NCBI GenBank assembly: GCA_027398005.1
Contig: DAHYUM010000001.1
Location: forward strand, 203 to 64,202
Direction of reading: 5' to 3'
Source: a bacterium
GTDB taxonomy: Bacteria > Bacteroidota > Ignavibacteria > Ignavibacteriales > Melioribacteraceae
Length of the DNA stretch: 64,000 nucleotides
Shown: positions 1 through 64,000 of the stretch, piece after piece
Layout: each line of letters starts with the position of its first letter
How positions within the stretch are numbered: position 1 is the first letter of the stretch
Notes under the pieces: generated by a model
The model's database searches: none
What the model was told of the DNA's origin: nothing
The model's input: the letters and a program-made list of their open reading frames with translations, nothing else
Program-made: the position numbers and the translations under genes

Positions 1-403
1 TTATTGAAGCGGAGGCGACTTTATAGGCAACCGGATTAAACTGCTGAAGAAAATTGAGCGACGGCACATCCCAGGGGCTGGCAAACCAGTCTATTCCCTT
101 TGCGCGGCAGTAATCATCAATAATTTCATATTCCTTAAACCCGAATTCAACTTTGTGCCTGTATTCAAGATAAGTAATTCTTCCCCACGGCGTATCGCGT
201 TCTATATTCCACTGTTCTTTAGGCACGCATATCTCGGGGGTTCGTTTCTGGAATTTTACAGCGTTGCATCCGGCAAATACCGCTCCGTCTATAAGTTTCT
301 TAGCCAGTTCAAGCGAGCCGTTGTGGTTAATTCCTATTTCGCCTATAATGTAAACCGGCTCGCCGTCTCCTATAAAGCTGCTGCCAACCTTCAGCTTCCT
401 CAT
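1..403 (-). CDS. NeuB-like ulosonate/N-acylneuraminate(-9-phosphate) synthase, N-terminal part only (gene runs off the left edge)
   Basis: Hand translation of the reverse strand from ATG (complement of 401-403) gives MRKLKVGSSFIGDGEPVYIIGEIGINHNGSLELAKKLIDGAVFAGCNAVKFQKR..., the typical NeuB/PseI/SpsE N-terminus. It is missing from the ORF track because the window edge truncates it. The start lies 3 nt after the upstream gene's stop. Confidence 0.8.
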   Translation of the reverse strand, partial: MRKLKVGSSFIGDGEPVYIIGEIGINHNGSLELAKKLIDGAVFAGCNAVKFQKRTPEICVPKEQWNIERDTPWGRITYLEYRHKVEFGFKEYEIIDDYCRAKGIDWFASPWDVPSLNFLQQFNPVAYKVASASI

Positions 404-406
404 CCC

Positions 407-955
407 TTATTTCTTTCCTTTTTTCTTTTTGGTTTCGGTAGTGGTTCTTGCCTCAATAATAAGTTCGCATAAATCCCTTACAGCGCCGTGGCCGCCGTTG
501 CTTTCAACTATTACATCCGCAATTTCCTTGGCAAATTTAGTGGCGTCGTTAGGGCATGCGCTTAAGCCAACTCTTTCCATAATCCCAAGGTCATTTGTAT
601 CGTCTCCTATAAAAGCAATTTCGGAAGTGGAGAGGTTTTTGCGCACAACTATATCGTCCAGAACCGCGGTCTTATCCATAACGCCTAAATGAAGTTCTGT
701 AATTTTAAGTTTCTTTGCCCTGCTCGATACAATCTTGGTATCTTCCCTTGTAATAATGCCGGTTTCAATTCCGGCAACGGAGCGGAGGCGTTCAATTCCC
801 ATTCCGTCCCGTATTGAAAATCGTTTCAGTAATTCGCCGTCGGCTGAATAATAAACACCGGTATCGGTAAGCACACCGTCAACATCGGTCAACAACAATT
901 TTATTTTTGAAGCTTTCTTTAATAAATCACTTTTGGTCAGTTTCTTTTTAGCCAT
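407..955 (-). CDS. KdsC-family HAD phosphatase (ulosonate-phosphate phosphatase type)
   Basis: 182 aa. HAD motif I is DVDGVLTD, and GDD.ND lies near the C-terminus. The overall layout matches KDO-8-P / Kdn-9-P phosphatases. Operon position is immediately before the NeuB-like gene. Confidence 0.85.
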   Translation of the reverse strand: MAKKKLTKSDLLKKASKIKLLLTDVDGVLTDTGVYYSADGELLKRFSIRDGMGIERLRSVAGIETGIITREDTKIVSSRAKKLKITELHLGVMDKTAVLDDIVVRKNLSTSEIAFIGDDTNDLGIMERVGLSACPNDATKFAKEIADVIVESNGGHGAVRDLCELIIEARTTTETKKKKGKK

Positions 956-995
956 AAATAGTTACCTCGGAATAAGATTATATTAATATTAAGAA

Positions 996-1805
996 TTACA
1001 GGCAGGTCCACCCGCCGTCAACAATTAGATTAGCCCCCGTCATATAAGCGGAGGCGTCGCTTGCAAGAAAAATAACAGCTCCCCTGTAATCCGATGGAGC
1101 CGCCATTCTCTTTAAAGCGGTTTTTGAAGAATATTTTTCGATGAAAAATTCGTCCTGGCTGTTTTCAACTCCCCCCGGGGTTAATGTATTCACCCTAACT
1201 CCATCGCTTCCCCAATAAGAAGCGAGATATTTGGTGAACATAATAACAGCCCCTTTTGTGGCTGAATATGCAGGGGGCTTGTAAAACGACTGTTTCCCAT
1301 CCTTGTTAATGTAAAGCGATTGGTCCGGAGCTACAATTCCATAAGTGGACGCAATATTTATAATGCTTCCTTTTTTCTGTCTGGCCATTTCGGCGCCTAA
1401 AATCTGGGAACAGAGAAAAACTCCCGTAAGGTTTACGTCAACCGATTTCTGCCACAGTTCAAGAGGATAGTTCTCAAATTTGGATTGTTCTAAAGCCGCT
1501 TTCGGATTTTCGAACATATCATTTATTGCCGCGTTGTTAATAAGAACATCAATATGCCCGAACTTTTCAATTATGCGTTCGCGCGCTTCCTTGATGGAAC
1601 CGGGGGAAGTTACATCGAGCTTAATTCCCATCGAACCGGTTTTTAATGTTGAAGCGAGCAGTGCGCATTTATCTTCGTCAAGGTCGGCCGCAACAACATT
1701 AGCCCCTGCATCGCTTAAAGCTTTGCAGTGTTCTTTGCCTATTAAGCCTGCCGCGCCGGTTACAATAGCGGTCTTTCCTTTTAACGAGAATAAATCCATT
1801 TGCAT
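996..1805 (-). CDS. Short-chain dehydrogenase/reductase (SDR)
   Basis: 269 aa. N-terminal TGAAGLIGK Rossmann motif, NNAA, and a Y..ATK-type catalytic YxxxK (YSATK). Confidence 0.85.
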   Translation of the reverse strand: MQMDLFSLKGKTAIVTGAAGLIGKEHCKALSDAGANVVAADLDEDKCALLASTLKTGSMGIKLDVTSPGSIKEARERIIEKFGHIDVLINNAAINDMFENPKAALEQSKFENYPLELWQKSVDVNLTGVFLCSQILGAEMARQKKGSIINIASTYGIVAPDQSLYINKDGKQSFYKPPAYSATKGAVIMFTKYLASYWGSDGVRVNTLTPGGVENSQDEFFIEKYSSKTALKRMAAPSDYRGAVIFLASDASAYMTGANLIVDGGWTCL

Positions 1806-1808
1806 CCC

Positions 1809-3143
1809 TTATTTCTTTAGCGGTTTCATATTAAAATTATCCACTTTCCTGAACACAGGCTGAACAGGAAGGCCGATAAGATACTCTTTTAATCTGTTCT
1901 CTTCCACTGCTTTTTTAAGAACCTCAAGCGATTGTTCGAGCGCCTGAAGGGTGTAATCAACATCGGTATCGGAATGTGAGAAGGACATATTAAAAAATCC
2001 CTGCCACAGAACCCCCCGTTTAATCATTTCCTGCTGAACGAGCGATTTCTGCACCAGCGGATCCCCCCCCTTGGCATCGAACTGCGCAACCGAGCGCCAG
2101 TCGTATCCGGTCATCCGTGTATAATCGAGACCCAGTTTTGAAGCTATTTCATTGTATCCGTTTTTAAGTTTACTCCCCTGCGCGGCAAGGAATTTAATTA
2201 CATCCTTCTCCCTTATTTCGGCAACGGTGGCTTTAACTGCTGCAAGCGAGAGTGCTTCCCCGCCGAATGTGGTGTAAAAGAAGATATCCTCTTCGGCCAG
2301 TTCCATAATTTTTTTCTTTCCGGTAAGGATTGAAATAGGCATTCCGTTGGCTACCGCTTTTGAATAGGTAGCAAGGTCGGGGGTAATGCCGAAATATTCC
2401 TGAGCGCCCCCCAGTGCCATCCTGAATCCTGTCCACATCTCATCGAATATAAGAACGATTCCTTTCTCATCGCACAGGTCGGCAAGTTTATGGAGAAAAT
2501 TATCTTTAGGTGCTTCGAAAACGACCGGCTCAAGAATAATTGCGGCCACGTCGTCATCTATTGAACTGCGCACCGAATCGATATCGTTGTAGTTAAACGT
2601 ATATGAAATGGCCTGCACGGCTTCGGGTATCCCGTTGTTGCGCGCTGTTACGGCTATGTACCAGTCGTGCCATCCGTGGTAGCCGCAGCAGAGGATCTTG
2701 TTTTTGCCTGTGTAGGCGCGCGCAAGGCGGATTGCCGCGCTTGTAACGTCGGCGCCTGTTTTGCTGTAGCGCACCGCGTCTGCATTGGGTATTATATCGC
2801 GCATCAGTTCGGCAACTTCAACTTCAAGCGGATGCATCATGGAAAAAGTGATTCCGTCATCGAGCTGTTTTTTAATTGCCTCGTCAACGCGCTGGTACGA
2901 GTAGCCGAGCGAAAGGGGGCCTACCCCCATAAGAAAATCGATATATTCATTTCCGTCAACATCCCAAACATGCGAGCCTTTCCCTTTTGCCAGATACTTC
3001 GGGGCTATTCCGTTTACCCATTGCCCCGGACCTTTGGCAAGGGTCTGTGTTACCGAAGGTATTAAACCAACGGCGCGGCTATAAAGCTGATTCGATTTAT
3101 CAATCACAGGAAAATCGTTTGTAAGTGAAATTTTATTAGGCAT
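1809..3143 (-). CDS. Class-III PLP aminotransferase (glutamate-1-semialdehyde aminomutase-like)
   Basis: 444 aa. Matching motifs include GSHVWDVDGNEYIDF, ILEPV, LIFDEM.TGFR and SKAVANGMP (the PLP lysine context). Confidence 0.85.
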   Translation of the reverse strand: MPNKISLTNDFPVIDKSNQLYSRAVGLIPSVTQTLAKGPGQWVNGIAPKYLAKGKGSHVWDVDGNEYIDFLMGVGPLSLGYSYQRVDEAIKKQLDDGITFSMMHPLEVEVAELMRDIIPNADAVRYSKTGADVTSAAIRLARAYTGKNKILCCGYHGWHDWYIAVTARNNGIPEAVQAISYTFNYNDIDSVRSSIDDDVAAIILEPVVFEAPKDNFLHKLADLCDEKGIVLIFDEMWTGFRMALGGAQEYFGITPDLATYSKAVANGMPISILTGKKKIMELAEEDIFFYTTFGGEALSLAAVKATVAEIREKDVIKFLAAQGSKLKNGYNEIASKLGLDYTRMTGYDWRSVAQFDAKGGDPLVQKSLVQQEMIKRGVLWQGFFNMSFSHSDTDVDYTLQALEQSLEVLKKAVEENRLKEYLIGLPVQPVFRKVDNFNMKPLKK

Positions 3144-3194
3144 TTTTCAAATTCCCATTAATAAGTAAATCCGTTCTATATTATACATTCTACT

Positions 3195-4097
3195 TTAAAT
3201 ATTATCAAACTTTTTAAGGCATTTAGCGGCAATTTGGGGCGCTGTAAAACCTTCATATTCAAGCACGTCGTTTAAAAGCCCCGGCTTGAACCATTTATTT
3301 TCAAGGGCAAAGGGAAGCACATCCGCCGTTTTCCTCTTTTTAAGAAGAGTTTCGGCTAGTATGGTATAAAGTCCGCCGGTAATAAAATGGTCTTCAATGG
3401 TAACGAGCAGCCTGCATTCATCAGCCGCTTTAATAAGGGCCTCTTCGTCTGCCGGTTTAACAGTGCGCATATTTATAAGGCGCACTGATTTCCCCGCCGC
3501 TTCAAGAATTTCCTTTGCCTTGTATGCCTGCGCGAATAGGAAACCGTGTACAATAAGCGCAATATCGGTTCCTTCGCCTAATATTTCCGCGCGCCCAATT
3601 TTAAATTCTGAATGTCCGGCAACCGGTTTAGTGTTGTTGTAGCGAATATAAAAGGGGGATGGGCTTGCGAGCACTTCGGGCAACCCTTTAAGAAGTTCAT
3701 CTTCATCGGCAGGGGAGAAGATATTTACATTCGGAATTCCCCTCATAATTGAGATATCTTCAATTGCCTGGTGGGTGGGGCCGTTGCCGTCCGATAGAAA
3801 TCCGGGCACGCCCCCAACAATTTTAACGGGCAGATTTGGTATTCCTACGTCGGTTCTAATAAATTCGAACGAGCGCATTGTAATGAATGTGGCAAGGGCG
3901 TGCACAATTGGAATTCGCCCCCTTAAGGCAAGCCCCGCGGCCATGCCTACCTGTGTCTGTTCCGTTATGCCGGTATCTATAAAATTATCTTTTATTCTGG
4001 ATGTAATATTCCTCATAGCCGCGCGGTTTTCCGAAGTCATAACCACATAGCGACTGTCTTTTGTAACAAGTTCAAGTAATAATTCTTCGTATGTCAT
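3195..4097 (-). CDS. Split transketolase, C-terminal (pyrimidine-binding) subunit
   Basis: 300 aa. Motifs GI.EQ..VGMAAGLA and GPTHQAIEDI are typical of the TK C-terminal subunit. Confidence 0.85.
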   Translation of the reverse strand: MTYEELLLELVTKDSRYVVMTSENRAAMRNITSRIKDNFIDTGITEQTQVGMAAGLALRGRIPIVHALATFITMRSFEFIRTDVGIPNLPVKIVGGVPGFLSDGNGPTHQAIEDISIMRGIPNVNIFSPADEDELLKGLPEVLASPSPFYIRYNNTKPVAGHSEFKIGRAEILGEGTDIALIVHGFLFAQAYKAKEILEAAGKSVRLINMRTVKPADEEALIKAADECRLLVTIEDHFITGGLYTILAETLLKKRKTADVLPFALENKWFKPGLLNDVLEYEGFTAPQIAAKCLKKFDNI

Positions 4098-4125
4098 GGT
4101 TTCACTTTAAAATTTAATTCAAAAA

Positions 4126-4953
4126 TTATTTTTGGTGTTCCGCGTAAAGCTCTTTTTTAAGCAGTTCAATCTCATCTGCAGAAAAATTGGCAAACCATCT
4201 GTCGGCCCTGCTTTGAATGCTCGGTATTCCTTTGCCCCGGGTTGTATCTGCAATAAGCACCGAGACTTTTCCCTTTTCGAACGGGAATGAGGATAAAGCG
4301 GCTTCAATTTCGCCGAAATTGTGCCCGTTAATGTTTTTAACTGCACAGCCGAATGATTTGAACTTTTCATCCAGAGGGGTAAGGGGTATAAGGTCTTCCG
4401 TCTCGATATTTGCCTGGAATTTATTCCTGTCGACAATTACAAGCAGGTTATCGAGCTTATATGCCGAAGCTACAAGAATAGCCTCCCAGTTCGAGCCTTC
4501 GTTCAGTTCGCCGTCGCCTACTACAACAGTTACCTTGTTCTTTCCCCCTTTAAGCCTGCAGTCAATAGCCACCCCCGAAGCGACCGAAAGGTTGTGCCCT
4601 AAAGAGCCGGAGTGGAATTCGATGCCGGGTATGTTCACATTGGGATGCCAGTAAATAAAATCGTTAGTCTTAAGGTGGTTTTTAAGCCTCTCTTTTTCAA
4701 TCCACTCGAGTTCTGCAAAGGTGGCATAGAGGGCTGGCACCGTATGCCCTTTGGAAAGGAAAAGATAATCCCTCGAAGGGTCTTTAAGTGTTTCTTTGGT
4801 AATGTTCAAAAATTCTTTGTAAAGGTAAACGCATAAGTCGGTCCACGATAGCGAAGCGCCTATAAAACAGCCTCCGTTTGTGCTCATATCCAGAATATGT
4901 GCGCGTACGTTTAGCGCCGTCTGCTCAAGTTGTTCTTTCTTTTCTTTTGTCAT
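4126..4953 (-). CDS. Split transketolase, N-terminal (TPP-binding) subunit
   Basis: 275 aa. Motifs SKGH..PALY, GSLGHNLSVASG, GDGELNEGSNWEA and DRNKFQ. There is a 4-nt ATGA overlap with the upstream cytidylyltransferase gene. Confidence 0.85.
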   Translation of the reverse strand: MTKEKKEQLEQTALNVRAHILDMSTNGGCFIGASLSWTDLCVYLYKEFLNITKETLKDPSRDYLFLSKGHTVPALYATFAELEWIEKERLKNHLKTNDFIYWHPNVNIPGIEFHSGSLGHNLSVASGVAIDCRLKGGKNKVTVVVGDGELNEGSNWEAILVASAYKLDNLLVIVDRNKFQANIETEDLIPLTPLDEKFKSFGCAVKNINGHNFGEIEAALSSFPFEKGKVSVLIADTTRGKGIPSIQSRADRWFANFSADEIELLKKELYAEHQK

Positions 4954-5756
4954 TCTGTTTTACGCTTGTTTTTATATTCGGTAATATTATTTAATTCATT
5001 TAAATGGTTATCGTACCAGTATCTGCCGGCATACTTCCTATTAATATTGTGTATATAAGGTTTTTCCTCAAGAAGGCGCAGGATATCGTAAAGCCCGAAA
5101 TCATTTTTCTTCTCGTAAAGTTCATCGTACACGCTCCGTATGAAAATATAATCCTCCTCATAATCAATAGTCCACCTGTGTGTAGAGGAGAAATCATGTT
5201 TGGTTTCCCAAACAACATTGCCAATTTTAAATCTATCGGGTCTTTCCCATATAAAGGGAGTCGTATGCTCCCTTTCAAAATTTTTAACGGCTTCATTAAA
5301 TGCCGTTTCAAGGGCTTTGAATGTGAAAATCTCAACATCATTCCCGTCGGGGTATGTAGCCGGGTGCAGGTTGCTCACAAAATCGAAATCGTTATCAATA
5401 AAATGTCGGAATACTTTATCTATAATTGTATGGTCAATAAGAGGGCAGTCGGATGGAATTTTAGCAACGGCGCCTGCGCCGTATTCAACAGCCGCCCGGT
5501 AGTGCCTTTCCAGCAGGTCCGTTGGGTGCCCCCTGTAGCAGTTGAGTCCTTCTTTGGCGCACAGGTTTTCAATAGGGTCGTCTTCGCTCCGTGTTGAAGT
5601 CGCAATTACAACGGTGCCGGCAAGTTTTGCCCTGTAAACCCTTTCAACCATTCTTAAGAGGAGGGGTTTGCCGCATACTGAAAGCATTACTTTGTTGGGC
5701 AGTCTTGAAGAGCCTGTTCTTGCCTGAATAACCGTAACAATTTTGCCTGAATCCAT
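4950..5756 (-). CDS. SpsF/NeuA-type cytidylyltransferase (CMP-sugar synthetase family)
   Basis: 268 aa. The N-terminus IQARTGSSRLPNKVM...GKPLL is the CTP_transf_3-type signature. Confidence 0.8.
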   Translation of the reverse strand: MDSGKIVTVIQARTGSSRLPNKVMLSVCGKPLLLRMVERVYRAKLAGTVVIATSTRSEDDPIENLCAKEGLNCYRGHPTDLLERHYRAAVEYGAGAVAKIPSDCPLIDHTIIDKVFRHFIDNDFDFVSNLHPATYPDGNDVEIFTFKALETAFNEAVKNFEREHTTPFIWERPDRFKIGNVVWETKHDFSSTHRWTIDYEEDYIFIRSVYDELYEKKNDFGLYDILRLLEEKPYIHNINRKYAGRYWYDNHLNELNNITEYKNKRKTE

Positions 5757-5757
5757 T

Positions 5758-6783
5758 TTATTGATGGTTTAATGCTTCTTTAAGCTTTAGTGAATAATTT
5801 AACTGTCCCGGTTCAATTTTGCCGGGGTGAGCCATAAGAGCGATGCCGGCGGCGGCAATATTTTCAGCCGAGGCCCCTCCGTTCTGAATTGGCATCAGCT
5901 CTTTTAAATTTTCTATGTTAAAATATGAATAAACCTGCTTGCCTAATGCCAGCCCTATATAAACAACCGAAGAATATTTTGTAATAAGCACATCGCAGTT
6001 AGCAATCATTTCATTCGTATTGCCCGAAGTGAAAACAAGCGAGCCGGGGGCGTACATGCTAATTTCCTTTTCGGCGCGTAGGGCGTCTTCGTTGGGATGA
6101 AGTTTAAATAATAGCTGTTTGCCGCCGGCTATTTTAAGACATTCGAGGATGAATTTTTTCCTGTTCTCGTAACGGAATGTCTCCCTCATATCGGTAGTGG
6201 CAACCATAACATATCCCTTGTGGGGGAATGAGTTATTCAGGTATGATGAGGCGTTATCGAAATTGGGTATTCCGGTTACAACTATTTTATGCGGCTTTGC
6301 CCCTTTTTTAATGAAGTGGTTTTTATATCCTTCCGAGGCTACACAGAAGAGGTCGTACAAGTCCGAAGTGCCTGTTGTAGATGTGCTTGCAATCCAGCGG
6401 GGGAGCTTTAAATATCTTACCAGATAATAAATTAAATTCTCCGGGTCAGTCATTCCCTCCTGAACCAGGATTAGTTTTTTCTTTCTTATATTCTTCGGAA
6501 TTATAAGGTCCGAGCCTGTGAATACGAGGTCGTAATCGTTCTTTGTTCCCCGATAATCCAGATTAAGGTTATTGCTTAAAATATAATTTAGTGTACTCTG
6601 TTTGAACTTTCCGCCAAGAATGCAGAAATCGAGTATTCCCCTGCGCGCCAGAAAATCGAGGAATTTATCGGCATAGTAGGGGGAGAAAAAGCAGTCGTAT
6701 TCCCTAAGGTGCTGCGAGATCTGATGCATCATAGTAGTCTGGTTCAACGATCCGCCGATAAAGAGAATTTTCTTTTTGCTCAT
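5758..6783 (-). CDS. GT-B-like protein, candidate CMP-ulosonic-acid transferase (function unproven)
   Basis: The ORF is 346 aa from a TTG at 6798. I prefer the ATG at 6783 (MSKKKILFIGG...). It has a two-lobed Rossmann-like layout, a KLHPNE (HP-type) motif and a QEG motif. It is the first gene of the operon. Confidence 0.55.
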   Translation of the reverse strand: MSKKKILFIGGSLNQTTMMHQISQHLREYDCFFSPYYADKFLDFLARRGILDFCILGGKFKQSTLNYILSNNLNLDYRGTKNDYDLVFTGSDLIIPKNIRKKKLILVQEGMTDPENLIYYLVRYLKLPRWIASTSTTGTSDLYDLFCVASEGYKNHFIKKGAKPHKIVVTGIPNFDNASSYLNNSFPHKGYVMVATTDMRETFRYENRKKFILECLKIAGGKQLLFKLHPNEDALRAEKEISMYAPGSLVFTSGNTNEMIANCDVLITKYSSVVYIGLALGKQVYSYFNIENLKELMPIQNGGASAENIAAAGIALMAHPGKIEPGQLNYSLKLKEALNHQ

Positions 6784-7135
6784 TTGCGCGTCTTTCAAAA
6801 TTGTTTACCTAAAATTAAGCAAATAAGGGGAGAGAATCAGTTAAGAAATTATTAAACAAATGGAAGCAGGGTAAAAATTACAGATACCGGGGGAACACTC
6901 CCCTTAATTATGAATTTACCTGCCGCCGCATACAAAAAAAAGTAAAAGCCATATAACGGATATTCTTTTACTGGGGCGGGTTAAAATGAGAGAATTGCTC
7001 CTGAAAAAGCTTTCAGCGCACTACTAATTAATGCCATTGACGGTGTCAAAATTACTTAAATTAATAGTTGCTTATATTATATACTTAGCCTTATGTTTGG
7101 GCTGATGCATTTTAAAAATCGATGGGGGAGCTTCT

Positions 7136-7972
7136 ATGAAGCAGAAAATACTTTTTTGGACTGTTTCAGTAATTCTAACCTTATTTTTAGCGGTATTCCA
7201 AAGAGTAACGGGGCCATCGTATCCGGTAAGCGGTAAATTCACTTTAGGAGGAGAGACTATTAAATATTCTCTTCCCCGCAGCAGCGACGGTCAGCCCCAT
7301 ACAATAGTTTCAATCAATGTAAACGATCCTTCGGCAGCGGGTAAATTAAGCTGGAAAAGACTTAAAACAGCAGACCCTTTTACCGAAGTTGAAATGAAGC
7401 AGAACGGGGGCAAGCTTGAAGCCGAACTGCCGATACAGCCGGCCGCCGGAAAACTTGAATACAAGGTTCAAATCTCAAAAGGGAATGAGGCCGTTGCCCT
7501 TCCGCAGGAAGGGGAAATGGTAATCCGTTTCCGCGATCCGGTTCCTCCAATAGTTCTTATTCCGCACGTAATCCTTATTTTCATGGCAATGCTCCTTTCC
7601 ACAAGAACGGGAATGGAATTTTTTAATAACGCGCCGCAGCTTAAGAAATATACGCTGTGGACCATAGGATTCTTATTCCTGGGCGGATTCATATTCGGGC
7701 CCATTATGCAGTATTACGCATTCGGGGAATTCTGGACCGGCGTGCCTTTCGGGTTTGACCTTACAGACAATAAGACTTTAATTGCAATGATAGCCTGGCT
7801 TATAGTATTATTCAGGCTGAATAAATCTAAAAATCCGAAAAGGCTTGTCCTTATAGGCGCTGTTGTAATGTTTCTTGTATATCTTATTCCCCACAGCGTT
7901 CTCGGCTCGGAACTGGATTACAGTAAAACCGACATGAATAAACCGGCCGCTGAAATGCCGGTGAATAAATAA
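7136..7972 (+). CDS. Membrane protein of unknown function (N-terminal anchor, extracytoplasmic beta-rich domain, about 4 C-terminal TM helices)
   Basis: 278-aa ORF with a GGGGAG RBS-like sequence just upstream. The hydrophobic segments are visible in the translation. I recognise no family. Confidence 0.7.
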   Translation: MKQKILFWTVSVILTLFLAVFQRVTGPSYPVSGKFTLGGETIKYSLPRSSDGQPHTIVSINVNDPSAAGKLSWKRLKTADPFTEVEMKQNGGKLEAELPIQPAAGKLEYKVQISKGNEAVALPQEGEMVIRFRDPVPPIVLIPHVILIFMAMLLSTRTGMEFFNNAPQLKKYTLWTIGFLFLGGFIFGPIMQYYAFGEFWTGVPFGFDLTDNKTLIAMIAWLIVLFRLNKSKNPKRLVLIGAVVMFLVYLIPHSVLGSELDYSKTDMNKPAAEMPVNK

Positions 7973-8020
7973 GAAGCTTTTATTTAATTGTATAGAATCT
8001 TAAACTCAATGGAGAAGTAA

Positions 8021-10012
8021 ATGAGTGAACACGTAACCAAAGTGCAGGGTTTGCCCGAAAACGCGTACACCGAACTGAAACCGGGGGAAGATTATGTTCC
8101 TATTATGATTCCGGCTAAGGAATATCCCGAAGTAAATGCCTGGTCGGTTACATGGGGATTGGTAATGGCGGTTCTTTTTTCGGCAGCCGCGGCTTATCTG
8201 GGGTTAAAGATAGGACAGGTGTTCGAGGCGGCAATACCAATAGCCATAATGGCGGTGGGTATTTCCAAAGCGGCATCCAGAAATAATGCCCTGGGCGAAA
8301 ATGTGATTATCCAGTCGATCGGTTCTACATCGGGAGCGGTTGTTGCAGGGGGTATTTTTACTCTTCCGGCAATGTATATATTAAATCTTAACGCTTCCTT
8401 TTTCCAGATGTTTCTTGCCACTCTATTAGGCGGTTTCCTCGGAATATTATTCCTCGTGCCTTTTAGGAAATATTTCGTATCCGAAATGCACGGCAAGCTC
8501 CCTTTCCCCGAAGGGACTGCTACAACTGAAATTCTCGTAACAGGAGAGAAAGGGGGAAATCAGGCTAAAGTGCTTGTACTGGCGGGCCTATTGGGAGGCG
8601 CGTTCGATTTTGTAATTGACGCATTCGGCCTCTGGTCAGATAAATTTACATCCGCCGTTGTTCCAATTGGAGATAAGATAGTTGAAAAGACAAAACTGAT
8701 TTTCAAGCTTGATGTTCACGCCGCCATTCTGGGGCTCGGCTACATTATAGGCCTCCGCTACTCTATGATAATTGTTGCAGGCTCTTTCCTTTCATGGTTC
8801 GTGCTTATTCCTCTTGTTGCCTACATAGGCGATTTTGTGACATCTCCGATTGGAAGCACCGCGCTTCTGATTAAGGAAATGTCCCCCGAGCAGATATTCC
8901 AGACTTATGTACGCCACATAGGCATAGGCGGAATTGCAATGGCAGGGTTTATAGGAATTATCCGTTCATCAAAAATAATTAAATCGGCTGTTTCGCTGGC
9001 CGCAAAAGAGCTCGGCGGCGGAAAGGTGGCCGAATCGGATACACGCAGAACACAGCGCGGTCTTTCGATGAAAATTATAGCTGTAGGACTTTTTGCGGTT
9101 GCAGTGATAGTTTTTATATTCTTCCTTTTCGGTGTAGTACACAATATTGTACAGGCTTTAATAGGCCTTCTTGTTGTAATGATAATCTCATTCCTCTTTA
9201 CAACTGTTGCGGCAAACGCAATAGCAATTACAGGGAACAACCCGGTATCGGGAATGACCCTTATGACCCTTATCCTTTCCTCAATCATTCTTCTGTCAGC
9301 CGGGCTATCGGGCACTGCAGGAATGCTTTCTGCTCTTATTATAGGCGGTGTTGTATGCACGGCATTATCGGTAGCAGGCTCTTTCATAACCGATTTGAAA
9401 ATAGGCTACTGGCTCGGTTCATCCCCTTATAAGCAGGAGAGCTGGAAATTCCTGGGTATTACTGTTTCGGCCGCAATAACAATTCTTATTATGCAATTAA
9501 TGAATTCGCAGTTCGGGTTCGTAGGTGATAAGGCATTGCCGGCCCCGCAGGCAAATGCCATGGTTGCGGTAATCCAGCCTATCATGTCGAACCAGCCGGT
9601 TCAGTGGGTGCTCTATATTGCCGGGGCAATGATTGCATTAATACTTACCATGCTGAAAGTTCCGGCTCTTGCATTCGCATTGGGTATGTACCTGCCCCAG
9701 GAACTTAACGTGCCGTTGCTTGTAGGCGGCTTGATTGCCCATTATGTATCAACCCGTTCAACGGATGAAAGCCTTAATAAGGCTAGGGGCGATAAAGGAA
9801 CCCTTATAGCAAGCGGCTTTATTGCAGGCGGAGCTCTGTTCGGCGTTTTAAGCGTTATTCTCAAGACAGTAATGAAGAGCTACAATCTTGGCAGTGTATA
9901 TATGAGCGAATGGGCGGAATCCAATTCGGCCTCGGTTCTCGCGCTTATTATGTTTGCACTTCTCTGCGCTTATATAATATGGGATGCAATGAGGGCAAAA
10001 ACTGAAGAATAA
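8021..10012 (+). CDS. OPT-family oligopeptide transporter
   Basis: 663 aa and polytopic. The N-terminus (ELKPGEDYVP..., then many Gly-rich TM helices) is typical of bacterial OPT proteins. Confidence 0.85.
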   Translation: MSEHVTKVQGLPENAYTELKPGEDYVPIMIPAKEYPEVNAWSVTWGLVMAVLFSAAAAYLGLKIGQVFEAAIPIAIMAVGISKAASRNNALGENVIIQSIGSTSGAVVAGGIFTLPAMYILNLNASFFQMFLATLLGGFLGILFLVPFRKYFVSEMHGKLPFPEGTATTEILVTGEKGGNQAKVLVLAGLLGGAFDFVIDAFGLWSDKFTSAVVPIGDKIVEKTKLIFKLDVHAAILGLGYIIGLRYSMIIVAGSFLSWFVLIPLVAYIGDFVTSPIGSTALLIKEMSPEQIFQTYVRHIGIGGIAMAGFIGIIRSSKIIKSAVSLAAKELGGGKVAESDTRRTQRGLSMKIIAVGLFAVAVIVFIFFLFGVVHNIVQALIGLLVVMIISFLFTTVAANAIAITGNNPVSGMTLMTLILSSIILLSAGLSGTAGMLSALIIGGVVCTALSVAGSFITDLKIGYWLGSSPYKQESWKFLGITVSAAITILIMQLMNSQFGFVGDKALPAPQANAMVAVIQPIMSNQPVQWVLYIAGAMIALILTMLKVPALAFALGMYLPQELNVPLLVGGLIAHYVSTRSTDESLNKARGDKGTLIASGFIAGGALFGVLSVILKTVMKSYNLGSVYMSEWAESNSASVLALIMFALLCAYIIWDAMRAKTEE

Positions 10013-10032
10013 AAAAACTCTTATATAGAATT

Positions 10033-10065
10033 AAAAAATGCCGGCTTTAAGCCGGCATTTTTTTA
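10033..10065. terminator. Bidirectional intrinsic terminator between convergent genes
   Basis: aaaaaATGCCGGCtttaaGCCGGCATttttttt: an 8-bp GC-rich stem flanked by an A-tract and a T-tract. Confidence 0.8.
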
Positions 10066-10075
10066 TATGCTGTAA

Positions 10076-11287
10076 CTAGTCTTTCACCGGACCGGCCCAG
10101 AATTGTTCATCGTCTGTTGTATAGTAATTGTTATTAGTAATCTTATCCAACTGAACATTTGTAGGGTTATAACCGACCGGATATAAATCCAAATAAACTC
10201 TTTCCGAGGCAGGGCGGTTTTCGAATGCCTGACAGCTGTTAAGTGGAATTGAAAAGCGGAATAAATTCTTAGTCATATATGAATGCAGGTATTTATCTCC
10301 GCCGCCTGAGTAAGGCGCTCCGTTCCAATTAATTTCATCGGAAGCTTTAACGGGAAGGTTATTTACAAGGCGGTAGCGGGTTTCGCGTATGCTTAAAAGG
10401 TTTCCCTCTCCGTCGGTTACAACCGTTTCGAACGTGGGGTCCATCCAGAGCCATTTTTTCAGGGTGTTTGAATAAACTTCATTTATTACATGGCAGTCGT
10501 CAAATTTTTCCCCTTTGGGCATACATGTAATAAAGCGCGATTTATACCCCATGGAAAGATAGACCTCGTTAAGTATTGTAGCCATCATTCTGCAGTTAAC
10601 GCCTCTATCCGTCTTTTTGCAAACCTGAATAAGCGCGTCGGCTGTTTTAATAATAGGATTGGTGGAGCCGCCGTCATGTTTTACCGAATTGTGAACCCAT
10701 TTCATAAGATTTATGAAGCGCGATATTTCATTCCCGTTGCCCGCAACAGAATCGAGGTTATACTTGGTCCTTAAATTAACCAGCCCTTTTGAATCGGGGG
10801 ACTGGTAAGTAAACCGGGGCGCCGGGTTACTGCTTTTTTCGTAAGCGCCGTACTTTTTAAGTATATAATCGTAATCTCCTTTTTCCCTTATTGAGGCTAA
10901 TATTTTCTTAAACCGGGCATCGTTGCGGATGTTAAAGAGGTCGGGGTCTGCGCTGGCGTTTGTAAAGTCGGAAAACCCCGCTTCAACCGATTTATCGAGA
11001 TAGGCAATGGCGGAATCGCTAATGCCCGCCTGCGAATAGGCGCAGGCTATATTATAAAGGGTTCCGTAATTATAAGAATTATAGAGGGCGCGGGTATCGC
11101 CGTTAAGGGAGCTGAAGTAAAGCAGTTCCTTCTTAAGAAGGGCCGCTGCGTCTTTGAACCTGCCGTCTTTCCACAAAGCCACCCTTTCAGTTTCAACTTT
11201 GGCGGCATGTTTCTGAATCTCTTCGGCACTCTGTGCAGTAATGTATAGAGGATACATTAAAACGAGAGCAAAAATAAGTGATTTCAT
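10076..11287 (-). CDS. Secreted transglutaminase-like cysteine protease-fold protein with an N-terminal helical-repeat domain
   Basis: The C/H/D core reads GVNCRMMA...DDCHVINEVYS...WLWMDPT. I prefer the start at M16 (MKSLIFALVLMYPLYITAQS, a signal peptide) over the ORF-track start at 11332. Confidence 0.7.
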   Translation of the reverse strand: MKSLIFALVLMYPLYITAQSAEEIQKHAAKVETERVALWKDGRFKDAAALLKKELLYFSSLNGDTRALYNSYNYGTLYNIACAYSQAGISDSAIAYLDKSVEAGFSDFTNASADPDLFNIRNDARFKKILASIREKGDYDYILKKYGAYEKSSNPAPRFTYQSPDSKGLVNLRTKYNLDSVAGNGNEISRFINLMKWVHNSVKHDGGSTNPIIKTADALIQVCKKTDRGVNCRMMATILNEVYLSMGYKSRFITCMPKGEKFDDCHVINEVYSNTLKKWLWMDPTFETVVTDGEGNLLSIRETRYRLVNNLPVKASDEINWNGAPYSGGGDKYLHSYMTKNLFRFSIPLNSCQAFENRPASERVYLDLYPVGYNPTNVQLDKITNNNYYTTDDEQFWAGPVKD

Positions 11288-11386
11288 AATATTCCTGTTT
11301 GTTATGATTGTATGACGGAATTTAGCCGGCATTTGTTACATTTATTAAATAAAAATAAATTTTATTCGAGAAAGAGGGAATATTAA

Positions 11387-12520
11387 ATGGAAGAAATAAG
11401 GAAATTATTTCCGTATTTAAAAACGGGACAGATTTATTTTAACCACGCATCCATAGGCGCTTTGCCTGTTCCCGTGGTTGAAAGGATAAATAATCATCTG
11501 GCGGTGCGCAGCGGAGGGGAAGTCTCAAATTTCGACGCGATGATGGAATTCAGCAGGAGCGGAAAAGAAAAGGCGGGCAAATTAATTAATGCATCCCCCG
11601 AAAGAATTGCATGGTGCGAGAATGTTTCGCACGCAATAAGCATTCTTGCACAGGGGCTGGATTGGAAAGATGGGGACAGAATAATTCTTAACGACATAGA
11701 ATTCCCTTCGAATGTTTACCCGTTTATGGCCTTAAAGGAATACGGGGTTGAAATTGATTTTGCAAAATCGCGCAACGGTATGGCGGATATTGAGGATATT
11801 GAAAAGCTTATTACGCCAAGGACAAAATTGATTTCCATAAGTATGGTGCAGTTTATAAGCGGCTACCGCGCCGATGTAAACGCAATAGGGGATTTGTGCC
11901 GGCGGAAAGGGATTACATTCTGCGTGGATGTAATTCAGGCAGGAGGTAATGTAAGAATTGACGTTAACGATATTAAAGCCGATTTTATTGCAGGGGGAAC
12001 CCATAAATGGCTTTTAGGCATGCAGGGGCTCGGGTTCTTTTATCTGACAGAGGAACTCCAAACGAGAATTAAGCCGAAAATAGTGGGATGGACTTCGGTT
12101 GTGGACCCATGGAATATGCTTGATTATAACCTTACACTTCTGCCGGGGGCCGAGAGGTTCCAGACGGGAACCTATAATGATATAGGAATGGCGGCAATAG
12201 ACGCTTCGCTGGATATATTCCTTGGTTACGGAATGGAGAATGTGGAAAGGAATATTTTAAGCAATACCCGCTATTTTTTAAACAAGCTTAACGAGGCAGG
12301 CATTAAGACTGTTTTAAATAAAGATTTGGAGGATAAGCATCTTTCGGGCATAGTAACAATTGATATGCCTAGTCCGCAGAGGAATTTTCTTCTTCTGGAA
12401 AAGGAAAACATTAAATGCTCATTCAGGGAAGGGTACGTCCGTTTTTCGCCCCATTTCTATAATACTAAAGAAGAAATTGACACGGTGGTGGAAAGAATAA
12501 AATTCCTGTCGGGCAGATAG
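11387..12520 (+). CDS. Class-V aminotransferase-fold PLP enzyme (cysteine desulfurase-like)
   Basis: 377 aa. GGTHKW is the PLP-lysine motif. The overall layout is class V. Confidence 0.8.
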   Translation: MEEIRKLFPYLKTGQIYFNHASIGALPVPVVERINNHLAVRSGGEVSNFDAMMEFSRSGKEKAGKLINASPERIAWCENVSHAISILAQGLDWKDGDRIILNDIEFPSNVYPFMALKEYGVEIDFAKSRNGMADIEDIEKLITPRTKLISISMVQFISGYRADVNAIGDLCRRKGITFCVDVIQAGGNVRIDVNDIKADFIAGGTHKWLLGMQGLGFFYLTEELQTRIKPKIVGWTSVVDPWNMLDYNLTLLPGAERFQTGTYNDIGMAAIDASLDIFLGYGMENVERNILSNTRYFLNKLNEAGIKTVLNKDLEDKHLSGIVTIDMPSPQRNFLLLEKENIKCSFREGYVRFSPHFYNTKEEIDTVVERIKFLSGR

Positions 12521-12564
12521 CCGGATGCTATTAAAAGTATAATGAAATTATTCGATAATTGATT

Positions 12565-13266
12565 ATGGATTATAGAGCCAACATAGAATTTTATGCCGCT
12601 ATGCTTATAGCTTTAGTTCTTGCGGCATGCACAACGGCATCAACCGGCACCCCGACCGCGCCAACCGACACATCGGGCACTCCGGTATGGACCGGAAGGG
12701 TGGTTAATTACGGATATGTGCATTCGTTATCCAAAGTGGTTACAACGCATAAAATGATGCCTGCCGATACTGTTTTTATGGATACGAACCTTAAGGATAC
12801 AACATACAATTCATTATTCAGCATGATAAAGCTGGGCTACACATTCGATTCGCTTTCGAACGGGGACAAGATTTACCGCACACCTCAGAACGGATTTGTA
12901 GTATTCGACCTTGCCAAATTTTTCGGCGGAAGAATATCGAACATAAGGACGGCCAATTTAAAGATAAAGCTATTCCAGAAGAGCGATTATACTTCGGCGC
13001 TCAAATATTTTGTATCGGTAATGGATACAACAATTCTTGCCAAGACGGTAAGGGAAAGAGTAGCCGCTGTGGAAAGCTCGGGGGGCACAGGTGCCGGCTA
13101 TCTTAATGAAATTACTCTGGATGTTAAAGGGAATATTACTGCAAGCGGCAAGCTTGTAATTGGAATAAGGGCCGAAAACCCGAACCAGGCCTTTGCCGCA
13201 GTTGATTACTGCAAGATTGAATTTGACGGGGATATCGCATCCCCCGGTTCTAATACATCGAGATAA
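12565..13266 (+). CDS. Lipoprotein of unknown function
   Basis: Lipobox LVLAAC near the N-terminus. I prefer the ATG at 12565 to the TTG at 12559. Confidence 0.6.
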   Translation: MDYRANIEFYAAMLIALVLAACTTASTGTPTAPTDTSGTPVWTGRVVNYGYVHSLSKVVTTHKMMPADTVFMDTNLKDTTYNSLFSMIKLGYTFDSLSNGDKIYRTPQNGFVVFDLAKFFGGRISNIRTANLKIKLFQKSDYTSALKYFVSVMDTTILAKTVRERVAAVESSGGTGAGYLNEITLDVKGNITASGKLVIGIRAENPNQAFAAVDYCKIEFDGDIASPGSNTSR

Positions 13267-13270
13267 TTAA

Positions 13271-13301
13271 ATAGCCGGCATTATAAATAATGACCGGCTA
13301 T
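13271..13301 (+). terminator. Possible intrinsic terminator
   Basis: ATAGCCGGCA-ttataaataa-TGACCGGCTAT hairpin after the stop codon. The T-tract is weak. Confidence 0.4.
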
Positions 13302-13351
13302 TAAAATTTGAATTGAATAATTATTTTTCTGCAAATGGCGGCTGAAGAGTT

Positions 13352-13828
13352 TTATTTTTTCACAAAAGTAATGCCCTCATTCATTCCCGCTTTTGGTGTG
13401 TAAAAAATTATCGATTTATCATCCGGTTTGGAAAACTTATAAACAATTGTGCGGGGTTCCGGTTTAGGACCGGATTTAAATTTTATTTCTTTGCCGCCGC
13501 TTTTATAAACCGGCTTACCCGAATAATGGAATTCTATTACATTCCCTTTAACATTCCAGGTACCTGCTTCGGTAAAAACAACTTCTTTCGAATCCTTTTT
13601 AATCCTTTCTGTAAGTATAAAATTATGTCCGGCTTTAATTTCGAAAGAAAGGGCGTCGTAAAGATTTTTATCTCCTCTTATTCCGGCGGCTGCCCCTTTG
13701 TAATTCTGTGCCTCCCATACGCCAATAATCCCTTTTTCTGTGTTTGAATGGTTTTCCTGTTTATTCTGCCGGTTTGCAAATATAAATCCGGCAGTACATA
13801 ACAATAGAACAAGCAATAAGTTTTTCAT
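13352..13828 (-). CDS. Secreted small beta-rich protein, lipocalin-like (unknown function)
   Basis: 158 aa with a signal peptide (MKNLLLVLLLCTAGFIFA) and a GVWEA / GTWNV pattern. Confidence 0.6.
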   Translation of the reverse strand: MKNLLLVLLLCTAGFIFANRQNKQENHSNTEKGIIGVWEAQNYKGAAAGIRGDKNLYDALSFEIKAGHNFILTERIKKDSKEVVFTEAGTWNVKGNVIEFHYSGKPVYKSGGKEIKFKSGPKPEPRTIVYKFSKPDDKSIIFYTPKAGMNEGITFVKK

Positions 13829-13959
13829 TTCTCTCCTCCCTGTAAATATGTTTATTAATTAATGATTATCCCCGTTCTTAAATAATTAAACATAAGGGAA
13901 ATATAGCATGTTCCCGCCGGAATGAATATAAAGGATGGGAAAAAATCGAATAGAGAAAG

Positions 13960-13995
13960 GGGGTAAAAACATCAGGCCGCGGTTAAGCCGCGGCC
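13960..13995 (-). terminator. Intrinsic terminator of the 71-aa gene / PMM unit
   Basis: GGCCGCGG-ttaag-CCGCGGCC stem. On the minus strand it is followed by TGATGTTTTTAC. Confidence 0.6.
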
Positions 13996-14013
13996 CGTAA
14001 AATGCGGGTTAAA

Positions 14014-14229
14014 CTACTCTTCGGGGTTGTAGGTAAGTTCAATTTTAACGTGGAAATCGGCACCGCTGAAAAGGGTATATTTAACTTCGCCGATTGTGCA
14101 TTTATAATCCTCTCCTACCAGTTCGCTTACAACTTTGCTTATCCCGTTTTCTAAAGCGCCAATACTAACCGATTTAAGCTTATTTTTGAGTAATTTGTCA
14201 ACGTCAATTGCTTTTTCATTTTCAGCCAT
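14014..14229 (-). CDS. Small acidic hypothetical protein (71 aa)
   Basis: ORF with a GGAGA RBS-like sequence upstream and its own terminator. I recognise no family. Confidence 0.5.
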   Translation of the reverse strand: MAENEKAIDVDKLLKNKLKSVSIGALENGISKVVSELVGEDYKCTIGEVKYTLFSGADFHVKIELTYNPEE

Positions 14230-14317
14230 TTTATGTCTCCTTTTATATTAAAACTTTCCCTTAAGACGGTTTAATAAATTATAAGTTCAATTTACTAAAA
14301 GCGCTAATATAAAGAAA

Positions 14318-15664
14318 TCATTTCCTTATTAAAGTTAAAAGTTCTTCGGTTTTCTCATTCATCAGTTTTTCATCCCCCCTGGATTCAACATTAAGCCTTA
14401 AAAGGGGCTCGGTATTGCTCATTCTAACGTTAAAGCGCCAGTTATCGTATTCAACGCTTATGCCGTCGAGTTCATCCTGCCTGCCGTCTTTGTATTTTTC
14501 CTTAATTTCGGCAATTTTGCCTTTCGGGTCGGCCACTTCGGAATTAATTTCGCCGCTGCAGGGGAATGCTTTAACCATAGCCTCAACCAATTCCGAAAAA
14601 GGCTTGTTCTCGTCGCTCATAAGCTGAAGCACAAGCACGAATGGTATTAAGCCGCTATCGGTGTAAAAATTATCCCTAAAATAATGGTGGGCCGACATTT
14701 CCCCCCCGTAAATGGAGTTAACTTCCCTCATTTTCTGTTTAATAAAGGCATGTCCGCTTACCGATACAACCGTTTTACCCCCTGCTTTTTCAACTTCCTC
14801 AACCGTATTCCAGGTTAAACGGGGGTCGTGAACAATCTTTTCCCCCGGATTGTTTTTAAGAATAGATTTAGCCAGAAGAGCCACAATATAATAGCCTTCA
14901 ATAAAATTCCCTTTTTCGTCAAAGAAGAAACAGCGGTCGTAATCACCGTCCCAGGCAACCCCTAAATCGGCTTTATGCTCTAAAATCGCGTCGATAGTAG
15001 GTTTTCTGTTTTGGGGCAAAAGGGGATTGGGAACCCCATTCGGGAAATTGGAATCGGGCTCGTTATAAACTTTAATCATTTTTATAGGAAGGAACGGCTC
15101 CAAAGCATCTAATGCGGGGCCAACGCATCCGTTGCCTCCGTTAACTACTATTTTATACGGCTTAATTTTTTCTTTTTTAAAGAATTTATGGAGGTTTGTA
15201 ATAAACTCCTTCATTATATCGATGTTTTTAATGCTCCCTTTAACCGGTGCTTTAGTACCCAGATTATTTTGAAGAATCATCTGCTCAACTTCTTTCAAAC
15301 CGCTTTCGTATCCGAAAGGGACCGAGCCTTTTTTAACGAATTTAAGTCCGTTATATTCGGGGGGATTATGGCTTGCGGTTATCATTACACCCCCGTCGGC
15401 ATTTAGAAAGGGGGTTGCAAAATAGATCATTTCGGTGCCGCACAGCCCAAGGTCAATTACATCGGCCCCGGCATCTGTAATGCCTTCTGCAAGCGAGGCC
15501 GAAATGCTTTCGGAAGACTTTCGAACGTCGTGCCCTATTACAACGGTTTTGCATTTAAGAAGTGATACAAAGGCAAAACCCGTTTTGTATGCAAGCTCCT
15601 CATTAAGTTCCGAAGGAACCTTGCCCCTTATATCGTAAGCTTTAAAGGAAGTGATTCTATCCAT
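14318..15664 (-). CDS. Phosphomannomutase/phosphoglucomutase
   Basis: Motifs FKAYDIRG, TASHNP (the active-site Ser loop) and GDYDR. I prefer the start at 15664 because a GGAGA lies 5 nt upstream. The alternative ATG is at 15685. Confidence 0.9.
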   Translation of the reverse strand: MDRITSFKAYDIRGKVPSELNEELAYKTGFAFVSLLKCKTVVIGHDVRKSSESISASLAEGITDAGADVIDLGLCGTEMIYFATPFLNADGGVMITASHNPPEYNGLKFVKKGSVPFGYESGLKEVEQMILQNNLGTKAPVKGSIKNIDIMKEFITNLHKFFKKEKIKPYKIVVNGGNGCVGPALDALEPFLPIKMIKVYNEPDSNFPNGVPNPLLPQNRKPTIDAILEHKADLGVAWDGDYDRCFFFDEKGNFIEGYYIVALLAKSILKNNPGEKIVHDPRLTWNTVEEVEKAGGKTVVSVSGHAFIKQKMREVNSIYGGEMSAHHYFRDNFYTDSGLIPFVLVLQLMSDENKPFSELVEAMVKAFPCSGEINSEVADPKGKIAEIKEKYKDGRQDELDGISVEYDNWRFNVRMSNTEPLLRLNVESRGDEKLMNEKTEELLTLIRK

Positions 15665-15813
15665 ATAATCTCCAGTTTTTACCATGCCAAAATAAAGATT
15701 TTAAGGGACATAAGAATTATTTTTTTACGAAATGAACTTTTTAGGAAGATTGGAAGTTATTGTTTTCATGTTACAACATATAAATAGAAAAAACTAAAAA
15801 AAAGGTACAAAAA

Positions 15814-16398
15814 ATGAAAAAAATAAATCTTCTCCTAGTAATGCTTCTCTTTTCGGCGCCTTTATTTGCGCAGACAAAATGGACAGTAGACAAAGCGCAC
15901 TCCAAAGTCCATTTTTCGGTAACCCATATGGTGATTTCGGACGTAACCGGGGAATTTAAAAATTACGATGTTTACGTGGAAACCAACGGCGACGACTTTA
16001 CCAACGCTAAAATAGATTTCTGGGCAGATGTTAACAGCATTAGCACCGATAACGATGCCCGCGATAAACACTTAAAATCGGACGATTTCTTCAACGCGGC
16101 CAAATACCCCAAAATCACTTTTAAAAGCAAATCGATGACCAAGGTAGGGGATGGTAAATACAAACTGGTAGGCGATTTTACCATACGCGACGTTACAAAG
16201 GAAATTACCCTGGATGTAGAATACAGGGGAATGGTAAAGGACCCATGGGGCAATACCAAAGCGGGATTCAAGATTACGGGTGATATCAACCGTTTCGATT
16301 ACAACCTTAAATGGAACGCGCTTGTTGAAACAGGCGGTCTTGTAGTGGGCAAAGACGTTAAAATGATTATTGACCTTGAATTACAGAAAGTAAAATGA
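15814..16398 (+). CDS. YceI-family periplasmic protein
   Basis: Signal peptide, then WTVDKAHSKVHFSV.H and the typical YceI layout. Confidence 0.85.
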   Translation: MKKINLLLVMLLFSAPLFAQTKWTVDKAHSKVHFSVTHMVISDVTGEFKNYDVYVETNGDDFTNAKIDFWADVNSISTDNDARDKHLKSDDFFNAAKYPKITFKSKSMTKVGDGKYKLVGDFTIRDVTKEITLDVEYRGMVKDPWGNTKAGFKITGDINRFDYNLKWNALVETGGLVVGKDVKMIIDLELQKVK

Positions 16399-16844
16399 AA
16401 ATAGAAGAAGAAATACATCAGCTTAAATTCAGGAATGAATATCATAAGCTTGCCGTGAATATAATTTATACTCACGGCTGGCTTATGGGGCAGGAAACGA
16501 AACTGTTCGGCAAAAACGGAATAACCGCCAATCAGTTTAATATTCTTAGAATCCTTAGGGGGCAGCATCCAAACCCCGCAACGATTAATCTTCTAAAGGA
16601 ACGGATGCTCGATAAAATGTCCGATGCCTCGCGTCTTGTTGAAAGGCTAAGAGTAAAGGGGCTTGTAAAGAGGGAATATTCAAAAACCGACAGGCGAAGC
16701 GTTGATGTTACAATTACCGATAAAGGGATGAAGCTTCTTTCTGAATTGGATAAACTGGATGAAGCGCTCGATTCTCTTCTTGCAAACCTCTCCCCAAAGG
16801 AAGCAGAAAAAATGAATTCGCTTCTGGATAAGTTAAGAGGCTAA
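16395..16844 (+). CDS. MarR-family transcriptional regulator
   Basis: 149-aa winged-HTH protein (ITANQFNILRIL...DRR). It overlaps the yceI-like stop through an ATGA. Confidence 0.8.
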   Translation: MKIEEEIHQLKFRNEYHKLAVNIIYTHGWLMGQETKLFGKNGITANQFNILRILRGQHPNPATINLLKERMLDKMSDASRLVERLRVKGLVKREYSKTDRRSVDVTITDKGMKLLSELDKLDEALDSLLANLSPKEAEKMNSLLDKLRG

Positions 16845-17587
16845 AAAAAGGATTTTATTTCTTCCTTCGTAAGGGAACGGTAAGTTCCCTTTGCGAGGGA
16901 GCCTAACTGGACCCTGCCTATTTTAATTCTCACAAGCCTGAGAACCTGAATGCCGAGGGATTCGAATATCTTTCTTATATGCCTGTTTTTCCCTTCGTCA
17001 AGAATAATTTCTAACCAGCAGTTCTTTTCCCCCGGGCGCAATAGAGAAGCCGATTTCACATTGAGTATGCCGCCGCCTGTTTTTACGCCGGCCATAATGC
17101 GTTTTAACAAATCTTCGCCGGCAATACTGTTTACCTGAACGTGATATGTTTTCTCTATGCCCGATGCGGGATTGGTAATCTTTTCCCCCCATGCAGTATC
17201 GTTTGTAAAAAGGAGGAGCCCTTCGCTTGCTTTATCCAGGCGCCCTACGGGAAAAATATAAGGTAATCCGGAATCATTAAAACAGGCATAGACAGTATCG
17301 CGCCCTTTTTCATCCGATGCAGTTGTTACAAGTCCGCGCGGCTTATTAAGCATTAAATAAATTTTCTCTTCTTTTTTAGCCTCAATCCCTTCGAGAGATA
17401 TTTTATCCTTGTTCAGGTCGGTTCTGTAATTAATATCGGTAATAGTTTTCCCGTTAACCTTAACCAAGCCGGCAGTAATAAATTTAATTGCGCCCGAGCG
17501 GGAGCAGATGCCCAGTTTTGAAAGAGTCCGGGGAAGACTGTTGACCTGTGCCCCGGATTTTAAAGCTCCGGTAGTTCGTTTGCTCAT
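16841..17587 (-). CDS. Pseudouridine synthase, RsuA/RluB/RluE family
   Basis: An S4-like N-terminus and the catalytic motif GRLDKASEGLLLFTND. Confidence 0.85.
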   Translation of the reverse strand: MSKRTTGALKSGAQVNSLPRTLSKLGICSRSGAIKFITAGLVKVNGKTITDINYRTDLNKDKISLEGIEAKKEEKIYLMLNKPRGLVTTASDEKGRDTVYACFNDSGLPYIFPVGRLDKASEGLLLFTNDTAWGEKITNPASGIEKTYHVQVNSIAGEDLLKRIMAGVKTGGGILNVKSASLLRPGEKNCWLEIILDEGKNRHIRKIFESLGIQVLRLVRIKIGRVQLGSLAKGTYRSLTKEEIKSFF

Positions 17588-18238
17588 TTAAAGAAGTCCC
17601 GCAATAATATTTATTGCCAGCGCAAGAATAAATGTGTTGAATACAAAGGCAATAATGCTGTGCGCCAGTGTGAGCTTGCGCATTGAGCGCGAAGTAACCT
17701 GAGTATCGGAAACCTGGAAAGTCATACCGACTACGAATGAATAGTATGCGAAATCGGTGAAAACCGGATTTTTTTCATTGGGAAAATCGAGTCCCCCTTT
17801 ATGTCCTCCGTCCGTTTCCGAGTAATATAAATGGGCGTAATGTATTGTAAAGACGGTATGCACCAGAACCCATGATATTGCCAGAGTAATAAAAGCAAAG
17901 AATAAAATTGAATTGGCGTTATACAATTCAGAATGCTTAGCCGATTTTATAAGGAACGCAATAGCAACAAGGCTGATAACCGAAGTAAGAATAACAAAGA
18001 ATAGTATAACCGACCGGCTTGAATCTTGCAGGCGGGCGTTCTGAACCGTAATCCGCGCGTCCTTTTTAAGTATTACCCGCCATGAAAGAATTATGTCCGT
18101 AAGGGCAAGAACATCCCACGCGCCTATAAAAGCAATAGGCAGACTGAATGAAGCGGAGAGAATAAAGAAAGAAATAATTGCCAGAATTATTGCAATGGTA
18201 ATTCTTTCGTGGCTATCGAGGGGGCGTTTATATTGCAT
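17588..18238 (-). CDS. DUF1345-like integral membrane protein
   Basis: 216 aa with about 6 TM helices. The C-terminal YYSFVVGMTFQVSD motif recalls DUF1345. Confidence 0.65.
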   Translation of the reverse strand: MQYKRPLDSHERITIAIILAIISFFILSASFSLPIAFIGAWDVLALTDIILSWRVILKKDARITVQNARLQDSSRSVILFFVILTSVISLVAIAFLIKSAKHSELYNANSILFFAFITLAISWVLVHTVFTIHYAHLYYSETDGGHKGGLDFPNEKNPVFTDFAYYSFVVGMTFQVSDTQVTSRSMRKLTLAHSIIAFVFNTFILALAINIIAGLL

Positions 18239-18262
18239 AATTAATAAACCTTATAATTAAAA

Positions 18263-19558
18263 TTATTTTTCGAGTAATTGTATTGCCCTGCCTACCAGGC
18301 CTGTAAACCTGCCTTCGTCAACAGGGGCATTCGGATTATTCCATCCGCACGAAATGGCATACCATTCGCCGCCGGATGAGCGAAGTAAATAGGTCATATT
18401 CATAACGCCCGGTTCAGAACCCCCCTTGTAGCCTATATAACTCCATTTCTCTTTCGAAATTCCAAGCCCCGGATTGATTGCTAAAATATTTCTTGTATGG
18501 TTCCCTTTTTCATTTTCGCTGTTAATCCTAATCCAGTTCATAACTGAGCAAAGGTCTTTGGCCGAGGCGAACCATTCAATTTTATCTATTAAAAGGGGTT
18601 GGGTCCAGCTATCAACTTTTTCCCGGTCAATTTTGCCCAGTACATCTGCAATAAATTTTCTTTTATCGGATGCATTAAGGTACCTTTCCGCCAGAGTCTT
18701 ATCGGGCGAGCCTTTAAGCTTGAACATATCGAGAGTGGCAAGGAAAGGGATATCGAGAGAAGGATTTGAATGCCCGGTTACCGGAAGCATTTTTTCTACA
18801 TTTTCCCTCCCCGCAATATTAAGAAGATTATCGGTTGCTGTATTATCGCTTATGGAAATCATTAAAGAGGCAAGCGATTCAATTGTCATATTCGTGCCCG
18901 GCTGCCATGAATGGAGAAATCCGCTTGGAAGCGACCTGCACTCCTCTTTAAGCTGAACTACATCGGCCCAGTTCCGTTTGCCTTCTTTAATGGTGCGGAG
19001 AAGTTCGCTTAGAATATATAATTTAAAGGATGACCCAATTGCCAGTTCTTTTTCGGGATTGTATCCGGCAATTGTATTGAATGAATTGCCCGTTAGTTTA
19101 ACGGCAAGAAGCGATGAAACGCCCGGAAGGGTTTTAAATTCCTTTATTAAATCGTCGAATGTTGAAGCGAGAATGACGGGATTGCCAAAAAAGAGTCCGC
19201 TTATTAAATAAGGCTCCTTGTTTTCAACAACCAAATCAACATCCACGGTAGAATTTTTCTCGAACAGGAACTGGAATTTGGCCGAGTAGTCGCTTTCTTT
19301 TTTTACCGTAATAATTTTGGTGCAGGCGCCGCACTGCCCGTAGTAATATTTAAAAATATAATCGAGCCTTTCGGGGGGAACCTGTGCGAGGAATGTTTTA
19401 TTGAAATATTTTTCGCAGCCGGCAGGGTTTGCAAACATCTTTTGAATAGCCTGCGCCTGTTTTTCAACGGGAAACTGCCCCCTTGCGGCGACAGTAAAAA
19501 GTAAAAATAATATTAATAAACTAATTCTTTTTCCTGATTTCAATTGAGCCTCCATCAA
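18263..19558 (-). CDS. Secreted class-A beta-lactamase-fold serine hydrolase with an extra N-terminal domain
   Basis: SxxK (SSFK), SDN (ISDNTA) and K-G-G (YKGG) motifs occur in the correct order. A signal peptide is present. The start overlaps the sialidase 3' end by 38 nt. Confidence 0.75.
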   Translation of the reverse strand: MMEAQLKSGKRISLLILFLLFTVAARGQFPVEKQAQAIQKMFANPAGCEKYFNKTFLAQVPPERLDYIFKYYYGQCGACTKIITVKKESDYSAKFQFLFEKNSTVDVDLVVENKEPYLISGLFFGNPVILASTFDDLIKEFKTLPGVSSLLAVKLTGNSFNTIAGYNPEKELAIGSSFKLYILSELLRTIKEGKRNWADVVQLKEECRSLPSGFLHSWQPGTNMTIESLASLMISISDNTATDNLLNIAGRENVEKMLPVTGHSNPSLDIPFLATLDMFKLKGSPDKTLAERYLNASDKRKFIADVLGKIDREKVDSWTQPLLIDKIEWFASAKDLCSVMNWIRINSENEKGNHTRNILAINPGLGISKEKWSYIGYKGGSEPGVMNMTYLLRSSGGEWYAISCGWNNPNAPVDEGRFTGLVGRAIQLLEK

Positions 19559-21086
19559 AATCGTTAAAATCTAATTTAAATATCTGTCCGGGCAGTTTAA
19601 CTTTTACAAAATAAATTTCGCCGTTCCCTTCGTACAAAAGCCCCAATGTTTTATCGTCAATTTTTGTAAGGCACGAATACCCGAAACATTCCCGTTCGTC
19701 TATTAAAACTGGGGCAATTTTATTCCATCTTTTCCCTTCGTCTATGCTGAACTTGACTGTGATGCTATCCCTATTCATTTTGCTTGCGGGGTTAGAAAAA
19801 GCGAGGAGCGAATTTCTTTTGGCTGGAATTTCGGTAAATACTCTTATAAAGCTTGCCATGCAGACCGGTTCAATTAATGCGGAGCGGGATGAATTATCTT
19901 CTTTCCAGGTTTTTCCCAAATCGGCTGTAACGGCAACGGAGCGGAATCCTCCCCGGTTATCGCGCATGTTAAGCATTAGGTCTCCGTTCTGAAGCTGTAC
20001 AACCTGCGCTTCGGTTGTATTTTCTTTAGCCCCGGTTCCAACTTTCCAGCTCTTGCCGCCGTCTTTGCTGTAGATAATTGTTGAATAGGGGATATTGGAT
20101 GAATCCTTGAACTGTGCCGGAAAAACAAGGGTGCCGTCGGTAAGTGAAATTCCATTGCCAGGCCCCTGAAAGAATAGATTCCAGTCGGGATTTTTAGTGT
20201 CCTTAGTAATGCTTACCGGTTTAGACCATGTAATGCCGTCATCAGTGCTGTTGACCAGAACAAGCTGGCCTGTTTCATCGGGGGAAAGCCCTTTTTTAGA
20301 ACCGTTCCAGGCTCTGTTGCCATGGCTCCAGAGGGCGGCAACCCATATAGTTCCGGTCTTCCGGTCAACCAGAATTGAAGGATCGCCGGCTCCGTTCAAA
20401 TCTTCCGGCTGCCCCATATCTATAATTTTCTGCATAGGAAGCCATGTTTCGCCGCCGTCTGTACTGCGGCTTAAGCCGACATCAATATTTCCCGGCAGGT
20501 CGCGGCAGTTATTATGCCTGATATCGTAAACAGCAAGAAGTGTTCCCCTGTTGGAAGAAACGAGCCCCGGAATGCGGAAGCATTTAACATCGTCATCCCC
20601 CGGTTTGCGGACAATTCTGCCGATGCGGTAGTAGGAATATTCTTTTTCGGGGCGTACAGTTTTACCCACTGTTTTTACATAAGCCACCCTTAATTTAAGA
20701 AGTGAATTAATGGACGCGCCTTCATTAAGTGCAACCGAAATTTTTATGGGGGAGGAATAATCCTTTAATTTAAGCCGTATGGTATTTCCGTTGAATTTGC
20801 CGGATGTGCAGAGCAATGAATCCGCTTTACTGTTTGATAAATAAGCCTGTACAGAAAAAATGCTTTTCTTGGTGAAACTGTTTCCGGCTTCAATGCCAAT
20901 CTCTATTATTTTATCTGCTTTTGTTCCATTTGCCGAAAGTGAAATGGTTTTAATAAAATTCCTTTCTGTTCCCGTGAACACGGGGTTGACCGGTGTTTTA
21001 ACTGTAATAGGGGAATGCGCAACATTAGATTGTGCGAATGAGAGAGTTGAGGCAAGAATAATAAAAAGCAGAATAGTTTTTTTCAT
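19521..21086 (-). CDS. Exo-alpha-sialidase (BNR/Asp-box neuraminidase) with an N-terminal accessory beta domain
   Basis: FRIPGL (the RIP motif) plus four Asp-boxes: SRSTDGGETW, STDDGITW, SKDGGKSW and TADLGKTW. A signal peptide is present. Confidence 0.9.
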   Translation of the reverse strand: MKKTILLFIILASTLSFAQSNVAHSPITVKTPVNPVFTGTERNFIKTISLSANGTKADKIIEIGIEAGNSFTKKSIFSVQAYLSNSKADSLLCTSGKFNGNTIRLKLKDYSSPIKISVALNEGASINSLLKLRVAYVKTVGKTVRPEKEYSYYRIGRIVRKPGDDDVKCFRIPGLVSSNRGTLLAVYDIRHNNCRDLPGNIDVGLSRSTDGGETWLPMQKIIDMGQPEDLNGAGDPSILVDRKTGTIWVAALWSHGNRAWNGSKKGLSPDETGQLVLVNSTDDGITWSKPVSITKDTKNPDWNLFFQGPGNGISLTDGTLVFPAQFKDSSNIPYSTIIYSKDGGKSWKVGTGAKENTTEAQVVQLQNGDLMLNMRDNRGGFRSVAVTADLGKTWKEDNSSRSALIEPVCMASFIRVFTEIPAKRNSLLAFSNPASKMNRDSITVKFSIDEGKRWNKIAPVLIDERECFGYSCLTKIDDKTLGLLYEGNGEIYFVKVKLPGQIFKLDFNDFDGGSIEIRKKN

Positions 21087-21148
21087 GGCCTATACTATGA
21101 TTGTTTTGAGTTTAATAAAGATAACAAAAGATTGCGAAATTGTGGATA

Positions 21149-21180
21149 TAAAAAAGCCCGCTGAAAGCGGGCTTTGAAAA
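21149..21180 (-). terminator. Intrinsic terminator downstream of the GNAT-like gene
   Basis: AGCCCGC-tgaaa-GCGGGCT stem with A- and T-tracts on both sides. Confidence 0.75.
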
Positions 21181-21185
21181 AACAT

Positions 21186-22310
21186 TTAAGCGAGGTTCTT
21201 TTTATAGCATCTTCTTCTTTTATGCTGGCGCGAATTATAAAAGCGCCACTGCGCCTGGATTTTGGAATTTTCCTCAAGCTCGCGGTTGGTTTCTACAAAT
21301 TTAATGTTGTTGTTTATAAACACCTTGTTCACTTCGTTAATAAGCATTGAGTTAACCCCCTTGTTCTGGAGGTCGCGTCTAACGGCAGTTAAATAAAGGT
21401 CGGCATCGGGATTATTCTTCATCGCGTTAAGTATATGAATGAATCCGAATGGGAAAAGGCTTCCGTTGGCCCTCTGCATTGCTTTCGAAAGGGAAGGCAT
21501 TGTAATGCCGAATGCGGCCACTCTGCCCTCTTCATCCAGAATAACGGGAACGTACCCCGGTTTAATAAAACCGAAATAAGCCTTTGTGTACATCTCAATC
21601 TGCTTATCGGTAAGCGATACGAATCCGTAAAGGTCTTTGTATGCGTCGTTTATAAGGTGGAAAATTTCATTTGCGTAGGGGAGGAGGTCTTTGGCCTTTT
21701 TAACCTCTAACATGCGGAGTTTATTCCTCTGTGCAACCACGTTTGCAATACGTTCCACTTTTTCGTTTAATTCCCTGGGGGTTTCAACATTAAACTCAAT
21801 CCAGTCAACATCCTTTGTATACTTAAGTTTTTCAATGTGTTTTTCGTAATAGGGGTAATTGTAAATAGCGCCGAAAGTGGAAAGCTCTTCGAACCCCTCA
21901 ATTAAAAGTCCTTCAGGGTCAAAATCGGTAAATCCGAGGGGCCCGTGAATATATTCGAGTCCTTTTTCCTTTCCCCATTTTTCAACTTCGTTAATCAATG
22001 CAGCGGCAACATTTTCATCATCAATAAAGTCAACCCAGCCGAAACGGATTGCTTTCTGGTTCCAGGTTTCGTTGAATTTATGGTTTATAATGGCTGCTAT
22101 TCTGCCTGCAATTTTCCCATCCTTATAAGCGAGCCAGTAACGGGCGTCGCAAAATTCGAATGCCGGATTTTTATCCTTGCTCAAGGTCTTAACATCGTCA
22201 AAAATCAATGGCGGAACCCAATACTTATTTCCCTTATACAATTCAAAAGGAAATTTTATGAATTTTTTCAAATCCCCCTTTGTAATAACCTCTTTAATGG
22301 TAATGCTCAT
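21186..22310 (-). CDS. Uncharacterised GNAT-like N-acetyltransferase family protein
   Basis: 374 aa. The N-terminus (FPFELYKGNKYWVPPL) and the later RRDLQNKGV (a Q/RxxGxG/A-like acetyl-CoA loop) fit a conserved FCB-group family. Confidence 0.5.
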   Translation of the reverse strand: MSITIKEVITKGDLKKFIKFPFELYKGNKYWVPPLIFDDVKTLSKDKNPAFEFCDARYWLAYKDGKIAGRIAAIINHKFNETWNQKAIRFGWVDFIDDENVAAALINEVEKWGKEKGLEYIHGPLGFTDFDPEGLLIEGFEELSTFGAIYNYPYYEKHIEKLKYTKDVDWIEFNVETPRELNEKVERIANVVAQRNKLRMLEVKKAKDLLPYANEIFHLINDAYKDLYGFVSLTDKQIEMYTKAYFGFIKPGYVPVILDEEGRVAAFGITMPSLSKAMQRANGSLFPFGFIHILNAMKNNPDADLYLTAVRRDLQNKGVNSMLINEVNKVFINNNIKFVETNRELEENSKIQAQWRFYNSRQHKRRRCYKKNLA

Positions 22311-22468
22311 CCGTCAGCTCCAAAAATTTCTATATTAAAGCCAAAAAATAAGCTTATTTATTAAATATGTAAACAAAATAAGGGGATAAATCGGATTTTA
22401 TATGAAGGGAATAATTTTATTTTTCTATAATGTAACCTTTAATTAATTTTGTTAGTCTTAAAGGGTGT

Positions 22469-23035
22469 ATGAAGAATTTAAGCGACATAGAGATAATAGA
22501 ATCGGTAAAAAGGGGAAATCAGGCTGATTTTGCACTTTTGGTGGACCGGTACAGCGGAAAAGCCTTTTCGATGCTTAAAAGGCTCCTCAAAAACCAGATG
22601 GATGCAGAAGAAGCGTTGCAGGATTCTTTTTTAAAGGCTTACCAGTCAATTGCCTCATTTAAGGGGGAATCTAAGTTTTCGACCTGGTTTTACAGGATAG
22701 TATATAATACCGCACTTACAATTTTAAGCGCCAAAAAGAGAAAAACAGAAAAAGAGATGGTTTCTATTGACGAGGAGTTTGAAATTGAAACGTTCGATAA
22801 TGAAATTTATGCAAAATCGGACAATGTGAACAAGTACCTTTTCGGAATGGTTGACCGGTTGCCCCCGCGCTATGCGCTTATTATAATTTTATATTATATT
22901 GACGATATGAGTTTGAACGAGATTAGCCAGATTCTCGGTCTTTCCCTTGTTAATGCAAAAGTAATGCTGCACCGTTCAAGAACGGCTTTGAAAGACCTGG
23001 TAATTAAGCATAATCTACAGGAGGAACTTACATGA
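22469..23035 (+). CDS. ECF-type RNA polymerase sigma-70 factor
   Basis: Region 2 (FSTWFYRIVYNTAL) and the region 4 HTH (MSLNEISQILGLSLVNAKVMLHRSR). Confidence 0.9.
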   Translation: MKNLSDIEIIESVKRGNQADFALLVDRYSGKAFSMLKRLLKNQMDAEEALQDSFLKAYQSIASFKGESKFSTWFYRIVYNTALTILSAKKRKTEKEMVSIDEEFEIETFDNEIYAKSDNVNKYLFGMVDRLPPRYALIIILYYIDDMSLNEISQILGLSLVNAKVMLHRSRTALKDLVIKHNLQEELT

Positions 23036-23550
23036 AAAAGAATATTGAAGAACTGATTAATAAATATCTCGATAACGAGCTTGACCCGGCAGGCGTTAAC
23101 GAGCTTAACAACCTTTTAACAGACGATGAAGATTCGTTAAAAGAGCTTAAAGCATATAAAACCGTTGAACACGCGTTGAGAGAAATGGAATTGGATGATG
23201 CTCCCGCCGGCACTACCCCGAGGGTTATGCACAGAATAGCAACCGCAAAGAAAGCGAAAAGTTCAAACTGGTTTTTCAAGGCTGTAATTTCCTTTTTTAT
23301 TACGGGCATTGCCGCTTCACTTTTTATCGCAATAAAGAATTATCACCCTTCGGATAAAGAGATTATACCCCAGCAGACAGTCGATTCGGTTAGCAATTTC
23401 ATAGGGGAAAAGACACATATATTCAGTTCCATTTTTTCGGGGGATGACGTTAAGCTTATAGGGACAGTTGTTACACTACTTCTTATTGTTACAGGCTACT
23501 TCATATTCGAGACACACAGGAATTTCAGGAATAAGCTAAAAAGCCTCTGA
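23032..23550 (+). CDS. Putative membrane anti-sigma factor
   Basis: ATGA-coupled to the sigma gene. It has an N-terminal helical domain (INKYLDNELDP) followed by two TM segments. Confidence 0.55.
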   Translation: MKKNIEELINKYLDNELDPAGVNELNNLLTDDEDSLKELKAYKTVEHALREMELDDAPAGTTPRVMHRIATAKKAKSSNWFFKAVISFFITGIAASLFIAIKNYHPSDKEIIPQQTVDSVSNFIGEKTHIFSSIFSGDDVKLIGTVVTLLLIVTGYFIFETHRNFRNKLKSL

Positions 23551-23764
23551 GAAGCTATTTAATCTATTCTGTGTACCAACTGTTGACGGATTCATTTAGA
23601 GCCTCACCCATACTCAAATCATTTTAATTACTGAATATAGCGCAGACAGTATTTGCTTCCTTAAAATGATGGCTAAACGTTGTTTATAATCTACGCTTTG
23701 AATTGTAGAGGGCTTTTGTTAACTTTTAATAAGTATAAAAAGTGCCTTAACTGGGTAGGCAACA

Positions 23765-24259
23765 ATGGCAAATTATGCTTTTATTGATGGTCAAAATCTT
23801 CATATTACTATAAAGAAATTGGGCTGGGAAATCGATTACAAGAAACTGAGAATTTATCTGCTCCGTAAGTACAATATTGAAAAAGCATTCTATTTTATCG
23901 GTTATCGAAAAGAAAACATCGATTTATATAAAAATCTTGAATATAAAGGATACTCGGTTATATTTAAAGAAACTACCCGGTTTCCCAATGGAACTGTAAA
24001 AGGGAATTGCGACGCCGAACTTGTTCTGCATGCTGTTTCACAATTGAACAGGTATGATAAGGCTGTAATTATAGCCGGGGACGGAGACTATGCATCTTTA
24101 GTTAAATATCTTTTACGTCATAAAAAATTGGGCAAGATATTAGTCCCGGATTTAAATAATTATTCATTCCTAATTAAAAAAGCCACACAAAGCCAATTTG
24201 CCTGTTTAGTAGCAGGAATAAACCAATTAAAAGAAAAGATAAAATTAGAAAGGATATAA
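23765..24259 (+). CDS. NYN (LabA-like) domain protein, putative RNase
   Basis: 164 aa. Motifs FIDGQNL, NCDAELVLHA and IIAGDGDYASLV match the NYN acidic-residue pattern. Confidence 0.8.
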   Translation: MANYAFIDGQNLHITIKKLGWEIDYKKLRIYLLRKYNIEKAFYFIGYRKENIDLYKNLEYKGYSVIFKETTRFPNGTVKGNCDAELVLHAVSQLNRYDKAVIIAGDGDYASLVKYLLRHKKLGKILVPDLNNYSFLIKKATQSQFACLVAGINQLKEKIKLERI

Positions 24260-24509
24260 AAGAAAAACGCCCCGTAAGCAGTTAACTTAAAGGACGTTTT
24301 TCAAAAATTCGAAATACTACCCGTAATATAAGGAATCCACTTTATTTGTCAAGGGGCTTTTGAGTATGTAAGAAGTGTTCAATCCACAATATCGTTTATA
24401 TTAAAATAAGATTTATTAAGATTAGAATATCACTCTTTGCTGAAGCAAAATTGCCTTTGCCCCCCGTTATAAATATATTTTCAATTCGTATTAATTAATT
24501 TGTGAGAAA

Positions 24510-25418
24510 ATGGATAGCAAATGCGGATATGTCTCAATAATCGGACTGCCGAACGCAGGTAAATCGACCCTTTTAAATTTGTTGTTGGGACAAAAGCTCT
24601 CAATTACTACAAACAAGCCGCAAACCACCCGTAAGAAGATACTCGGAATCCTTTCGGAAGAGAATTATCAGGTTATCTTTCAGGATACCCCCGGTATTCT
24701 TAATCCCGAATATCTTCTTCAGAAAAAGATGCTCGAATTTGTACATCAGGCGGTTAAAGATGCCGATGTGATTCTTCTTCTGCTGGATATTAGTGCCGAA
24801 CCGGAAGGGGAAAAGACCTTTGCAGATGAAACTGTTAAAAAAGTATTTCAGGATAAAGTTTGGAAGAAAATTCTGATACTGAATAAAATTGATATTGCCG
24901 ATGAGAACCTTGTAAACCGGCTTATAAAAAAATATGAAGCGGAAGGAGTGTTCGAAAAAGTAATTCCCGTATCCGCTCTTAAAGGTTTTAACGGCGATAC
25001 GGTCCTTAGTTCGATACTCGAACTGCTTCCGGCTCATCCAAAATTCTACCCTGAAGATTACATAAGCGACGCTCCCGAAAAATTCTACGTCTCCGAAATT
25101 ATTAGAGAAAAGATTTTTGAGCAGTATAAAGAGGAAATTCCCTACAGCGCCGAAGTTGTGATTGAATCGTTCAAGGAGCAGGAGGGGAGAAAGGATGTGA
25201 TTAGCGCAACAATAATTGTTGAACGGGAATCGCAGAAGCCGATTTTAATAGGTAAAAAAGGGGATGCGTTAAAAAAACTTGGGCAGGCGGCGCGCGCCGA
25301 AATTGAATCGTTTCTTGACAGGCCGGTATTTCTTGAACTTCGCGTTAAAGTGAAGGAAAAATGGCGCAGCGATCCGAAACTGCTCAGGTATTTTGGCTAC
25401 CAGGCTGATGATGAATAA
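24510..25418 (+). CDS. era: GTPase Era
   Basis: G1 GLPNAGKST, G3 DTPG, G4 NKID, and a C-terminal KH domain. Confidence 0.95.
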   Translation: MDSKCGYVSIIGLPNAGKSTLLNLLLGQKLSITTNKPQTTRKKILGILSEENYQVIFQDTPGILNPEYLLQKKMLEFVHQAVKDADVILLLLDISAEPEGEKTFADETVKKVFQDKVWKKILILNKIDIADENLVNRLIKKYEAEGVFEKVIPVSALKGFNGDTVLSSILELLPAHPKFYPEDYISDAPEKFYVSEIIREKIFEQYKEEIPYSAEVVIESFKEQEGRKDVISATIIVERESQKPILIGKKGDALKKLGQAARAEIESFLDRPVFLELRVKVKEKWRSDPKLLRYFGYQADDE

Positions 25419-26364
25419 TAATACCGGCGCTAAAACCCGCTCCTTTCTGGGGGAATTTGTTTTAATTGCAATTACAATTCTTTGGGGATGCACATTTGTA
25501 ATTGTTAAAAAAGCCCTGCAGGATGTTTCCCCTACCCTTTATGTTGCGGTACGCTTTACAATTGCGCTTCTATTTTTATTGCCCGTCTATCTCTGGAAAA
25601 GGGACAGGAAAGAAAAATTCATATCGTGGCAGGGAGCTTTTCTCGGACTGTGGCTATTCCTCGGTTTTGTTACCCAAACGGTAGGCTTAAGGCTTACTAC
25701 CGCCACAAAATCGGGCTTTATAACCGGCACATTTGTTCTATTTATTCCCTTCTTTCAGATATTCATAGAAAAGAAAAAGCCGGCGCGGGGCACAATAATT
25801 GGGATTTTCTTCGTATTAATAGGCTTGCTTTTCCTTTCGAGCAGCGGAAATTCCATCTGGGATTTTATTGTATCGCTGGGGAACGATTTTAACTTCGGCG
25901 ATTTTCTTACTCTTCTCTGCGCGGTATTCTTCGCGGTACAGGTGGTATTTATAGATAAATACAGCAAGGAACATTCGGTGCTTAATCTACTTTTCTCACA
26001 GCTGTTAACTGTTTCGGTGCTAAGCTTTATATCGGTATTTTTATTCGATGCCGCCTCCCTTGAAGCGATTAAATGGGAATTCAACGGATATATCCTGTTC
26101 AGTCTTTTATTTACAGCGTTAATTGCCACTTTAATAAATATCGGATTGCAGACGAGGTTCCAGAAATCGGTTTCCCCCTCTAAAGCAGGAATAATATATT
26201 CTTTCGAACCCCTCTTTTCGGCTCTTCTTGCCTTCTTTATCTTAAATGAAAAAATAGGTAATTTTGGATACATAGGAAGCATACTCATTTTCGCGGGCTT
26301 AATAATAGCCGAAGTTTACGATAATCTTTTTAATAAAAATGGAAAAGGATTTTCGAAGAGGTGA
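25393..26364 (+). CDS. EamA/DMT-family transporter
   Basis: About 10 TM helices in two EamA-like halves. The start is uncertain (25393, 25408 or 25411). Confidence 0.8.
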   Translation: MATRLMMNNNTGAKTRSFLGEFVLIAITILWGCTFVIVKKALQDVSPTLYVAVRFTIALLFLLPVYLWKRDRKEKFISWQGAFLGLWLFLGFVTQTVGLRLTTATKSGFITGTFVLFIPFFQIFIEKKKPARGTIIGIFFVLIGLLFLSSSGNSIWDFIVSLGNDFNFGDFLTLLCAVFFAVQVVFIDKYSKEHSVLNLLFSQLLTVSVLSFISVFLFDAASLEAIKWEFNGYILFSLLFTALIATLINIGLQTRFQKSVSPSKAGIIYSFEPLFSALLAFFILNEKIGNFGYIGSILIFAGLIIAEVYDNLFNKNGKGFSKR

Positions 26365-26623
26365 AATAGTAGTAAACGGCCTTGTTCAGGGGGTCGGCTT
26401 CCGTTATTTTGTTCTCCAGTCCGCCTTGAAACTTGGCTTGAAAGGATATACCCGCAATTTAGGCACGGGGGAGGTTCTAACCGTAGCCGAAGGGGAAAAG
26501 TACCTTATAGATGATTTATTCAGCAGGCTTAAAACGGGCCCCCGCTTTGCGGATGTTAAAAAAGCGGTTATTCTTTGGTCCGAATTTAAAAACGAATTTA
26601 AAACATTTGAGATAAAATATTGA
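26339..26623 (+). CDS. acyP: Acylphosphatase
   Basis: 94 aa with the acylphosphatase signature V.G.VQGVGFR. Confidence 0.85.
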   Translation: MEKDFRRGEIVVNGLVQGVGFRYFVLQSALKLGLKGYTRNLGTGEVLTVAEGEKYLIDDLFSRLKTGPRFADVKKAVILWSEFKNEFKTFEIKY

Positions 26624-27111
26624 AAAACAAATTTAGAATAGGCAACGGATACGATGTTCATCAGCTTGCCGAAGGAAGAAAACTATACATAGGCGGCATC
26701 GAAATACCCTCTGAAAAAGGACTTGTAGGGCACAGCGACGCCGACGTGCTTCTGCACGCAATCTGTGATGCTCTTCTGGGCGCACTGGCACTGGGGGATA
26801 TTGGAAGACACTTCCCTAATACCGACCCGGCATATAAAAATATAGACAGTAAACTGCTTCTTGAAAAAGTTTACGAGCTTATAAGCAGGGAGGGGTACGA
26901 AATAAATAATATTGACGCGGTAGTTGTGCTCGAAAGCCCTAAACTTGCCGGTTATATACCCGAAATGAGAAAGACAATAGCCCGCATTCTGGAATGCGAA
27001 GGGGAGCAGGTCTCAATAAAGGCAACAACGTCTGAAAGAATCGGCTTTACCGGCCGCGAGGAAGGAGCCGCCGCTTTTTCGACAGTTTTATTAATTCAAA
27101 AAGAAAACTGA
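26620..27111 (+). CDS. ispF: 2-C-methyl-D-erythritol 2,4-cyclodiphosphate synthase
   Basis: Motifs RIGNGYDVHQL, GHSDADVLLHA and DIG. The TTG start overlaps the acyP stop (TTGA). Confidence 0.95.
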   Translation: MKNKFRIGNGYDVHQLAEGRKLYIGGIEIPSEKGLVGHSDADVLLHAICDALLGALALGDIGRHFPNTDPAYKNIDSKLLLEKVYELISREGYEINNIDAVVVLESPKLAGYIPEMRKTIARILECEGEQVSIKATTSERIGFTGREEGAAAFSTVLLIQKEN

Positions 27112-27716
27112 TGCTTGAACAGATATTAACACACTTGAACAGTATCGATCCTGTGTGGATCTATTTTATTCTCTTTTTCTTCTCATTTATTGAAAATGTA
27201 TTTCCCCCTTCGCCAAGCGATGTGGTGGTAATAATAGGTTCCACCCTTATAGCTTCAACGTCGCTCGGATTTGCGCCGGTTCTATTTATTACAAGCATCG
27301 GAAGCGCGCTCGGTTTTATTTTGATGTATTACCTGGGCAAGCTCTTCGGCGAAAAAATACTCCGTTCGGGCCGGCTTAAATTTGTAGATGAACAGTCACT
27401 GTATAAAGTTGATGTCTGGTTCCGGAAACACGGTTATAAACTTATTCTTGCAAACCGTTTCCTTCCGGGCACAAGGTCGGTTGTAAGTTTCTTTTCGGGC
27501 ATGCACGAACTGCACCTGCTTAAAGTATTCATCTTCTCGGCAATTAGCGCTTTTATGTGGAACGCCGTAATTATCTATATGGGGATGAAACTGGGGCAGA
27601 ATGTAGAAAAAATTGATTCTTATCTTTCTGCTTACTCTAATATTATAATTGCCCTTACATTAATTGTAATTATATTTTTTGTAATACGGTATTTCTTAAA
27701 GAGAGGGAAGAAATGA
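27111..27716 (+). CDS. DedA/SNARE-associated family membrane protein
   Basis: Motifs ENVFPP.PSD and NRFLPGTRS. Confidence 0.85.
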   Translation: MLEQILTHLNSIDPVWIYFILFFFSFIENVFPPSPSDVVVIIGSTLIASTSLGFAPVLFITSIGSALGFILMYYLGKLFGEKILRSGRLKFVDEQSLYKVDVWFRKHGYKLILANRFLPGTRSVVSFFSGMHELHLLKVFIFSAISAFMWNAVIIYMGMKLGQNVEKIDSYLSAYSNIIIALTLIVIIFFVIRYFLKRGKK

Positions 27717-29359
27717 AGTTTTTCAGGAGGAATCCTCTTTCCCCCGAAGAGAAAAAAGAGGCTAGGAAACTGCTCATACCCGGCTTAATAACGGGCATAT
27801 TCATGGGAATTTCCTTTCCCCCTTTTCCATTCCCCTACCTAATGTTCGCGGCGCTTGTGCCTTATTTCTTTGCACTGGGCAAAAAGGAAAGGCTTGCGCA
27901 GGTAAACAGGTTTACTTATTTCACTTTTTTCTTTTTCAACCTGATTGCGCTTTACTGGGTGGGCAGCTGGACTAAGGAGGCAGATCCTTTTCTTATGATT
28001 AGCGGTGTTGCGCTCATGTTCTTTAATCCGCTTCTGTTCCTTATTCCATCAACTCTCTTTTATTTTGCGCGGAAGACATTCGATTCTAAAACGGCTTATC
28101 TACTTTTCCCCTTCTTCTGGGTGTTTTACGAATTTATATATACGTTAACCGATTTGCGGTTCCCCTGGCTTACATTGGCAAACGGACTTACAAAGTTCAA
28201 TCTCTTTATTCAGCCGGCCGATATTATAGGCGCATACGGAATTTCCCTTTTGGTCCTTTATGCAAATGTTTTCTTCTTTCTGGCCGTTAAGGAATTATTT
28301 GTTTCAAAGCGTTACTTCAACGCCAAATTAATTCCCGCACTGCTTATTATTATTGTGCCTGTATTATACGGAGTATTAAAGAGGTTAACATTCAACACCA
28401 GTCTGCCTTCAATAAAGGTGGGGCTTGTACAGCCCAATTTAGACCCATGGCAGAAATGGGAGGGGGGCAATTTAAGCGAACAGCTTACCCGCTATCTCAA
28501 TCTATCCAATAAAGCTGCCGCCGAAGGGGCAAAGCTTATTGTATGGCCCGAATCGGCATTGCCTGTTTATCTGCTTGCCGGTAATTTCCCATCGGCAGAA
28601 GAAAGGATACACGAATTTGTTAATAAAAATAATGTGCATCTTTTAACCGGGATGCCCGATATGATTATTTATCCCGATAAAGCGGCCGCTCCCCCCGATG
28701 TTAAAACGGTTACTAAAAGCGGAACCCTATATGCAACATATAATTCAATCCTTTTGTTCGAACCGAAAAGCCATCTGGTCCAAAGGTACGGCAAAATTAT
28801 GCTTGTCCCCTTCGGCGAAAGAGTACCCTTTGTTGATGATTTACCTTTCCTGGGGGAATGGCTTAAGTGGAACGTAGGCATTACAAGCTGGAATGTAGGG
28901 AGGGAAAAGAAAATTTTTACTCTTAACGATTCCACACGTATTGGAGGGGTGATTTGCATCGAATCGATTTATCCCGATTTCGTCTCGGAGTTCGTTAAAA
29001 AAGGGGCGCAGATTATAGCAGTTGTTACAAACGACAGCTGGTACGGCTATTCAAGCGGACCTTTCCAGCATAAGGAAATAAGCGTTTTAAGGGCAGTGGA
29101 AAACAGAAGGAGTGTTATACGCGCCGCCAACGGGGGAATAAGCTGTATAATCGACCCCCTCGGGAGGACAACGGAAGCCACCAAACTTTTTACCGAAGAT
29201 GTTCTTGTGGGAAACGCCCTGCTTAACAATAAGGTTACCTTTTATACTAATTATCCATTTATAATTCCAGCGCTGGTATCGGTAATCTCTATCGGAATGA
29301 TAATTATTTTCTTCTCAAATAAATTTCTAAGTAAACGAATAAAAACGGATGAATTATGA
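27713..29359 (+). CDS. lnt: Apolipoprotein N-acyltransferase
   Basis: An N-terminal polytopic domain plus a CN-hydrolase domain (WPESA, K..LVPFGE, ICIES). Confidence 0.9.
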   Translation: MKFFRRNPLSPEEKKEARKLLIPGLITGIFMGISFPPFPFPYLMFAALVPYFFALGKKERLAQVNRFTYFTFFFFNLIALYWVGSWTKEADPFLMISGVALMFFNPLLFLIPSTLFYFARKTFDSKTAYLLFPFFWVFYEFIYTLTDLRFPWLTLANGLTKFNLFIQPADIIGAYGISLLVLYANVFFFLAVKELFVSKRYFNAKLIPALLIIIVPVLYGVLKRLTFNTSLPSIKVGLVQPNLDPWQKWEGGNLSEQLTRYLNLSNKAAAEGAKLIVWPESALPVYLLAGNFPSAEERIHEFVNKNNVHLLTGMPDMIIYPDKAAAPPDVKTVTKSGTLYATYNSILLFEPKSHLVQRYGKIMLVPFGERVPFVDDLPFLGEWLKWNVGITSWNVGREKKIFTLNDSTRIGGVICIESIYPDFVSEFVKKGAQIIAVVTNDSWYGYSSGPFQHKEISVLRAVENRRSVIRAANGGISCIIDPLGRTTEATKLFTEDVLVGNALLNNKVTFYTNYPFIIPALVSVISIGMIIIFFSNKFLSKRIKTDEL

Positions 29360-30390
29360 AACAGTTTATTGATTTAAGAAGCGATACAATTACAAAGCCT
29401 ACCGAAGCAATGCGTAAAGTAATGTACGAGGCCGAAGTGGGGGACGATGTTTATAAAGAAGACCCTACAGCAAACGAGCTTGAACGATATGCCGCAGAAC
29501 TGCTTGGCAAGGAAGCAGCCCTTTACGTTACAAGCGGCGTAATGGGCAACCAGATTTGCCTTAACGTACTAACACAGCCCGGGGACGAAGTAATATGCGA
29601 AAAAGACGCGCACATATTCCAGTACGAATCGGGCTCGCCCGCATGGCTCAGCGGAATTCAGATGGGGCTTGTTGAGGGTGTAAGGGGGGTGTTTACCGCC
29701 GAACAGATTAAACCTTATATACGCCCCGCATCGGCATATTATATGGCGCGCACAAAAGTAATTGAAATTGAAAATACGCATAACCGTGCCGGCGGAACAA
29801 TTAATCCTATTGAAAATATTAAAGCAATTAATGCCCTTGCAAAGGAAAACAGCCTTTACATGCACCTCGACGGGGCAAGAATTTGGAATGCTTCGGTCGC
29901 TTCGGGGGTTGAGGTTAAAGAATACGCGAAATATTTCGATTCGGTATCGTGCTGCCTTTCAAAAGGGCTCGGCGCTCCTATCGGCTCAATAATTGCCGGC
30001 TCTAAGGATTTTATTAAGCAGGCGTTCAGGGTGCGCAAAGCATTGGGGGGCGGTATGCGGCAGGTAGGCATTATTGCCTCGGCAGGTTTGTACGCCCTTA
30101 AGAATAACATTTCAAGATTGAGCGAAGACCACGAAAAAGCTAAAATGCTTGCCGCAACTATTAATAAACTCGAATCGCTAGAAATTGATATGGAGAGAGT
30201 GCAGACGAACATCCTCATTTTCAAGGCTAAGAATATGAGTCTTGAAGACGCCCTTGCAAGGACGAAAGAAAAAGGGCTTCTCCTTTCGGAAGGCACGGTA
30301 GGCTCCATGCGCGCAGTTATCCATATGGATGTATCGTTTGAGCAGACCGAAAAGGCATGCAAAATATTAGAGGAAGTATTCGGAAAATAA
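29356..30390 (+). CDS. ltaE: Low-specificity L-threonine aldolase
   Basis: The N-terminus IDLRSDT.TKPT..M and GDDVY.EDPT is diagnostic. Confidence 0.85.
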   Translation: MKQFIDLRSDTITKPTEAMRKVMYEAEVGDDVYKEDPTANELERYAAELLGKEAALYVTSGVMGNQICLNVLTQPGDEVICEKDAHIFQYESGSPAWLSGIQMGLVEGVRGVFTAEQIKPYIRPASAYYMARTKVIEIENTHNRAGGTINPIENIKAINALAKENSLYMHLDGARIWNASVASGVEVKEYAKYFDSVSCCLSKGLGAPIGSIIAGSKDFIKQAFRVRKALGGGMRQVGIIASAGLYALKNNISRLSEDHEKAKMLAATINKLESLEIDMERVQTNILIFKAKNMSLEDALARTKEKGLLLSEGTVGSMRAVIHMDVSFEQTEKACKILEEVFGK

Positions 30391-30399
30391 GAGGAAGCA

Positions 30400-30858
30400 A
30401 TGAATATTGATAATTATAACCACGTAATAAAACAGGAAGTAGAATTCCACGAAGTTGACCTGATGGGGGTGGTAAACAATGCAGTTTACTTCTCCTATTT
30501 CGAAAACGCGAGGATTAAATACATTAAGACGCTTACAGAAAAATACAAGCTTAAGGAAGTAGTTGTAGGGCATTCATTCTTTATAATGGCCCGCAACGAA
30601 TGCGATTATATTATACCCGCCCGTTTTGAAGACGAGCTTAATGTTTATACCCGTGTGGAGTTTATCAAGAACAGCAGTTTCGGATTCAGACATATAGTAG
30701 AGAACGCAAAGACAGGCCTTATACACGCAAAGGGAGGGGGAGTTTTTGTGCACATAAATAAAGAGACGCAGACCCCCGTGCCGCTCCCCGAAGAATTTTA
30801 CGAGGCTGTAAAATCCTTCGAAAAAAATGTTGAAATATTACGTAAGGTAAAAGAATAA
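30400..30858 (+). CDS. Hotdog-fold acyl-CoA thioesterase (YbgC/4HBT type)
   Basis: 152 aa. The pattern VEFHEVDLMGVVNNAVYF is typical of the family. Confidence 0.8.
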   Translation: MNIDNYNHVIKQEVEFHEVDLMGVVNNAVYFSYFENARIKYIKTLTEKYKLKEVVVGHSFFIMARNECDYIIPARFEDELNVYTRVEFIKNSSFGFRHIVENAKTGLIHAKGGGVFVHINKETQTPVPLPEEFYEAVKSFEKNVEILRKVKE

Positions 30859-31971
30859 AATTACCGTAACCGCAAGGGTAATTCTTGTGGCATAGACCGA
30901 CAAATGGGGAAAGCGGAGTTTAAAGCTTCCCCAGGTTTCGGCTACCGCAATCATGCACGCAACCAGAATCATAGTGGCAAAGAATAATTCCGGAATTCCG
31001 AACCGGGAATTAACAAAATACTCAAGACTGTTGCCGTTCCAAATCTTTCTGTATATAACCTGCAGGTGGAGAAAATATATAAGAAGCGATTCTCGGCTTA
31101 TATTGGTTACAAAAGAAGTCTTTTCCCCAAAGCGGCTGGTATAATGCCAGCATAACCCCAGCGCCACGAGAACCAGCCCGGTCCTTTGAAGAAAGAAGAA
31201 AGGATCCGGTTTCACCTCGAATGATGGATCGGCTTTGAGGAAATAAAGAACTATCAGGCTTATAAAAAAGACCACCATGCCAATAATCATCGATTTATTT
31301 ATAAAATATTTCTCTTTCCCCTTTTCGCGGAATTTAAGGTAGAGAATTGAAGCTGAAGCTCCCGCGAACAGGAATGCCATCCATGGGAAGAGGGGGAAAA
31401 AAGAACCGTGAACCGCATTGAAATAATTTGCAAGGGGCATAGGCATAAAACGGGCAAAATCGACATGCCATATAAAGGGGCTTACAATTGCAATTATTGC
31501 CGTTGATGCGAAAATGAAATAATTATAAGCCTTATCCGATTTTATAAATAGCCTGCTGAAGAATAATATAAGAAGGCTTGCCGCAATGCATTGCAAAATA
31601 TCTACGTTATACCATTCTATAATGCTTTGCGGTGTAGCGTAATTGATAATATTCCTGAATGAATACTGAGGCATGTGGAGCGAATAGCCGACAAGGAATA
31701 GGAGAAGAATTCTGCCCAGTTTTTTCCAGAACCGCCTGCCGAATTTCCGCATCTCTTCCAAACCGCTTTTTGCCGATATTATGAACGCGAACCCCGAAAT
31801 GAAAGTGAATGATGGGGCTACAAGGCCGTTGATGAAGTTAAGGATGGTAAACCAGTCGGTATCCTTCAATTCGGGACGGATAAAGGCGTTTACTACATGG
31901 ACTTCAATCATTATAAGGAGGGCCCACCCTTTGAGCAGGTCGATAAATGTAAATCTTTTTTTAGTTTCCAA
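30838..31971 (-). CDS. DUF1624 / heparan-alpha-glucosaminide N-acetyltransferase-like membrane acyltransferase
   Basis: 377 aa, polytopic. The N-terminus RFTFIDLLKGWALLIMIEVH is family-typical. Confidence 0.7.
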   Translation of the reverse strand: METKKRFTFIDLLKGWALLIMIEVHVVNAFIRPELKDTDWFTILNFINGLVAPSFTFISGFAFIISAKSGLEEMRKFGRRFWKKLGRILLLFLVGYSLHMPQYSFRNIINYATPQSIIEWYNVDILQCIAASLLILFFSRLFIKSDKAYNYFIFASTAIIAIVSPFIWHVDFARFMPMPLANYFNAVHGSFFPLFPWMAFLFAGASASILYLKFREKGKEKYFINKSMIIGMVVFFISLIVLYFLKADPSFEVKPDPFFFLQRTGLVLVALGLCWHYTSRFGEKTSFVTNISRESLLIYFLHLQVIYRKIWNGNSLEYFVNSRFGIPELFFATMILVACMIAVAETWGSFKLRFPHLSVYATRITLAVTVILFFYLT

Positions 31972-32120
31972 GTTGCCCCAATGTATAAAATTGCACTCGC
32001 CAACATAAGCGATATGGAATAGATTTTCAATCCCCCCCTGCAGGACGGGGTACTGAAATTTTGCATTATTATTAAGCTCTTTTTTTCGTAATTTTTAACC
32101 GATTAAAGGGGGGCAAAAGG

Positions 32121-32819
32121 ATGAAAGCAGTTATTGATATTGAAACTTCGGCATTCGGGTTCGATACACTAAGCGAAAGCCAGCAGGAATATATTTTAAG
32201 AAGCGCGGAACAGGAAAAGGATGAGAACACAAGGGATGAGAAGCGGGAAGAGGCAATTCGGTATTTAAGCCTCTATCCATTTACGGCAAAAGTTATTGTG
32301 ATAGGTATGCTGAATGTAGAGACTGAAAAATCGTACGTATTATTCGAAAGCGATACCCCCTCCGAATGGGAAAACGATGAGAAGAAGGTAAAGTACAAAG
32401 GCTTAAGCGAACATGAGATGCTGGAGCAGTTTTGGGCGCTGGCAAAAAAGACCGAGCAGGTAATTACTTTTAACGGGCGCAATTTCGATATCCCCTTTTT
32501 AATGCTCCGTTCGGCTATGCTTGGCGTAAAGCCCTCAAAGAATTTTATGGGCAACCGTTACGATTCGGCTCTGCACCTCGATTTGCTCGACCAGGTTTCG
32601 TTTTACGGAGCCGTGCGTAAATTCAATCTCGATTTTTACTGCCGCTCATTCGGAATTGAATCCCCCAAATCGAAAGGCATAACCGGAATGGATGTAAAAG
32701 AACTTTACGATGCAGGCAGGATTAAAGATATTGCCGTTTATTGCGGGGATGATATTAAAGCTACATTCGAACTTTATAAAATTTGGAAAGATTTTCTTAA
32801 TATTCATAATTCGCATTAA
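32121..32819 (+). CDS. RNase H-fold 3'-5' exonuclease (PolB-exonuclease-like, DEDDy)
   Basis: Motifs DIET, FNGRNFDIPF and YCGDD occur in order. Confidence 0.7.
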   Translation: MKAVIDIETSAFGFDTLSESQQEYILRSAEQEKDENTRDEKREEAIRYLSLYPFTAKVIVIGMLNVETEKSYVLFESDTPSEWENDEKKVKYKGLSEHEMLEQFWALAKKTEQVITFNGRNFDIPFLMLRSAMLGVKPSKNFMGNRYDSALHLDLLDQVSFYGAVRKFNLDFYCRSFGIESPKSKGITGMDVKELYDAGRIKDIAVYCGDDIKATFELYKIWKDFLNIHNSH

Positions 32820-32829
32820 TGGAGTAATA

Positions 32830-33882
32830 TTGAACAATTTATTTAAAACGGTACTTCTCATTCTTCTTTTTACGGTCTGTTCAACCGCAACGGGACAGGA
32901 TAAAGGTACTGCCCTTATTAAAGGCACGGTTGAAGATTACGAGACGGGGGAAATGCTAATAGGGGCAAGCGTCTATTTTGAGGGAACCACTATTGGAACT
33001 ACCGCGGGATTAAAAGGGGATTTTACCCTTACCGTAAGCCAAAAAGGAAACTATGAGCTGGTTGTTTCGATGGTGGGTTATCTGCCTCAGAAGTTAGGCT
33101 ACTATATTGAATTGGGAAAAACATACAATTTAAAGGTTAAGCTGAAACAGAATGCTATTAATATGGCGGCGGTAGAAATTAAAGGGGAAGACCAGGGGGA
33201 GTGGAAAAGGGATATTGGAATATTCACCCGTAAATTTCTGGGCACAATGAAACCTGCTTCGGAATGCGTTATAGAGAATAAGGAATATATAAATTTTATT
33301 AACCGGGGCGATACGATTACAGCTTCTTCTTCAAAGCCGGTAGTGGTAGTAAATAATTATCTGGGCTACAGAGTTGTTTGCGAAATAATTAGTTACAAAT
33401 ATGATCCGGTTTCAACATACCAGGCATATTCATTCTTTTCCCGTTTTGAAGAAATGAAACCGAAAGATGATGCAGAGAAGGAGAAATGGATTAAGAACAG
33501 GGAGCAAATATTTTTCGGCTCGCCGGTTCATTTTTTATGGGCTTTAAGGAACAACCGCTTAAATGAGGAGGGTTTCAGGGTCTTCCCTCAGTCGGGCAGT
33601 ATTGCAAACCGTCTCTTTGCGGGGAACGAAATAAAAAGTCTTGATGAATTAAAATACGGAGAACAGATATTTGAGGAGCCGGCAGTTTCTTTTAAGAACG
33701 TATTGAAAATTGAATATAAAGGGGGGGATAAATCGTACATTGAACCGCGATACCCATTCTTTACAATAGATGCTTCCGGCATAGCAGATAACCATCTTCC
33801 CTTTATAAGCTACGGCTACTGGGCCGGATGGGGAGTGGCAAATATGCTGCCGAGGGGATATCTTCCCGCTTCGCTTAAATGA
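32830..33882 (+). CDS. CarboxypepD_reg-like domain protein, paralog 1
   Basis: I prefer the TTG start at 32830, with GGAG 6 nt upstream. It yields a clean signal peptide (MNNLFKTVLLILLFTVCSTATGQ). The N-terminal G.V.D..TGE.L.GASVYF motif marks the domain. The protein aligns over its full length with the next gene. Confidence 0.75.
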   Translation: MNNLFKTVLLILLFTVCSTATGQDKGTALIKGTVEDYETGEMLIGASVYFEGTTIGTTAGLKGDFTLTVSQKGNYELVVSMVGYLPQKLGYYIELGKTYNLKVKLKQNAINMAAVEIKGEDQGEWKRDIGIFTRKFLGTMKPASECVIENKEYINFINRGDTITASSSKPVVVVNNYLGYRVVCEIISYKYDPVSTYQAYSFFSRFEEMKPKDDAEKEKWIKNREQIFFGSPVHFLWALRNNRLNEEGFRVFPQSGSIANRLFAGNEIKSLDELKYGEQIFEEPAVSFKNVLKIEYKGGDKSYIEPRYPFFTIDASGIADNHLPFISYGYWAGWGVANMLPRGYLPASLK

Positions 33883-33934
33883 TTGTGTTTAATTACAGTT
33901 ATTGAAATAAAAATTCTTTTTACCGGACTCCATT

Positions 33935-35011
33935 ATGAATAGAAGAATAAAACCTGTTTATTATTTACTTTTTCTCATATTGCTTTCATCGTTAAATGCG
34001 CCTGCCCAGGTAAAGCCGCGCACCTTAATAAAGGGAAAGATTACCGATGCCAATACGGGGGAGCCATTGCCCGGGGCAAGCATTTATTTTGTTGAAACCA
34101 CAATAGGCACATCCGCAAAGCAGGATGGCACGTATACAATTGAAGCCGATAAACCGGGTTATTACCAGTTGATTGTATCTATCGTAGGTTACGAAATGGT
34201 AAAGAAGAATTATAATTTAGAAACGGGCAGGGAGTACACGCTCGATTTTAAATTAAAACCGAAACCTGTTAATGTAAGCGCAGTGGAAATTACGGGGGAA
34301 GACCAGGGGGAATGGAGAAGGGACTTAAAATTATTTACCGGTAGATTTTTGGGAAAAGGCGAAGCTGCAGAATATTGCACTATTGAAAATAAAGAAATGA
34401 TTAATTTCAAATGGGCGGGGGATACTCTGTGCGCTTCTTCACCAAAGCCGGTTGTGGTAATAAATAAGTTTCTTGGTTATAAATTAATTTGCGAACTTGT
34501 TAAATACAGGTATAATCCATATTCGGCATATCAGGAATATTCAATTTATCCCCGTTTTGAGGAGCTTACCCCCGCCGATTCATCCGAAAAGAAGACGTGG
34601 GAGGAGAACCGCGAGCAGGTATTCAACGGCTCGCCGATACATTTTTTATGGGCATTAAAGCATGATAGGCTTGAAGAGGAAAATTTCGGTATTTACTTTG
34701 CCGTTGCCCCGTTTAACAGGGTGTTTTACCCGGTAATGCCGGTAACCGACCTGAACCAGATAAAATACTTTACTAAAAACGATAATGAAATATCATATTC
34801 TTTTAAAGGATACCTTAAGGTACAGCACGGGATTGGGCATTATTCATTCATAAAAATGCGCGTCCCCTTCTTTTCTATAGACGATTACGGCATTGCCGAT
34901 TTCCACCTCCCCTTTATTTCAATAGGCGAGTGGGCCAAACTCGGCGTATCCGAACTTCTTCCGAGAGGGTATATTCCCGATTCATTAAAAAAATCGATTA
35001 ATAAGAAATGA
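33935..35011 (+). CDS. CarboxypepD_reg-like domain protein, paralog 2
   Basis: Signal peptide, then GKITDANTGEPLPGASIYF. It shares blocks with paralog 1 (EDQGEW.RD, GSP.HFLWAL, LPRGY.P.SLK). Confidence 0.8.
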   Translation: MNRRIKPVYYLLFLILLSSLNAPAQVKPRTLIKGKITDANTGEPLPGASIYFVETTIGTSAKQDGTYTIEADKPGYYQLIVSIVGYEMVKKNYNLETGREYTLDFKLKPKPVNVSAVEITGEDQGEWRRDLKLFTGRFLGKGEAAEYCTIENKEMINFKWAGDTLCASSPKPVVVINKFLGYKLICELVKYRYNPYSAYQEYSIYPRFEELTPADSSEKKTWEENREQVFNGSPIHFLWALKHDRLEEENFGIYFAVAPFNRVFYPVMPVTDLNQIKYFTKNDNEISYSFKGYLKVQHGIGHYSFIKMRVPFFSIDDYGIADFHLPFISIGEWAKLGVSELLPRGYIPDSLKKSINKK

Positions 35012-35727
35012 CGTACGAACAGAACAGAAAGGAATATGAAAAAAACCTGAAGACGGGCATAATTGTAAGCCTGTTTTTGCATTTAATTATAATTGTCCCT
35101 TTAATGTTCGAACGGGATGCCATACCAAGTTTTAAGGAAGGAATTGTAACAAGTAAAATCACGGATTTGGAGCTGGCCAATATTGTAGCCGAAAATTATG
35201 AAATTGCCCCTCCCGGCGGGGGCGCAGGGGGAGGAATGCCGGGAATTGAAGCGGGAAAGAAAATTGAAAGGGGAATTCCTGTACCCGTTAGCAAGGAGAT
35301 AAAAACGGATTATGATTTTATATCATCTGCCGGTCCTGATAGTGCAAAGCCGGGGAAAAATGTTAGAACAGGAACCGGATTAGGAACCGGAATAGGAACA
35401 GGAACGGGCTCGGGAACAGGAAGCGGTAAAGGAACAGGCGCAGGAGCCGGAAGCGGGGATGGAACCGCACTGCTTCCCTTTACTCCTAAGCAGATATTGG
35501 AAGTAATACCCGAAAAGAAAGATGATTACAAGGGTATTATTAAGCTTTCTGTACGTATAGGTAAAGACGGGCGTGTTAAGGATCATAAAGTATTGAATAA
35601 CAACACCGGCAGTGCCGGATGCCTTGCGGCCGTACTGGAGGCGGTGTACCGTTCCAAATGGCAGGCGGTTAAAATTGAGGGGAAAATGGTTGAATACTGG
35701 ACAGAAAAAACGTACAAATTCGAATAG
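35008..35727 (+). CDS. TonB-like energy-transducer protein with a Gly-Thr/Ser linker
   Basis: ATGA-coupled to paralog 2. It has an N-terminal TM anchor, a GTGLGTGIGTGTGSGTGSGKGTGAGAGSG linker (nt 35368-35463) and a C-terminal TonB_C-like domain. Confidence 0.65.
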   Translation: MTYEQNRKEYEKNLKTGIIVSLFLHLIIIVPLMFERDAIPSFKEGIVTSKITDLELANIVAENYEIAPPGGGAGGGMPGIEAGKKIERGIPVPVSKEIKTDYDFISSAGPDSAKPGKNVRTGTGLGTGIGTGTGSGTGSGKGTGAGAGSGDGTALLPFTPKQILEVIPEKKDDYKGIIKLSVRIGKDGRVKDHKVLNNNTGSAGCLAAVLEAVYRSKWQAVKIEGKMVEYWTEKTYKFE

Positions 35728-35816
35728 TGTAAAATATTTTAACATTTCTTAAATATCTTTTCCTTTGACATCGAATTATAATTCCCTTATTTTTCAACAA
35801 AAATTCAGGAGACTGT

Positions 35817-36362
35817 ATGGAATTCGGAAAACTGATTGCATCAATTGAAAAAGATGTAAGGGGAATGGCTGAAAAATATTATGAAGAACTCTTGAAAAGC
35901 GATAAAATGGAAAATTATGCCAAACTGGAGAGAGAACTTGTAATTACGCGCGAGGAAAATGTTTTTATTAATATGTTAAACTGGCTAAGCACAGGAAGAA
36001 GCGACGATAACGCGGAAAAATTTTTCGAAAATATCGGCTCGGAAAGATTCAGGGAAGGTTTTCCCCTTGCCGAAATTAATTTTGCACTTCATATAGATAA
36101 ACAGGTGGTTTGGGGCTACATTATCGCACGGAAAGAAACAGACCTTTTCAAGAGCAACGAGGAATTTCAGAATACGGCAATTCTTTTAAGCAATTATTTC
36201 GACCTGGGTAATTTTTACATGACCCGTGGCTATATGAACAGCTTATATGATGCGCTGGAAAATACCGGTAAATTCAAGAGGGAAGAACTTCAGTCCCTGG
36301 TTAAAAAAGGGGCATTCGATGAGGATTTCGATATGAGCGAAATCATCTGGTACCATATCTGA
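35817..36362 (+). CDS. Hypothetical cytoplasmic helical protein
   Basis: 181-aa ORF with an AGGAGA RBS upstream. I do not recognise the family. Confidence 0.6.
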   Translation: MEFGKLIASIEKDVRGMAEKYYEELLKSDKMENYAKLERELVITREENVFINMLNWLSTGRSDDNAEKFFENIGSERFREGFPLAEINFALHIDKQVVWGYIIARKETDLFKSNEEFQNTAILLSNYFDLGNFYMTRGYMNSLYDALENTGKFKREELQSLVKKGAFDEDFDMSEIIWYHI

Positions 36363-36394
36363 TCTCCTAATTACATTTAAACGGCGGGTAAAAT

Positions 36395-36820
36395 ATGAAT
36401 TGGAAGAAATTCTTAATCAGCCTTTTGGCTGTGTGGCTGGTATTGGAGTTATCAAGCTATTTTGTTCATATGATTTTCCTTAAAGGGGAATATATGAGCG
36501 AATCATTCAAGGACATTTTAAGGCCGAAAGATCAGCTGGCTTCGAATATGTGGCTAATATGGATGGCCGATTTTGTCTGGTCCGCTATTTTTATTCTTAT
36601 TTACAGGAAAGGTTTCAGGAAAAAAGGTATTATTGACGCTGTTAAATATGGTGTGTATATAGGTATTTTCAGCGGTTTTGTTAATTCATTCAAAACATAC
36701 GCGCTTTCCCCCTTTCCGTACATTGTTATTTTTTACTGGTTCTTCTTCTTTATGATACAATCAATTTTGCTGGCCCTTATTGTATATTATCTGTATAAAA
36801 AAGAACCGATGAACAATTAA
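36395..36820 (+). CDS. Hypothetical membrane protein (4 TM)
   Basis: 141-aa ORF with four hydrophobic segments. Confidence 0.6.
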   Translation: MNWKKFLISLLAVWLVLELSSYFVHMIFLKGEYMSESFKDILRPKDQLASNMWLIWMADFVWSAIFILIYRKGFRKKGIIDAVKYGVYIGIFSGFVNSFKTYALSPFPYIVIFYWFFFFMIQSILLALIVYYLYKKEPMNN

Positions 36821-36881
36821 ATTATAGTTTAATATTCTTTTCAATTATTCTCCTTTACTTTAAGAGGCAGTAACCTGCATT

Positions 36882-37385
36882 ATGAACGGAGAGCATTCCT
36901 TAAAAAATAAAGGCATTTACATTTTAACCGGAGCAGTTGGAAGCGGCAAGACCACTTTTATTTTCAATTGGCTTAAAGACCATCCTTTCTCAGGGGGCAT
37001 TATTACCCTTACCCGGCAGAACTGTAGGGTGTTATACGATGTAATCGGAAAAGAAGAGATAAATTTTGAAACCCCGCCGGACGAAAAAGCTGAAACTGTT
37101 AACATTGGCAGATACAAATTTTATAAATCGGCATTCGAACGCGCAGAAGAAATAATTGAAAATACCGATTTCGTTAAGACCGGCTGTTTTGTTCTTGACG
37201 AAGCGGGTCCGCTTGAACTGCGGGGAGAGGGCTTCGATAAAGCAGTTAGAAAACTGATTGAGATAAACCGCGAATACGGCACTGCGCTTGTTTTTATAGT
37301 GCGAGAAAACTGCGTTAACGATTTTATAACTAAATATTACTTAGCTGACTCCATTATTAGAACAAAGGAAAATTTTTCATTATGA
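36882..37385 (+). CDS. P-loop NTPase (THEP1/DUF2478-like)
   Basis: Walker A GAVGSGKTT and Walker B-like FVLDEAGPLE. It is ATGA-coupled to mobA. Confidence 0.6.
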   Translation: MNGEHSLKNKGIYILTGAVGSGKTTFIFNWLKDHPFSGGIITLTRQNCRVLYDVIGKEEINFETPPDEKAETVNIGRYKFYKSAFERAEEIIENTDFVKTGCFVLDEAGPLELRGEGFDKAVRKLIEINREYGTALVFIVRENCVNDFITKYYLADSIIRTKENFSL

Positions 37386-37969
37386 ATTTGTTAATGCCGG
37401 CATATCTTTTATGCGGAGGGGGCAGCAAGCGTTTCGGCAGCGATAAGGCCCTTGCCCTGATAAACGGAAGAAAAGTTATTGAGATAATAATTGAGGAATT
37501 AAGAAAAGTTTTCCCTTCAATTTATCTCGTAACTTCGGGGGATGATAAATACAGTTTCACCGGAATTGAATGCATTAAGGATATTTATGCCGGACGCGGT
37601 CCCCTTGCGGGCATTCACGCGGCGCTTAATCATTCCTCTTACGAAAGAGTCTTTATTATCTCATGCGATATGCCTCTTATAACGGGAGAAGCAATGGAAT
37701 ATATTGCCGGTTATAGCACACAAAAGAATGCAGTCATTCCTTTTTCGGGGGGGAGGAATCATTATATGTGCGCAGTTTACGGCAAAAGCCTTGCGCATAA
37801 AGCAGGCGAACTTTTAGAATCCACTTCTTCACAATTAAAATCGGCCGGAGTAGCCCCGCTTGTTAAAGCCTCCGATGCCGAAATAATAAATTTCGACTCA
37901 CTGCCGCAATTCAATCCGAAGATATTTTTTAATCTCAATACGATTGAAGATTTAAATTCCCTCTCTTAG
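37382..37969 (+). CDS. mobA: Molybdenum cofactor guanylyltransferase
   Basis: Motifs LCGGGSKRFGSDKAL, GPLAGIHAAL and ISCDMP. Confidence 0.85.
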   Translation: MNLLMPAYLLCGGGSKRFGSDKALALINGRKVIEIIIEELRKVFPSIYLVTSGDDKYSFTGIECIKDIYAGRGPLAGIHAALNHSSYERVFIISCDMPLITGEAMEYIAGYSTQKNAVIPFSGGRNHYMCAVYGKSLAHKAGELLESTSSQLKSAGVAPLVKASDAEIINFDSLPQFNPKIFFNLNTIEDLNSLS

Positions 37970-37983
37970 TACTTCTAAAAAAT

Positions 37984-38002
37984 GTGTCCGGAAACCGGAC
38001 AC
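37984..38002 (+). terminator. Hairpin after mobA (possible terminator, no T-tract)
   Basis: GTGTCCGG-aaa-CCGGACAC, an 8-bp stem 15 nt after the stop. Confidence 0.4.
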
Positions 38003-38240
38003 GCAAATAAATTTGGCACGCAATAAAAATAACCCACGGAGTCCTTAAATAATACATAGATGCCCTGTTTTTATGCAAAATTTGAACAAAAACTCATTAA
38101 TAAAAGTCCTATTTCGGGCTAAAAATGGACTTTGAGTGTTATTATAGAACAAAAATATCTTAATACCTCTTGATATTATTTTAAAAATGCATAATTTTGT
38201 ATGTAAAGAAAGTTGATATTTATAAATACCAAGTATTGTC

Positions 38241-38687
38241 ATGAAAGAACAACTCGAAAACAAAAGCACACCCCTTTTCCCGATTAGCACTGCGGCAGAA
38301 CTTCTTGGCATTTCGGTTCATACCTTAAGAATGTACGAGAAGGAAGGACTGATTGTTCCCTTCAAGAAAGACTCTAACCAGAGGCGCTATTCAAGAGCCG
38401 ACCTTGAGAGAATACAATGCGTGCGAAGGGCAATTAACGAAGATAAAATAAGCATAGAGGGAATTAAAAGAATGCTTGCCCTTATACCTTGCTGGAGCAT
38501 TATGAAATGCAGCGATAAGGAGAGGGAGGCATGCCCGGCCTACATTAATATGGAAAAACCATGCTGGGCCTACAATCTTGAAGATAACGTATGCGCCAAA
38601 ATGAACTGTTCGGAATGCGAAGTGTACAACAGCTTTGTAGAGTGTAATTCAATTAAAGATTATATGAAACAGAACTGGGGTAAATAG
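38241..38687 (+). CDS. MerR-family regulator with a C-terminal 8-Cys domain
   Basis: MerR HTH (ISTAAELLGISVHTLRMYEKEGLI...RRYS). The C-terminal part reads PCWSIMKC...EACPAY...KPCWAY...VCAKMNCSECEVYNSFVEC. Confidence 0.85.
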   Translation: MKEQLENKSTPLFPISTAAELLGISVHTLRMYEKEGLIVPFKKDSNQRRYSRADLERIQCVRRAINEDKISIEGIKRMLALIPCWSIMKCSDKEREACPAYINMEKPCWAYNLEDNVCAKMNCSECEVYNSFVECNSIKDYMKQNWGK

Positions 38688-38688
38688 T

Positions 38689-38718
38689 TTGAACTCTATT
38701 TCACTTAATAAATACAAT
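38689..38718 (+). promoter_or_regulatory. Sigma-70-like promoter in front of the octaheme cytochrome gene
   Basis: TTGAAC (38689-38694), an 18-nt spacer, then TACAAT (38713-38718), about 30 nt upstream of the ATG. Confidence 0.45.
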
Positions 38719-38747
38719 ATAACCGTAAAATAAACATCCGGGATTCT

Positions 38748-40331
38748 ATGAAAAAAATAGTCATATCACTTGTTATTTTAGGCTTGGTGGCTGTAACTAC
38801 AATAGGACTTCTATCGTCGCATGTTGTTGAACAATCCCAATTAAGCCTATTAAGGGCGAGGCTGGAAAAGAAAAAATCTATTCCGGTCGATCACTCAAAA
38901 TTTCCCGAACTTCAGAAGAAGTTCACTTCTCCTCAGCAGGTTACCGAAACCTGCATTACCTGCCATAATAAAACGGCCGATCAGGTCATCCATTCTAATC
39001 ACTGGAACTGGGAAAGGGAAGAGTATATTCAGGGAAGAGGCATCGTTTATCTGGGCAAGAAAAACGCCATTAACAATTTCTGTATAGGTGTTGAAGGAAA
39101 CGAGCAAAGCTGTGCTAAATGCCATATCGGTTTCGGCATGACTGCCAAAGGATTCTCCTTTACCGATCCTAAGAATATCGACTGCCTTGTATGCCACGAT
39201 AATACCGAGACTTATTCGAAAGGGAACGAAATGGGAGGAGCCCCCGATCCTTCTGTTGACTTGAACAAGATTGCACAAAACGTAGGGGAGCCGAATAGAT
39301 CCAATTGCGGCGTTTGCCATTTCTACGGCGGCGGCGGAAATAACGTTAAACACGGCGACCTCGAAAAATCGATGTTTGAGCCCACCAGAGATATTGACGT
39401 GCACATGGCTACAACAGGACCGAATTTTTCATGTGTAGAATGCCATACAACTGTAGATCATAACATAAGCGGTAAACTTTATTCCCTTTCCTCAATGAAC
39501 AGGAACAGGGCTACATGCGAACAGTGCCACACATCTAATCCGCACGACAGCGAAATTCTCAATAAACATACTTATAAAATCGCATGCCAGACCTGCCATA
39601 TTCCCGTTTACGCTAAAGAAAATGCTACAAAAGTTGCATGGGACTGGTCGACTGCCGGACAGCTTAAAGACGACAAACCTTACGAAGTTGACGACAGCGA
39701 CGGCAACCATACATATCTTTCAATTAAAGGTAGCTTTAAATGGGGCAAAAACCTTAAACCCGATTATGTTTGGTTTAACGGAACAGCAGAACACTATCTG
39801 CTCGGCGATACTATAAAAGATGTTTCGAAACCTCTGGTTCTTAACCAGCTTAACGGTTCTTACCTCGATAAGGAATCCAAAATTATTCCGGTTAAAATAC
39901 ACCGCGCTAAACAGCCTTACGATCCGGTAACAAGGCTTCTTATCCAGCCCAAACTCTTTGCCGAAAAGAAAGGGGAAGGCGCCTTCTGGAAAGATTTCGA
40001 CTGGGAGAAAGCCGCCGAAGTCGGAATGAAAGATGTCAACCTTCCTTTCAGCGGTAAAATTGAATTTATTCAGACCGAAATGTACTGGCCTCTTAACCAT
40101 ATGGTTTCTTCAAAGGATAAATCGCTTACATGTACCGACTGCCATACAAGGGACAACAGCAGGCTTGCCGGTTTGAACGATTTCTATATGCCTGCCAGGG
40201 ATTACAGTCCTTTTATTGATTACGCCGGTTTAACTGTTGTTCTTCTTTCGTTCGCGGGTGTATTCGCTCACGGAACATTGAGGATAGTATCTTCACGCAA
40301 AAGAAAAAGAGGTATGAACAATGAAAAATAA
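38748..40331 (+). CDS. Octaheme c-type cytochrome, tetrathionate-reductase (OTR) family
   Basis: Eight CXXCH motifs counted: CITCH, CAKCH, CLVCH, CGVCH, CVECH, CEQCH, CQTCH and CTDCH. The N-terminal block VDHSKFPELQKKF...VTETCITCH...HSNHWNW resembles OTR. There is an N-terminal signal/anchor and a C-terminal hydrophobic helix followed by RKRKRG. Confidence 0.8.
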   Translation: MKKIVISLVILGLVAVTTIGLLSSHVVEQSQLSLLRARLEKKKSIPVDHSKFPELQKKFTSPQQVTETCITCHNKTADQVIHSNHWNWEREEYIQGRGIVYLGKKNAINNFCIGVEGNEQSCAKCHIGFGMTAKGFSFTDPKNIDCLVCHDNTETYSKGNEMGGAPDPSVDLNKIAQNVGEPNRSNCGVCHFYGGGGNNVKHGDLEKSMFEPTRDIDVHMATTGPNFSCVECHTTVDHNISGKLYSLSSMNRNRATCEQCHTSNPHDSEILNKHTYKIACQTCHIPVYAKENATKVAWDWSTAGQLKDDKPYEVDDSDGNHTYLSIKGSFKWGKNLKPDYVWFNGTAEHYLLGDTIKDVSKPLVLNQLNGSYLDKESKIIPVKIHRAKQPYDPVTRLLIQPKLFAEKKGEGAFWKDFDWEKAAEVGMKDVNLPFSGKIEFIQTEMYWPLNHMVSSKDKSLTCTDCHTRDNSRLAGLNDFYMPARDYSPFIDYAGLTVVLLSFAGVFAHGTLRIVSSRKRKRGMNNEK

Positions 40332-40992
40332 AGTATATATATACAGATCGTTCGAAAGGTTCTGGCATTGGATGCAGGCTATTCTCATTTTCTTTCTTGC
40401 TGCCACCGGTTTCGAAATTCACGGAGTTATAAATTTCTTCGGCTATGCCAACGCGGTTAAATACCACAGCGTTGCCGCTTACATTTTTATCATCCTTATA
40501 GTATTCGCAATATTCTGGCATTTTGCAACAGGGGAATGGAAACAGTATGTGCCTACGCTTGAGCATTTGCGTTCGCAGATAGATTTTTATCTGGTAGGCA
40601 TTTTCAGGAATGCTCCCCATCCCACAAAAAAGAGCGTATTAAGCAAGCTTAATCCGCTTCAGAAACTTGTTTACCTTGCATTAAAAATTCTTGTAATTCC
40701 CACAATGGTAATTTCGGGCCTCCTCTATATGTTTTACCGTTATCCACAGAAAGGGGGAATTGAAGGACTCAATATCGATTCGATTAATGTTATTGCGCTA
40801 TTCCACACTGCAGGGGCTTTCCTTCTGCTGGCTTTCATTATAGTGCATCTTTATCTTGTTACTACGGGTACAACCATTACCTCCAATTTAAAGGCTATGA
40901 TTACCGGTTACGAAGAAATTGAGACCGAAGAGGGGAGTAATGAAGAAAAAAGCAATAAAACAAATTTGAAAGAAGAGGTTGTAAATGAATAA
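40321..40992 (+). CDS. Cytochrome b (PhsC / Ni-Fe-hydrogenase b-type cytochrome family) membrane subunit
   Basis: The N-terminal RFWHW motif, about 4 TM helices carrying conserved His, and an 11-nt overlap with the cytochrome c gene. Confidence 0.75.
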   Translation: MKNKVYIYRSFERFWHWMQAILIFFLAATGFEIHGVINFFGYANAVKYHSVAAYIFIILIVFAIFWHFATGEWKQYVPTLEHLRSQIDFYLVGIFRNAPHPTKKSVLSKLNPLQKLVYLALKILVIPTMVISGLLYMFYRYPQKGGIEGLNIDSINVIALFHTAGAFLLLAFIIVHLYLVTTGTTITSNLKAMITGYEEIETEEGSNEEKSNKTNLKEEVVNE

Positions 40993-41503
40993 TCCAGAAA
41001 AGTATATGAACCCGTATTTGGCGGGATTTTTGCTCGGCCTTACATTGCTTGTTACAATCTATATAACGGGACGCGGTTTGGGCGCAAGCGGCGCGGTTAA
41101 AAGTGCCGTAGTGGCAGTAGTTCAGACTGTTGCCCCCGCCCACACAGAGAGCGCCAAGTTTTATAAAGAATATTACGACGAGCATCCGGGCAATCCATTA
41201 AAAAACTGGCTTGTATTCGAAATTATTGGTGTAGTTATAGGCGCATTTATATCGGGTTTAGTATCCAACAGGCTTAAACTTACACTTGAACATTCTCCTA
41301 AAATAAAGAGCCGCACAAGAATAGCGGGCGCATTAATTGGAGGCGCATTGTTCGGATTCGGCGCACAGTTCGGAAGAGGCTGTACAAGCGGTGCCGCTCT
41401 TAGCGGTATGGCTGTCTTTTCAACAGGCGGACTGATTACAATGATCGCCATTTTCGGCGGGGCTTACGCATTCGCTTATTTTTTCAGAAAACTGTGGCTA
41501 TAA
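40985..41503 (+). CDS. YeeE/YedE-family sulfur-transport half-protein
   Basis: GRGLGASG and GRGCTSGAALSG motifs. 172 aa. It overlaps the upstream gene by 8 nt. Confidence 0.8.
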   Translation: MNNPEKYMNPYLAGFLLGLTLLVTIYITGRGLGASGAVKSAVVAVVQTVAPAHTESAKFYKEYYDEHPGNPLKNWLVFEIIGVVIGAFISGLVSNRLKLTLEHSPKIKSRTRIAGALIGGALFGFGAQFGRGCTSGAALSGMAVFSTGGLITMIAIFGGAYAFAYFFRKLWL

Positions 41504-41514
41504 TATAAGGAGAT

Positions 41515-42717
41515 ATGAATATGGGACCATTAGTACCCGACGTAATCGGGAATCAATTGAATTTAGTTGTAGCGCTTTTTGTAGGCATTGCATTCGGTTT
41601 TGTTCTTGAGCAGGCAGGGTTTTCAACCTCCAAAAAGCTTGTAGGATTATTCTACGGATATGATTTTACCGTTCTGCGCGTTTTTATGACCGCAGGCGTT
41701 ACGGCAATGATTGGCGTTGTTGCACTTGACCATTTCGGACTGCTTGATATAAGCCAGATTTTAATTAACCCTACATTCCTCTGGTCTGCTATTGTTGGGG
41801 GAATTATAATGGGACTCGGTTTTGTTATTGGAGGTTTCTGCCCGGGTACAAGCGTATGCGCAGCCGCAATAGGCAAAATTGACGCGATGATTTTTATTGC
41901 AGGCTCTTTGCTTGGCGTTCTTGTTTTTGCCGAAGGATACCCGATGTTTGAAGGGCTTTACAAAGCCGCAAACTGGGGCAACGTGCAGATATTCAATACT
42001 CTCGGCATGTCGCAATCCTTATTTGCATTCCTCCTTACCGCAATGGCGGTAGGCGCCTTCTGGGGCGTTACCGTTATAGAGGCTAAAGTAAACGGCAAAA
42101 TGGATCCTGAATATAAATCGAAAAAATTATATTACGGACTTACTATACTCGCAGGCGTTATAGCCCTATCGGCTTTTGTAATGCCCGATAGAAAAGACGA
42201 ATTAATGGGAAGCATTCAGGATAAAGGATTTGTAACGAATTACAATGTAAATGAAATGACATCAGATGAGCTCGCATTCAGGATAATGGATTCGGACCAG
42301 AAACTGCAGATATTCGATTTAAGGGCGCAGAAGGAATTCGATTCACTTGCACTTCCTTTTTCTGCCAGATACGACATACAGAATTTCTTCGATAAGGAAA
42401 CGGGCAAGAAACTTTCGTACAGGAATATGAAAAATGTGTTTGTAGCCAACGATGAATATACAGAAAAACAGGGAGCCGTTCTGGCAAAGGAACTGGGCTT
42501 CCACGATATTTATGTGCTTAAAGGGGGGCTCAACGGATTCAGAAAAGATATTCTCAATTTTGAACAGCCGGGAGAACCTAAAAACAGACGCGAAACCGAT
42601 ACATACCGTTTCAGAAACGAGGCGAAAACTACCATTCCTGTTCTTATAAAAGAGTATAAACAGAAACAGGCGCCTAAAGAATCTTCTAAACCGAAGAGAA
42701 AACTGGTTGGCTGTTAG
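41515..42717 (+). CDS. YeeE/YedE-family half-protein fused to a rhodanese-homology domain
   Basis: The N-terminal TM domain contains GGFCPGTSVCAA. The C-terminal roughly 110 aa align with GlpE-type rhodanese (QIFDLR...VLKGGLNGF), but the catalytic-Cys position is Asn. Confidence 0.8.
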   Translation: MNMGPLVPDVIGNQLNLVVALFVGIAFGFVLEQAGFSTSKKLVGLFYGYDFTVLRVFMTAGVTAMIGVVALDHFGLLDISQILINPTFLWSAIVGGIIMGLGFVIGGFCPGTSVCAAAIGKIDAMIFIAGSLLGVLVFAEGYPMFEGLYKAANWGNVQIFNTLGMSQSLFAFLLTAMAVGAFWGVTVIEAKVNGKMDPEYKSKKLYYGLTILAGVIALSAFVMPDRKDELMGSIQDKGFVTNYNVNEMTSDELAFRIMDSDQKLQIFDLRAQKEFDSLALPFSARYDIQNFFDKETGKKLSYRNMKNVFVANDEYTEKQGAVLAKELGFHDIYVLKGGLNGFRKDILNFEQPGEPKNRRETDTYRFRNEAKTTIPVLIKEYKQKQAPKESSKPKRKLVGC

Positions 42718-42750
42718 TTTTTTTCATTCATACGGCTTTCCTTATTGTGA

Positions 42751-42777
42751 GTCCCGCCTAAAAGCGGGACTTTTTTT
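42751..42777 (+). terminator. Intrinsic terminator of the cytochrome/YeeE operon
   Basis: GTCCCGC-ctaaaa-GCGGGAC followed by TTTTTTT. Confidence 0.85.
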
Positions 42778-42786
42778 ACCCCGGGC

Positions 42787-42815
42787 TTGCATAATTATGG
42801 GCATATGCTTATAAT
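42787..42815 (+). promoter_or_regulatory. Near-consensus sigma-70 promoter of the DUF134 / NifX-like pair
   Basis: TTGCAT (42787-42792), a 17-nt spacer, then TATAAT (42810-42815). The spacer contains the palindrome GCATATGC. An AGGAGA RBS lies at 42821. Confidence 0.6.
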
Positions 42816-42830
42816 TAATCAGGAGAAATT

Positions 42831-43130
42831 ATGGCGCGAAGAAAATGTGTACGTTGTATTGGAGGCAGGCCCGAGGTTGTTTACTATAAACCGGCGGGTA
42901 TAAGACTTATAGACCTTGAAGAGGTAGTTCTTGAGCTTGACGAGTATGAAGCAATTAAACTGGCCGACCTGGAAGGCTTGTACCAGGAGGAGGCGGCATT
43001 AAGAATGAATATCTCGCGCCAGACTTTTGGAAGGATTATTGAAGCGGCGCATAAAAAAATAGCCGATGCAATAGTAAACGGAAAAGCAATTAAAATTGAA
43101 GGGGGAAATGTAGCCCCCATTAACAAATAA
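42831..43130 (+). CDS. DUF134 (UPF0251) family putative DNA-binding protein
   Basis: 99 aa. The pattern FKP.G......V.L..DE.EA.RL.D.EGL.QEEAA..M.ISR.T..R is well matched (YKPAGI...LELDEYEAIKLADLEGLYQEEAALRMNISRQTFGR). Confidence 0.8.
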   Translation: MARRKCVRCIGGRPEVVYYKPAGIRLIDLEEVVLELDEYEAIKLADLEGLYQEEAALRMNISRQTFGRIIEAAHKKIADAIVNGKAIKIEGGNVAPINK

Positions 43131-43147
43131 ATAAAAAGGCAAATAAA

Positions 43148-43531
43148 ATGAAAATAGCGGTTCCTACAAGAATGGATATGGTTGACGGTCATTTCGGGCA
43201 TTGCGAGTATTATTCGGTTTATTCCCTTAATGAAGAGAATGAAGTAATTAAGAAAGAAATTATTAAATCCCCCGAAGGATGTGGATGCAAATCGGATATT
43301 GCGCCTATACTTCAAAATGAAGGAGTAAAAGTAATGCTTGCCGGCAATATGGGCATGGGAGCATTAAATATGCTTGCAATGCACGATATTGAAGTAATAC
43401 GGGGATGCAGCGGCAATACGGATGAAGTTGTGCGCCTCTTTTTAGAAGGGCAGGTTAAGGATAGCGGTGTAGGCTGCGAGCATCACACCCATGGCCATAA
43501 TCACGAACACGGGCATACCTGCAACCATTAA
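43148..43531 (+). CDS. NifB/NifX-family (dinitrogenase FeMo-cofactor-binding domain) protein with a His-rich tail
   Basis: MKIAVP......V..HFGHC..Y is typical of the family. The C-terminal tail reads CEHHTHGHNHEHGHTCNH. Confidence 0.75.
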   Translation: MKIAVPTRMDMVDGHFGHCEYYSVYSLNEENEVIKKEIIKSPEGCGCKSDIAPILQNEGVKVMLAGNMGMGALNMLAMHDIEVIRGCSGNTDEVVRLFLEGQVKDSGVGCEHHTHGHNHEHGHTCNH

Positions 43532-43535
43532 TTAT

Positions 43536-43571
43536 TTTAAAGGCCGTTTTAAATTTAAAACGGCCTTTAAA
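43536..43571 (+). terminator. Perfect 36-bp palindrome (probable terminator hairpin)
   Basis: TTTAAAGGCCGTTTTAAATTTAAAACGGCCTTTAAA is its own reverse complement, which I checked by hand. It begins 5 nt after the stop codon. Confidence 0.55.
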
Positions 43572-43627
43572 TTCCTCTCTGTAATTCTTCCAATAATATT
43601 CTATACCAATGAATTTAGAACTTAACT

Positions 43628-43727
43628 CCTCATTCATAATCTTTCATATTGTTTTCCACAGAAAAGAATATTGTGTGTAATCCCTCCTTTATAATCTTTC
43701 ATATTGTTCCCCAAAGCAAAGAATATA
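43628..43727. repeat. Two copies of a 45-bp direct repeat (55-bp period)
   Basis: Copies at 43628-43672 and 43683-43727 match at 38/45 positions by manual alignment. Both contain a perfect 18-bp core, ATAATCTTTCATATTGTT (43636-43653 and 43691-43708). Confidence 0.85.
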
Positions 43728-43735
43728 GAGCTAAA

Positions 43736-43774
43736 CCCCTCCTTAGTAAGGAGGGGTGGCCGGCAAAGCCGGCC
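43736..43774. repeat. Two adjacent GC-rich palindromic hairpins
   Basis: CCCCTCCTTA-g-TAAGGAGGGG (43736-43756) and GGCCGGC-aaa-GCCGGCC (43758-43774). Confidence 0.8.
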
Positions 43775-43824
43775 GGGGTGGTGTACCGGGGTGGTGTACC
43801 GGGGTGGTATACCGGGGTGGTATA
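43773..43824. repeat. 13-bp tandem repeat x4
   Basis: CCGGGGTGGTGTA x2 followed by CCGGGGTGGTATA x2, head to tail. It is intergenic, about 160 nt upstream of galE. Confidence 0.9.
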
Positions 43825-43984
43825 CTGGTATTCCCTAACCAGCCAATAATTCTAATTTTGCACTATCCCGTTCCCTCATCATTCCGTTAAACTAATTGGT
43901 TATTTTATGCACAGGCAAAGGGTAAATAACCGCTTGCGGGGGCAGGGCTTAATACCTATTTTTGCATATAAAGAAGGAGACGGG

Positions 43985-44956
43985 ATGATACTAGTTACTG
44001 GCGGAGCCGGTTATATTGGTTCCCATTTTGTTAAATACCTTATTGAAAGGGGGAAAGAGGTTCTTGTAATTGATAACCTTTCCCGCGGACACAGGGAAGC
44101 AGTTAACGAAAAAGCTAAATTTGAACAGGCAGATATACTTGATTACGATGCCCTGACTGCAATACTGAAAAAATATGAAATTGAAGCGGTAGTTCATTTT
44201 GCCGCATTCGCTTATGTGGGGGAATCGGTTGAGAAACCGGAAATGTACTACAGAAACAATGTGGTGGGGAGTTTCAATCTTATTAAAGCCGTTAACGAAA
44301 GGGGAATTAAGAAATTTGTTTTTTCCTCCACCTGCTCGCTCTACGGCAATCCGTATAAGGTGCCTATTTCGGAAGATGAACCTACAAAGCCTATAAACCC
44401 TTATGCGCAGACTAAATTGATGATAGAAAAAATGCTGCATGATTTTGACGCGGCATACGGATTGAAATATGTGGCACTGCGTTATTTTAACGCGGCCGGA
44501 GCCGATTTTGAAGGTAAGATTGGGGAAAGCCACGAACCGGAATCGCATCTTATTCCTATTGTGCTTGAAGCCGCGCTGGGCAAGAGGGAAAAAATATCCG
44601 TATTCGGTGATGACTACGAAACTGAGGACGGAACATGCATAAGGGATTATATACATATATACGACCTTGCAGACGCGCATCTTAAAGCGCTTGAATATCT
44701 TGAAAGCTACAAGCAGTCCGATGTTTTTAATCTGGGTACGGGAGCGGGATATTCGGTAAAGGAAATAATTAAGACAGCCGAAAAGGTAACGGGAACATAT
44801 CTAAAACAGGAAATTTCCAAAAGAAGGGCAGGCGACCCGGCAATTCTTGTAGCCGATAATCAGAAAGCTAAAAAGATTTTAAAATGGGTTCCTAAATATA
44901 ATCTTGAAGAGATAATTGAATCTGCCTGGAACTGGCATAAAAATCAATTATATTGA
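43985..44956 (+). CDS. galE: UDP-glucose 4-epimerase
   Basis: MILVTGGAGYIGSH, the YAQTK (YxxxK) motif and the overall GalE layout. The start at 43985 has an AAGGAG RBS. The ORF-track start at 43907 was rejected. Confidence 0.9.
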   Translation: MILVTGGAGYIGSHFVKYLIERGKEVLVIDNLSRGHREAVNEKAKFEQADILDYDALTAILKKYEIEAVVHFAAFAYVGESVEKPEMYYRNNVVGSFNLIKAVNERGIKKFVFSSTCSLYGNPYKVPISEDEPTKPINPYAQTKLMIEKMLHDFDAAYGLKYVALRYFNAAGADFEGKIGESHEPESHLIPIVLEAALGKREKISVFGDDYETEDGTCIRDYIHIYDLADAHLKALEYLESYKQSDVFNLGTGAGYSVKEIIKTAEKVTGTYLKQEISKRRAGDPAILVADNQKAKKILKWVPKYNLEEIIESAWNWHKNQLY

Positions 44957-44957
44957 T

Positions 44958-45515
44958 ATGAAAGTAGAAAAAACCGGTTTTGAAGGACTCCTTATAATAG
45001 AGCCTCAGGTATTCGGAGACGCAAGGGGATATTTTTACGAAAGTTACAATCCCGAAAAATTTAAAGCCGCCGGCATAGATATAGTTTTCGTTCAGGATAA
45101 TTTATCCAAGTCGGCAAAGGGAACAATAAGGGGGCTTCATTACCAGGCGGGGGAAAAGGCGCAGGATAAATTATGTTATGTAATAAACGGCGCCGTGCTC
45201 GATGTTGCAGTGGATATCCGATACGGCTCTCCAACATTCGGAAAATATTTTGCATGCGAATTGACAGGTGAAAACAAAAAACAGCTGTTGATTCCGAAAG
45301 GGTTTGCGCATGGTTTTTCAGTGCTTGCCGATGAGACTATTTTTGCATACAAAGTCAGCGCGCCATATAGTCCTATAGATGAAAGGACAATATTATTCAG
45401 CGATGAGGAACTTGCAATAGACTGGAAAGTTGAAAAGCCTATTGTATCTGAAAAAGATTTGAAGGGAATTCCGTTTAAGGACATTGCAAAGGAATTCATT
45501 TACAGCGTTAAATAA
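44958..45515 (+). CDS. rfbC: dTDP-4-dehydrorhamnose 3,5-epimerase
   Basis: Motifs FGDARGYF.E, RGLHYQ and PKGFAHGF. The start at 44958 is 1 nt after the galE stop. Confidence 0.9.
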   Translation: MKVEKTGFEGLLIIEPQVFGDARGYFYESYNPEKFKAAGIDIVFVQDNLSKSAKGTIRGLHYQAGEKAQDKLCYVINGAVLDVAVDIRYGSPTFGKYFACELTGENKKQLLIPKGFAHGFSVLADETIFAYKVSAPYSPIDERTILFSDEELAIDWKVEKPIVSEKDLKGIPFKDIAKEFIYSVK

Positions 45516-45545
45516 ATTTTATAATAAGGAAATTCGGGAGTATAA

Positions 45546-46859
45546 ATGAATCTTTCCGTAATTGGCACAGGTTATGTGGGTTTGGTATCGGGCACCTGCT
45601 TTGCAGAGATGGGGAATAATGTAATTTGCGTAGATAACAATGAAGAGAAGCTGAAAAAACTTAAAAGCGGAACAGTGCCTATTTACGAACCGGGGCTCGA
45701 AATAATTTTCGAAAGGAATATACAGAAAGGGAGACTGGTTTTTACGGGGGATTTGAAGGAAGCTGTATTAAAATCGGATGTTGTTTTTCTCTGCCTTCCT
45801 ACTCCAATGGGCGAAAACGGCTCGGCCGATTTGAAATATGTCCGTACCGCCGCCGCCGATATAGGAAAAATTTTAAAGGACGCAGGCGATAAAAACTTTA
45901 AGATTATTGTAAATAAAAGCACAGTACCGGTTGGCACAAGCCGCCAGATTACAGAGATTATTGACGCGTGCGGCATTAAGAACTACGCGGTAGTTTCCAA
46001 TCCCGAATTTCTGCGCGAAGGCTTTGCCGTTGACGATTTTATGAAACCGGACAGAATTGTGATAGGCTCGGATAATAAGAATGCGCTTCAGATTATGAGG
46101 GATTTATATGAACCTTTCGTAAGGCAGGGGAACCCGATAATTGAAATGAACCCCGAAAGCGCCGAAGTTACAAAATACGCCGCCAATTCGTACCTTGCTA
46201 TGCGCATTACTTTTATGAACGAGCTTGCCAATTTCTGCGAGAAAGCAGGGGCTAATGTTGACCTTGTAAGAAAAGGATTGGGAAGCGATACAAGAATAGG
46301 TAAACGATTCCTCTTTCCGGGCATAGGGTACGGGGGCTCATGTTTCCCCAAGGACGTTAAGGCATTAATTAAAACAGCCGAAGAGAAAAATTCCCCGATG
46401 AAGATTCTTGAGGCAGTTGACGAAGTTAACAACAGGCAGAAAACAATACTTGCCGATAAGCTTGCGCGCCATTTCAATAATGATTTGAAAGGTAAAAAAA
46501 TTGCGGTATGGGGGCTCTCTTTTAAACCGAATACCGACGATATGAGGGAGGCGCCTTCAATCTATATTATAAAAAAATTGAAGGAAGCCGGATGCGAAAT
46601 TAATGCGTATGACCCGGCGGCTATTGAAACAGCAAGGTTCTACATTAAAGAGGAAGTTAATTATTTCCAGAACCAGTACGATGCCCTCGAAGGGGCCGAT
46701 GCTCTGATGATTCTTACCGAATGGAATGAATTCCGAAATCCCGATTTTAAGATGATTAATAGCAGACTTAAAAACCGGTTGATATTAGACGGGCGCAATA
46801 TTTTTGAGCCTGAAAAAATGGCAGAAGCCGGATTTACCTACTACAGCATAGGCAGGTAA
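45546..46859 (+). CDS. ugd: UDP-glucose 6-dehydrogenase
   Basis: Motifs GTGYVGLV, GGSCFPKD (the catalytic Cys) and the C-terminal UDPG_MGDP_dh domain. Confidence 0.9.
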   Translation: MNLSVIGTGYVGLVSGTCFAEMGNNVICVDNNEEKLKKLKSGTVPIYEPGLEIIFERNIQKGRLVFTGDLKEAVLKSDVVFLCLPTPMGENGSADLKYVRTAAADIGKILKDAGDKNFKIIVNKSTVPVGTSRQITEIIDACGIKNYAVVSNPEFLREGFAVDDFMKPDRIVIGSDNKNALQIMRDLYEPFVRQGNPIIEMNPESAEVTKYAANSYLAMRITFMNELANFCEKAGANVDLVRKGLGSDTRIGKRFLFPGIGYGGSCFPKDVKALIKTAEEKNSPMKILEAVDEVNNRQKTILADKLARHFNNDLKGKKIAVWGLSFKPNTDDMREAPSIYIIKKLKEAGCEINAYDPAAIETARFYIKEEVNYFQNQYDALEGADALMILTEWNEFRNPDFKMINSRLKNRLILDGRNIFEPEKMAEAGFTYYSIGR

Positions 46860-47987
46860 TCAGCTGTTTAATATTTTCTCGTAGTAATTTATATACTGCG
46901 GAATTATAAGTTTTTTGTCGAAATTATTTAAAGCTCTTTCCCTTGCATTGCGCGAGAAGGAATTGTACTTTTTCTCGTTTGTAAGGAGTTCAACAGTATA
47001 TTTTGCCATCCTGTTTATATCCCCAATCTCCGCAATAAAGCCGACTTCATTATGTACTATTAATTCGGGCAGGCCGCCAACGCTTGAACTTACCACCGGA
47101 ATACCGCAAGACATAGCCTCGAGGGCCGAGAGCCCGAAACTTTCTGACTGCGAAGGCATAAGGAACACGTCTGCAACGCTTAAAAGATCCGTAAGGCCAT
47201 CCTGTTTGCCCAAGAAGAAAACATCTTTCTGAAGCCCCAGTTCGCGGGCAAGCCGTTCGCATTCCGAGCGGTCGGGGCCGTCCCCTATAAGCACCAGTTT
47301 TGCCGGAATCTGTTTCTTTACTTTTGATAGGATGTGGATAGAATCGACAACCCTTTTAACCGGCCTGAAATTTGAAGTATGCATTAATATTTTTTCGCCG
47401 TTGGGGGCTACATAATTTTTGAATGAATCGTTTTCAACGTTTTTGTATAAATCGGTATCTATAAAGTTGTAAATAACTTCAATATCTTTTTCAATATTAT
47501 AGTTGGTAAGTGTTTTTTCCTTAAGAAAGCGGGAAACCGCCGTAACGCCGTCGCTTTCTTCGATGCTGAATTTTACGAGGGGAAGAAAATGGGGTTCGAG
47601 CCCTACAAGTGTAATATCGGTTCCGTGAAGAGTGGTAATAATTTTTATATCCGTTTTGTTCTTTTTTAGAATCTGTTTTGCCATATAAGCGCTTGCAGCG
47701 TGGGGTATTGCATAATGAACATGCATAAGGTCAAGTTTTTCATATTCAATAACTTCAATCATCTTGCTAGCCAGGGCAAGGGTATAGAGGGAATGCTCAA
47801 GAAGCGGATAATTGCTGAATTCAACCTCGTGAAAGAAAATATTTTCGTGATACTGAGTAAGGCGGCGCGGAACCGCATAACTGATAAAATGCACCTGATG
47901 CCCCTGCAGGGCGAGTTCTTTTCCCAATTCAGTAGCTACAACACCGCTTCCTCCATATGTAGGATAACATGTAATGCCTATTTTCAT
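46860..47987 (-). CDS. bshA: N-acetyl-alpha-D-glucosaminyl L-malate synthase (GT4), bacillithiol biosynthesis
   Basis: The N-terminus MKIGITCYPTYGGSGVVATELGKELALQGHQVHFIS closely matches the characteristic BshA N-terminus. The C-terminus has a GT4 E..G....EAM motif. Confidence 0.75.
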   Translation of the reverse strand: MKIGITCYPTYGGSGVVATELGKELALQGHQVHFISYAVPRRLTQYHENIFFHEVEFSNYPLLEHSLYTLALASKMIEVIEYEKLDLMHVHYAIPHAASAYMAKQILKKNKTDIKIITTLHGTDITLVGLEPHFLPLVKFSIEESDGVTAVSRFLKEKTLTNYNIEKDIEVIYNFIDTDLYKNVENDSFKNYVAPNGEKILMHTSNFRPVKRVVDSIHILSKVKKQIPAKLVLIGDGPDRSECERLARELGLQKDVFFLGKQDGLTDLLSVADVFLMPSQSESFGLSALEAMSCGIPVVSSSVGGLPELIVHNEVGFIAEIGDINRMAKYTVELLTNEKKYNSFSRNARERALNNFDKKLIIPQYINYYEKILNS

Positions 47988-48134
47988 CGTATTTATGCCT
48001 GTTTTTATTAATCAACCCAATTTACCCTAAAATAGTTCTTTTCAGCTTTAGGGAATACAAAAGAAAACCTCTTTTAAACGATACTTATTTATTTATATAT
48101 TTCAAATTATTATTTAACGAAAAAATTATTACTG

Positions 48135-49031
48135 ATGGATTTGATAAAAAAACGGATACTTATTATCGGCTCGAACGGAAAACTGGGCCTTGGCCTGGCT
48201 CGCCGGCTGAGCGTTAACGGTAGGTACGAGATTCTATGCTCGGGTATTGAGGAAAAACAAACAGGCCCCGGCGTTGATTATTTACAGGCGGATATAACAA
48301 GAAAAAACAGCATTAAAAGCCTTTTTCATAATTTTTTCCCCGATGTGGTAATTAACGCCGCAGGATATACCAACGTAGATCTTTGCGAAACAAACAAGGA
48401 ATTATCGTGGAATATTAATGTTAAAGGCACCGAAAACATTGCCATATCTTCATGGGCTATTGACGCGCATATGATTCATATTTCAACCGACTATATATTC
48501 GACGGTAAGGAGGGGCCTTATACCGAAGAGGATGTGCCTAACCCTATTAGTTATTACGGCAGGACAAAGCTGGCCGCAGAAAATTCCCTGCGTACTTCGG
48601 GAACAAGGTACACCATCCTGCGTACTAATGTGTTGTACGGAAGTAATCCGGAAGACGGGCGCGCTGATTTTGCCCTCTGGGCGGCCGAAAGCCTTAAAAA
48701 AGAAAAGCAAATTAGCGTTGTTACCGATCAGATGAATAACCCTACTTATATACCCGACCTGGTAAATGCCGTAATAAATATTATAGAAATGGAAAAACAG
48801 GGTATTTATAATATTGGGGGAGCCGAATTATTGAGCCGGTATGATTTTGCGGTAAGAATTGCTGAGCATTACGGATTGAATAAAGAATTGATTATTCCCG
48901 TAACAACCGAAAGCCTTAAACAGCCGGCACCACGGCCGCTGAAGTCGGGATTGATTGTCAGGAAAGCCGAAAGGGAACTCGGTTTTACCCCGACTCCGAT
49001 TAATGAAACACTTGAACATATAAGCTTATAG
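48135..49031 (+). CDS. rfbD: dTDP-4-dehydrorhamnose reductase
   Basis: Motifs GSNGKLG, STDYIFDG, YG.TK and the RfbD layout. Confidence 0.85.
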   Translation: MDLIKKRILIIGSNGKLGLGLARRLSVNGRYEILCSGIEEKQTGPGVDYLQADITRKNSIKSLFHNFFPDVVINAAGYTNVDLCETNKELSWNINVKGTENIAISSWAIDAHMIHISTDYIFDGKEGPYTEEDVPNPISYYGRTKLAAENSLRTSGTRYTILRTNVLYGSNPEDGRADFALWAAESLKKEKQISVVTDQMNNPTYIPDLVNAVINIIEMEKQGIYNIGGAELLSRYDFAVRIAEHYGLNKELIIPVTTESLKQPAPRPLKSGLIVRKAERELGFTPTPINETLEHISL

Positions 49032-49057
49032 CTGCTCTCCAATTTTTTGTTTAAAAC

Positions 49058-49086
49058 AAAAAACCCGGCCGCGGCCGGGTTTTTTG
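49058..49086. terminator. Bidirectional intrinsic terminator
   Basis: aaaaaaCCCGGCcgcgGCCGGGtttttt lies between convergent rfbD and the OmpA-like gene. Confidence 0.85.
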
Positions 49087-49102
49087 ATGTATAATGTTGT
49101 AA

Positions 49103-50599
49103 TTATTTCTTTTCTTCTTCCTGAACTTTATAAAGAGCTTTAACTTCAACTCTTCTGTTCTGGTGGCGTCCTACTGCAGTTTTGTTGGATGCAACAGGAT
49201 TGTCTTTTCCGAAACCTTCGGTAGTAATAACCGATTCGTTTAATCCTTTCTTAACCAGATATTTCTTAACCGATTCGGCTCTCTTGACTGAAAGCTTCTG
49301 ATTGTATTTTTTCGGTCCGATGCTGTCGGTATATCCCGAAAGCTTAACTTTAGCGTCGGGTATGGCATTAATAGCATCGTAAATATTATCGAGCTGTTCT
49401 TTAGCTTTCTTTGTGAGAGAATATTTATCGAAATTGAAGAGGACATTTTCAAATCCTTTTTCCTTATCAACCCAAACCATTACTTTCGGGAAATCATCAG
49501 AAGGATCAAGAGGATTGGTGCCTCTTTTAACTTCAATGCCGTCTCCAACACCGCCGTTATCGGTATCAACTTTCAAAGGATCGGTCTTGTATTTAAGAAC
49601 TTCTTCACCATCTGTTAAACCATCACCATCGGTATCGGCTTTCAAAGGATCGGTCTTGTATTTAAGTACCTCATCGCCGTCTTTAAGTCCGTCGCCGTCG
49701 GTATCGGCATTCAAAGGATCGGTTTTGTATTTAAGAACTTCGTCCCCGTCGCTCAAGCCGTCGCCGTCTGTATCAGCTTTAATCGGGTTGGTTTTATATT
49801 TGAATACTTCGTCGCCGTCATTTAAGCCGTCGCCGTCTGTATCGGCTTTAAGAGGATCGGTCTTATAGGTTAAATATTCCTCTCCGTCTTTAAGTCCGTC
49901 GCCGTCGGTATCGGGGTTGTTCGGGTCGGTGCCAATTTCTTTTTCAATTCTCTTAATAAGCCCGTCGTGGTCGTAGTCGGTATCCCCGTCATCACCAATA
50001 AAGGTAATGCCAACGCCAACATTAAGAAAAGCGTCATTGAAATCTACAATTTTATATGCATTGAGATTGTCGGTTAGGGAATAATGCATGCTTGCGCTTA
50101 AATCGAGAAGAACGCTTTCGGAAAGTTTAATTTCGGTGCCAATGCCGGCGCTCAGAATACCGGTCCACCCGCTCGCGTCAACCGGATTAGGTGAAACCAT
50201 GGGGGTTTTTGTTGAAGCGTTGTAATTAAGAAGGCCTATACCGCCAAAAAAATAGGGATTGAAGTTTTCAAGATCGAATGGGGTATATAATAATCTTAAA
50301 TCGATAGGGAGGAGGGAAGTGGAATAATTATTTCCTTTATCGTCAACGCCGTTGTATGAGCCGTACCCTAAACCAGCTTCGGCAGTAAAATAATTGCTTA
50401 AACCATATCTGAAATAACCTCTTACGAGGGGTGAGATTCTAACTCCGTTGGACAGGCTGAATTCGTTCAACGGGAACATGTTGTTTAACTGCAAACCGGC
50501 TTTCCACGTAATATCTTTAAACTGGGCATTAGAAGTGCCGCTTAAAAAGAAAAATGCGAATAGAAAAACGGCCGAAAATACATTAACTATCCTTTTCAT
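49103..50599 (-). CDS. OmpA-family outer-membrane protein with thrombospondin type-3 (TSP3) Ca-binding repeats
   Basis: Signal peptide, an N-terminal beta-barrel-like region, about 6 DTDGDGL.DG.E repeats, and a C-terminal OmpA domain (GYTDS.G...YN..LS..RA..V). Confidence 0.9.
   Translation of the reverse strand: MKRIVNVFSAVFLFAFFFLSGTSNAQFKDITWKAGLQLNNMFPLNEFSLSNGVRISPLVRGYFRYGLSNYFTAEAGLGYGSYNGVDDKGNNYSTSLLPIDLRLLYTPFDLENFNPYFFGGIGLLNYNASTKTPMVSPNPVDASGWTGILSAGIGTEIKLSESVLLDLSASMHYSLTDNLNAYKIVDFNDAFLNVGVGITFIGDDGDTDYDHDGLIKRIEKEIGTDPNNPDTDGDGLKDGEEYLTYKTDPLKADTDGDGLNDGDEVFKYKTNPIKADTDGDGLSDGDEVLKYKTDPLNADTDGDGLKDGDEVLKYKTDPLKADTDGDGLTDGEEVLKYKTDPLKVDTDNGGVGDGIEVKRGTNPLDPSDDFPKVMVWVDKEKGFENVLFNFDKYSLTKKAKEQLDNIYDAINAIPDAKVKLSGYTDSIGPKKYNQKLSVKRAESVKKYLVKKGLNESVITTEGFGKDNPVASNKTAVGRHQNRRVEVKALYKVQEEEKK
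49530..49990 (-). repeat. Intragenic 69-bp (23-aa) tandem repeats encoding TSP3 motifs
   Basis: Repeated KTDPLKADTDGDGL.DGDEVLKY units. The periodicity is also visible in the antisense ORF (SPSVSAFKGSVLYL repeated). Confidence 0.85.
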
Positions 50600-50728
50600 C
50601 CTACCTCCATTATTGGTTAAAAAAATTTATATATAGAGTAAAAGACAGAATTCACATTCTTTTAGTTCCAAACGGAAGCAATTCCATTTAAATTCTAAGC
50701 AAATAGGATGAAAATTGCAACAAAATTG

Positions 50729-50802
50729 TACCCACGAGAGGATTCGAACCTCCGGCCAACAGTTTAGGAAACTGCTGCTCTATCCTGCTGAGCTACGTGG
50801 GC
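50729..50802 (-). tRNA. tRNA-Arg (anticodon CCT)
   Basis: A 74-nt cloverleaf folded by hand: GCCCACG TA GCTC AGCAGGATA GAGC A GCAGT TTCCTAA ACTGT TGGCC GGAGG TTCGAAT CCTCT CGTGGGT A. No CCA is encoded. Confidence 0.85.
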
Positions 50803-50831
50803 AGGTATGCAAAAATAAGAAAAAAAACGGT

Positions 50832-51716
50832 TTATTTCTTGTTTGATCTTATAAAATCCCTGAATCCGGCGTATAATTCTTTCTCTTTGTCGTTCAATTC
50901 AGTGTGAGCTATATCATACGCATTCTCAAGAAAACGGAGATTCGTAAGTTTCAACGCAAGAGCCAGGTCCCCGGGGAATTTTTCGAGGTCCTTCGATACA
51001 ATTTCCCAAAACTTTACTGCAGCTTTAAGATTTATAACATTTGGAAGCTGGTTGTTGTTCGAAATTTTTATCAGTTCGTCAATCTGGTCGGTATAATTTT
51101 CGCAGATTGCAATTGCCGAAATACCCGCGTGTTTCTGCATCGCCTGAAGATTATAAGTCTTCAGATTCATATCGGCGCAGAGTTTAAGCAGGTTGGCCAT
51201 GCTCGTTTGTATTGCATATTTATTTACAAAGGCCGCGCTGTAATTCTGGTCGATATATTTCTTAACCGTATCTGGCAGAGCTTTCCTGGCTTCTTCCTTA
51301 ACACCGGTTTCTATGCTTACCATCTTGGTAATTTTAAGAAGGTCTTCATATTTGCCGTTGTTCTTAAGTTCATCAATTAATTCGAAAGAGGGAACAGAGT
51401 TCGAGGCTGAAGGAACGGGGGCCGCTTTGGCAAAATTCTTTCTTCCATATTTGCCGTAAAGAATTTCAAGAATCTGTATTACCTTATCGTTAGTAGGCAA
51501 AACATTAATGCCGGCCGAATAAAGTTTTTCAATCATTATTGAAAAATGCCCTTCGTCAATATCGAAACTGACGATAGTATCGCTGCCGAGATGACTGTAA
51601 GACAAAGCGCTCATTTCCACCGAAGGAATTAATGCCATTTTTTCCATTACGGCTTTAATTTTTTCGATTTCCACCGCCGAAGTCTTAATTATTATTTTTT
51701 CCTGTTTCGCAGCCAT
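50832..51716 (-). CDS. Hypothetical protein (294 aa)
   Basis: A long ORF with coding-like composition. I recognise no family. Confidence 0.6.
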   Translation of the reverse strand: MAAKQEKIIIKTSAVEIEKIKAVMEKMALIPSVEMSALSYSHLGSDTIVSFDIDEGHFSIMIEKLYSAGINVLPTNDKVIQILEILYGKYGRKNFAKAAPVPSASNSVPSFELIDELKNNGKYEDLLKITKMVSIETGVKEEARKALPDTVKKYIDQNYSAAFVNKYAIQTSMANLLKLCADMNLKTYNLQAMQKHAGISAIAICENYTDQIDELIKISNNNQLPNVINLKAAVKFWEIVSKDLEKFPGDLALALKLTNLRFLENAYDIAHTELNDKEKELYAGFRDFIRSNKK

Positions 51717-51817
51717 TTACTTTCGACTTAATTTTTTAGAGGCTAAAGTTATGAATTATACGCAATAAATGCTATATAAATTGAATTTACCCCCCTTTTT
51801 TAATATGTTTTGATTGA

Positions 51818-53146
<1,329 letters not shown>

Positions 53147-53166
53147 GCATTATAATTGATTATTAG

Positions 53167-53194
53167 AAAAAGCGCCCCTAGAGGCGCTTTTTTA
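53167..53194 (+). terminator. Intrinsic terminator after eno
   Basis: aaaaAGCGCC-cctaga-GGCGCTtttttt. Confidence 0.8.
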
Positions 53195-53222
53195 TCATAT
53201 TGAAAACTAACTAGAGGTATCT

Positions 53223-54605
53223 ATGCCCGAATTTAATCTGAAGACTATTGATGCTATGATCAAAAAGCATAAGATTGAGTTCATCGATTTGAAATGTATC
53301 GATCTGGTAGGAAGACTGCATCATATCACCCTGCCGGTCATTCCCAATATTATGAAGAAACTTATGGAAGAAGGGGTCGGTTTCGACGGCTCAAGCTACG
53401 GATTCAGGAAAGTTGAAAACAGCGATATGATTATGATTCCCGACCTTAACACCGCGGTGCTCGATTTATTCCGCGATGCCCCTACTCTCAGCTTTTATTC
53501 CAATATTGTTCTTACAGACGGTAAGAAAACCAATTTTTCGCAGGACGGACGTTTCCAGGCTAAAAAAGCAGAAAAACTTTTGAAACAGATTACCGGATGC
53601 GACAAATCGTGGTGGGGACCCGAATTCGAATTCTATATCTTCTCGAATGTTGAATACGATACACGTACAAGCCGCTCTTTCTATCAGGTTGATCATGCCG
53701 AAGAATTTTATAAACGCGCCTACCATGCCGCAAATCCTTTCGATCTTTACGACGATTTCAGGGATGAAGCCAGCAAAATGTTGGGCAAGTTCGGCATCAA
53801 TGTTAAATATCATCACCACGAAGTAGGCGAAAGGGGACAGCAGGAAATTGAAACTTATTTCTCAGACCTTCTTACCACTGCCGATAATATTATTACGGCT
53901 AAATATGTTCTCTTTAATTTTGCCCGCCAGAAAAACCTTTTTATTACATTTATGCCTAAGCCTATGTACCAGCAGGCAGGCAACGGACTGCATCTGCATA
54001 TGTTCCTTACCAAAAACGGTAAGAACGCATTCTATAAAAAAGGGGAATACGGCAACATTAACGAACTCGGACGCTATTTTATAGGCGGCATGCTTAAACA
54101 CGGGCCCGCTTTAAGCGCTTTTACAAACCCGAGCACAAACTCTTACAAGAGGCTTGTTCCCGGATTCGAGGCTCCCGTTGCTTTAACATACGGACAGGGG
54201 AACCGCGCTTCGGCAATCAGAATTCCAAAGTATGTATCCAATCCGCAGGAAGTGCGTTTTGAATACCGTCCGCCTGATGCTACTGCCAATCCTTATCTTG
54301 CCATTACCGCAATGCTGTTGGCAGGTATAGACGGGGTTGTTAATAAAATTGACCCGGTTAAAGAAGGATTCGGTCCTTTTGATAAGAATATTATGGATGA
54401 ATCGCTGAGGTCGCAGATTCATTTTCTGCCGCGCAATCTTGCCGAAGCACTCGACTGCCTAGAAAAGGATAATTCGTTCCTGCATAGAGGAGGCATTTTT
54501 ACAGACGAACTGCTTGACCAGTGGGTTAAAACAAAAAATGAGGAAATTAAAGCCATTGGCACAATGCCTCATCCTTTCGAATACAAAATGTACTTTACAC
54601 TTTAG
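53223..54605 (+). CDS. glnA: Glutamine synthetase (type I-like)
   Basis: Motifs FDGSS, GPEFEFY, HHEV and NG.H.H., plus a C-terminal catalytic domain. Confidence 0.85.
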   Translation: MPEFNLKTIDAMIKKHKIEFIDLKCIDLVGRLHHITLPVIPNIMKKLMEEGVGFDGSSYGFRKVENSDMIMIPDLNTAVLDLFRDAPTLSFYSNIVLTDGKKTNFSQDGRFQAKKAEKLLKQITGCDKSWWGPEFEFYIFSNVEYDTRTSRSFYQVDHAEEFYKRAYHAANPFDLYDDFRDEASKMLGKFGINVKYHHHEVGERGQQEIETYFSDLLTTADNIITAKYVLFNFARQKNLFITFMPKPMYQQAGNGLHLHMFLTKNGKNAFYKKGEYGNINELGRYFIGGMLKHGPALSAFTNPSTNSYKRLVPGFEAPVALTYGQGNRASAIRIPKYVSNPQEVRFEYRPPDATANPYLAITAMLLAGIDGVVNKIDPVKEGFGPFDKNIMDESLRSQIHFLPRNLAEALDCLEKDNSFLHRGGIFTDELLDQWVKTKNEEIKAIGTMPHPFEYKMYFTL

Positions 54606-54620
54606 AACTTATTGTTTTAT

Positions 54621-54647
54621 AAGGGGTTAGAGCAATTCTAACCCCTT
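54621..54647 (+). terminator. 11-bp-stem hairpin after glnA (no T-tract)
   Basis: AAGGGGTTAGA-gcaat-TCTAACCCCTT, 16 nt after the stop. Confidence 0.5.
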
Positions 54648-54883
54648 AAAGCAACAAATAGGTAATAATTTCAAATAACCTGAAAAAGCAGGGTAACTTT
54701 TTCACTTGACAATTTTGTAAAAAGATTGTTATTTTTTCATATCAAAAAACAAAAATGTACATTTAAGGTGTGCAGACTTCCCTAAAATTAAATGGAACTT
54801 TTTCGATAATATTATTGTCTTATACAGTAATAGGCTCATTATTTTATAAAATCCGATATGCCGGTAGGCCGGCAAAAATCAAT

Positions 54884-54918
54884 ACCCCTTGTTACCATTG
54901 GTAATAAGGGGTTTTTTT
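54884..54918 (+). terminator. Strong intrinsic-terminator-like hairpin immediately upstream of the second NYN gene
   Basis: ACCCCTTGTTACC-att-GGTAATAAGGGGT forms a 13-bp stem with one G.U pair, followed by TTTTTTT. It ends 15 nt before the ATG at 54934. Confidence 0.6.
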
Positions 54919-54933
54919 ATAAAAGGGGGTTAA

Positions 54934-55575
54934 ATGAAACAAGTTGCCATCATGATTGATGCTGGGTTTTTTAAAAAGAAATTTCAAGAAAAAAACAGCA
55001 ACAAATTTCCTTATGCAAAGCATATTATAGAGTTTTCGAAAAAATGCATTGAAAAGGATGAAGAACTATTCAGAGTCTATTACTATGATTGTCCACCATT
55101 TGATAAAGAAATAAAACAGCCGGTTAGTAAAACACCAATTGACTATTCAAAGAGCAAGGCATTTGAAGCGGCTAATAGATTTCAACAAGAACTTGCAAAA
55201 AGTGATTATATTGCTTTTAGAAAAGGTAGTTTATCGTTTGAAGGGTGGGCAATTACTGATGGTGCAATTCAAGATTTAATGACAGCTTCACGAACTTTAG
55301 TAGATAGTGATTTCAAACCGATATTTAAACAAAAAAGAGTGGATATTAAAATAGGCCTTGATGTCGCATGGCTATCTTCTAAAAGAATTGTAGATCGAAT
55401 TATACTTGTTGCAGGGGATTATGATTTCGAACCAGTAATAAAATTTGCGCGAAAAGAAGGTATTCAAGTAGTTCTTGTGACTCTTAACCATACTACTGTT
55501 AAGAAAGAATTAAGAGAGCACTGTGATATTTTTAGGAGTGTTGAAATCCCAACGCCATTTGCTCCACAAGCATGA
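54934..55575 (+). CDS. NYN (LabA-like) domain protein, second and divergent copy
   Basis: 213 aa. Motifs IDAGF, KQKRVDIKIGLDV and ILVAGDYDFEPV. An AAGGGGG RBS is present. Confidence 0.75.
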   Translation: MKQVAIMIDAGFFKKKFQEKNSNKFPYAKHIIEFSKKCIEKDEELFRVYYYDCPPFDKEIKQPVSKTPIDYSKSKAFEAANRFQQELAKSDYIAFRKGSLSFEGWAITDGAIQDLMTASRTLVDSDFKPIFKQKRVDIKIGLDVAWLSSKRIVDRIILVAGDYDFEPVIKFARKEGIQVVLVTLNHTTVKKELREHCDIFRSVEIPTPFAPQA

Positions 55576-55902
55576 AATAATAAAGCAGAGCGAAAGAGTT
55601 TCTATTTATAAGTTCTTTTAAGCGCTTCTCTTTGAGGTTTTCAAGCAGACTACTTTATAATTATCTTTTTCCTTGTTTTGATATGTGTTCATTTTATGGC
55701 ATCGTATAAATTTATTCCATGTTCCAACCAATTCGATTTTATTATATAGCAAATATTTTATTTGGATTTCCCCCCTGTTTTAAATGACCAAATAGTTTCA
55801 TAATTTAAATTATATCAATCGGGGATTGTTTGTCAATCTTATATGCCATTGAATAACTTAAAATGGTTTAACGTTATTTTGAAAATAAAATAAGAGCTGA
55901 TT

Positions 55903-58900
55903 ATGAAAAGAGCCGGGAAATTATTTATCTGTTTGTTTGCCCTTTTATTTACTGTTCCACTATTAATGGGGCAGACGGCAAAAAAGAACACAGGAGAAAA
56001 TTACCAAAACATTACAAAACAGTTTGCCAATCCGCCGGCAGAATACAGCACGGCGCCATTCTGGGTTTGGAATGAGAAAATTACTAAACAGAGAATTGAC
56101 GAGAACCTTAGGGATTACAAGGAACGCGGATTATACCAGCTGATACTTCATCCGCGCCCCGGTTTGATAACCCCTTACCTTAACAATGAATGGTTTTCCC
56201 TTGTAAAATACGCTGTTGATAAGGCGAAAAGCCTTGGAATGAAAATATGGCTGTACGATGAAAACTCCTATCCATCGGGCTTTGCCGGAGGTAATGTACC
56301 GGCCCAAATGCCCGAAACTAGGGGCAATATGCTAAGGCTTATAAAGACAGGGGATCTATCCAAGGTAAATGCCGAAATAGCGTTTATTATGAAGAAGGAG
56401 GGGGATAAATATTCCGAAATAAGTAAATCGGATATGAAGCCGGGGGAAGAATATTATGTGTTTGTTTATGCCCCGGCTCCCGAAGGCTCGTGGTACGGCG
56501 GATATTATTACGTTGACCTTATGCAGCGCAAGACAACGGATGAATTTATCAAGCTTACGCACGGCGGCTATAAGAAAACCATCGGCGGTGAATTCGGCAA
56601 GACTGTTATGGGAATGTTTACCGATGAACCGAATATAAGAGTAGCCTACGGTGATAACCTGATAGCATATACCCCCGAACTTTTCAGCTACTTTAAAAAG
56701 AAATGGGGATACGACCTTAAAGAGAATCTTCCCCTGCTTTTTGATGAAACAGGCAATTGGAGAAAGGTAAGGCATAACTATAATTCCGTCTTGCTCGATC
56801 TTTTCTCTTCAAACTGGGCGGTTCCCTACAGCCAATATGGCGAGAAGAATAATCTGCCTATGACGGGGCATTACTGGGAACACGACTGGCCGGCCCCGCG
56901 CAACTGTCCCGATAATATGGCTATGGCTTCCTATTCGCAGGTACCCGGTATAGACCTGCTGATGAACCAATGGAACGACAGGGCGTACGCTCAGTTCGGC
57001 AACAGCCGTTTTGTAAAAGAACTTGGCAGTGTTGCCAACCAGATGGGACGGAAACGCACATTAAGCGAAACCTACGGAGCCTCAGGGTGGGATTTAACAT
57101 TCAGCGATATGAAAAGGATAGGAGATTGGGAATATGCGCTTGGCGTTAACCTGATGAACCAGCATCTATCCTATTATTCAATTACCGGAAGCAGAAAGAG
57201 GGACCACCCCCTTTCTTTTTCGTACCACGAGCCATACTGGCCCGATTATAAAGTGCTTGCCGATTATTTTTCGCGCCTTTCTTACGCGCTTACAAGAGGC
57301 AGACAGGAAAATAAGATTCTTGTGCTTGAACCGACCACTACGGGATGGATTTATTATAATTTAAATTCGGCTATGAATAATCCCGACCCGAAACAGGGCG
57401 CCGAAAAAGTATTTCCGAAACTTGCCGAATCGTTCCACGCATTCGTTAACAATCTCGAAAAATGGCAGATTGAATATGACCTAGGCTGCGAGGATATAAT
57501 GAAACGGTTCGGTTCGGTGGATAACAATATGCTAAAAGTGGGGCAGGCCTCGTATAATTTATTTGTAATTCCCCCCGTTACCGATAACCTAGATTCGGAA
57601 ACAGTTCAGCTTCTGGAAAAATTTCTTAAGAACGGAGGCAGGGTGTTATCCACTAAAGAACTGCCTGGATATGTTAACGGAGTTGAAAGCGGCGTAATTG
57701 CTAAGCTTGCATCGGAATACAAAAACAACTGGAAACAGGTTGAAAATATTACGGCGGCCGAAATTAATTCCATGAGCACCCCGTCAATCTATTTCACGTT
57801 CGAAAACGGGAATAACCTGGTTTTCCATCACCGCAGAACCGTTGCCGACGGCGAAATAATTTTTATTGCCAATACGGCAGATAGCTTAAACGCCAAAGGC
57901 TCTTTTTCGGTTAAAGCGGGAAACGTTGAACTTCTTAACTGCTTTACCGGAAAAACAGAAAAATATCCTTTTAAAACCTCTGACGGATGGGTGGAAGTTA
58001 ATTTCGATATGCCCCGTTCGGGAAGTATGCTTTTTTATGTAAAACCCGCAGCCGCAAAAAGTGTAAAGAAAGAAATATATAAAGAAAGCGAAGTCCCTTT
58101 TAACGCGGGAATGAGCATAGAACGTAATGCCCCGAATGTACTTACAATAGATTACTGCGACCTGAAAATCGGGGATAAGACCTGGAAAGATATTTATTTC
58201 TATCCGGCACAGGTTGAAACTTTTAAGGCTGTTGGCATGCCCCGCAGCCCGTGGGATAACTCGGTCCAGTATCAGTCCGATATTATAAGCAAAAACAAAT
58301 TCCCTGAAGGAAGCGGGTTTACTGCCGATTATTATTTTACACTCGATAGCGGAGTAGATACCAAAAGCCTTCGCCTTGTTTCAGAAAAACCCTCTGTATT
58401 TCAGGTGCTTATTAACGATAAACCTATTAAAGCCGAAAAGGGGAAATGGTGGCTCGATAAAGATTTCGGGGTTTATAATATAAGCGGATATGTAAAAACC
58501 GGCGTTAATAAAGTTACCGTAAAAGTAACCCCAATGAGCATCTACGCCGAGCTGGAATCGGTTTATATACTTGGCAATTTTTCTCTCGTTCCTCAGGAAA
58601 AGGGATTTAAGATTACCCCCGCTTCTAAAATTGAACTGGGCCCCTGGAATAAACAGGGTATGCCTTTATACGGCAATAAAGTATCCTACACACGCAGTAT
58701 AAATGCGGATAAGGGGAGCGAAAATTACATTGTTCGTTTAGGCAGATGGGAGGGAAGTACAGCCGAAGTGTATGTTAACGGAAAGAAAGCGGGAATTATC
58801 GGCTTTGCCCCGTTTGAACTTGATATAACTAAATATCTGCGCAAAGGGGAAAATAAAATTACTGTTTCTGTAATTGGAACTTTAAGAAACACCCTCGGGC

Positions 58901-59037
58901 CTCATCATAGTTATTCAAACGGTTCCTGCTGGCCTTCGATGTTCCAGTCGATGCAGAAAGGTTATACTCTTGCAGGCGATTCCTATGCCGGCAATCCTTA
59001 CGGCCTTATGGATGAATTCAAGGTTATTAAACGGTAA
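55903..59037 (+). CDS. Large secreted glycoside hydrolase (possibly GH106-type alpha-L-rhamnosidase-like; family not verified)
   Basis: 1044 aa with a signal peptide. The N-terminal FANPPAEYSTAPFWVWNEKIT block is typical of a family of large FCB-group glycosidases. Rhamnose catabolic genes lie nearby. Confidence 0.6.
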   Translation: MKRAGKLFICLFALLFTVPLLMGQTAKKNTGENYQNITKQFANPPAEYSTAPFWVWNEKITKQRIDENLRDYKERGLYQLILHPRPGLITPYLNNEWFSLVKYAVDKAKSLGMKIWLYDENSYPSGFAGGNVPAQMPETRGNMLRLIKTGDLSKVNAEIAFIMKKEGDKYSEISKSDMKPGEEYYVFVYAPAPEGSWYGGYYYVDLMQRKTTDEFIKLTHGGYKKTIGGEFGKTVMGMFTDEPNIRVAYGDNLIAYTPELFSYFKKKWGYDLKENLPLLFDETGNWRKVRHNYNSVLLDLFSSNWAVPYSQYGEKNNLPMTGHYWEHDWPAPRNCPDNMAMASYSQVPGIDLLMNQWNDRAYAQFGNSRFVKELGSVANQMGRKRTLSETYGASGWDLTFSDMKRIGDWEYALGVNLMNQHLSYYSITGSRKRDHPLSFSYHEPYWPDYKVLADYFSRLSYALTRGRQENKILVLEPTTTGWIYYNLNSAMNNPDPKQGAEKVFPKLAESFHAFVNNLEKWQIEYDLGCEDIMKRFGSVDNNMLKVGQASYNLFVIPPVTDNLDSETVQLLEKFLKNGGRVLSTKELPGYVNGVESGVIAKLASEYKNNWKQVENITAAEINSMSTPSIYFTFENGNNLVFHHRRTVADGEIIFIANTADSLNAKGSFSVKAGNVELLNCFTGKTEKYPFKTSDGWVEVNFDMPRSGSMLFYVKPAAAKSVKKEIYKESEVPFNAGMSIERNAPNVLTIDYCDLKIGDKTWKDIYFYPAQVETFKAVGMPRSPWDNSVQYQSDIISKNKFPEGSGFTADYYFTLDSGVDTKSLRLVSEKPSVFQVLINDKPIKAEKGKWWLDKDFGVYNISGYVKTGVNKVTVKVTPMSIYAELESVYILGNFSLVPQEKGFKITPASKIELGPWNKQGMPLYGNKVSYTRSINADKGSENYIVRLGRWEGSTAEVYVNGKKAGIIGFAPFELDITKYLRKGENKITVSVIGTLRNTLGPHHSYSNGSCWPSMFQSMQKGYTLAGDSYAGNPYGLMDEFKVIKR

Positions 59038-59061
59038 TATAACTGGCAGGTAATTTAAGGA

Positions 59062-59109
59062 ACGCCTAAAAGCTTAAAAAGGATTTGAGCTTTTGGGCGT
59101 TTCTTCTTG
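59062..59109 (+). terminator. Possible terminator of the glycosidase gene, embedded in the 3' end of the convergent response-regulator gene
   Basis: ACGCCTAAAAGC-(15 nt)-GCTTTTGGGCGT forms a 12-bp stem with one G.U pair, followed by TTCTTCTT. Confidence 0.4.
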
Positions 59110-59770
59110 ATACCGTCACTTCCATTCCGTTTGAAAGTGTAAGTTTAAGTGTATTGCCTAAGCCCGGCTTAACCGACTGAATGTAGTTCAAATTAATTAT
59201 ATGCGTACGGCTTGCCCTGAAGAAAATTGATGAATCGGCCTTCTCTTCAATCTGATTTAAGGATTTGTAGATAAGCGGCTTGCCCCCCTGGTAATAAACG
59301 CGCGTATAATTGCCCTCGCTTTCGAACGCGTTAATTTCATCCGTATTAATCAGCCAGCATTTTTCCCCCTCTTTAATAAATATTCTTTTAGGCAGGCCGG
59401 TCTCTTCTTTTGCCGTTTTAGGAGCCATTCTGCGCGCTTTATTCAAAGCCCTTTCTAGGGCCTCTTTTTTTACCGGCTTAAGAAGATAATCAAGGGCATT
59501 ATATTCAAACGATTTAATTGCATATTCGTCGTATGCGGTGGTAAATATAACAAGGGGAATTTCCTCAAGCATTTCTAGAAGTTCAAATCCGTTTTTGCCC
59601 GGCATATTTATATCTAGAAAAATCAGGTCAATTTCCTTCCGGTTAAGTAATTCAAATGCCTCTTCGGCATTGGAAGCTTCCCCCTCCAATTTTATCTCTT
59701 CAAATTCTTTTAATAGGCCGGCTAATTCCTTTCTTGCAAGCCTCGAATCTTCCACTATAATCGCTTTCAT
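59066..59770 (-). CDS. LytR/AlgR-family response regulator (REC + LytTR DNA-binding domain)
   Basis: The REC domain has DLIFLDINMPG and the C-terminal LytTR domain has FFRASRTHIINL. Confidence 0.9.
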   Translation of the reverse strand: MKAIIVEDSRLARKELAGLLKEFEEIKLEGEASNAEEAFELLNRKEIDLIFLDINMPGKNGFELLEMLEEIPLVIFTTAYDEYAIKSFEYNALDYLLKPVKKEALERALNKARRMAPKTAKEETGLPKRIFIKEGEKCWLINTDEINAFESEGNYTRVYYQGGKPLIYKSLNQIEEKADSSIFFRASRTHIINLNYIQSVKPGLGNTLKLTLSNGMEVTVSRRNAQKLKSFLSF

Positions 59771-60825
59771 AATTTCCCCTCGAAAGGCAGAGTAATTAAT
59801 GCGTTAACCAAACTCCCCTCCTGATAAAGAGAAAAGGAAGCATCCTTTCCGTATAATATTGAAAGACGGTCTTTAATGTTCGCTATTCCAACTCCCCCTT
59901 CGGCGTTTCCCTTTTCAACAGCCAGGGTTCCGGTGTTGGAAACTTTTATCTTTAAATTGCTTTCCTCTCTTGAGACGCTAATATTAATTACGCCCCCTTC
60001 CTTTAATTTGCTTAGCCCGTGTTTAATAGCGTTTTCGGCAACAAGCTGAACTATCATGGGGGGTACAAGGGCTCTTTCGCATTCGGCACTAATGTTTATT
60101 TCATATTTAAGCCTTTCTTCCATATGCAGACTTTCAAGTTTCAGGTATTCTGTCAGGAACCCGGCTTCGTTTTTTAGTGTAACTTTCTGCTCGTTGCGCG
60201 AGGTTAATGAATAACGGAGTATATCTGTAAGGGATGAAATCATATCCCGCGCCCGTTCCCCGTCTTCCCTTATAAGGCTTCTTATATTATTAAGAGTATT
60301 GAAAAGGAAATGGGGATTGAGCTGAGCCCTTAAGCTATCCAGTCTGGCGGCTTGAAGGGAATTTATAAGGCGCAGGTTGGCAAGCTCCTTTTCACGGTTG
60401 GCTATGTAATATATAAAGAGAAAATAAATTGTTATCCATAATAATATAACCGGGTACAGGCTTAGAAAATTATTAATCATTAAAGTAACGGGGGAGGTTG
60501 AATAATCCCTTAAAAGAAGTATTGTACCTATTCCGGTTACCACAATTAAAATTGTGGTAATTATGGACTGGGGAATAATGCCTATTATAATTCTGTTCGG
60601 CTTTTTGGAATAGACATCCCTTATTCCCCAATAGTAGCGCAGCGCGGTTGTGAATACAAATCCCCATGCCATCGGAAAAATTCCGAATAAAGCCCTCTCA
60701 AAATCGAAATTAGTTCTTATTGACTGGAAAATAAGATTTATAAGGGCAACAATGCTCCATCCGATAATATTCGTAATAAAAAATTTACCGGATGGAGCGT
60801 TTTTTAGAATCGTTCGTTTATCCAT
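59767..60825 (-). CDS. LytS/YehU-type sensor histidine kinase
   Basis: An N-terminal region of about 4 TM helices, then LNPHFLFNTLN (the His_kinase H-box) and a C-terminal HATPase domain (ENAIKHG). Confidence 0.9.
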   Translation of the reverse strand: MDKRTILKNAPSGKFFITNIIGWSIVALINLIFQSIRTNFDFERALFGIFPMAWGFVFTTALRYYWGIRDVYSKKPNRIIIGIIPQSIITTILIVVTGIGTILLLRDYSTSPVTLMINNFLSLYPVILLWITIYFLFIYYIANREKELANLRLINSLQAARLDSLRAQLNPHFLFNTLNNIRSLIREDGERARDMISSLTDILRYSLTSRNEQKVTLKNEAGFLTEYLKLESLHMEERLKYEINISAECERALVPPMIVQLVAENAIKHGLSKLKEGGVINISVSREESNLKIKVSNTGTLAVEKGNAEGGVGIANIKDRLSILYGKDASFSLYQEGSLVNALITLPFEGKL

Positions 60826-62195
60826 TTTACAATCGTATTAAGTGCTGTTAAAGACATTGTCTGTTCAATTAATCTATACTCGGATACATCCCCCGTCTTT
60901 GCTTCCTGAAAGGCGTGGTTTAATCCCGGAAGGTAATTTACTGTAAAATCCCGATTTTTTCCCCTCTCAAGGGCATTTTTCATTCCCGTCAAATTCATTT
61001 CAGCGTCCACCTGTTTATCCAGTGTACCATTAATTGCGAGTAACGGGCATTTAACTTCTTCAAGCGCTGGGGCGGGATTATAAGAAATAAAATAACGGAA
61101 CCAGGGGGAGAGGCATCTTTTTACAAATGCGTCCTGAGTTCCCTTATCGCCGTTGGCGTGGTTGTATTTCAAAAGAACTTCCCTTACTCCCTTTTCAAGT
61201 TGGGCATCATCTTTTATATCTTTAATAAGGCCGAAAACTTCGCGGTTCATATTAAGCAGTTTTTCAATATCCTTAGCGGGCCTCTTTTCCGATTTTGCAA
61301 GCTCCTCAATCTGCTTTAGCATAAGGTTGTCTATTGTAACGGCGGGGCCGGCAAGCGAAATTACAAATGCTACATCTTTATCGCGCGCAGCAGTCATTGG
61401 GGCAATCAAACCTCCTTCGCTGTGCCCTATAAGCCCTATCTTCTTGGTATCAATATCATTCCTTGTCTTAAGATATTCAACTGCGGCTTCGGCATCGGTA
61501 GAAAAATCGTACGAAGTTGCCTTGCTGAAATCCCCTTCCGATTGAGCAACGCCCCGGTCGTCGAACCGTAAAACGGCAATCCCGTTTCGGCTAAGGTAAT
61601 CTGAAAGAATTAAAAACGGTTCATGGTCAAACCCTTTCTCGTTCCTGTTCTGCGGACCCGAACCGCTTATAAGCACAGCTACCGGCGGGTTTTTTCTTCC
61701 GTCTGGTATTGTTAATGTCCCTGCAAGCCTTATTGAATTAGCTTTTTTGTTTACGAAGTAAACTTCCTCGCTTTTGTACGGGAACGGGGGTTTGGGGGTC
61801 TGCGGGCGGTTCAATTTAAATCCGGTTATAAGGCTTCTTCCAAAATTGATTTTAATATTGCCGCCGCGCTGTATGAATGAACCGTATATCGAATCGGCTG
61901 AGCTGTTGTATAGCCCGGCAATTGTAAGTCCCATTTTCTTATCGGTTATTATCAGCGAATCCCCCTTTATAACTGTTTCTGCCAGGGGTATATTAACCGC
62001 GCCCTGGTCGGGGCTGTCCATTGCCGATTTCACTGTCCCGTTGTCCTCTCTGGTATGAAGTATAATCTTAATTTTTCTTGAGCCTGCGTTTAACAATCCT
62101 TCCCAGTCGCCGGTTGCATTCTTCTGCGCCTTTAGAGGCATTGCAGTAAGCATAATGAATAATGCTGTAATTGATGTTAGAATGATGCGTTTCAT
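60804..62195 (-). CDS. Secreted alpha/beta-fold serine hydrolase
   Basis: GHSEGG nucleophile elbow. I prefer the start at 62195 (MKRIILTSITALFIMLTAMPLKAQ) with a GGAGAG RBS. The ORF-track start at 62249 was rejected. Confidence 0.8.
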   Translation of the reverse strand: MKRIILTSITALFIMLTAMPLKAQKNATGDWEGLLNAGSRKIKIILHTREDNGTVKSAMDSPDQGAVNIPLAETVIKGDSLIITDKKMGLTIAGLYNSSADSIYGSFIQRGGNIKINFGRSLITGFKLNRPQTPKPPFPYKSEEVYFVNKKANSIRLAGTLTIPDGRKNPPVAVLISGSGPQNRNEKGFDHEPFLILSDYLSRNGIAVLRFDDRGVAQSEGDFSKATSYDFSTDAEAAVEYLKTRNDIDTKKIGLIGHSEGGLIAPMTAARDKDVAFVISLAGPAVTIDNLMLKQIEELAKSEKRPAKDIEKLLNMNREVFGLIKDIKDDAQLEKGVREVLLKYNHANGDKGTQDAFVKRCLSPWFRYFISYNPAPALEEVKCPLLAINGTLDKQVDAEMNLTGMKNALERGKNRDFTVNYLPGLNHAFQEAKTGDVSEYRLIEQTMSLTALNTIVKWINERF

Positions 62196-62263
62196 TTTTC
62201 CTCTCCTTGTTTTAATTACACCCGAAATATGAAAACCGGGAGCGTACAAATGAAGCGTATTAG

Positions 62264-62311
62264 GATGAACGGTCGTATAAAATGATGAACGGTTGGCATT
62301 TTACCGTTTGT
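62264..62311. promoter_or_regulatory. Candidate LytTR operator: three matches to the 9-bp LytTR consensus
   Basis: Read on the minus strand, ACCGTTCAT occurs twice (complement of 62265-62273 and 62285-62293; perfect 10-bp repeats, 20-bp period). On the plus strand, ACCGTTTGT lies at 62303-62311. All three fit [TA][AC][CA]GTTN[AG][TG]. They lie 70-115 nt upstream of the hydrolase-HK-RR operon start. Confidence 0.5.
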
Positions 62312-62389
62312 GAAACAAAAAATCTATTGTTAATTTATATCCGCTGTTGAACGGGAAATAGGGATTATTTTTATATAAGGGAGCACTTA

Positions 62390-63646
62390 ATGGAAAGCAG
62401 GGAAAAATTATATGAAAGCGCAAAGGAGCGCTATGCTGAATACGGCGTTGATACCGGCCTGGCGCTGAAACAATTAAGCGAAGTTAAACTTTCTCTCCAT
62501 TGTTGGCAGGCAGATGATGTAGGGGGATTTGAAAACCAGGGCATCGGGCTGGACGGGGGGCTTGCCGCTACGGGCAATTATCCCGGCAAAGCGCGTAATA
62601 TGACAGAGCTGAAAAACGATTTATTTAAAGTGTTTTCCCTCATTCCCGGCAGGCACAGGCTTAGCCTGCACGCTTTCTACGGCGATTTTAAGGATAAACC
62701 CGCTGATAGGGACGCCATAGGACCCGATAATTTCAGGACCTGGGTTGAATGGGCTAAGCATCTTAAAATCGGAATCGATTTTAACTCTACATTCTTCTCG
62801 CACCCCAAAGCGTCATCCGGTTTTACGCTTGCCAGCCTCGATAAATCGGTGCGCGATTTCTGGATTGAACACGCTCTCCGCTGCCGCGAAATTAGCGAAT
62901 ACATCGGAAGGGAGCTGCATTCAACCTGCATACATAATATCTGGATACCCGACGGGGCAAAGGAGATTACGGTTAACCGTTTCAAGCACAGGGAACTGCT
63001 TAAGGAATCGCTCGATAAAATTATGTCGGTTAAAATGAATCCCGATTTTATGAGGGACGCGATTGAAAGCAAGCTGTTCGGCATCGGAAGCGAATCGTTC
63101 GTAGCAGGCTCGCACGAATTTTATCTGGGCTATGCAGTTAAAAATAATATGATTCTTACTATTGATATAGGGCATTTTCACCCTACCGAATCGTGCGCCG
63201 ATAAAGTTTCGGCCCTCTTCCAGTATATTGATAATCTTCTTTTCCATGTAACGCGCGGCGTTAGATGGGATAGCGACCACGTGGTGCTGTTTAACGACCC
63301 CACAATTGAATTGATGCAGGAAATTGTATGGGCCGGTAAACTGGATAAAGTTTTTCTGGGGCTCGATTATTTTGACGCGAGCATTAATAGAATTGGCGCA
63401 TACGTTATCGGAGTGCGCGCCGCGCTTAAATCGATTCTTGCATCTCTGCTTTCCCCTGTTAAAATTTTAAGGGAATATGAAGAGAAGGGGCGCAATTTTG
63501 AAAAACTCGCACTTCTTGAGGAAATGAAAACATTCCCGTTAAGCGCCGTATGGGATTATTACTGCGAACAGAACGGGGTACCTGTAGGAGCAGACTATAT
63601 TAAGTCGATTCAAATGTATGAATCCGAAGTATTGAACGGAAGATAA
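62390..63646 (+). CDS. rhaA: L-rhamnose isomerase
   Basis: LSLHCWQADDVGGFEN...ATGNYPGKARN..EL..DL......IPG..RLSLHA closely parallels E. coli RhaA. Confidence 0.9.
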   Translation: MESREKLYESAKERYAEYGVDTGLALKQLSEVKLSLHCWQADDVGGFENQGIGLDGGLAATGNYPGKARNMTELKNDLFKVFSLIPGRHRLSLHAFYGDFKDKPADRDAIGPDNFRTWVEWAKHLKIGIDFNSTFFSHPKASSGFTLASLDKSVRDFWIEHALRCREISEYIGRELHSTCIHNIWIPDGAKEITVNRFKHRELLKESLDKIMSVKMNPDFMRDAIESKLFGIGSESFVAGSHEFYLGYAVKNNMILTIDIGHFHPTESCADKVSALFQYIDNLLFHVTRGVRWDSDHVVLFNDPTIELMQEIVWAGKLDKVFLGLDYFDASINRIGAYVIGVRAALKSILASLLSPVKILREYEEKGRNFEKLALLEEMKTFPLSAVWDYYCEQNGVPVGADYIKSIQMYESEVLNGR

Positions 63647-64000
63647 TGCGCCCCGGAATGGAAAAAGCAATAGCGGTATTCGATATTGGCAAGACCAATA
63701 AAAAATTCCTCCTCTTCGGTTTGGGCTACAAGCTTATTGCCGAAGAGGAAATTAAATTCCCCGAAATTGAGGACGATGACGGGTTCCCCTGCGACGATAT
63801 TGGGAAAATTGAAACCTGGATGAAAAATGTTCTTAAGAAGGTGCTCGATGAAGGGAGGTATGAGTTAGCGGGATTAAACTTTGCCACATACGGCGCTACA
63901 ATTGCATTCCTTAATTCAGAAGGGAAAAGATGCGCTCCCGTTTACAACTACCTGAAACCGATGCCCGCCCTATTGAAAGAGAAATTTAATAGGCGCCACA
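63646..64000 (+). CDS. FGGY-family carbohydrate kinase (rhamnulokinase-like), N-terminal part; runs off the right edge
   Basis: A TAATG overlap with the rhaA stop. IAVFDIGKTNKK matches the kinase N-terminal phosphate-1 motif. An alternative ATG lies at 63658. Confidence 0.65.
   Translation, partial: MRPGMEKAIAVFDIGKTNKKFLLFGLGYKLIAEEEIKFPEIEDDDGFPCDDIGKIETWMKNVLKKVLDEGRYELAGLNFATYGATIAFLNSEGKRCAPVYNYLKPMPALLKEKFNRRH

Follow-up and report, generated by a model that had tools for sequence, protein, structure and literature searches.

In the 64,000-nucleotide stretch of DNA analysed here (the window), the left end carries eight minus-strand genes whose families point to an activated ulosonic acid. 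Among them are a split transketolase-like enzyme and a class-III aminotransferase. The question raised by this locus is what these two enzymes do: do they build the sugar that is condensed with PEP, or do they act on the product of that condensation?

Layout of the operon and its left flank

Families were assigned by profile searches with Pfam and NCBIfam. The features, from left to right, are as follows.

2-403, minus strand: NeuB-type synthase, 5' part (134 codons; PF03102, 7e-21)
407-955, minus strand: KdsC/YrbI-family HAD phosphatase, 182 aa (TIGR01670, 148.2 bits)
996-1805, minus strand: classical SDR, 269 aa (adh_short_C2, 3e-49)
1809-3143, minus strand: class-III (GSA-aminomutase-like) aminotransferase, 444 aa (Aminotran_3, 4e-50)
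3195-4097, minus strand: transketolase-like ThDP enzyme, C-terminal subunit (Pyr and C domains), 300 aa (Transket_pyr, 7e-24; Transketolase_C, 4e-19)
4126-4953, minus strand: transketolase-like ThDP enzyme, N-terminal subunit (PP domain), 275 aa (Transketolase_N, 3.5e-25)
4950-5756, minus strand: SpsF-type cytidylyltransferase, 268 aa (CTP_transf_3, 7e-28)
5758-6783, minus strand: GT-B-fold protein, 341 aa, the operon's first gene (weak Glyphos_transf, Epimerase_2 and TIGR04396 matches)
6784-7135, no strand: 352-nt intergenic region between the operon start and a divergent ORF (7136-7972), presumed to contain the promoter

The gaps between the eight ORFs, from left to right, are 3, 40, 3, 51, 28, -4 and 1 nt. 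The ORF coordinates and the profile matches thus agree with the preliminary description of eight co-directional genes of these families, spaced by -4 to 51 nt. The GT-B-like ORF begins with the ATG at 6783; an upstream TTG at 6798 is given in the ORF list.

The NeuB domain of the window ORF comprises only the N-terminal 134 aa. The synthase gene had been described as cut by the window edge, and it is cut, but the window begins at base 203 of C111, one of 337 contigs in a MAG (87.6% complete), and the gene is therefore truncated by the contig end too, not by the window alone. C111:6-497 corresponds to positions 1-169 of the NeuB profile, and the gene leaves the contig 202 nt past the window. 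A contig of 99.15% identity (L101) carries the full-length NeuB, which has 295 aa and no SAF domain; that of a syntenic relative (L010) has 296 aa, and the median length in 68 cassettes is 297 aa. In both L101 and L010, one or two genes for small lipoproteins follow NeuB, and the left flank seen through these two has no NeuC, Leg or Pse genes. This flank had been named as the place where a standard gene set might lie; the earlier statement that the usual dehydratase, DegT and epimerase set is absent holds for the operon and the flank alike.

None of the cassette proteins passed an NCBIfam equivalog model. The phosphatase exceeds the TIGR01670 cut-off (106.95 bits) and falls below those of KdsC (155.6 bits, cut-off 208) and Kdn-9-P phosphatase (150.6, cut-off 180); from its family, it is presumed to be an ulosonate-phosphate phosphatase. 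The cytidylyltransferase, which matches KdsB and PseF only weakly and has 6oew ('cytidylyltransferase', 124 bits) as its best PDB match, is presumed to be a CMP-ulosonate synthetase. The best match of the SDR is PRK09186; its scores for NF006619 (187.6 bits) and FlagModPtmA (PtmA-like, 132 bits) both lie below cut-off. It has the motifs TGxxxGxG, NNAA and YSATK, and presumably oxidizes an alcohol of the sugar acid to a carbonyl. The best match of the aminotransferase is PRK06209, 'GSA aminomutase' (402.5 bits, cut-off 486), followed by hemL TIGR00713 (244, cut-off 527). Its residues D234 and K262 are invariant (alignment A1), and among its relatives in the PDB are 7lm0 and 7lld, which are sugar C-6' aminotransferases.

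Distribution of the cassette

The preliminary description had proposed a search for the same syntenic set elsewhere, and the set was readily found. The order GT-B-like gene, cytidylyltransferase, (transketolase-like N and C subunits), class-III aminotransferase, SDR, (KdsC-type phosphatase), NeuB, (FA_hydroxylase-like gene), with the genes in brackets optional, recurs in 594 species-level genomes. The cassette occurs in at least eight phyla. When we compared 50 species-level loci that had sufficient flanking sequence (from Ignavibacteriota, Bacteroidota, Chlorobiota, Chloroflexota, Acidobacteriota, Nitrospirota, Myxococcota, Pseudomonadota and others), the GT-B-like, cytidylyltransferase, SDR and NeuB genes stood in the same order around the aminotransferase in 46-48 of them, and the arrangement is therefore far beyond chance. 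The SDR gene was present in 48 of 50 cassettes and the phosphatase gene in 39, being missing from 11. The flanks of the cassette are unrelated between lineages.

Fusion proteins also join the members. The commonest fusion partner of the aminotransferase is the cytidylyltransferase (CTP_transf_3), fused in many relatives; others are an SDR (P0122), GFO/IDH/MocA, GFO-CTP_transf_3, GNAT with or without CTP_transf_3, and an APH kinase (P0206). The SDR, GFO/IDH/MocA, GNAT and CTP_transf_3 fusions link oxidation, amination and CMP activation to one substrate. The order of the reactions cannot be read from the fusions.

An FA_hydroxylase gene follows NeuB in 36 of the 50 loci; 17 loci encode an SMR/EamA-like small membrane protein and 5 an OlsF-like acyltransferase. 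No FA_hydroxylase gene was found in the 87.6%-complete host MAG, in which a small lipoprotein gene takes its place. Elsewhere, the host genome carries housekeeping Kdo genes on C110 (KdsA/B/D, accompanied by a divergent KdsC-like gene), a 667-aa transketolase of the normal kind (C222) and the apparent end of a standard NulO cluster (GNAT, NeuB with SAF, and cytidylyltransferase, on C287). We therefore think that the operon is an extra route. We found no paper describing the cassette, which is apparently unstudied.

Taken comprehensively, we favor the reading, with a probability of roughly 0.55, that the cassette is a self-contained and horizontally spread unit for an amino-ulosonic acid, a sialic-acid-like sugar that is activated with CMP and passed to an envelope acceptor. 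The earlier view of one operon for a CMP-activated ulosonic acid, formed by a NeuB-type synthase together with a KdsC-type phosphatase, is supported.

The transketolase-like enzyme and the order of the reactions

The N subunit, whose best PDB match is the split-chain transketolase 6yak, keeps His66, His100, the GDG Asp155 and Asn185, but His26 is replaced by Phe and His261 by Trp. The C subunit keeps Glu411 and His473, but has Phe for His461, Asn for Asp469, Asn for Arg520 and Glu for Ser385, and lacks Arg358. That is, the thiamine and Mg residues are retained, whereas the donor-binding histidines and phosphate-binding residues of true transketolases are lost. The substitutions recur in 49-51 of 51 cassettes. 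Since His26, His261, His461, Asp469 and the Arg358/Arg520 phosphate site are missing, C2-ketol transfer between sugar phosphates is unlikely, and the conservation of the altered residues indicates that donor and acceptor must differ from ketose and aldose phosphates. About 25% of the cassettes that are otherwise complete, among them those of close relatives of the host, also lack the pair; on the aminotransferase tree, its presence and absence take five or more independent changes. Most likely, judging from its residues and distribution, the split enzyme is a conserved but dispensable, remodelled ThDP-dependent tailoring enzyme with a rebuilt substrate pocket, and not the source of the precursor. 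We speculate that it may extend an aldehyde or keto intermediate by two carbons before transamination, with pyruvate or another non-ketose as the donor.

The green sulfur bacteria offer a natural variant. In five FMO-bearing genomes, the HAD-NeuB pair is kept at 62-67% identity and the GT-B-like orthologue at 52-55%. Behind the latter lie genes for a NeuA-type synthetase, an Fe-ADH and a transaminase, whereas these five genomes lack the class-III aminotransferase. The best PDB match of the transaminase is Shewanella KdnA (5k8b, 269 bits; the next, a DegT, 164), and the Fe-ADH resembles KdnB only weakly (56 bits). Here, as in the Kdo8N pathway, an Fe-ADH and a KdnA-like transaminase take the place of the SDR and class-III aminotransferase, and amination is therefore most likely to occur after condensation. 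In that pathway, according to PMC4402001, citing Gattis 2013, free Kdo is directly oxidized and then transaminated.

The pathway may proceed as follows. The short NeuB-type synthase would join PEP and an aldose phosphate, for which Man-6-P is the simplest guess; for Kdn, a 9-phosphate route that combines a NeuB-type synthase and a KdsC-type phosphatase is established (PMC6200933). The KdsC-type phosphatase would, from its family, free the sugar acid. The SDR would then turn one hydroxyl of this free acid, with the terminal CH2OH as the likeliest, into a carbonyl, which the class-III aminotransferase would convert to an amine in the manner of KdnB and KdnA; we infer these two steps from the replacement in green sulfur bacteria and the domain fusions. 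The SpsF-type cytidylyltransferase would make the CMP-sugar, and the GT-B-like protein would transfer the sugar, probably to a membrane lipid. The sugar-phosphate substrate, the aminated position and the acceptor are all putative. The destination had been given as a surface glycan, which is uncertain; the conserved neighbours, FA_hydroxylase and the SMR-like membrane protein, suggest a membrane lipid as the acceptor instead, and the occurrence of the cassette in Chloroflexota disfavors LPS as the only one.

The preliminary description had placed a transketolase-built and transaminated sugar phosphate before the condensation. An amino derivative remains likely, but its formation before condensation is at odds with the KdnA-like transaminase, since the known relative of that enzyme uses the free acid once it is complete, and the precursor arm is not supported, given the lost phosphate- and donor C1-OH-binding residues and the quarter of cassettes without the pair. 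In such a scheme, for example, a ketose phosphate would be transaminated at C2 and oxidized at C1 to ManN-6-P, leading to neuraminic acid 9-phosphate. The PtmA-like SDR fits it, since Campylobacter PtmA is assigned to an early step, at the amino-sugar-phosphate level, on the way to legionaminic acid; so do the phosphatase, which implies a phosphorylated condensation product, and the APH kinase fusion, and nothing computed fixes the order. The aminotransferase is, however, fused most often to a late enzyme, the cytidylyltransferase, and we regard this scheme as unlikely.

The first gene allows another view. Its product has a GT-B fold in the AlphaFold model (pLDDT 90.1), and 36 orthologues all share QEG (108-110) and HP (229-230). 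It is presumed to be a CMP-sugar transferase, but it might be a NeuC-like hydrolysing epimerase or nucleotide-sugar hydrolase that frees the aldose for NeuB, leaving the cassette without its own transferase and the phosphatase peripheral. The closest solved folds are NeuC (5zlr) and UDP-GlcNAc 2-epimerases (VIA Z 17.7), against about 15 for PglA and TagF, and the weak Epimerase_2 match and the 11 cassettes without phosphatase point the same way, as do by-eye parallels to WecB in several motifs (VQEG for VEAG, VTGxP..D, LHPNE for VHLNP). Yet polysialyltransferase and MGD1 (both 14.7), TagF and MurG likewise match at Z 14-15, no cassette enzyme would make a special NDP-sugar, and the gene always directly adjoins the cytidylyltransferase gene in both the class-III and green sulfur architectures. 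Moreover, the invariant D198 aligns by eye with the UDP-binding His of 2-epimerases, and the DSGG..EE nucleotide motif was not seen in the consensus. We consider this view quite improbable. It is more doubtful by far that the genes are mere neighbours, either housekeeping genes for Kdo or the pentose-phosphate pathway or passengers next to a pair of NulO genes: a sigma-70-like match (11/12 positions) does lie just ahead of the aminotransferase gene, in its 51-nt upstream gap, but promoter-like sites in the operon region were no commoner than in shuffled sequence, and the gene order shared across phyla with unrelated flanks, the fusions and the separate housekeeping genes all speak for a common pathway.

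Comparison with known systems

The split enzyme resembles transketolase (EC 2.2.1.1), the split-chain 6yak and DXP synthase in its two-subunit PP and Pyr+C architecture, and shares with transketolase the ThDP-Mg motif (GDG...N), the cofactor-activating Glu411, and His66, His100 and His473. It differs from transketolase by the six residue changes and losses at the donor and phosphate sites, together with Ser385 to Glu, across the 51 cassettes.

The aminoDAHP branch of AHBA/rifamycin biosynthesis uses an oxidoreductase, an aminotransferase, a phosphatase, a split transketolase and a DAHP-type synthase. On paper, this is the same list of enzyme types, with the PEP-condensing enzyme last. However, every cassette enzyme comes from another family, the transketolase-like enzyme lacks the phosphate site needed for a substrate of the aminofructose-6-P type, the downstream aromatic-ring enzymes are absent, and CMP activation and a GT-B protein are added.

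With the Neu5Ac (NeuC/NeuB/NeuA), legionaminic and pseudaminic routes, the cassette shares the NeuB-family PEP condensation, the CMP activation and, in its first gene, a NeuC-like GT-B fold. Unlike them, the operon and flanks have no NDP-sugar 4,6-dehydratase, DegT aminotransferase, N-acetyltransferase or bona fide NeuC.

For Kdo8N of Shewanella oneidensis, PMC4402001, citing Gattis et al. 2013, describes an Fe-dependent oxidase, KdnB, and an aminotransferase, KdnA, acting on free Kdo. The proposed logic is alike, in that a hydroxyl of a finished 3-deoxy-ulosonic acid would be oxidized and transaminated before CMP activation. The window enzymes are instead a classical SDR and a class-III aminotransferase, the synthase is NeuB-type and not KdsA-type, and the acceptor is probably not lipid A, because the cassette also occurs in Chloroflexota.

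CMP-Kdn is made in Bacteroides thetaiotaomicron by Kdn-9-P synthase (BT1714), a phosphatase (BT1713) and CMP-Kdn synthetase, and also in Prymnesium parvum (PMC6200933). The cassette, too, groups genes for a KdsC/YrbI-family phosphatase and a CTP_transf_3 cytidylyltransferase with one for a NeuB-family synthase, whose presumed substrate is a sugar phosphate. It differs in that the phosphatase falls below the Kdn-9-P phosphatase equivalog, the synthase is short and lacks SAF, the cytidylyltransferase is SpsF-type and the substrate is putative. Beyond these, the cassette adds an oxidoreductase, a class-III aminotransferase, the transketolase-like ThDP enzyme, the GT-B-like protein and, usually, the FA_hydroxylase.

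Gene content and surroundings of the operon

The families assigned to the eight genes are as follows.

2-403, minus strand: NeuB fragment (Pfam/NCBIfam)
407-955, minus strand: KdsC/YrbI-family HAD phosphatase (Pfam/NCBIfam)
996-1805, minus strand: classical SDR (best models PRK09186 and PtmA)
1809-3143, minus strand: class-III aminotransferase (nearest PRK06209/GSA aminomutase, under all cut-offs)
3195-4097 and 4126-4953, minus strand: transketolase (TK) halves (Pfam/NCBIfam)
4950-5756, minus strand: CTP_transf_3 cytidylyltransferase (Pfam/NCBIfam)
5758-6783, minus strand: GT-B-like protein, first gene (weak TagF/2-epimerase matches)

The preliminary description had reported eight co-directional, packed genes, and its gene list was matched by Pfam and NCBIfam, which confirmed the observation. 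The gaps between the genes range from -4 to 51 nt (ORF coordinates, first 6.8 kb of the window).

The MAG consists of 337 contigs and is 87.6% complete; judged by the names of close homologues, its organism belongs to Melioribacteraceae/Ignavibacteria. Because the window opens at base 203 of its contig (C111), the NeuB gene is cut by the assembly and not by the window alone. L101, a contig of the same species (99.15% identity over 10,389 nt), reaches 1.4 kb further left; after NeuB, it encodes a 215-aa protein whose lipoprotein signal is LVSC, and an unrelated gene comes next, across a gap of 177 nt. In the syntenic relative L010 (1.26 Mb, aminotransferase 88% identical), the same eight genes are followed by a pair of small ORFs, the first of which carries a lipoprotein signal, and then by a convergent gene. 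No NDP-sugar dehydratase, DegT aminotransferase or bona fide NeuC was found in the window operon, L101, L010 or L012, the locus of a further relative. A hidden Leg/Pse/NeuC set to the left of the operon was ruled out, since the flanks of L101 and L010 hold none. With no standard 2-epimerase or Leg/Pse set in these flanks, the possibility raised beforehand that the unusual genes are mere passengers was not borne out.

On the right, the operon is flanked by genes unrelated to it: an ORF at 7136-7972 that matched no family, and genes for an OPT transporter, a transglutaminase-like protein and an Aminotran_5 protein. The ORF at 7136-7972 (278 aa, plus strand, without Pfam match) is divergent from the operon and is conserved in place in L010, where it has 292 aa, and in L101, where it has 278 aa.

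Scans for promoters and terminators gave a number of sites not above that of shuffled sequence. A sigma-70-like match (11/12, TTGATA-17-TATAAT) lies at 3144-3208 on the minus strand, where the TK-C gene ends and a gap of 51 nt leads to the aminotransferase gene; at this junction, the TK pair is present in some relatives and absent from others. It could be an internal promoter or a chance match, and Bacteroidota-type promoters deviate from that consensus.

The TIM-barrel domain of NeuB (PF03102) scored 75 bits in the window fragment and 253.8 bits in the full-length orthologue of L101 (profile positions 1-241). The cassette NeuB, of 295-297 aa (L101: 295 aa), has no C-terminal SAF (antifreeze-like) domain, and its scores were under the equivalog cut-offs (TIGR03569, 254-265 bits vs 399.65; PseI, 211-218 vs 340). 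The phosphatase passed the subfamily model TIGR01670 (148.2 bits vs 106.95) and was under the equivalogs for Kdn-9-P phosphatase of the BT1713 type (NF058599, 150.6 vs 180) and KdsC (NF007019, 155.6 vs 208).

Distribution of the cassette and its separateness from other pathways

The aminotransferase profile found matches in 594 species-level genomes, and 80 loci were fetched. They came from Ignavibacteriota, Bacteroidota (Hymenobacter, Mucilaginibacter, Chitinophagales, Saprospiraceae, Cytophagales), Chloroherpetonaceae, Chloroflexota, Acidobacteriota, Nitrospiraceae, Myxococcota, Gammaproteobacteria, Deferrimicrobium and Oligoflexia. Two of the fetched loci, L067 (= G015) and L083 (= G023), are from unpublished genomes; they enter the tallies only, and no conclusion depends on them. 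Genes were counted by tblastn on the 50 loci having at least 4.2 kb on each side of the aminotransferase gene.

Occurrence of cassette genes in 50 loci
SDR: 48/50
NeuB: 48/50
Cytidylyltransferase: 47/50
GT-B-like protein: 46/50
Phosphatase: 39/50
TK halves: 37-38/50
FA_hydroxylase-family gene directly after NeuB: 36/50

The gene order was invariable across these loci. When all flanking ORFs were clustered, only two further genes proved conserved: in 17 loci, the hydroxylase is followed by an SMR/EamA-like small membrane protein, and 5 loci carry an OlsF-like acyltransferase. The cassette is thus self-contained amid unrelated neighbourhoods, which suggests horizontal spread. The class-III type aminotransferase was present in 14 of 101 sampled genomes of the GTDB phylum of the window, and we therefore regard the cassette as an accessory trait. 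Full-text searches of the literature gave no description of it.

The OlsF-like protein, a 584-aa bifunctional acyltransferase (Acyltransf_2/PlsC plus Acetyltransf_5), is encoded directly downstream of the cassette at L071:4083-5837 and in four other Ignavibacteriaceae loci. Its position hints at a link to aminolipid synthesis.

In the MAG itself, KdsB, KdsA, a divergent KdsC-like gene, KdsD and LptC are grouped on contig C110, which rules out that the operon is the housekeeping Kdo pathway. Contig C222 carries a canonical 667-aa transketolase, so the operon pair is not the housekeeping enzyme either. At a contig edge (C287:1-2542, L015) lies the end of a standard-looking NulO cluster, namely a GNAT acetyltransferase, a 348-aa NeuB with a SAF domain and a 246-aa CTP_transf_3 cytidylyltransferase, with release factor genes after it. 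Since these Kdo genes, this transketolase and this NulO cluster exist, the operon represents a third, separate ulosonic-acid route. Two further schemes were weighed. The rifamycin aminoDAHP analogy was rejected, as the enzyme families differ and the TK-like enzyme is without a phosphate site, and a phosphonate route was rejected because PEP mutase is absent.

The transketolase-like enzyme and the proposed tailoring genes

Both TK subunits were aligned with E. coli TktA and the C222 transketolase (E. coli numbering is used below). In the window, the cofactor residues His66, His100, Asp155 of the GDG motif, Asn185, Glu411 and His473 are kept, and the ThDP/Mg2+ residues His66, Asp155, Asn185, Glu411 and His473 are kept in 50-51 of 51 cassette enzymes. 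The histidines that contact the donor C1-OH are replaced (His26 by Phe, His261 by Trp), Asp469 is replaced by Asn, and the phosphate site is lost: Arg358 is absent, Ser385 is Glu, His461 is Phe and Arg520 is Asn. The C222 enzyme retains all of His26, His261, Arg358, His461, Arg520 and Asp469. The same replacements occur in 48-51 of the 51 cassette enzymes, in all phyla. Judged from this alignment, the TK-like enzyme has a conserved new active site and not a decayed one.

The TK pair is missing from a quarter of the cassettes, including those of close relatives (aminotransferases 80-83% identical), in which the genes for cytidylyltransferase and aminotransferase are directly adjacent. A quick maximum-likelihood tree of the aminotransferases requires 7 changes of the TK label, at least 5 of them forced by well-supported branches. 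Because of the residue losses, the absence from a quarter of the cassettes and the changes on the tree, we conclude that this enzyme is ThDP-dependent, non-canonical and dispensable. The earlier proposal that C2-ketol transfer builds the sugar phosphate is not supported, since the phosphate and donor residues are lost and the pair is optional.

His26 and Ser385 are kept in 2 of the 51 aligned enzymes. In two loci of Bacteroidota MAGs, L031 and L042, a different TK pair, 28-38% identical to that of the window, lies at about 8.1-10.0 kb in each locus, and we take the two exceptions to be these. Their pair would then represent another TK type, closer to the canonical one, that has been recruited to this position.

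The aminotransferase matched PF00202 (Aminotran_3) with 171 bits. D234 and K262 are invariant in the aminotransferase alignment (A1); in our reading they are the PLP-binding Asp and the Schiff-base Lys. The protein failed the HemL equivalogs (TIGR00713, 244 vs 527; NF004856, 402.5 vs 486), and against the cassette profile, the HemL-level proteins of green sulfur bacteria did not score above about 290 bits. Representatives of the family are fused to an SDR, to CTP_transf_3 (the commonest), to GFO/IDH/MocA, to GFO/IDH/MocA plus CTP_transf_3, to GNAT, to GNAT plus CTP_transf_3, or to APH. These fusions indicate that oxidation, amination and CMP activation serve one substrate, and that the oxidoreductase family is interchangeable. 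Among solved class-III relatives, 7lm0 and 7lld aminate C-6' carbonyls of sugars.

The cassette-type short NeuB (58-71% identity) was also found in 104 of 121 sampled genomes of Chlorobia, the class holding Chloroherpetonaceae. Five large-contig genomes of this class were examined; all have the FMO protein and are thus green sulfur bacteria. In these, the phosphatase and NeuB genes form a pair with only housekeeping genes around it. An orthologue of the GT-B-like protein (52-55% identity) lies elsewhere, and after it come genes for a NeuA-type CMP-sialate synthetase, an Fe-alcohol dehydrogenase and a transaminase. The best solved relative of this transaminase is Shewanella KdnA, with 269 bits; the next DegT enzyme scored 164. 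None of the five genomes has the class-III aminotransferase, for which they gave only a HemL-level match, and the KdnA-like and Fe-ADH genes are confined to this variant. A MAG titled Prosthecochloris vibrioformis (L051/G010) carries a full class-III, TK-bearing cassette and no Spt-like match at E<=1e-60. Its GTDB family comprises five genomes of 3.6-4.4 Mb; the green sulfur label seems doubtful, and the bin may be mixed or mislabelled. It was left out of the green sulfur evidence, and the five FMO-positive genomes were used instead.

A passage of PMC4402001, citing Gattis et al. 2013, states that KdnB and KdnA turn free Kdo into 8-amino-Kdo ahead of incorporation. The window has no orthologue of the KdnB-type Fe-ADH or the KdnA transaminase, and has the SDR and the class-III aminotransferase instead. 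The non-orthologous replacement in green sulfur bacteria is the best available argument for tailoring after condensation. By this analogy, the SDR and aminotransferase of the window would tailor the finished free acid, probably at its terminal carbon. The interpretation in the preliminary description is thus supported in part: an amino-ulosonic-acid pathway is most likely encoded; the transketolase-built precursor arm is not supported.

The first gene, the acceptor and relation to known systems

A confident model of the first gene product (pLDDT 90.1) has a GT-B fold. In VIA-align, NeuC and UDP-GlcNAc 2-epimerases ranked at the top (Z 17.7, rmsd 3.8 A, 284 residues), followed by PglA and TagF (about Z 15) and by a polysialyltransferase (14.7), MGD1 and MurG (Z 14-15). 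The 2-epimerases thus rank above the polysialyltransferase, and a hydrolase or epimerase function is kept as a rival. At the position of the UDP-binding His of the 2-epimerases, a by-eye alignment placed an invariant Asp in the orthologues. QEG and HP motifs are invariant in 36 orthologues, and we compared them with D/E-D/E-G and HP, which we take to be the motifs of bacterial sialyltransferase-like GT-B enzymes. Because the gene always neighbours that of the cytidylyltransferase, whichever of the two architectures is present, a CMP-sugar transferase seems the more likely function.

A membrane lipid as the acceptor, instead of LPS or capsule, is weakly suggested by the FA_hydroxylase, by the SMR-like protein and by the presence of the cassette in Chloroflexota. 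The best NCBIfam match of the hydroxylase is OlsE, far under the cut-off. The species of the window has a lipoprotein gene in place of the hydroxylase gene; neither the FA_hydroxylase nor the L010 lipoprotein was found in its 87.6% complete MAG. On contig C314 (L016:310-3788), an Spt-like gene is flanked by genes for an NAD-dependent epimerase-family reductase and a 375-aa GNAT-like protein. The Spt-like gene encodes an alpha-oxoamine synthase that scored 474 bits to the CFB serine palmitoyltransferase model (cut-off 640); its scores to the Kbl and BioF models were lower by about 100 bits. This layout resembles that of bacterial ceramide synthesis genes, and would imply sphingolipids in an ignavibacterium. 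An Spt-like gene of at least 475 bits occurs in 22 of 35 cassette genomes, and the others have only Kbl/BioF-level matches. Such a gene (115/121) and the cassette-type NeuB (104/121) are both near-universal in Chlorobia, so their co-occurrence there is not informative, and the Spt model matches the B. subtilis control as well. As an indicator of ceramide as the acceptor, the presence of Spt in cassette genomes does not discriminate.

Sialic-acid-like sugars shape the recognition of bacterial surfaces. The cassette occurs in hundreds of environmental species of at least 8 phyla, and in a variant form in most green sulfur bacteria. Under our model, if correct, the product would be an undescribed zwitterionic sugar acid, carried probably by a membrane lipid, and the transketolase fold would perform a type of reaction new to it. 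For an orphan lipid that was reported from Chlorobium in 1991, the model would also provide genes that can be tested, and cultured carriers (Hymenobacter, Mucilaginibacter, Melioribacter, Chlorobiaceae) make direct testing possible.

We speculate, as an idea that is rather unlikely to be correct as a whole, that the cassette and the KdnA/Fe-ADH variant make a "ganglioside-like" lipid head group. That is, a terminally aminated Kdn (9-amino-9-deoxy-Kdn) would be activated with CMP and attached to ceramide or a different membrane lipid, and could underlie the "aminoglycosphingolipid" of Chlorobium limicola. Jensen et al. are said to have described this lipid in 1991, its sugar reportedly being neuraminic acid; 9-amino-9-deoxy-Kdn has the same formula. 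In the TK-bearing version, to which the window belongs, the ThDP enzyme would extend or branch an aldehyde intermediate by two carbons, and the resulting amino-ulosonic acid would have a carbon skeleton that is so far undescribed.

To our knowledge, all described bacterial routes start from nucleotide sugars (Neu5Ac, Leg, Pse) or end at Kdn or Kdo. The cassette core of synthase, phosphatase and CMP-synthetase would follow the scheme of the Kdn route known from Bacteroides thetaiotaomicron and Prymnesium (PMC6200933), and its tailoring would resemble Kdo8N synthesis, although in the latter case only the working logic, and not family membership, may be shared. For both the Kdn and the Kdo8N systems, the cassette proteins fall outside equivalog-level membership. 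The ThDP enzyme of the cassette has no described counterpart. The cassette is thus a variant of Kdn/Kdo8N-type pathways, which as predicted from its genes would combine a 9-phosphate route, Kdo8N-style oxidation and transamination by unrelated enzymes, and a transketolase-derived ThDP enzyme.

Follow-up and report, generated by a model that had tools for sequence, protein, structure and literature searches.

An OTR-family octaheme cytochrome encoded with a split YeeE channel and a tethered terminal cysteine

The octaheme cytochrome OTR of Shewanella oneidensis (1SP3; TIGR04315) is a soluble protein whose physiological substrate has long been unknown. Published accounts describe reduction of tetrathionate in vitro, with nitrite and hydroxylamine as the preferred substrates, whereas deletion of otr in Shewanella ANA-3 or MR-1 leaves tetrathionate respiration unaffected and tetrathionate fails to induce OTR. 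What, then, does an OTR reduce? The window analysed here, a 64,000-nucleotide stretch of bacterial DNA, holds a cassette that turns this open question into a testable one.

The locus and its two cytochromes

Seven ORFs, all on the (+) strand, occupy positions 38241-43531 (Table 1), with intergenic distances of +60 (merR-otr), -11 (otr-cytb), -8 (cytb-yeeA), +11 (yeeA-yeeB), +113 (yeeB-DUF134) and +17 nt (DUF134-nifX). Most database gene calls begin the YeeB protein at its second Met (41521). A sequence-only reading of this region had described the same ORFs, spacing and terminator, and all its domain assignments hold in the Pfam and NCBIfam profile searches that it had itself suggested. These include an octaheme cytochrome with eight CXXCH motifs, a C-terminal helix and an RKRKRG tail, likened to the Shewanella OTR family, a PhsC/hydrogenase-type cytochrome b, and two YeeE half-proteins with cysteine-containing loops.

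Table 1. Features of the window in order of position
Feature	Position	Strand	Evidence or remark
Palindrome TTGATATTTA-TAAATACCAA, perfect-type	38213-38232	+	inverted-repeat search; 8 nt 5' of merR start
MerR-family regulator, Cys-rich C-terminal domain	38241-38687	+	Pfam MerR_1 66 bits
Core cassette otr-cytb-yeeA-yeeB::rhodanese	38748-42717	+	
OTR-family octaheme c-type cytochrome	38748-40331	+	TIGR04315, 1SP3 match, eight CXXCH, 83-sequence conservation
Four-TM b-type cytochrome (Ni_hydr_CYTB / PhsC-FdnI-HyaC type)	40321-40992	+	Pfam 98 bits; 11-nt overlap with otr
YeeE half A (PmpA-like; C-terminal half of YeeE/TsuA), four TM, N-in/C-in	40985-41503	+	Sulf_transp 83.5 bits, profile 175-309
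YeeE half B (PmpB-like; N-terminal half), four TM + extra TM hairpin (nt 42013-42183)	41515-42183	+	Sulf_transp 52.8 bits, profile 4-161
Rhodanese-like domain fused to half B, predicted periplasmic	42247-42564	+	Pfam Rhodanese 27.3 bits (cutoff 22.2)
C-terminal helix (42586-42669) and flexible basic arm (42670-42714) ending ...KRKLVGC	42586-42714	+	tail disordered in AF2 model
Intrinsic terminator-like stem-loop and T-run, ends otr-cytb-yeeAB unit	42749-42777	+	
DUF134	42831-43130	+	Pfam 81 bits
His-tailed NifX-like Nitro_FeMo-Co protein	43148-43531	+	Pfam 75 bits

The octaheme protein scores 589 bits against TIGR04315 (cutoff 375) in the NCBIfam profile search and matches Shewanella OTR with an E value of 1.3e-126. 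To judge from its sequence it is a true OTR-family member; an HAO or MccA identity is ruled out by the above-cutoff TIGR04315 score and the 1SP3 match (E 1e-126). It contains exactly eight CXXCH motifs (residues 69, 122, 146, 187, 229, 257, 280 and 462) and, like the Shewanella protein, has eight c-hemes; the two are ~55% identical across residues 55-469, and they have in common the active-site Cys and the GKKN motif that supplies the Lys ligand. The motif and this Cys are kept in the family here, and Lys104 (39057-39059), Cys112 (39081-39083) and the anchor residues His508/Arg512 are conserved in 83 sequences. In contrast to Shewanella OTR, the window protein carries a C-terminal hydrophobic helix (489-507, nt 40212-40268) followed by RKRKRG; it is probably periplasmic, with a TM anchor bearing the invariant His508/Arg512 and a basic tail in the cytoplasm. 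A further difference is that OTRs of the window type always precede a cytochrome b and a rhodanese-GGC partner.

The cytochrome b has seven conserved His residues and is presumed to be the quinol-oxidising partner of OTR. Its closest NCBIfam family is PhsC of the PhsABC thiosulfate reductase, with which it shares four TMs and conserved His, but the score of 106 bits lies under the equivalog cutoff of 204 and the catalytic partner in the window is OTR rather than PhsAB.

Conservation and exchange of the cassette

The otr-cytb-yeeA-yeeB::rhodanese set is a strictly conserved cassette. Among 80 genome loci (the top 80 among at least 585 relatives, each with >=49% identity, soluble Shewanella-type OTRs not being part of the sample), cytochrome b directly follows OTR in all 80 species-level loci. 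YeeA and YeeB-Rhd are adjacent in 60/68 loci, spread over Ignavibacteria, Bacteroidota, Acidobacteriota, Planctomycetota, Armatimonadota and LCP-89, and in the reverse test OTR-cytb-YeeA lies 5' of the YeeB-rhodanese fusion in 44 of 44 metagenomic fusion loci. The sequence-only reading had grouped these four genes and had named neighbourhood conservation as a check, which thus falls in its favour. Eight loci lack a YeeE pair next to cytochrome b. One of them (L078) has the pair 3.2 kb downstream, and the other seven encode, after cytochrome b, a lipoprotein rhodanese that keeps the catalytic Cys, ends in GGC and, from its signal sequence, is periplasmic.

The same module is also found behind other enzymes. 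Distant YeeA + YeeB-Rhd-Cys pairs follow OTR, a multiheme protein and cytochrome b in L168 and L173, and a PhsA-like Mo-subunit, 4Fe-4S protein and NrfD in L172. The pair in L169 follows a PhsA-like Mo-subunit, a presumed 4Fe-4S ORF and NrfD, and that in L171 follows 4Fe-4S and NrfD genes, the contig end removing the gene upstream. This swapping of OTR plus cytochrome b with PsrABC/PhsABC-like enzymes before one module indicates that the two cytochromes are functionally equivalent to Psr/Phs-type sulfur reductases. In L170 the distant module is accompanied by a tandem rhodanese only, without a reductase, and the arm described below may therefore primarily serve the channel.

These arrangements bear on whether OTR and cytochrome b are simply a nitrite/hydroxylamine reductase for nitrogen-oxyanion detoxification that shares an operon with unrelated YeeE-rhodanese genes. 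Although the in vitro nitrite and hydroxylamine reductase activity of OTR enzymes is reported to exceed their tetrathionate reductase activity (Kadnikov et al.), such an arrangement is extremely improbable given the strict two-way co-conservation with sulfur-trafficking proteins over several phyla, the rhodanese-GGC partner that is present even without YeeE, and the Psr/Phs-like enzymes that stand in for OTR plus cytochrome b. Related associations have been described: a divergent soxY/soxZ pair adjoins otr in lucinid symbionts (PMC11237559) and octaheme plus rhodanese clusters are thiosulfate-induced in Dethiobacter (PMC10376724). No published account of OTR-cyt b-YeeE-rhodanese coupling was found in the literature, consistent with the earlier statement that no characterised OTR-to-YeeE coupling was known.

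The split channel and its cysteine arm

YeeA aligns to residues 237-326 of StYeeE (6LEO/8J4C), and its Cys133 (41381-41383), 100% conserved, falls on StYeeE Cys293, the thiosulfate site that faces the periplasm. Among YeeB orthologues Cys109 (41839-41841) is 100% and Cys115 (41857-41859) 82% conserved. The loops GRGCTSG and GGFCPGTSVC are present in the YeeE halves, with loop Cys residues invariant among orthologues. The HMM assignment of YeeB to the N-half is ambiguous, as YedE models place it on the other half. The assignment of YeeA also draws on the mapping of the half-size PmpA/PmpB (PMC11582611). PmpAB relatives import zero-valent sulfur, and a model exists in which SoxYZ-persulfide is handed over to a YeeE-like channel (PMC11582611). 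In common with PmpA/PmpB and YeeE/TsuA, the window pair consists of two ~4-TM halves with one conserved Cys each, the counterparts of Cys293 in the A half and of Cys91 in the B half, in the gene order A then B, and a Cys-bearing partner is sometimes fused to the channel. Unlike those systems, it is operon-linked to a respiratory reductase. Moreover, the YeeD/TsuB partner, described as the 'fourth cysteine' of YeeE (PMC11073785), is a cytoplasmic TusA-like CPxP protein, whereas the window pair has a rhodanese domain that ends in a Cys, is joined through two extra TM helices and is predicted to be periplasmic.

The rhodanese-like domain is modelled by AF2 at pLDDT ~90 and matches rhodanese folds in Foldseek (TM ~0.7, rmsd ~2.1 A), and Wolinella Sud (1QXN) is among its profile matches (E 0.005). 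The loop VANDEYTE (42439-42465) stands where the Cys loop is expected, a catalytic loop Cys was found in 0 of 66 orthologues, and on this sequence evidence the domain is predicted to be catalytically dead. Its C-terminus reads ...GGC(x0-2) in 62/65 orthologues, the terminal Cys (Cys400, 42712-42714) being 97% conserved; in a more distant set of 94 full-length representatives (50% identity), 88 carry a Cys among the last four residues. This arm is the key conserved feature missed by the sequence-only reading.

One sequence ends in GGCGG, identical to the arm of SoxY, in which the Cys is an established sulfur-binding carrier (PMC6067878). By analogy, Cys400 is proposed to be a sulfur-carrier cysteine. 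Both proteins are periplasmic (that of the window by prediction) with Gly-Gly-Cys at the extreme C-terminus, Lys/Val residues before it and a proposed covalent carriage of sulfur to partner enzymes, but the window scaffold is a rhodanese fold without sequence or fold homology to SoxY, and its proposed partner is a reductase whereas SoxYZ serves the oxidising Sox enzymes. Sud and PsrABC of Wolinella succinogenes offer a second parallel, namely a periplasmic rhodanese-fold sulfur carrier for a quinol-dependent periplasmic sulfur reductase, and certain relatives of the module directly adjoin PhsA/PsrA-like, FeS and NrfD genes. Sud, however, is soluble with a canonical active-site Cys, whereas the window domain has lost the loop Cys, carries its Cys at the C-terminus and is tethered to a YeeE-type channel; PsrABC is a molybdoenzyme, the window reductase a multiheme cytochrome.

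The fused domain is most probably periplasmic. Because the AF2 model of the membrane part is unreliable (pLDDT <50), the topology was judged from homology, charge bias and the lipoprotein analogue. YeeA matches the C-terminal half of StYeeE and, by positive-inside counts, is predicted to be N-in; the pseudo-222 architecture of YeeE then calls for an antiparallel, N-out partner. The charge distribution of YeeB agrees with this orientation, K+R being 6.3 for the loops predicted to lie inside and 2.6 for those outside. The extra TM pair of YeeB, matching AF2 helices 167-193 and 203-222, would then leave the rhodanese domain on the same side as the N-terminus, outside. The strongly basic arm and the positively charged periplasmic funnel of StYeeE argue against a simple insertion of the one into the other.

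The sequence-only reading had OTR convert tetrathionate or a related S-oxyanion and the split YeeE import the product. Spelled out, free tetrathionate would be reduced to thiosulfate in the periplasm, and the fused rhodanese would process the imported thiosulfate in the cytoplasm as YeeD/TsuB does for TsuA. The OTR, cytochrome b and co-conserved YeeE pair of that reading are supported; a cytoplasmic rhodanese and a specific role of tetrathionate are not. In favour of this scheme are the in vitro tetrathionate reduction by OTR, the essential Cys-bearing cytoplasmic partner of the thiosulfate importer YeeE/TsuA with natural YeeE-YeeD fusions (PMC11073785), the tight co-conservation of the cassette and a basic tail that would suit the cytoplasm. 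Yet the catalytic Cys is missing in all orthologues, the topology arguments place the domain outside and the unfused counterpart is a lipoprotein, so that a cytoplasmic thiosulfate-processing enzyme is not what the rhodanese appears to be. Nor is tetrathionate specifically indicated, with the same module at Psr/Phs-like molybdoenzymes and the otr deletions described above without effect on tetrathionate respiration. Overall, this scheme is unlikely.

A proposed mechanism and its regulators

We give an even chance to the reading that the core encodes a quinol-dependent reductase, bound to the membrane and acting in the periplasm on S-S species (polysulfide/persulfide, thiosulfate or tetrathionate), together with a tethered Cys carrier and a Cys-lined YeeE channel. 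The cytochrome b would oxidise menaquinol and pass electrons to OTR, which its own C-terminal helix would anchor in the membrane, and on to the Lys-ligated active-site heme of OTR. The PmpA-like and PmpB-like halves would form an antiparallel heterodimeric channel, the extra hairpin of the B half placing the dead rhodanese-like domain in the periplasm, from which a ~15-residue flexible tail would extend with the conserved Cys at its end. The terminal thiol may take up sulfur covalently, as a persulfide/polysulfide or S-thiosulfonate, comparable to the SoxY GGCGG arm or Wolinella Sud. The arm would bring the adduct to the reductase for a two-electron cleavage, and would exchange sulfur (thiosulfate or sulfane sulfur) with the channel Cys (YeeA Cys133, StYeeE Cys293) in a transmembrane relay. 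An outward rhodanese-like domain that ends in a single conserved Cys suggests that the natural substrate of OTR is sulfur carried on a protein arm.

Gene content, the conservation of genes and residues, and homology were observed; the topology, the carrier role of the terminal Cys, the substrate and the direction of electron and sulfur flow are inferred. In an oxidative alternative OTR, like SoxAX/TsdA, would couple thiosulfate (or sulfide) to the carrier Cys, passing electrons via cytochrome b to the quinone pool and the adduct to the channel. FdnI/HyaC-type cytochromes b usually serve periplasmic oxidising enzymes, the GGC arm resembles that of SoxY, on which SoxAX acts, and soxYZ adjoins otr in sulfur-oxidising symbionts. 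This is nonetheless very unlikely. A Lys-ligated heme at the active site is characteristic of reductive enzymes, NrfA and OTR among them, and the motif is conserved here. Published accounts give the tetrathionate/thiosulfate couple a comparatively high potential. The lineages with the cassette presumably use low-potential menaquinone, and thiosulfate oxidation to menaquinone would then be unfavourable. Furthermore, the alternative partner enzymes are Psr/Phs-type reductases, and Crp/FNR-type regulators accompany the Bacteroidia loci.

A selenium/tellurium system, with the octaheme reducing selenite or tellurite (alternatively a selenotrisulfide at the carrier Cys) and a YedE-like channel importing reduced selenium, is decidedly improbable. 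Both YeeE halves match YedE/FdhT selenium-transporter models, weak N-terminal matches to ExtN/ExtO occur, and some TIGR04315 and YeeE family members are selenoproteins. Rhodanese-porin-rhodanese genes by Bacteroidia loci also recall the Geobacter ExtH/ExtI selenite/tellurite cluster (PMC5877670). Every selenium-family match, however, is far under its cutoff; selD, selA, selB or other selenium-utilisation genes were not found among the recurrent neighbours; and the swap partner is PhsA-like, not a selenate or selenite reductase model.

The proposed sulfur reductase would be governed by an interchangeable regulator. The MerR of the window has eight Cys in its C-terminal domain (residues 84-135, nt 38490-38645), 98-100% conserved in 45 distinct orthologues, and no Pfam domain matched this tail. 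A co-directional merR gene lies immediately 5' of the cassette in 20/70 GTDB loci and 44/148 loci overall, its place being taken elsewhere by MarR, ArsR/BigR-like, Crp/FNR, a two-component system or DUF134. At distances of up to 5 kb, DUF134 occurs in 16 and the NifX-like gene in 10 of the 148 loci. The sequence-only reading had counted all three as module members; at ~30% and ~11% of loci they fall outside the core, MerR, on this distribution, appearing as a facultative regulator and DUF134/NifX as a separate unit and facultative neighbour that may serve as an alternative regulator/sensor pair. In L115 the two domains occur as a natural DUF134::Nitro_FeMo-Co fusion. The palindrome before merR is a candidate operator or promoter element. 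A candidate promoter, TTGCAT-17-TATAAT (42787-42815), precedes DUF134; earlier called near-consensus, it has a perfect -10, but its -35 matches only 3/6, which is why it is absent from the consensus scan list.

Gene order, conservation and the two cytochromes

The genes proposed by the sequence-only reading, exactly seven in number, were all recovered at their positions (see the table), with the same intergenic spacings (+60, -11, -8, +11, +113 and +17 nt) and the same terminator, a stem-loop followed by a T-run. All of the domain calls made in that reading were upheld by Pfam and NCBIfam profile searches. The fusion of YeeE half B to a rhodanese-like domain (YeeB) probably starts at its second ATG (41521, within 41515-41523), since nearly all database homologues of the fusion begin with MGPLVP; this start gives a yeeA-yeeB gap of 17 nt instead of 11. 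GCA_027398045.1 contains near-identical contigs, and among named homologues the closest belong to the Ignavibacteriales. The exact sequence of the octaheme cytochrome (OTR) has no database record, and the database protein P0001 is 99% identical to it; homologues of OTR number more than 7000. An Rfam search of 37800-44000 gave no match close to any gathering score.

Features of the cassette in the window, and rhodanese-porin-rhodanese sets at related loci
Feature	Locus	Positions	Strand
merR	window	38241-38687	+
octaheme cytochrome (OTR)	window	38748-40331	+
cytochrome b	window	40321-40992	+
YeeE half A (YeeA)	window	40985-41503	+
YeeE half B::rhodanese fusion (YeeB)	window	41515-42717	+
stem-loop plus T-run	window	42749-42777	
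DUF134	window	42831-43130	+
His-tailed NifX-like protein	window	43148-43531	+
rhodanese-porin-rhodanese set	L080	12670-15514	
rhodanese-porin-rhodanese set	L084		
rhodanese-porin-rhodanese set	L085		
rhodanese-porin-rhodanese set	L167	615-3633	
rhodanese-porin-rhodanese set	L078	12316-14708	

The four genes from OTR to YeeB are kept together well beyond this lineage. Homologues of OTR were aligned and one genome per GTDB species was scanned, and the best 80 of at least 585 relatives (49-73% identity) belong to Ignavibacteria, Bacteroidota, Acidobacteriota, Planctomycetota, Chthonomonadia, LCP-89 and others; as these are the closest relatives, the soluble OTRs of the Shewanella type lie outside the sample. 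With presence and absence called by tblastn, cytochrome b directly follows OTR in 80/80 loci, and both YeeE halves come after this pair in 60 of the 68 with enough downstream DNA. In the reverse direction, metagenomes were searched with the YeeE-B::rhodanese fusion, and OTR, cytochrome b and YeeA were found at the expected offsets in all 44 loci that had enough upstream sequence and an orthologue of at least 55% identity. The neighbourhood conservation that the sequence-only reading had put forward as a check is thus borne out for these genes, and the two-way co-conservation indicates that the four-gene core is a real, mobile and conserved cassette found in different genomic contexts.

OTR, whose type enzyme gave the structure 1SP3, was reportedly crystallised in 2004. 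The window protein matches TIGR04315 over its whole length with 589.3 bits (cutoff 375), contains eight CXXCH motifs (residues 69, 122, 146, 187, 229, 257, 280 and 462) and aligns with Shewanella OTR (1SP3) with an E value of 1e-126, conserving the GKKN and NNFC active-site motifs. It therefore does not group with HAO, ONR or MccA, and the initial assignment stands. Among 83 sequences K104 and C112 are 99% conserved, and the lysine of GKKN is predicted from the sequence to be a heme ligand; in 1SP3 we take Lys56 and Cys64 to be the lysine ligand of the active-site heme and its neighbouring cysteine. The C-terminal anchor (residues 489-520, window 40212-40307) carries His508 and Arg512 in every one of the 83 sequences. 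Situated in a single-pass anchor beside a di-heme cytochrome b, His508 could either ligate a heme or belong to a quinol site; similar arrangements are the anchors by which small subunits of hydrogenases, or FdnH, dock on HyaC/FdnI.

Cytochrome b contains four hydrophobic segments and seven conserved histidines (16, 34, 49, 67, 100, 162 and 176), and matches PF01292 (Ni_hydr_CYTB) with 98.1 bits against a gathering score of 30.1. Its best NCBIfam match is the PhsC equivalog NF011582, where its 106 bits fall under the cutoff of 204, so that the protein is not itself classed as PhsC. The Bacteroidia version (L075 11620-12786; L166 7814-8977) reaches about 387 residues through an added PAS domain at its C-terminus; that a cytoplasmic sensor domain should be joined to a respiratory membrane subunit is unusual. 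One lineage (L004/L005, 2863-7763) has a DsrMKJOP/Hmc-like set immediately upstream of OTR, composed of a CCG-domain protein, a NarI-like cytochrome b, a 4Fe-4S protein and an NrfD fused to cytochrome c3.

A rhodanese-fold partner with a terminal cysteine

The rhodanese domain of the fusion scores 27.3 bits against a Pfam cutoff of 22.2, is modelled confidently by AF2 and resembles rhodanese structures in Foldseek with a TM score of about 0.7. The catalytic cysteine of a rhodanese is missing: the active-site loop reads VANDEYTE in the window and [SA][ND][DG]E generally, and no orthologue has a cysteine in it. The whole fusion protein contains only three cysteines, at positions 109, 115 and 400, the last of which is its final residue and lies beyond a long helix and a disordered tail in the AF2 model. 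The extreme C-terminus has the form K-R-x-x-G-G-C in 62/65 orthologues. When a 50%-identity representative library was searched at E<=1e-30, the family comprised 232 clusters, and a cysteine is present within the last four residues of 88 of the 94 full-length representatives, in the variants GGC, GGCG, GGCS, REGC and one GGCGG. Both this conserved cysteine and the Cys-less loop had been overlooked in the sequence-only reading.

The C-terminal GGCGG cysteine of SoxY is an established sulfur-binding swinging arm (PMC6067878). The likeness of the fusion to SoxY is at the level of the motif (GGC, GGCG and the one GGCGG), not of fold or sequence; neither Pfam nor NCBIfam returned a SoxY family match, and the scaffold is a rhodanese fold. 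A thiocarboxylate role, as for the GG of MoaD/ThiS, was rejected for the tail, as the protein lacks a beta-grasp fold and ATP would not be available in the periplasm.

The loci that lack an adjacent YeeE pair also carry such a cysteine. There are seven with no YeeE, and an eighth (L078) with an insertion between cytochrome b and the YeeE halves. In the seven, the gene after cytochrome b encodes a lipoprotein of 167-187 residues with a signal sequence, a lipobox cysteine and a single rhodanese domain (Pfam 69-88 bits) that retains the loop YCKKGxRS; in L078 a 361-residue tandem-rhodanese lipoprotein follows an inserted porin-like gene. All eight lipoproteins end in GGC, and 12/12 further members of the lipoprotein family share these features. 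The order OTR, cytochrome b, rhodanese-GGC lipoprotein recurs in Draconibacterium and on one other contig from Bacteroidota. What stays invariant is therefore a triad of OTR, cytochrome b and a rhodanese-fold protein ending in a GGC cysteine; this third member accompanies the other two in at least 67 of the 68 species-level genomes whose downstream DNA is long enough, across several phyla. The unfused protein is predicted from its sequence to be periplasmic; NCBIfam has no model that reaches its cutoff on these lipoproteins, and hence no curated family. Beside YeeE-less cassettes there are also sets (see the table) of a tandem-rhodanese lipoprotein, an anion-type porin (Porin_O_P or Alginate_exp) and another rhodanese, which look like an outer-membrane/periplasm sulfur-trafficking system and resemble the ExtH (rhodanese)/ExtI (porin) pair of Geobacter.

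The two YeeE halves match Sulf_transp (Pfam, cutoff 27) with 83.5 bits for YeeA and 52.8 bits for YeeB; the TsuA equivalog models give 49 and 19.5 bits for the two halves against a cutoff of 400, so neither is classed as TsuA. Unlike YeeE/TsuA, which is a single polypeptide of nine TM helices with three conserved cysteines (C22, C91 and C293), the window protein is split over two genes, with equivalents of C293 and C91 and none of C22. In sequence the pair fits the half-size PmpA/PmpB type better, in which PmpA is the C-half, with its cysteine at C293, and PmpB the N-half, with its cysteine at C91 (PMC11582611).

The side of the membrane on which the fused domain lies can be approached through StYeeE, which is N-out/C-in and whose two halves lie in opposite orientation owing to helix 7 (PMC7449682). 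In the alignment YeeA covers StYeeE residues 237-326, with its Cys133 on C293, and it is predicted to be N-in because its TM2-TM3 loop and C-terminus are strongly basic. Given the pseudo-222 architecture, its partner YeeB must then be antiparallel, that is N-out, and the charges of YeeB agree (K+R of 6.3 in the predicted inside loops against 2.6 outside). Two extra TM helices precede the rhodanese domain and would keep it on the outer side, along with the N-terminus. From these topology arguments and the lipoprotein analogue the fused domain is, as a rough estimate, probably periplasmic. The membrane part of the AF2 model of the fusion (38-sequence alignment) has a pLDDT below 50 and is of no use for topology, and the assignment of YeeB to a half by HMMs is ambiguous. 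In phmmer and profile searches of YeeB against the PDB no YeeE structure was matched, only the rhodanese domain finding a counterpart.

A proposed carrier-bound substrate for OTR

The contexts of seven distant YeeB homologues, of about 30-35% identity, indicate what the carrier and channel may serve. In two loci (L168 and the gammaproteobacterial L173) the order is OTR, an extra multiheme cytochrome, cytochrome b, YeeA and YeeB-rhodanese ending in GGC(G)(G); the OTR of L168 scores 578 bits against TIGR04315, and in L173 the extra cytochrome is fused to cytochrome b. In two others (L169 and L172) YeeA and the fusion follow a molybdopterin subunit, a 4Fe-4S subunit (a putative one in L169, where it is an uncharacterised ORF) and an NrfD anchor. 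The best match of the molybdopterin subunits is the thiosulfate reductase PhsA, with 527 and 479 bits, below its cutoff of 694 and twice the score of any other family. In L171, where the upstream gene is partial at the contig start, a 4Fe-4S subunit and an NrfD anchor are visible before YeeA and YeeB, the latter with no rhodanese match on record, and in L170 a tandem rhodanese alone stands upstream of the pair. Periplasmic quinol-linked enzymes of two unrelated classes are thus served by one and the same carrier/channel module. As the polysulfide/thiosulfate reductase family is one of the two, the comparison of gene contexts argues that OTR and cytochrome b would here be a functional analogue of Psr/Phs. 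The combination of OTR, cytochrome b and a rhodanese carrier recalls Wolinella, in which Sud, a rhodanese-fold protein of the periplasm, carries sulfur to Psr; Sud (1QXN) was among the profile matches of YeeB in the PDB.

In the mechanism proposed, electrons would pass from quinol to cytochrome b, with its PhsC affinity and seven histidines, and on to OTR, held at the membrane by the helix with invariant His508/Arg512, so as to reach its Lys-ligated heme. The terminal cysteine of the tethered arm would load sulfur as a persulfide/polysulfide or S-thiosulfonate and offer it for reductive S-S cleavage. The channel's periplasmic Cys133 may also take sulfur from the arm or return it, with onward relay via Cys109/Cys115. 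Polysulfide, thiosulfate or tetrathionate would be candidate substrates, and the channel would either import the product or deliver the substrate. It is conceivable, though we rate it as improbable rather than probable, that the natural substrate of the OTR family is not a free oxyanion but a sulfur adduct, borne by the C-terminal cysteine of a rhodanese-fold protein that acts as a dedicated carrier in the periplasm, and that in the YeeE-linked clade the arm also exchanges sulfur with the cysteine ladder of the split YeeE, coupling reduction and group translocation in one complex recruited independently by OTR and Psr/Phs-like reductases.

The recurrent pairing of OTR and cytochrome b with a GGC-ending rhodanese-fold protein, and the presence of the carrier/channel module beside Psr/Phs-type molybdoenzymes, give OTR a testable substrate hypothesis, namely protein-bound sulfane or thiosulfonate sulfur, with the carrier arm as a direct experimental handle on the physiological role of the enzyme. 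They also point to an unrecognised, widespread route by which S0, polysulfide, thiosulfate and tetrathionate may be turned over in anoxic wastewater, soils and sediments, habitats rich in Ignavibacteria, Bacteroidota and Acidobacteriota. The fusion also defines a large unannotated protein family, in which a PmpB-like half is joined to two TM helices, a dead rhodanese and a terminal cysteine.

Four published observations fit the proposed mechanism. The genes soxY/soxZ adjoin otr in lucinid symbionts (PMC11237559), clusters of octaheme and rhodanese genes in Dethiobacter are induced on thiosulfate (PMC10376724), and persulfidated SoxYZ has been proposed to pass sulfur to a YeeE-like importer (PMC11582611). 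YeeD has been described as the ‘fourth cysteine’ of YeeE (PMC11073785), and the fusion suggests a periplasmic counterpart to this cytoplasmic YeeE-YeeD partnership. Clusters of Otr with cytochrome b561 were noted in Ignavibacteriae MAGs, where they were taken for reductases of tetrathionate or nitrite (PMC7509429). According to a 2026 study the physiological function of OTR, the type enzyme included, was never established; otr mutants had no tetrathionate phenotype, and sulfite reduction was tentatively suggested (PMC12949373). The literature found on OTR with YeeE, rhodanese, Ignavibacteria/Melioribacter or SO_4144 goes as far as ‘Otr + cytochrome b561’ and does not mention the YeeE/rhodanese partners or the terminal cysteine; the cassette is therefore a new arrangement of known families.

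Exchangeable regulators and neighbours

The sequence-only reading had counted MerR and the DUF134/NifX pair as members of the module, a claim that did not survive wider sampling: MerR is directly upstream in 20/70 loci, and DUF134/NifX was rejected as a module part, being present at about 11% of the loci. When the neighbours at 148 loci were clustered, the recurrent families were MerR with eight cysteines in 44, MarR in 31, a PAS histidine kinase in 24, DUF134 in 16, thioredoxin in 12 and NifX-like proteins in 10. Both MerR and DUF134/NifX are therefore optional and replaceable additions to the cassette, whose regulators are swapped freely. MarR (e.g. L026 9517-9966) takes the place of MerR in its 31 loci, at a median of 47 nt upstream on the same strand, and other loci have Crp/FNR (L166, L167), ArsR/BigR-like (L168) or two-component regulators (L004, L173).

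The window MerR has the N-terminal HTH of its family (MerR_1, 66 bits in Pfam) and reaches the cutoff of none of the NCBIfam equivalogs (SoxR, CueR, HspR and others); its eight-cysteine C-terminal domain gave only noise in Pfam at E<=10, matching no known family. A 20-nt palindrome, TTGATATTTA-TAAATACCAA (38213-38232), stops 8 nt short of the start codon of merR and may be an operator. A promoter at this site would leave merR almost no leader.

The flanking genes are unrelated to the cassette and encode a lipoprotein N-acyltransferase, a beta-eliminating lyase, TonB-related proteins, MobA and sugar-nucleotide enzymes. The stretch 32710-35727 encodes a tandem pair of CarboxypepD_reg-like paralogues and, after them, a TonB_C-domain protein. 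Just 5' of the cassette (36882-37969) an NTPase_1 P-loop protein overlaps by 4 nt with MobA, the molybdenum cofactor guanylyltransferase, despite which the cassette in the window encodes no molybdoenzyme. MobA was rejected as a part of the module since this neighbourhood is kept only in near-identical contigs of the same species, with one weak 28% MobA match in L007.

DUF134 (81.2 bits) and the Nitro_FeMo-Co domain of the NifX-like protein (75.1 bits) are both above their Pfam cutoffs, and the two are fused in one 244-residue protein in L115 (8268-9002). DUF134 lies within 5 kb of the cassette at either end in its 16 loci, which also include L018, L093, L096, L114, L127 and L146. The combination suggests an alternative regulator in which a DNA-binding protein is joined to a sensor domain for a cluster or ligand. 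The thioredoxin gene is no more than about 1 kb away from the cassette in its 12 loci (L049 814-1143 and 11 others) and could be related to keeping the cysteines of the carrier or channel reduced.
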